In this document: piece after piece, positions 1-6,412 of the stretch | How the letters are laid out: the number at the start of each line of letters is the position of its first letter | How positions within the stretch are numbered: position 1 is the first letter of the stretch | Virus record (IMG/VR): IMGVR_UViG_2671180411_000014 | Source of the DNA: a virus | Lineage: Duplodnaviria > Heunggongvirae > Uroviricota > Caudoviricetes | DNA length: 6,412 nucleotides | Direction: 5' to 3' (one strand) | Made by a program: the position numbers and the translations under genes | Notes under the pieces: generated by a model | What the model saw: the letters and a program-made list of their open reading frames with translations, nothing else | What the model was told of the DNA's origin: nothing | The model's database searches: none

Positions 1-64
1 AACATAACGAAACATAATTCCCCATTATACGCGCGTATAATGGGGAATTATGTTTCGTTATGTT
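1..64. other. telRL: Perfect 64-bp palindrome; candidate protelomerase target site (telRL/tos-like) with N15-type telO core
   Basis: Checked base by base: position i pairs with 65-i for all 32 pairs, symmetry centre between 32 and 33. The central CCCCATTATACGCGCGTATAATGGGG (20-45) contains the 22-bp telO core CCATTATACGCGCGTATAATGG as I recall it for N15 and phiKO2. The palindrome starts at base 1, so it may extend beyond the window. Confidence 0.72.
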
Positions 65-207
65 CTTGATTAGTGTTCTTATTTAGTGTAATATTCTCAT
101 TTTGTGTACTGCTTTATTTAACATTTAGCTTTAATTCTTTATTTGTGTTCTTTATTATGTTTGCATCATTACTTAGTTTTTGTGTTCTTTATTTGTGTTC
201 TTGTATT
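61..207 (+). repeat. Array of short direct iterons (core TGTTCTT, extended TT(T/A)GTGTTCTT) next to the palindrome; candidate accessory protein-binding sites
   Basis: Exact TGTTCTT at 61-67, 74-80, 146-152, 183-189 and 196-202. Extended copies: ttagtgttctt 70-80, tttgtgttcttt 142-153, 179-190, tttgtgttcttg 192-203; degenerate tttagtgta 82-90 and tttgtgtact 101-110. The first copy lies inside the right arm of the palindrome, so the array runs on from the telomere site. Region is very AT-rich and non-coding. Confidence 0.5.
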
Positions 208-384
208 GGTAAGGTTGGGAGAACTAATAGAGAAAACGTATCTCATTGATGATTCTTATCATGTTTCCCTAGTTTTACATGATTTCCTTTCTTCAAAAAA
301 TATAATAAATATCAATTACTTATGATTATGTTGTTGTTCGTTTTATGCATTTCGGGAGGGGAACAAAAGATGATTTAGCTTAAA

Positions 385-490
385 AATTCTCCTTTGCGTT
401 TTTCTTTTTGCTTTGCCTTTTTCATGCAAATTTGCTAGAAATAAGCAAAGATTTAATTATTAAGCAAAGTTACAAGCTGGAGATGACAGT
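385..490 (+). promoter_or_regulatory. sopAB promoter/operator region with four perfect CTTTGC hexamers (SopA autoregulation motif) and a Shine-Dalgarno
   Basis: CTTTGC at 392-397 and 411-416; its reverse complement GCAAAG at 445-450 and 464-469; near-copies TTTTGC 406-411 and ATTTGC 430-435. F-plasmid SopA is known to bind CTTTGC repeats in its own promoter. Tentative sigma70 elements: -35 TTGCTA 432-437, 16-bp spacer, -10 TAATTA 454-459. GGAG at 479-482 sits 8 nt before the ATG at 491. Confidence 0.5.
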
Positions 491-1657
491 ATGTCTTTGA
501 AAAAGCTATTGCAAGATTGTGTTACGAGAGGTCAAGAAATGACCCAAGCAATTGCTATCGCTCAATTCGGTGATGATAGTCCTGAAGCTCGGCGTATCAC
601 CCGCCGATGGGGTATTACTGAAGTAGCAGATTTAATTGGTGTAACTCCTCAAGCAATTAGAGATGCTGAGAAGAGCGGGCGTTTACCTGCACCTGACTTT
701 GAAATGAGAGGAAGAATTGAACGTCGTGCTGGTTATACCATAGATCAAATCAACAGTATGCGAGCAGTTTTTGGCAACCCAAACCAACGACCACAAGATA
801 AAAACCCTGTTGTTCTTGCCGTTATGTCACACAAAGGCGGCGTTTATAAAACATCGTCTGCGGTACATCAAGCTCAATGGTTAGCATTACAAGGTCATCG
901 TGTTCTTTTGGTTGAAGGTAACGATCCTCAAGGTACAGCCTCTATGTATCACGGTTATGTTCCTGATTTACATATCCATGCCGAGGATACTTTACTGCCA
1001 TTTTACTTAGGAGAACGCGATAACGCTGAATATGCTATAAAGCCAACATGTTGGCCTGGGCTAGACATTATCCCTAGCTGCCTAGCTTTACATCGTATAG
1101 AAACAGATCTCATGCAATATCATGCTCAGGGTAAATTGCCTCATCCTCCACACCTTATGCTGCGCGCAGCTATTGAATCAGTTTGGGATAACTACGATGT
1201 TATCGTTATAGATAGTGCTCCGAACCTCGGTACAGGAACCATTAACGTTGTTTGTGCCGCTGACGTTATTGTTGTTGCTACACCTGCAGAATTATTTGAT
1301 TACGCTTCTGTTCTACAGTTTTTCACAATGCTTCTCGATCTATTGGAAAGCGTTGACCTAGGTGGATTTGAGCCAACCGTTCGCTTACTTCTGACTAAAT
1401 ATAGTCTCACTACAGGGAATCAATCACGATGGATGGAAGAACAAATAAGAAATACATGGGGATCAATGGTATTACGTCAGGTTGTACGCGTTACCGATGA
1501 AGTAGGTAAAGGCCAGATAAAAATGAGAACAGTATTTGAACAAGCAGCAAACCAACGTTCAACATTGAATGCATGGAGAAATGCTGTTTCTATATGGGAC
1601 CCTGTTTGCAGAGAAATTTTTGATGATCTAATAAAACCTCGCTGGGAGAACGAATAA
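491..1657 (+). CDS. sopA: Type Ia partition ATPase SopA/ParA (388 aa)
   Basis: ATG start with upstream GGAG. Translation aligns along its full length with F-plasmid SopA as I remember it (AIAIAQF.DDSPEAR.ITRRW, GRLP.PD, deviant Walker A KGGVYKTS, LLVEGNDPQGTASMYHG, PTCWPGLDIIPSCLALHRIET, VIVIDSAPNLG.GTINVVCAADV, GFEP.VR.LLTKYS, GKGQI.MRTVFEQA, LIKPRWE). Same length as F SopA. Confidence 0.95.
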   Translation: MSLKKLLQDCVTRGQEMTQAIAIAQFGDDSPEARRITRRWGITEVADLIGVTPQAIRDAEKSGRLPAPDFEMRGRIERRAGYTIDQINSMRAVFGNPNQRPQDKNPVVLAVMSHKGGVYKTSSAVHQAQWLALQGHRVLLVEGNDPQGTASMYHGYVPDLHIHAEDTLLPFYLGERDNAEYAIKPTCWPGLDIIPSCLALHRIETDLMQYHAQGKLPHPPHLMLRAAIESVWDNYDVIVIDSAPNLGTGTINVVCAADVIVVATPAELFDYASVLQFFTMLLDLLESVDLGGFEPTVRLLLTKYSLTTGNQSRWMEEQIRNTWGSMVLRQVVRVTDEVGKGQIKMRTVFEQAANQRSTLNAWRNAVSIWDPVCREIFDDLIKPRWENE

Positions 1658-2622
1658 TGAAACAGCGCTCTCTTCTAAAAAATGCTCCAGATATTAATCG
1701 CATTATGAGTAATAATCATCATGCCCCTGAACATCAGCCCGTATCACCTATGGTTGGTGATTTAAAACGTCAACTGAGTTCATTAACCGGTAACAGCATA
1801 ACTTTGCCAGTATGCGGACGTAATGTTAACTTTAAGTTAGAGACAATTCCCGCAGATAAAGTTGAAATGGCAACAATGGTATGGCTAGGTAATGAACGCG
1901 ATCAAGATTTATTAAATGAATCCTCTCTAGCCGATTTAATCCCATCTTTTCTAACGTCTGGACAACAAAATCCAGCTTTCGCCAGAAAAGTATCTGGAAT
2001 CGTTGAAGTCGCTGACGGCTCACGTAGAAGAAAAGCAGCGATATTAACAGGATGTGACTATCGCGTCTTAATTGGTGATCTCGACGATGAACAGATGCAT
2101 TGGTTATCCCAAATTGGTAACGATTATAGGCCTATTAGTGCATACGAAAGAGGAAAGAGATACTTACGCAAGCTAAATGACTTTGATGGTAACGTTAAAG
2201 CATTGGCCGAGGCTGAAAATATAGATAGAAATATTATCACTCGCTGTATTAATACAGCTGGTCTACCAAAAGATATATTAGCTATCTTCAATCATCCAGG
2301 AGAACTGTCAGCTCGTGCTGGAGATTCTTTGTTTAAGATTTACAAAAAAAACATGGCTGCCATGAGCAATGCTGCTCATCATCTTCTGACAATAAAAAAA
2401 AACGGCGAGGATTTAGAAGCTTCACGGATTATACAAATATTATCTGACTCTGTTCTGGTTGGCGACGAGGAAAAAACAAAAGACGAGAAAAAATATGGGG
2501 AAGGGATCACGGCTAGATATAAAGGGAATTTTGTAACTATAAAAATTGATAGCCGCAAAATATCTAAAGAAATACTAAGCAAAATTGAGTTGTTACTAGA
2601 GGAACAATCTACTGATAATTAA
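1657..2622 (+). CDS. sopB: Partition centromere-binding protein SopB/ParB (321 aa)
   Basis: ATG overlaps the sopA stop (TAATG, 1655-1659). Translation carries conserved ParB/SopB blocks: ITLPVCGR.V.F.LE, W.GNERDQ.LL, LIPSFL.TGQQ.PAF.R.VSG..E.ADGSRRRKAA, DYRVL.G.LDDEQM, GNDYRP.SAYERG.RY, AEAENI.R.IITRCINTA.LPK, F.HPGELSAR.GD.L. Confidence 0.93.
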   Translation: MKQRSLLKNAPDINRIMSNNHHAPEHQPVSPMVGDLKRQLSSLTGNSITLPVCGRNVNFKLETIPADKVEMATMVWLGNERDQDLLNESSLADLIPSFLTSGQQNPAFARKVSGIVEVADGSRRRKAAILTGCDYRVLIGDLDDEQMHWLSQIGNDYRPISAYERGKRYLRKLNDFDGNVKALAEAENIDRNIITRCINTAGLPKDILAIFNHPGELSARAGDSLFKIYKKNMAAMSNAAHHLLTIKKNGEDLEASRIIQILSDSVLVGDEEKTKDEKKYGEGITARYKGNFVTIKIDSRKISKEILSKIELLLEEQSTDN

Positions 2623-2626
2623 GAAT

Positions 2627-2649
2627 TATCCCCTGCATTGCAGGGGATA
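2627..2649. terminator. Inverted repeat (10-bp arms, 3-nt spacer) between convergent sopB and tfa; probable bidirectional intrinsic terminator
   Basis: TATCCCCTGC (2627-2636) / att / GCAGGGGATA (2640-2649). It sits exactly between the sopB stop (2620-2622) and the tfa stop (2655-2657). It is followed by a T-rich stretch on the + strand (tattgattt) and by an A/T-rich stretch on the - strand. The flanking runs are not pure T tracts, so this is moderate confidence. Confidence 0.5.
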
Positions 2650-2654
2650 TTGAT

Positions 2655-3230
2655 TTATGGTTGACTTGGCCACTCGATATCTGGAGATAGTGATGTATCA
2701 ACACGATTCAACAACACCCGATATGTCTTCCATGCGGCCAGTAACGATTTCTCTTCCTCCGTTGCGATCTCAAGATCTACCGCATCCTGAAGCGGCGCAA
2801 TATGCTCACTGGCTACCTGCATCAGGCTGTTTTTTGTTTCTTCCGCCTCCCGGATCCGGAATAGTTTTTCTGCTTCTGCATCTTTCACCCAGGCTGTGCC
2901 GTTCCACTTCTGATATTCCCCTTCCGGCGATAACCAGGTAACATTTTCCGGTAACGGACCGAGTTCAGAAATAAATAACGCGTCCCCTGATGCCACGTCA
3001 TAAACTGTTTTACCCCGATGGTCTTCAACAAGATGCCACGATGCATCATCACTGTTGAAAACAGCCACGAAGCCAGCCGGAATATCTGGCGGTGCAATAT
3101 CGGTACTGTTTGCTGGCAGACCTGTATGAGGCGGAATGTATGCGTCACCTTCACCAATAAATTCATTAGTTCCGGCCAGCAGATTATAAATTTTTATGGT
3201 CCGTGGTTGTTCACTCATTCTGAATGCCAT
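2655..3230 (-). CDS. tfa: Tail fiber assembly protein, lambdoid Tfa family (191 aa)
   Basis: Translation [54 protein letters not shown]... matches the E. coli lambdoid prophage tail fiber assembly proteins (TfaE/TfaR-like) from memory. The ATG overlaps the stop of the upstream stf by one base (TAATG on the - strand at 3228-3232). Placement directly after a tail fiber gene is canonical. Confidence 0.9.
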
Positions 3231-6200
3231 TATGCAAGCCTCACAATATAGTTAAATGCGATGTTTTTGACGGTGTTTTCCGCGTTACCAGCAGCGTTAA
3301 CGGTGATGGTGTGTCCATGTGAACCAATCGCAACGGAGTGCGTATGAGCACCAATACCGACAGTATGCGCGTGTGCACCTGCAGATGCTGCTGTGCCGGA
3401 CAGTGAGTGGCTATGATTACCATCTGTACTGGTATTAGCTAACCACCCCGTAGACATACCTACTGAGCCTTGTACACCCCAGGTATTTTGACCTGAGCTT
3501 GTATAACCATATTGATAAGTATCTTTAAAAACACTGGGGTTAAATCGACGGCCATCTCTATGGCTGTGATTACCAGCTGCATTCGTGCTGCCACTTAAAC
3601 TATGGGTATGCGCACCAGTGTTATTCGTGGATTTAGTGCCGTAATCAAACGACGATGTGGTTTTCGTCCCCAAATCCGTACTGGATGCGCTGGCGCTGTG
3701 GGTATGCGATTTAATGCCGTCCTGTTCCTGAGACAATACGGCCCGACCACTGGCAGGTTTGCCCTTAATCGTCCAGCCACGCATATCAGGGATCACGCCT
3801 GACGGATAAGCCGCTGCAAGTTTCGGGTATGCAGATTTGTCAAAAGCCTGCCCCTGCATCAGGGCATAGCCAGACGGAACGGTATCTGATGGCCACGGGA
3901 TTGGTGCGCCAGGCGGATAAAACTGCTCTGATGGCGTATAGAGTGAATAAACTGTACCGTCCGTTAACCCTTCCGGCTTATTAGCAGAATATGCTGGTGA
4001 CGTATGAATCGTCACGCTGGCATTACTGGTATAATCCCATTGAATATTTACACCAGTCGCATAATTTCCGATTGCAACGTAAATATCGTAAGTATCACCA
4101 GATGTATTAACCCAGGCAAAATTTGTAAACCCTGTCAATGTGCGCTGCCATAAAGCACCAGTAATCCCCTTCGGATTACCATTACCTGCACGTAAAACAA
4201 GTTCAGATATACCTGCCTGTTGAGGTGACCCCACGTTAAATCCAGCGCCACCAATCAACGTAATTGAAACAACAGAACTCGCCTGTGGCATGGTTACCGT
4301 TGCTAATTTGAACCAACCAGCACCACCGCTGAATGACATTGTTGTTGAGTTAAGCGTACCAATATCTTTCGGCGTCAGTGTTATATCCGCTGAAAGCGCC
4401 TTACCATTCACCTTACGGGCAGAAGGTACCCGACCATTCGCATTGTCATTAGCTGCTTTCACTGCTTTCGGTGTCGCAGCAAGCGTTTCAGATGTGCTGT
4501 TGGTTGCACTACTGAGCTGGACAATTCCTTTTTGTGCTGTCGTAGCGTCCTGTGCGGTGTATTTCCCGTTAGCCAGGTCATACGCGGCCTTAACGGCTTT
4601 TGGCGTTGCCGCCTGTGACTCGGAAGTGCTGTTAGTCGCACTGCTGAGCTGAACTATCCCTTTCTGTGCTGTCGTTGCATCCTGTGCGGTGTATTTCCCG
4701 TTAGCCAGGTCATACGCGGCCTTAACGGCTTTTGGCGTTGCCGCCTGTGACTCGGAAGTGCTGTTGGTCGCACTGCTGAGCTGTACTATCCCCTTTTTCG
4801 TCGTGCTCGCATCCTCAAGCGCCACGGCGGATGCAATATCCTCTGCCCGTTTTGCTGCTGTCTCGGCGCGCGTTGCCGCGGATTCCGCCGTACTTTTGCT
4901 CTGTGCTGCCGCTGCCGCACTGCCAGCAGCCTCTGTCGCCTTCGTGGATGCCGTCGTGGCGCTGCCCCTCGCTGCTGACGCCTGTCTGGTCGCCTCATCT
5001 TTTGAAGCAGACGCAGATGATGCCGATGACGCCGCCGAACTGGCGGACGATGCGGCAGCCGTTTTTGAGGATTCTGCGCTGGTTTCCGACGCTTTCGCGT
5101 TCGTTTCGGATGTCTTCGCTGCGGAAGCAGACCTCGCTGCTGCCGTGGCCTGCTCAGTGNNNNNNNNNNNNNNNNNNNNNNNNNNNNNNNNNNNNNNNNN
5201 NNNNNNNNNNNNNNNNNNNNNNNNNNNNNNNNNNNNNNNNNNNNNNNNNNNNNNNNNNNNNNNNNNNNNNNNNNNNNNNNNNNNNNNNNNNNNNNNNNNN
5301 NNNNNNNNNNNNNNNNNNNNNNNNNNNNNNNNNNNNNNNNNNNNNNNNNNNNNNNNNNNNNNNNNNNNNNNNNNNNNNNNNNNNNNNNNNNNNNNNNNNN
5401 NNNNNNNNNNNNNNNNNNNNNNNNNNNNCCTCGCTGCTGACGCCTGTCTGGTCGCCTCATCTTTTGAAGCAGACGCAGATGATGCCGATGACGCCGCCGA
5501 ACTGGCGGACGATGCGGCAGCCGTTTTTGAGGATTCTGCGCTGGTTTCCGACGCTTTCGCGTTCGTTTCGGATGTCTTCGCTGCGGAAGCAGACCTCGCT
5601 GCTGCGCTGGCCTGTTCAGTGGCTTCGCCAGCCTTCGTTGTGGCTGTTGAAGCGGATGATGCGGCGCTTTCTGCCGATTTTCCGGCGGCGGTGGCACTGA
5701 CTGCTGCCTCCTCTGCCTTAATGGACGCCTCACGGGCCGATGATGCAGCTGCTGTCTCAGAGTCTGCCGCAGCTGAGGCGCTCTGTTCCGCTGCCGTTTC
5801 AGAAGACTTAGCATTCGTCTCGGACGTTTTTGCCGCCTTCACGGAATTTCCTGCCGCCGTTGCCGAGGAGGCTGCACTGCTGGCGCTTGTGGAGGCGTTC
5901 GTTTCTGATGATTTTGCCGCCTCTTTGGAGGCCGCCGCATCTCTGGCTGAAGTGGCGGCTTCTGACGCTTTCGTTGTCGCAGTGGATGCAGAAGTGGCTG
6001 CTGATTTTTGTGACGCTGCAGCATTCGTTTCTGACGTTTTCGCCGCACCGGCACTGGTGGCCGCCGCGCTTTTTGAGGACTCTGCAGCGGCAGCACTTTT
6101 TGATGCTTCAGTGGCCTTTGTTGATGCCGTTCCTGCGCTGGAAGACGCCTCCTGAGCCGAAGTCGCGGCCTGTCCGGCTGACGTGCTGGCTGCACGCGCT

Positions 6201-6412
6201 GAGCCTGCAGCATCAGTCGCATGGGTTGCCGCCTCACGGGCAGATGTGCCGGCATCACTGGCTGACTTCTTCGCGGCTGCCGTGTTCTGTGCCACCGCGG
6301 ACGCGTTACGCGCCACCTCTTCCACCATCAGTTCAAAACGGCGCAGAGCCTCCGGACGGGCATCATCCTCCGTCATGGCACCGAGAAAATCATTCAGCGT
6401 ACCGGGTCGGGA
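3230..6412 (-). CDS. stf: Side tail fiber protein, lambdoid Stf family; partial, 5' end lies beyond the window end; contains a 269-nt N gap
   Basis: Stop TAA at 3230-3232 (- strand). The frame stays open from the ATG at 6376 up to the window edge: codons upstream of that Met translate [21 protein letters not shown], which matches an internal segment of lambdoid Stf proteins, so the Met at 6376 is internal. Ala/Ser/Thr-rich repetitive shaft, [14 protein letters not shown] repeats, and a His-rich C-terminal tip ([33 protein letters not shown]) ending [11 protein letters not shown]. Confidence 0.9.
4417..4812. repeat. In-frame tandem repeat within stf: 3 copies of a 132-bp (44-aa) unit
   Basis: Units 4549-4680 and 4681-4812 are near-identical (few mismatches); unit 4417-4548 is a diverged copy. 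They encode [44 protein letters not shown] twice, then a variant [33 protein letters not shown]. Confidence 0.8.
4967..5621. repeat. Large direct repeat within stf flanking the N gap (offset 462 bp, in frame)
   Basis: 4967-5159 is almost identical to 5429-5621 (about 3 mismatches in 193 bp). The offset of 462 bp is 154 codons. Both sides encode [64 protein letters not shown]. Confidence 0.75.
5160..5428. other. Run of 269 N (assembly gap or masked sequence) inside the stf coding region
   Basis: Directly visible. It is bounded on both sides by copies of the same repeat, consistent with repeat-induced assembly ambiguity. Confidence 0.99.

Follow-up and report, generated by a model that had tools for sequence, protein, structure and literature searches.

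A probable hairpin telomere (telR) of an N15-like linear plasmid-prophage at the start of an Escherichia phage record

The 6,412-nt stretch of DNA analysed here (IMG/VR record IMGVR_UViG_2671180411_000014, hereafter the window) is very probably the telR end of an N15-like (Ravinvirus-type) linear plasmid-prophage of Escherichia, with the closed tip of the hairpin at positions 32/33 and bases 1–32 representing wrap-around sequence. It begins with a perfect palindrome whose core is identical to that of the telRL sites of N15 and phiKO2, the palindrome is followed by sop genes with homology and synteny to those of N15, and bases 1–11 are a fold-back of the flanking sequence. A physical hairpin, its cleavage by a protelomerase and the presence of telN in the replicon to which the window belongs are predicted from these comparisons. 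N15-type telomere phages, their telRL/telO site and the chemistry of TelN have been characterised over 25 years.

The palindrome and its telO-type core

Bases 1–32 and 33–64 were identified by a repeat finder as the arms of a perfect inverted repeat, 100% complementary and with no spacer (AACATAACGAAACATAATTCCCCATTATACGC/GCGTATAATGGGGAATTATGTTTCGTTATGTT, in which the slash marks the dyad centre), as had been claimed in the original prediction of a 64-bp palindrome centred on TATACGC/GCGTATA at 32/33. As single-stranded DNA, the 64-mer folded into a single hairpin of -30.8 kcal/mol, cf. -5.7 ± 2.1 kcal/mol for shuffled sequences (z = -12.3), and the arithmetic expectation for a chance palindrome of this kind in 6.4 kb was ~6412 x 4^-32, or ~3e-16. 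The palindrome is genuine yet ordinary. Its symmetry reaches exactly base 1, and therefore the size of 64 bp was fixed by the edge of the window and is not a property of the site; the equivalent symmetry in related records either ran onward for kilobases or ended at ±21 bp from the centre. The putative wrap-around copy (1–32) is the exact reverse complement of 33–64, the segment on the + strand that alignments identified as the likely telR half-site proper, comprising half of the core (33–43), a spacer and a variant outer R3-type box at ~49–60.

The core itself, CCATTATACGCGCGTATAATGG at 22–43 (CCATTATACGC/GCGTATAATGG about the dyad centre), has a length of 22 bp, which we take to be the definition of telO, and was identical at 22/22 positions to both the annotated N15 repeat_region and the phiKO2 telRL. 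In the N15 record (NC_001901), this repeat_region (24775–24830) is a 56-bp inverted repeat annotated as the cut site for prophage formation ('cut at 24802/3') and lies between the protelomerase gene and the ParA/ParB-like genes 28 and 27. The phiKO2 site (NC_005857) is annotated as 'telRL; binding site' and has the same gene arrangement as in N15. The site in PY54, found as an inverted repeat with 25-nt arms upstream of the tel gene, matched the core of the window at 16/22 positions, and the central TACGCGCGTA was the sole part of the core held in common, in keeping with the 10-bp centre described as common to the PY54 and N15 sites (PMC3540006). The core of the TelN site has also been quoted as 28 bp (PMC12624138). 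Aligned on the dyad centre, the outer arms of the window were identical to those of N15 at 21/32 and 26/32 positions and to those of phiKO2 at 21/32 and 24/32, with the phiKO2 arms diverging outside the central 28 bp. Thus, the predicted identity of the core with telO of N15 and phiKO2, and the departure of the outer arms from N15 telRL, both held on alignment to the annotated sites, and a mismatch of the core with a verified telO, which would have spoken against the prediction, was not what these alignments gave. On these alignments, bases 1–64 are an N15-type protelomerase target site, with a core identical to the defined N15/phiKO2 site and a CGCGCG dyad centre. A scan of GTDB representatives for the core recovered a single species, Pseudocitrobacter vendiensis, a result that says little on prevalence because this set holds one genome per species.

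Genes beside the telomere

Along the + strand, tel was followed by sopA and sopB, both reading away from it, and then by tfa and stf on the opposite strand. This is the layout that had been predicted (stf, tfa, then the convergent sopB and sopA beside tel), viewed from the opposite end. The sopA gene (491–1657, + strand) encodes a partition ATPase of 388 aa with Pfam domains AAA_31 and CbiA and 93% identity to N15 gp28, while sopB (1657–2622, + strand) encodes a centromere-binding partition protein of 321 aa with the domain SoPB_HTH and 73% identity to N15 gp27. The tail-fibre assembly gene tfa (2655–3230, - strand, 191 aa) was identified by Caudo_TAP (E = 4.8e-44), and stf (3230–6412, - strand), which encodes a lambda-type side tail fibre and has its 5' end beyond the window, by Phage_fiber_2, Collar and phage_tail_N, the last through profile positions 93–134 alone (its last third). 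The order of tel, sopA, sopB and tail-fibre genes is as in N15 and is syntenic with phiKO2 too. By homology and gene order, the placement of F-type sopAB beside telR, with oppositely oriented tail genes beyond it, is an N15-like plasmid-prophage arrangement, which together with the identity of the core supports the original assignment to an N15-type linear plasmid-prophage.

The exact SopB protein was indexed in 1474 blocks of a public collection, in which the contigs that bear it were mostly 2–10 kb, the size class of the window. The stf region matched lambdoid phages and chromosomal prophages at 94–98%, and parts of the tfa–stf region recurred among complete E. coli genomes, with matches in 5188/5426 and a median of 3 places per genome. 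The window thus ends, within stf, in sequence where short-read contigs typically break. The region past sopB (2655–6412) is a swap zone, occupied in the window by tfa and stf of the lambda type, with up to 98% identity to chromosomal lambdoid prophages. In relatives (loci L002, L014, L017 and L019), the same zone contained an additional macro-domain gene, the effector gene EspS (in pEA8_3 of E. albertii), a recombinase or a tail fibre with Peptidase_S74.

Two smaller features accompany the sop genes. The convergent sopB and tfa are separated by a GC-rich stem-loop (2627–2649) with the appearance of a bidirectional terminator, and a putative terminator is annotated at the equivalent place in N15. 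Just upstream of sopA, at 392–469, there are four CTTTGC hexamers, two per strand, so that 4/5 copies in the window fall within 78 bp; the count over the whole window was at chance level and it is the clustering alone that stands out. SopA of the F plasmid binds CTTTGC repeats in its own promoter, and the cluster is likely to be the sop promoter-operator. A scan of 1–2800 for sigma-70 sites gave fewer promoter-like sequences than were found in shuffled sequences, and no promoter is therefore named. The F-type sopC/N15 centromere palindrome (TGGGACCNNGGTCCCA) had one match in the window, with 3 mismatches, which is chance level.

The 6.4-kb window contained no protelomerase gene, repA or telL, and membership of such a replicon therefore rests on the relatives. 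In the prophage form, the protelomerase gene would sit at the other telomere, ~46 kb away. The cB/immB immunity region and cos of an N15-like prophage would likewise fall beyond the 6.4 kb covered here. In two contigs that encode an identical SopB (loci L022 and L028), the protelomerase lies across the site and telN is followed by a gene of RepA size (1331 aa).

Mirrored records, intact sites and the origin of bases 1–32

Once N15 DNA has entered the cell and circularised through cos, the protelomerase cleaves it at telRL; the ends so produced are staggered and self-complementary, and are folded back and sealed as telL and telR hairpins (PMC10612081, PMC2847241). The prophage is a linear plasmid, and its replication through the hairpins yields palindromic telLL and telRR, which are resolved by TelN (PMC2847241, PMC12624138), the substrates of which are telRL, telRR and telLL (PMC12624138, PMC2847241). 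TelN that stays bound shields the hairpin from SbcCD (PMC12624138). By analogy, the genome represented by the window would begin at base 33, and bases 1–32 would be the complementary strand read back around the hairpin for 32 nt. A TelN-type protelomerase, encoded beside the other telomere, would bind the tel site as a dimer, make staggered cuts around the dyad centre and rejoin each strand to its complement, giving the telL and telR hairpins. The replicated telomere would be a perfect telRR palindrome, i.e. the sequence of window 1–64 extended outwards, which the enzyme would resolve again, and sopAB beside telR would partition the linear plasmid.

Terminal inverse duplications are a recognised assembly signature of hairpin telomeres in Borrelia (bioRxiv 10.1101/2025.07.18.665644). 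In the window, the inverted duplication extends precisely to the first base, and its flank repeats the adjoining genome in reverse complement. A total of eight plasmid records matched the window from base 1 (CP088810.1, NZ_CP126957.1, NZ_CP104505.1, NZ_CP014491.1, CP088562.1, NZ_LT906558.1, CP088558.1 and CP088738.1; loci L003 and L007–L013). The gene maps of all eight were mirrors, in which tfa and leftward sopB and sopA were followed by rightward sopA and sopB and again tfa. Mirror symmetry was measured in seven of these, as the core in CP014491.1 could not be placed exactly; it was exact for 1.3 to >4 kb from the centre in 6/8 records, while CP088562.1 had a kb-scale mirror offset by a 1-base slip. 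These records, mostly labelled 'circular', were 50–81 kb in size, with one fragment of 11 kb, cf. a unit length of ~46–48 kb. Judged from their symmetry and gene maps, the 50–81-kb 'complete circular' plasmid records and the 11-kb fragment are fold-back misassemblies of a ~46–48-kb linear plasmid-prophage, mirrored at telR. Searching with the SopB protein gave a similar picture, in that eight of ten places with an identical SopB among the matches listed, which were those on the longest contigs, were mirrors with perfect arms of 3.4–8.4 kb, including metagenome contigs named 'k141', in MEGAHIT style, and 'scaffold'. The phage record YDC107_1 (CP025712.1) is a mirror at telL, with two protelomerase genes reading away from each other, and its second protelomerase copy is split into fragments annotated 'protelomerase domain protein'.

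It is quite unlikely that the palindrome was copied from a replicated telRR junction, in a head-to-head dimer or unresolved replication intermediate, and not from the hairpin of a monomer; such a source would involve the same N15-type telomere biology. Replication of N15 does yield duplicated palindromic telomeres, and under limiting TelN, tail-to-tail dimers are left unresolved (PMC2847241, PMC12624138). Mirror contigs were present in seemingly short-read metagenome assemblies, and hairpins are reported to block ligation of Illumina adapters (bioRxiv 10.1101/2025.07.18.665644). The two sources are identical by construction and inseparable by sequence, but full dimers would be ~93 kb; the mirror records of 50–81 kb fall short of this, and assembly wrap-around therefore fits better than stable dimers. 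We kept the replicated junction as a minor rival because the hairpin wrap-arounds of Borrelia were without Illumina coverage (bioRxiv 10.1101/2025.07.18.665644), and the wrap-around reads in short-read data may come from replicated telRR junctions instead of from the hairpin itself.

Wrap-around at a monomer hairpin, the reading that we prefer, was compared with the structure of intact sites in relatives that carry the protelomerase gene. Unit-length records of ~46–48 kb (pAH01-1, pEA8_3, pS159-3, pRHBSTW-00124_4 and pZ1323HEC0355-3; loci L002 and L014–L017) aligned to the window by BLAST from base 12 onward only, and had the protelomerase gene directly across the site. The contigs of loci L022 and L028 had a protelomerase-side arrangement like that of the unit-length records, and the neighbouring gene in both encoded the Pfam TelK_N, muzzle, catalytic and stirrup domains. 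These seven telN-adjacent relatives were either 92–99% identical to the window over bases 12–490 or encoded an identical SopB. Perfect arms at their sites were 21 nt in four (L002, L014, L016 and L017), 12 and 22 nt in L022 and L028, and 7 nt in pS159-3 (L015), a record with apparent sequence errors in the core; arms of 21 nt were likewise found in the IMG/VR loci L042 and L057. In the unit-length relatives closest to the window, perfect dyad symmetry at the intact telRL spans 42 bp, corresponding to window 12–53. Beyond it, the telN-side flank of the relatives (…TTCT[A/G]AA[A/G]ATCAG[C/A]ACATAATT…), with …AAAATCAGC at the place of window 1–11, differed from the letters of the window, and the corresponding wrap-around letters on the telL side would be …GATCAGCACATAATT[C/T]CCCATTATACGC/GCG… Window 1–11 (AACATAACGAA) instead corresponds, in reverse complement, to the sop-side flank at 54–64 and not to the flank of the partner telomere. 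The protelomerase of pEA8_3 was 77% identical to N15 TelN by BLASTP, with the enzymes of close relatives at 77–78%, and 73–79% identical to the N15 and Klebsiella-phage enzymes by tblastn, and that of PY54 was 43% identical to the protelomerase of the relatives of the window. In locus L022 (GCA_964019885.1, CAXHUB010000001.1, 3,767,069–3,788,034), the protelomerase, tel site and sopAB lie inside a 3.8-Mb contig, and this element is either a mis-join of plasmid-prophage and chromosome or an unusual integrated copy.

The IMG/VR collection was scanned for the 22-bp core, and 37 loci were recovered. The flanks differed between the two sides in 13 of these, with perfect arms of 11–29 nt (11 in N15). 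In a further 14, the perfect palindrome stopped exactly at the end of the locus, after 11, 18, 21, 21, 22, 29, 29, 32, 34, 35, 51, 99, 255 or 654 nt. Five loci were kb-scale mirrors, and the remaining five comprised two mirrors broken by mismatches and three sites <33 nt from the locus end in which symmetry was lost early. Among the 37 core loci, no intact site approached 32 nt per arm, the longest being 29 nt. One of the loci, L064 (IMGVR_UViG_2706794686_000011), is a whole contig of 14,588 nt with the same first base as the window and the same 32-nt wrap-around; it was identical to the window over 1–3810 and diverged only inside stf. The occurrence of the same 32-nt wrap-around in the window and in this independent contig points to an effect of the assembler, and we speculate that a de Bruijn assembler that stopped at a self-complementary 64-mer (k = 63 or 64) would leave a read-through of 32 nt. 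No entry in the phage, plasmid or complete E. coli genome collections was 100% identical to the window over its full length; the best matches to parts of it were CP088810.1 (100% over 1–490) and L064 in IMG/VR (100% over 1–3810). Base 1 is probably the end of a contig, or else a cut within a longer mirror assembly, and both cases would imply a fold-back.

These results also bear on the proposal that bases 1–64 are an uncut telRL, a natural 64-bp palindrome with telN just upstream in the phage or circular form, which we consider very improbable. The core and the central 42 bp are exactly what an intact site would show, and the window has no sequence upstream of base 1. However, none of the seven telN-adjacent relatives exceeded 22 nt per arm, the longest intact arm in the IMG/VR survey was 29 nt, the telN-side flank was unlike window 1–11, and the end of a natural palindrome would have to coincide with the first base of both the window and L064. 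A natural 64-bp telRL was therefore rejected on the arm lengths of relatives (≤22 nt) and of intact IMG/VR sites (≤29 nt) and on the mismatch of the flank at 1–11. Least probable of all, at a level that we regard as negligible, was a palindrome with no telomere role (a terminator, a cruciform of a circular plasmid, chance or a sequencing artefact): a terminator scan did mark 9–56 as a stem-loop followed by T-rich sequence, but this reading was refuted by the alignments to the N15/phiKO2 sites, given a core identical at 22/22 positions to telomere resolution sites that were defined by experiment, the N15-type neighbours and a chance probability of ~1e-16. The original prediction had offered, as one alternative, that bases 1–32 are a read-through of the hairpin, and it is this alternative that is favoured by the differing telN-side flanks, the mirrored structure of the records that match from base 1 and the identical start of L064.

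Known relatives and the outer box of telR

The element in the window is already known, and public records of plasmids, phages and metagenomes contain it at 99–100% identity. Over window 1–490 it was 100% identical to pB16EC0268-3 (CP088810.1), and over 12–2920 it was 99.7% identical to pEA8_3 of E. albertii (NZ_CP117561.1); pAH01-1 (NZ_CP055252.1) is a catalogued N15-like plasmid-prophage of the E. coli/E. albertii group. The databased relatives in these two species differ from the window chiefly in the tail-fibre/cargo region past sopB, where stf C-termini vary in addition to the macro-domain, EspS and recombinase genes. Escherichia and Shigella are known to harbour N15-like phage-plasmids in which lambda-like tail genes vary (bioRxiv 10.1101/2025.09.12.675607), and telomere phages have been reported to be widespread (PMC12042878). 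N15 telRL, the site of TelN, is like the window in its 22-bp core, its dyad centre and the position of tel beside sopA–sopB and then tail-fibre genes, whereas the lambda-type tfa/stf module of the window takes the place of gene 26 of N15, which is umuD-like, and of the N15 tail fibre, and outside the core the DNA of N15 was too diverged from the window for megablast. Of the more distant systems, phiKO2 with TelK shares the identical core and PY54, with its pal site and Tel, the central part only; both form prophages that are hairpin-ended linear plasmids. The linear replicons of Borrelia show the same perfect inverted duplication reaching the end of contigs, with lengths that vary arbitrarily between 68 bp and 18 kb (bioRxiv 10.1101/2025.07.18.665644), but differ in organism, resolvase (ResT) and telomere sequence, and the likeness is one of assembly signature and not of homologous elements. 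PhiR46_1 (PV340565.1) has a record that ends at this same site, annotated as 'telR site', and unlike the window it has a canonical R3 box. Its protelomerase gene (203–2101) is annotated merely as 'hypothetical protein', though the telR site is annotated.

Outer L3 and R3 boxes have been described for the N15 site (PMC12624138, citing Deneke 2000, 2002), and we looked for the corresponding inverted-repeat boxes at ~14–28 bp from the dyad centre. The outer R3-type box of telR in the window (~49–60) was ATGTTTCGTTAT, cf. GTGTGCTGATAT in N15. The canonical box, ATGTGCTGAT[A/T]T, was present in the telL arm of relatives and in both arms of N15 and PhiR46_1. Relative to the telL box of the relatives and N15 (ATCAGCACAT), the telR box differed at 4/5 positions, from TCAGC to ACGAA. 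Because the two boxes differ in this way (L002, L014, L016, L017, L042 and L057), intact telRL is asymmetric beyond ±21 bp. The variant box recurred in IMG/VR (L029, L041, L042, L057 and L064), with a further variant in L056. The protelomerases of pEA8_3 (variant box) and PhiR46_1 (canonical telR box) were 97.5% identical; near-identical enzymes thus serve both boxes, and the variant is therefore probably tolerated by the protelomerase.

Degenerate L1/L2 and R1/R2 copies, and a natural target of ~310 bp, have been described for N15 (PMC12624138). In the window, a TGTGTTCTT-like motif was present in five direct copies at 59–202, all on the + strand (direct-repeat family D1), out of 7 matches in the whole window, cf. 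1.63 expected, and TTGTGTACTGCT at 101–112 within the same segment resembles the canonical outer box. We infer that the repeats at 59–202 are candidate degenerate accessory protelomerase-binding sites of the R1/R2 type.

The biological novelty of these results is small, and their practical value lies in the curation of linear-replicon records. A perfect palindrome with a telO core that reaches the end of a contig can be taken as the mark of a hairpin telomere, and the true end is obtained by trimming at the dyad centre, which is 32/33 here. Only two points are mildly new, namely the asymmetry of the outer box and how many 'circular' records were misassembled. It is conceivable, albeit doubtful, that the diverged telR box causes the two telomeres to be recognised or protected unequally, provided that the outer box does have a part in TelN binding or in the protection of the ends, or that the TGTGTTCTT repeats at 59–202 substitute for it. 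If either were true, these elements would show, as a natural experiment, what portion of the 56-bp site and of the ~310 bp around it is required by a protelomerase.

What the first reader, a model, noticed from the sequence alone, without database searches (positions are those of the whole stretch)
61..207. Iteron array (TGTTCTT core) running on from the telomere palindrome
Five exact TGTTCTT heptamers and about six extended TT(T/A)GTGTTCTT-like copies lie within 150 bp. The first copy overlaps the right arm of the palindrome. N15 tos is described as telRL plus flanking repeats resembling the telRL arms (recalled sequence TTGTGTGCT is similar in flavour to TTTGTGTTCT here). These could be accessory protelomerase sites, a centromere-like SopB site cluster, or binding sites for another regulator. 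The motif differs from the F sopC inverted repeat, so the binding protein is unknown.
Basis: partly seen in the sequence, partly recalled or inferred. Interest (0 to 1): 0.55.

Follow-up and report, generated by a model that had tools for sequence, protein, structure and literature searches.

The report
Accessory protelomerase boxes beside hairpin telomere
The repeated TGTTCTT motifs are real and are this N15-like linear plasmid-prophage's version of the accessory repeats that flank the telomere-resolution site in phage N15, so they are an ordinary, previously described kind of feature whose exact job is still untested.

Summary
Five exact TGTTCTT copies lie at 61, 74, 146, 183 and 196. With their flanks they form about nine TTGTGTTCT-like boxes, all on one strand, partly in 13-bp register. 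Local shuffles give 0.25 copies.

The window is the telR end of an N15-like E. coli linear plasmid-prophage: hairpin apex at 32/33, box array, SopA operator, sopA, sopB, tail-fibre genes. Bases 1-32 mirror 33-64 only because the source assembly read through the hairpin.

In a 99.9%-identical complete replicon, all four exact TTGTGTTCT copies lie within 170 bp of the tel centre. Copies on the telN arm are mirrored. N15-type SopB centromere palindromes sit elsewhere.

N15 carries the same box pairs at the same distances from the centre (about 100/113 and 148/161 bp), inside its published ~0.4-kb tos fragment. The boxes differ by one base from the TTGTGTGCT outer box of telRL. In PY54, phiHAP-1 and VP882 the flanking repeats match each phage's own palindrome arms.

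Best reading: tos-type accessory protelomerase-binding boxes (R1/R2 homologues). They are not iterons, a centromere or SopA operators. Binding and function remain untested, here and in N15. This is a new member of a known kind, of low to moderate interest.

The parts
1..32 (.). Mirror image of 33-64, produced because the source assembly read around the telR hairpin. It is not a separate genomic feature.
   Evidence: The arms are 100% complementary. Source record CP088810.1 has sopA-sopB mirrored on both sides of the centre. Relatives in phage or circular form have a different left side that leads to telN.
33..60 (+). telR half of the protelomerase target. It comprises half of telO (GCGTATAATGG) plus the outer R3-type box (ATTATGTTTCGTTA). 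The hairpin apex lies between 32 and 33.
   Evidence: It shares the telO core CCATTATACGCGCGTATAATGG with N15 and 37 viral contigs. PhiR46_1 annotates this stretch as 'telR site'.
58..80 (+). Double box A: TTATGTTCTT-GAT-TAGTGTTCTT. The two boxes are 13 bp apart and directly abut R3.
   Evidence: It is invariant across six E. coli-family sequences. N15 has ATGTTCC at the same distance of 27 from the centre.
83..111 (+). Two degenerate boxes: TTAGTGTAATA (83-93) and TTTGTGTACTG (101-111).
   Evidence: The second is a full TTGTGTTCT in PhiR46_1.
130..152 (+). Double box B: TTTAATTCTT-TAT-TTGTGTTCTT. This is the positional homologue of the N15 pair at outward 100/113.
155..164 (+). Degenerate box TTATGTTTGC.
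   Evidence: Relatives have TTGTGTTTG here.
180..202 (+). Double box C: TTGTGTTCTT-TAT-TTGTGTTCTT. This is the positional homologue of the N15 pair at outward 148/161. It marks the outer edge of the array.
   Evidence: The N15 tos PCR fragment ends just beyond the equivalent pair (PMC2847241 primers).
392..469 (+). SopA (ParA) operator and sop promoter region. It has CTTTGC at 392 and 411, ATTTGC at 430, and GCAAAG at 445 and 464. This is context, not part of the array.
   Evidence: The 19-bp start-to-start register and 28-bp inverted-repeat spacers match the F/N15/phiKO2 ParA operator described in PMC8465637.
491..1657 (+). sopA (type Ia ParA ATPase). Context.
   Evidence: Pfam AAA_31/CbiA. 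It is 93% identical to N15 SopA.
1657..2622 (+). sopB (centromere-binding ParB). Context.
   Evidence: Pfam SoPB_HTH. RefSeq annotations agree.

Best explanation
Bases 58-202 are the sop-side (R-arm) half of a tos-type region. They hold about nine same-strand, outward-pointing, degenerate copies of the outer box of the protelomerase target (TTGTGT-G/T-CT). Several copies are arranged as 23-bp double boxes with 13-bp spacing.

Inferred mechanism. Protelomerase (TelN) reads the outer box of telRL with its C-terminal DNA-binding (stirrup/CTD1) domain. It also binds these weaker copies, so extra TelN molecules load next to the hairpin (telR) and next to the replicated junction (telRR). This would build a larger telomere complex that helps TelN find and hold its site at low concentration. 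It may also contribute to end capping or local transcription control.

What is shown. The repeats exist. They are restricted to the telomere. Their orientation, their likeness to the arm box, and their conservation in position and sequence across lineages are all demonstrated.

What is inferred. That TelN binds them, and what that binding achieves.
For: (1) Enrichment. There are 5 TGTTCTT copies against 0.25 expected locally, with 0 of 5000 shuffles reaching 5.

(2) Telomere restriction. In the 47,425-bp replicon L042 all 4 exact TTGTGTTCT copies lie within 170 bp of the tel centre. Of 19 sites with at most one mismatch, 8 lie within 200 bp, an 85-fold density. All 8 point outward on both arms.

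(3) Homology with N15 tos. N15 has TGTTC(C/T) boxes at outward 27, 59, 100/113 and 148/161 on its sop arm, matching window positions 26, 98/111 and 148/161. They lie inside the 0.4-kb fragment amplified with the published tos primers (PMC2847241). PMC12624138, citing Deneke 2000 and 2002, states that N15 tos is 310 bp and holds degenerate L1/L2 and R1/R2 copies of the L3/R3 motifs.

(4) Footprint. Across five N15-sublineage sop arms, box columns are 0.96 conserved against 0.71 for spacers (Mann-Whitney p = 3e-10). The window's arm is not alignable to N15 by blastn, yet it keeps boxes at the same distances.

(5) Every lineage examined has 3-7 outward TGTT[CA][TC] copies on the sop arm (0.6-1.5 expected, shuffle P from <0.0005 to 0.07) and no inward copies.

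(6) Covariation across deep clades. The flanking repeats of PY54 (GGTTAC), phiHAP-1 and VP882 (GGGC..TATGTATGTA) match their own palindrome arms and not those of other clades.

(7) This family's own R3 arm box (TTATGTTTCG) is of the accessory-box type. Its TelN is 97.5% identical to that of PhiR46_1, whose R3 is canonical. The enzyme therefore must accept TGTT-type boxes.

(8) The family's TelN is about 80% identical to TelK (PDB 2V6E) over residues 1-536, a span expected from general knowledge of TelK to include the C-terminal stirrup DNA-binding domain (stirrup described in PMC3558466, PMC11317167).
Against: No binding data exist for this element. I could not access a primary paper showing TelN occupancy of N15 L1/L2/R1/R2.

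The 56-bp telRL suffices for TelN cleaving-joining, described in PMC12624138 as the site 'required for efficient recombination'. TelN lacking residues 445-631 still protects linear plasmids (PMC12624138). The boxes are therefore at most modulatory.

In the PY54 relative P840 the flanking inverted repeat is dispensable in vivo (PMC10612081).

A 13-bp spacing looks tight for two 70-kDa TelN monomers.

Within the window the most uniform part of the box is TGTTCTT rather than the TTGTGT shared with the arms. One box (180-189) is not conserved in PhiR46_1. Identical 17-mers at 136-152 and 186-202 show recent duplication.

For the window's own family, its own arm 8-mers do not match its flanks better than shuffles (P = 0.26). 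The N15-type arm matches them better.
Confidence: 0.7

Rival explanations
1. The boxes are read by a protein other than protelomerase. This could be a host or phage DNA-binding protein that binds direct repeats, for example a response-regulator-type or nucleoid-associated factor. It would organise or regulate the subtelomeric region, including transcription near telN.
For: Direct repeats in a fixed register are typical of head-to-tail binders. The uniform TGTTCTT part extends beyond the TTGTGT shared with the arms. The Klebsiella lineages use TGTTAT/TGTTAC boxes although their arm boxes are the same as N15's. The best conserved L-arm box lies 30-40 nt upstream of the telN start codon, where an operator would sit.
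Against: The boxes track each clade's own tel-arm sequence across N15-like, PY54 and Hapunavirus phages with unrelated motifs. That is hard to explain with a shared host factor. The 13-bp spacing does not fit the 10-11 bp typical of OmpR/PhoB/ArcA-type repeats (general knowledge). No candidate gene is linked to the array.
Confidence: 0.12
2. The array is a by-product of slippage or duplication in AT-rich subtelomeric DNA and has no function. The motif recurs only because the units were copied recently.
For: Identical 17-mers lie at 136-152 and 186-202, and there is a period-13 tandem structure. The any-7-mer shuffle test is only marginal. One box has been lost in PhiR46_1.
Against: Boxes persist at the same distances in lineages whose spacers are unalignable. 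Box columns are much more conserved than spacers. All 30-odd copies across lineages on the sop arm point outward, with none inward. Mirrored copies exist on the other arm.
Confidence: 0.1
3. The array is a partition site, either a SopB centromere cluster or SopA operator sites acting on the adjacent sopAB operon.
For: It lies upstream of sopA. Partition sites are often repeat arrays.
Against: N15-type SopB sites (GTGCGACCNNGGTCGCAC, PMC7205306) occur 5 times elsewhere in the replicon and not in the window. The SopA operator, with the exact F/N15 architecture, lies at 392-469, about 190 bp beyond the array. The same boxes occur on the telN arm, far from sop in the linear plasmid.
Confidence: 0.03
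4. The boxes are true iterons, meaning replication-initiator binding repeats of an origin.
For: Only the appearance: direct repeats in AT-rich DNA.
Against: No rep gene is nearby. N15-type replication initiates within repA on the other arm (PMC2847241). The motif is mirrored around the telomere rather than around an origin.
Confidence: 0.02

Closest known systems
Phage N15 tos (telomerase occupancy site): telRL plus flanking L1/L2 and R1/R2 repeats (Deneke et al. 2000, 2002, as summarised in PMC12624138)
   Same: The telO core is the same. The layout is the same: telN, about 191 bp, centre, about 460-490 bp, sopA. The box family TTGTGT(G/T)CT is the same, with the same outward orientation. Double boxes lie at the same distances from the centre (about 27, 100/113 and 148/161). 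TelN is 78% identical.
   Different: The spacer DNA is not alignable with N15. There are more copies with a more regular 13-bp register, including an extra pair abutting R3. The box 3' end is uniformly TCTT. This family's R3 arm box has itself drifted to TTATGTTTCG.
Flanking repeats of other telomere phages: the PY54/P840 15- or 10-bp inverted repeat, and the phiHAP-1 and VP882 repeat regions
   Same: These are accessory repeats on both sides of the tel palindrome that echo its outer arms. Tested members have a modulatory, non-essential role (PMC10612081).
   Different: The motifs are unrelated (GGTTAC; GGGC..TATGTATGTA). Copy numbers and orientations differ.
Accessory arm sites of site-specific recombination systems (lambda att arm sites, Xer cer/psi accessory sequences, Tn3 res subsites II/III). 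This is an analogy from general knowledge only.
   Same: Extra binding sites beside a core crossover site could assemble a higher-order complex.
   Different: No evidence here for topological filtering or for extra proteins. Protelomerase acts on a single palindromic site.
F/N15 SopA operator (CTTTGC hexamers) and N15 SopB centromere inverted repeats
   Same: Both are repeat-based protein-binding sites in the same replicon, and one is in the same intergenic region.
   Different: The sequences and spacing differ (19-bp register with 28-bp inverted repeats; 18-bp palindromes), as do the locations (392-469; dispersed elsewhere).

Membership tests
N15-type tos accessory repeats (R1/R2, L1/L2) | They lie directly beside a protelomerase target (telO core plus outer L3/R3 boxes). 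| tested here: met
   The telO core and R3 box lie at 33-60, and the array starts at 58.
N15-type tos accessory repeats (R1/R2, L1/L2) | The repeats are degenerate copies of the outer-arm (L3/R3) motif in the same orientation. | tested here: met
   TTGTGTTCT differs from the arm box TTGTGTGCT by one base, and all copies point outward. The match is better to the N15-type arm than to this family's own drifted arm.
N15-type tos accessory repeats (R1/R2, L1/L2) | They are present on both arms, mirrored about the centre, and confined to about 150-200 bp on each side. | tested here: met
   This was shown in complete relatives L002/L042, which are 99.9% identical to the window. The window itself holds only the R arm.
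N15-type tos accessory repeats (R1/R2, L1/L2) | Positional correspondence with the N15 repeats inside the published tos fragment. | tested here: met
   Box pairs at outward 98/111 and 148/161 correspond to N15 pairs at 100/113 and 148/161. The tos primers bracket them.
N15-type tos accessory repeats (R1/R2, L1/L2) | A cognate protelomerase is encoded next to the site. | tested here: met
   telN starts 191 bp from the centre on the other arm in relatives. It is 78% identical to N15 TelN and about 80% to TelK 2V6E. It is not inside the window.
N15-type tos accessory repeats (R1/R2, L1/L2) | The repeats are occupied by TelN. | not testable with these tools
   Needs EMSA, footprinting or ChIP.
Sop centromere (F sopC / N15 IR1-4) | A 16-18 bp palindrome of the GTGCGACCNNGGTCGCAC type. 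| tested here: not met
   None in the window. Five lie elsewhere in the replicon, at L042 719, 3162, 8055, 11064 and 11284 (PMC7205306).
SopA/ParA operator | CTTTGC hexamers in a 19-bp register with inverted partners across 28 bp. | tested here: not met
   The array lacks this motif. The true operator is at 392-469.
Iterons of a theta-replicon origin | Direct repeats adjacent to a rep gene or origin and bound by the initiator. | tested here: not met
   No rep gene lies in or near the window. The N15 origin is within repA (PMC2847241). Initiator binding was not testable.

The most novel reading that the evidence does not exclude
The boxes may be more than loose degenerate TelN sites. They could form a fixed-geometry subtelomeric scaffold. 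Box positions at about 27, 70, 95-113 and 150-161 bp from the hairpin apex are kept from PY54 to N15-like phages while the spacers turn over. Such a scaffold would assemble a defined multi-TelN (or TelN plus unknown partner) cap, a bacterial counterpart of a shelterin-like telomere complex. That cap could couple end protection, resolution and telN autoregulation through the conserved L1 box just upstream of telN.
Probability: 0.15. Interest if true: 0.6.

Novelty: new member of a known kind. Interest (0 to 1): 0.3.

Why it matters
The finding places a tos-type accessory array in a distinct E. coli lineage of N15-like plasmid-prophages. That lineage occurs in about 15 of 5426 complete E. coli genomes.

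Comparison across lineages gives a sharper description than 'at least two degenerate copies'. The boxes form double boxes with 13-bp spacing at conserved distances from the telomere. They differ from the arm box by a single G-to-T change. Unrelated but analogous arrays occur in PY54 and the Hapunavirus phages.

What these repeats do is still an open point in hairpin-telomere biology (PMC12624138 only speculates). The natural variation catalogued here supplies ready-made substrates for binding and resolution assays.

There are also two practical points. Linear pJAZZ-type vectors and TelN/tos tools carry such repeats. Long-read assemblies of these plasmids often unfold the hairpin into false palindromes.

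Tried and rejected
- Rfam scan of 1-600. Only sub-threshold hairpin artefacts on the palindrome.
- Small ORFs 73-249 and 143-325. No Pfam match. One-base indels among close relatives fall inside 73-249. Not coding.
- Sigma-70 and terminator scan. No convincing promoter in the array. The 'terminators' are the telomere palindrome itself. A visually plausible TTGATT-17-TAATAT at 67-95 scores only 8 of 12 and is absent from N15, so it was not pursued.
- F sopC search in the window. Nothing found.
- Max-any-7-mer shuffle test. Marginal, probably because of T-runs. I did not rely on it.
- ATGAT-N4-ATCAT palindrome at 249-262 as a shared feature. Not conserved in N15 sublineages.
- Primary papers (Deneke 2000, Aihara 2007, Ravin & Lane 1999). 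Not held in the library. Statements about them rest on citing papers and on my own recall.
- Own-arm against own-flank matching for the window's family. Not significant (P = 0.26). The link to the arm box rests on the N15-type arm sequence and on homology.

Full report
**What the window is.**
The window starts with a perfect 64-bp inverted repeat, 1-32 against 33-64. Its core, CCATTATACGCGCGTATAATGG, is the telO core of phage N15.

Downstream lie sopA (491-1657), sopB (1657-2622), a tail-fibre assembly gene and a tail-fibre gene.

The first 2.7 kb match plasmid CP088810.1 at 100% and about 25 other roughly 46-kb E. coli and E. albertii 'plasmids' at 98-99.9%. They match Escherichia phage PhiR46_1, whose record ends in an annotated 'telR site', at 88.6%.

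In CP088810.1 the sopA-sopB genes are mirrored on both sides of the centre. That assembly therefore read around the hairpin, and bases 1-32 of the window are a copy of 33-64.

In relatives deposited in circular or phage form (E. albertii pEA8_3, L002/L042) the other side of the centre differs. It leads after 191 bp to a protelomerase gene. That protein is 78% identical to N15 TelN and about 80% identical to TelK of PDB entry 2V6E over residues 1-536. From general knowledge of TelK, that span should include its C-terminal DNA-binding ('stirrup') domain.

The window is thus the telR end of an N15-like linear plasmid-prophage.

**The observation.**
TGTTCTT occurs at 61, 74, 146, 183 and 196, all on the + strand. 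Shuffling only the AT-rich stretch 61-207 gives 0.25 copies on average, and none of 5000 shuffles reach five.

With flanks, the unit is TT(T/A)GTGTTCTT. There are four exact copies and two copies with two mismatches, plus weaker copies at 84-93, 130-139 and 155-164.

The copies form three 23-nt double boxes at 58-80, 130-152 and 180-202, with a 13-bp register.

A test that asks whether any 7-mer reaches five copies is only marginal, probably because T-runs inflate the shuffles. The statistical case from the window alone is good but not overwhelming.

*Dispersal.* In the complete 47,425-bp relative, the 9-mer TTGTGTTCT occurs four times. All four lie within 170 bp of the tel centre. Of 19 sites with at most one mismatch, eight lie within 200 bp of the centre, an 85-fold excess in density.

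*Mirroring.* The copies on the sop arm and those on the telN arm all point away from the centre. The telN arm also carries two inward copies 13 bp apart, right next to the arm box.

It is not the pattern for centromere or dispersed regulatory sites.

**Partition sites are elsewhere.**
The published N15 SopB sites are GTGCGACCNNGGTCGCAC palindromes (PMC7205306). The relative carries five TGCGACC(AC/GT)GGTCGCA palindromes at L042 719, 3162, 8055, 11064 and 11284. None is in the window.

The SopA operator is also accounted for. CTTTGC at 392 and 411, ATTTGC at 430, and GCAAAG at 445 and 464 reproduce the 19-bp register and 28-bp inverted-repeat spacing described for F, N15 and phiKO2 (PMC8465637). 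It lies about 190 bp beyond the array.

**Relation to N15 tos.**
The N15 sop arm, read outward from the centre, has ATGTTCC at 27 and 59. It has TGTGTTCTGTTATGGTGTTCTT at 100-122 and TGTTCTTTGATTGTGTTTC at 149-170. The window has boxes at outward 26/39, 98/111 and 148/161, so the pairs fall at the same distances.

The published primers used to amplify the 0.4-kb N15 'tos' fragment bracket exactly these boxes on both arms (PMC2847241).

A 2025 paper summarises the primary work. It says the natural TelN target is about 310 bp. The 56-bp telRL is telO plus the 10-bp L3/R3 motifs, and at least two degenerate copies (L1, L2 / R1, R2) lie in the flanks. It adds that TelN's CTD1 might conceivably bind them (PMC12624138).

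The box here, TTGTGTTCT, differs by one base from the N15 arm box TTGTGTGCT.

**Evidence for constraint.**
Thirty-seven viral contigs share the telO core. All that extend far enough keep the layout of centre, about 458-520 bp, then sopA on one arm, or centre, about 178-193 bp, then telN on the other.

SopA stays at least 92.7% identical where a full-length match is available, while the tel-sopA spacer turns over. The window's spacer finds no blastn match in N15.

Even so, every lineage examined has 3-7 outward TGTT[CA][TC] copies on the sop arm, against 0.6-1.5 expected, and no inward copy (shuffle P from <0.0005 to 0.07).

Among five N15 sublineages, compared in register, box columns are 0.96 conserved against 0.71 for spacers (p = 3e-10).

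On the telN arm, boxes at about 69, 94 and 151 are kept in the E. coli, N15 and Klebsiella lineages. They are also kept in a contig whose TelN is only 59% identical.

**Who binds.**
This cannot be shown with these tools, but three observations point to protelomerase.

- First, the boxes resemble the outer arm box, have its orientation, and occur only around the telomere.
- Second, more distant telomere phages also have flanking repeats, and each set echoes its own palindrome. PY54 uses GGTTAC, matching its arm TAGGTTACT. phiHAP-1 and VP882 use GGGC..TATGTATGTA, matching their arms. In a cross-comparison the arm words of one clade hit the flanks of that clade (4-12 hits) and not those of the other clades (0-5, mostly 0-2).
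- Third, this family's genuine R3 arm box is TTATGTTTCG, which is an accessory-type sequence. Its TelN is 97.5% identical to that of PhiR46_1, whose R3 is the canonical TGTGCTGAT. The enzyme therefore has to accept TGTT-type boxes within a real half-site.

**What it does.**
My best account is that the boxes are weaker TelN-binding sites that load extra enzyme beside the hairpin and beside the replicated telRR junction. This would help target finding and complex stability at low TelN levels.

TelK monomers are reported to search by 1D diffusion and to wait at the target for a partner (PMC3575837). That fits a loading role.

A contribution to end capping or to telN control is possible. The most conserved L-arm box, (G)GTTACGATAA, sits 30-40 nt upstream of the telN start codon from PY54 to N15.

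All of this is inference. Several published results limit it:

- The 56-bp site is described as sufficient for efficient recombination (PMC12624138).
- TelN lacking residues 445-631 still protects linear plasmids (PMC12624138).
- The flanking repeat of a PY54 relative is dispensable in vivo (PMC10612081).

Any role is therefore modulatory.

**Rivals.**
- *A different binding protein.* It is not excluded, since direct repeats in a fixed register and a uniform TCTT tail fit it. It fits poorly with the clade-by-clade tracking of the arm sequence.
- *Neutral tandem duplication.* It explains the identical 17-mers at 136-152 and 186-202. It does not explain the positional conservation, the strict orientation or the mirrored copies.
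- *Centromere, SopA operator and iteron readings.* Each fails its defining feature.

**Verdict.**
The feature is real and correctly located. The feature is the counterpart of the N15 tos R-arm repeats in a separate E. coli lineage of N15-like plasmid-prophages, found in about 15 of 5426 complete E. coli genomes.

It is a new member of a known kind. The open question, what accessory boxes at hairpin telomeres do, is not answered here, but the comparative map gives clear substrates for testing it.

Noticed in passing
window 1-32 (and source record CP088810.1, L003): The left half of the 64-bp palindrome is an assembly mirror. The 81-kb 'circular' source record has sopA-sopB duplicated in inverted orientation around the hairpin apex. 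Several other PLSDB and IMG/VR records of this plasmid family show the same read-through (identical L and R arms).
   Followed up: yes
window 392-469: SopA (ParA) operator. CTTTGC lies at 392 and 411, ATTTGC at 430, and GCAAAG at 445 and 464. The 19-bp register and 28-bp inverted-repeat spacers are as described for F, N15 and phiKO2. The arrangement is conserved in every lineage examined.
   Followed up: yes
window 232-296: This block is more conserved between the window family and the PhiR46_1 family than the box array itself. It contains an ATGAT-TCTT-ATCAT palindrome at 249-262 and a weak promoter-like match at 274-301. It is not conserved in N15 sublineages. Its function is unknown.
   Followed up: partly
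window 47-60 versus L002 3994-4007: The telRL of this family is asymmetric in its outer boxes. R3 is TTATGTTTCGTTA and L3 is TTATGTGCTGAT. The closely related PhiR46_1 family has the canonical box on both arms, with a 97.5% identical TelN.
   Followed up: partly
L042 719, 3162, 8055, 11064, 11284 (complete relative; outside the window): Five dispersed TGCGACC(AC/GT)GGTCGCA palindromes match the published N15 SopB centromere sites IR1-4. They are presumably this replicon's centromeres.
   Followed up: partly
L002 3858-3872 (telN arm, outward 150-164); same position in N15, Klebsiella, L039 and PY54 loci: A box ATTGTGTTACGATAA / GGGTTACGATAA lies 30-40 nt upstream of the telN start codon. It is nearly invariant from PY54 to N15-like phages. 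It may be a telN promoter or operator element.
   Followed up: partly
L002 3978-4007: A promoter-like site TTGACT-18-CATAAT on the telN arm points into and across the tel site. It overlaps the two inward boxes. In the linear prophage it would face the hairpin end.
   Followed up: no
L043 (PY54), L044 (phiHAP-1), L045 (VP882): Each distant telomere phage has its own set of flanking repeats that echo its own palindrome arms: GGTTAC in PY54, and GGGC..TATGTATGTA in phiHAP-1 and VP882. In PY54 the tel-side boxes lie at about 70, 97 and 144 bp from the centre, close to the N15-family positions.
   Followed up: partly
window 5160-5428: A run of 269 N (masked or unknown bases) lies inside the 1048-aa tail-fibre ORF (3230-6376, minus strand). 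The ORF length and translation there are not reliable.
   Followed up: no
window 2668-6412: The tail-fibre and tail-fibre-assembly genes are 93-96% identical to side-tail-fibre modules of many lambdoid E. coli phages. In the E. albertii relative this module is replaced by other genes (EspS-like and different fibre genes). It is a mosaic, exchangeable host-range module.
   Followed up: no
window 811, 901 (+) and 1437 (-): Three further TGTTCTT copies lie inside sopA. This is about what chance allows for the rest of the window, and there is no sign that they belong to the array.
   Followed up: no
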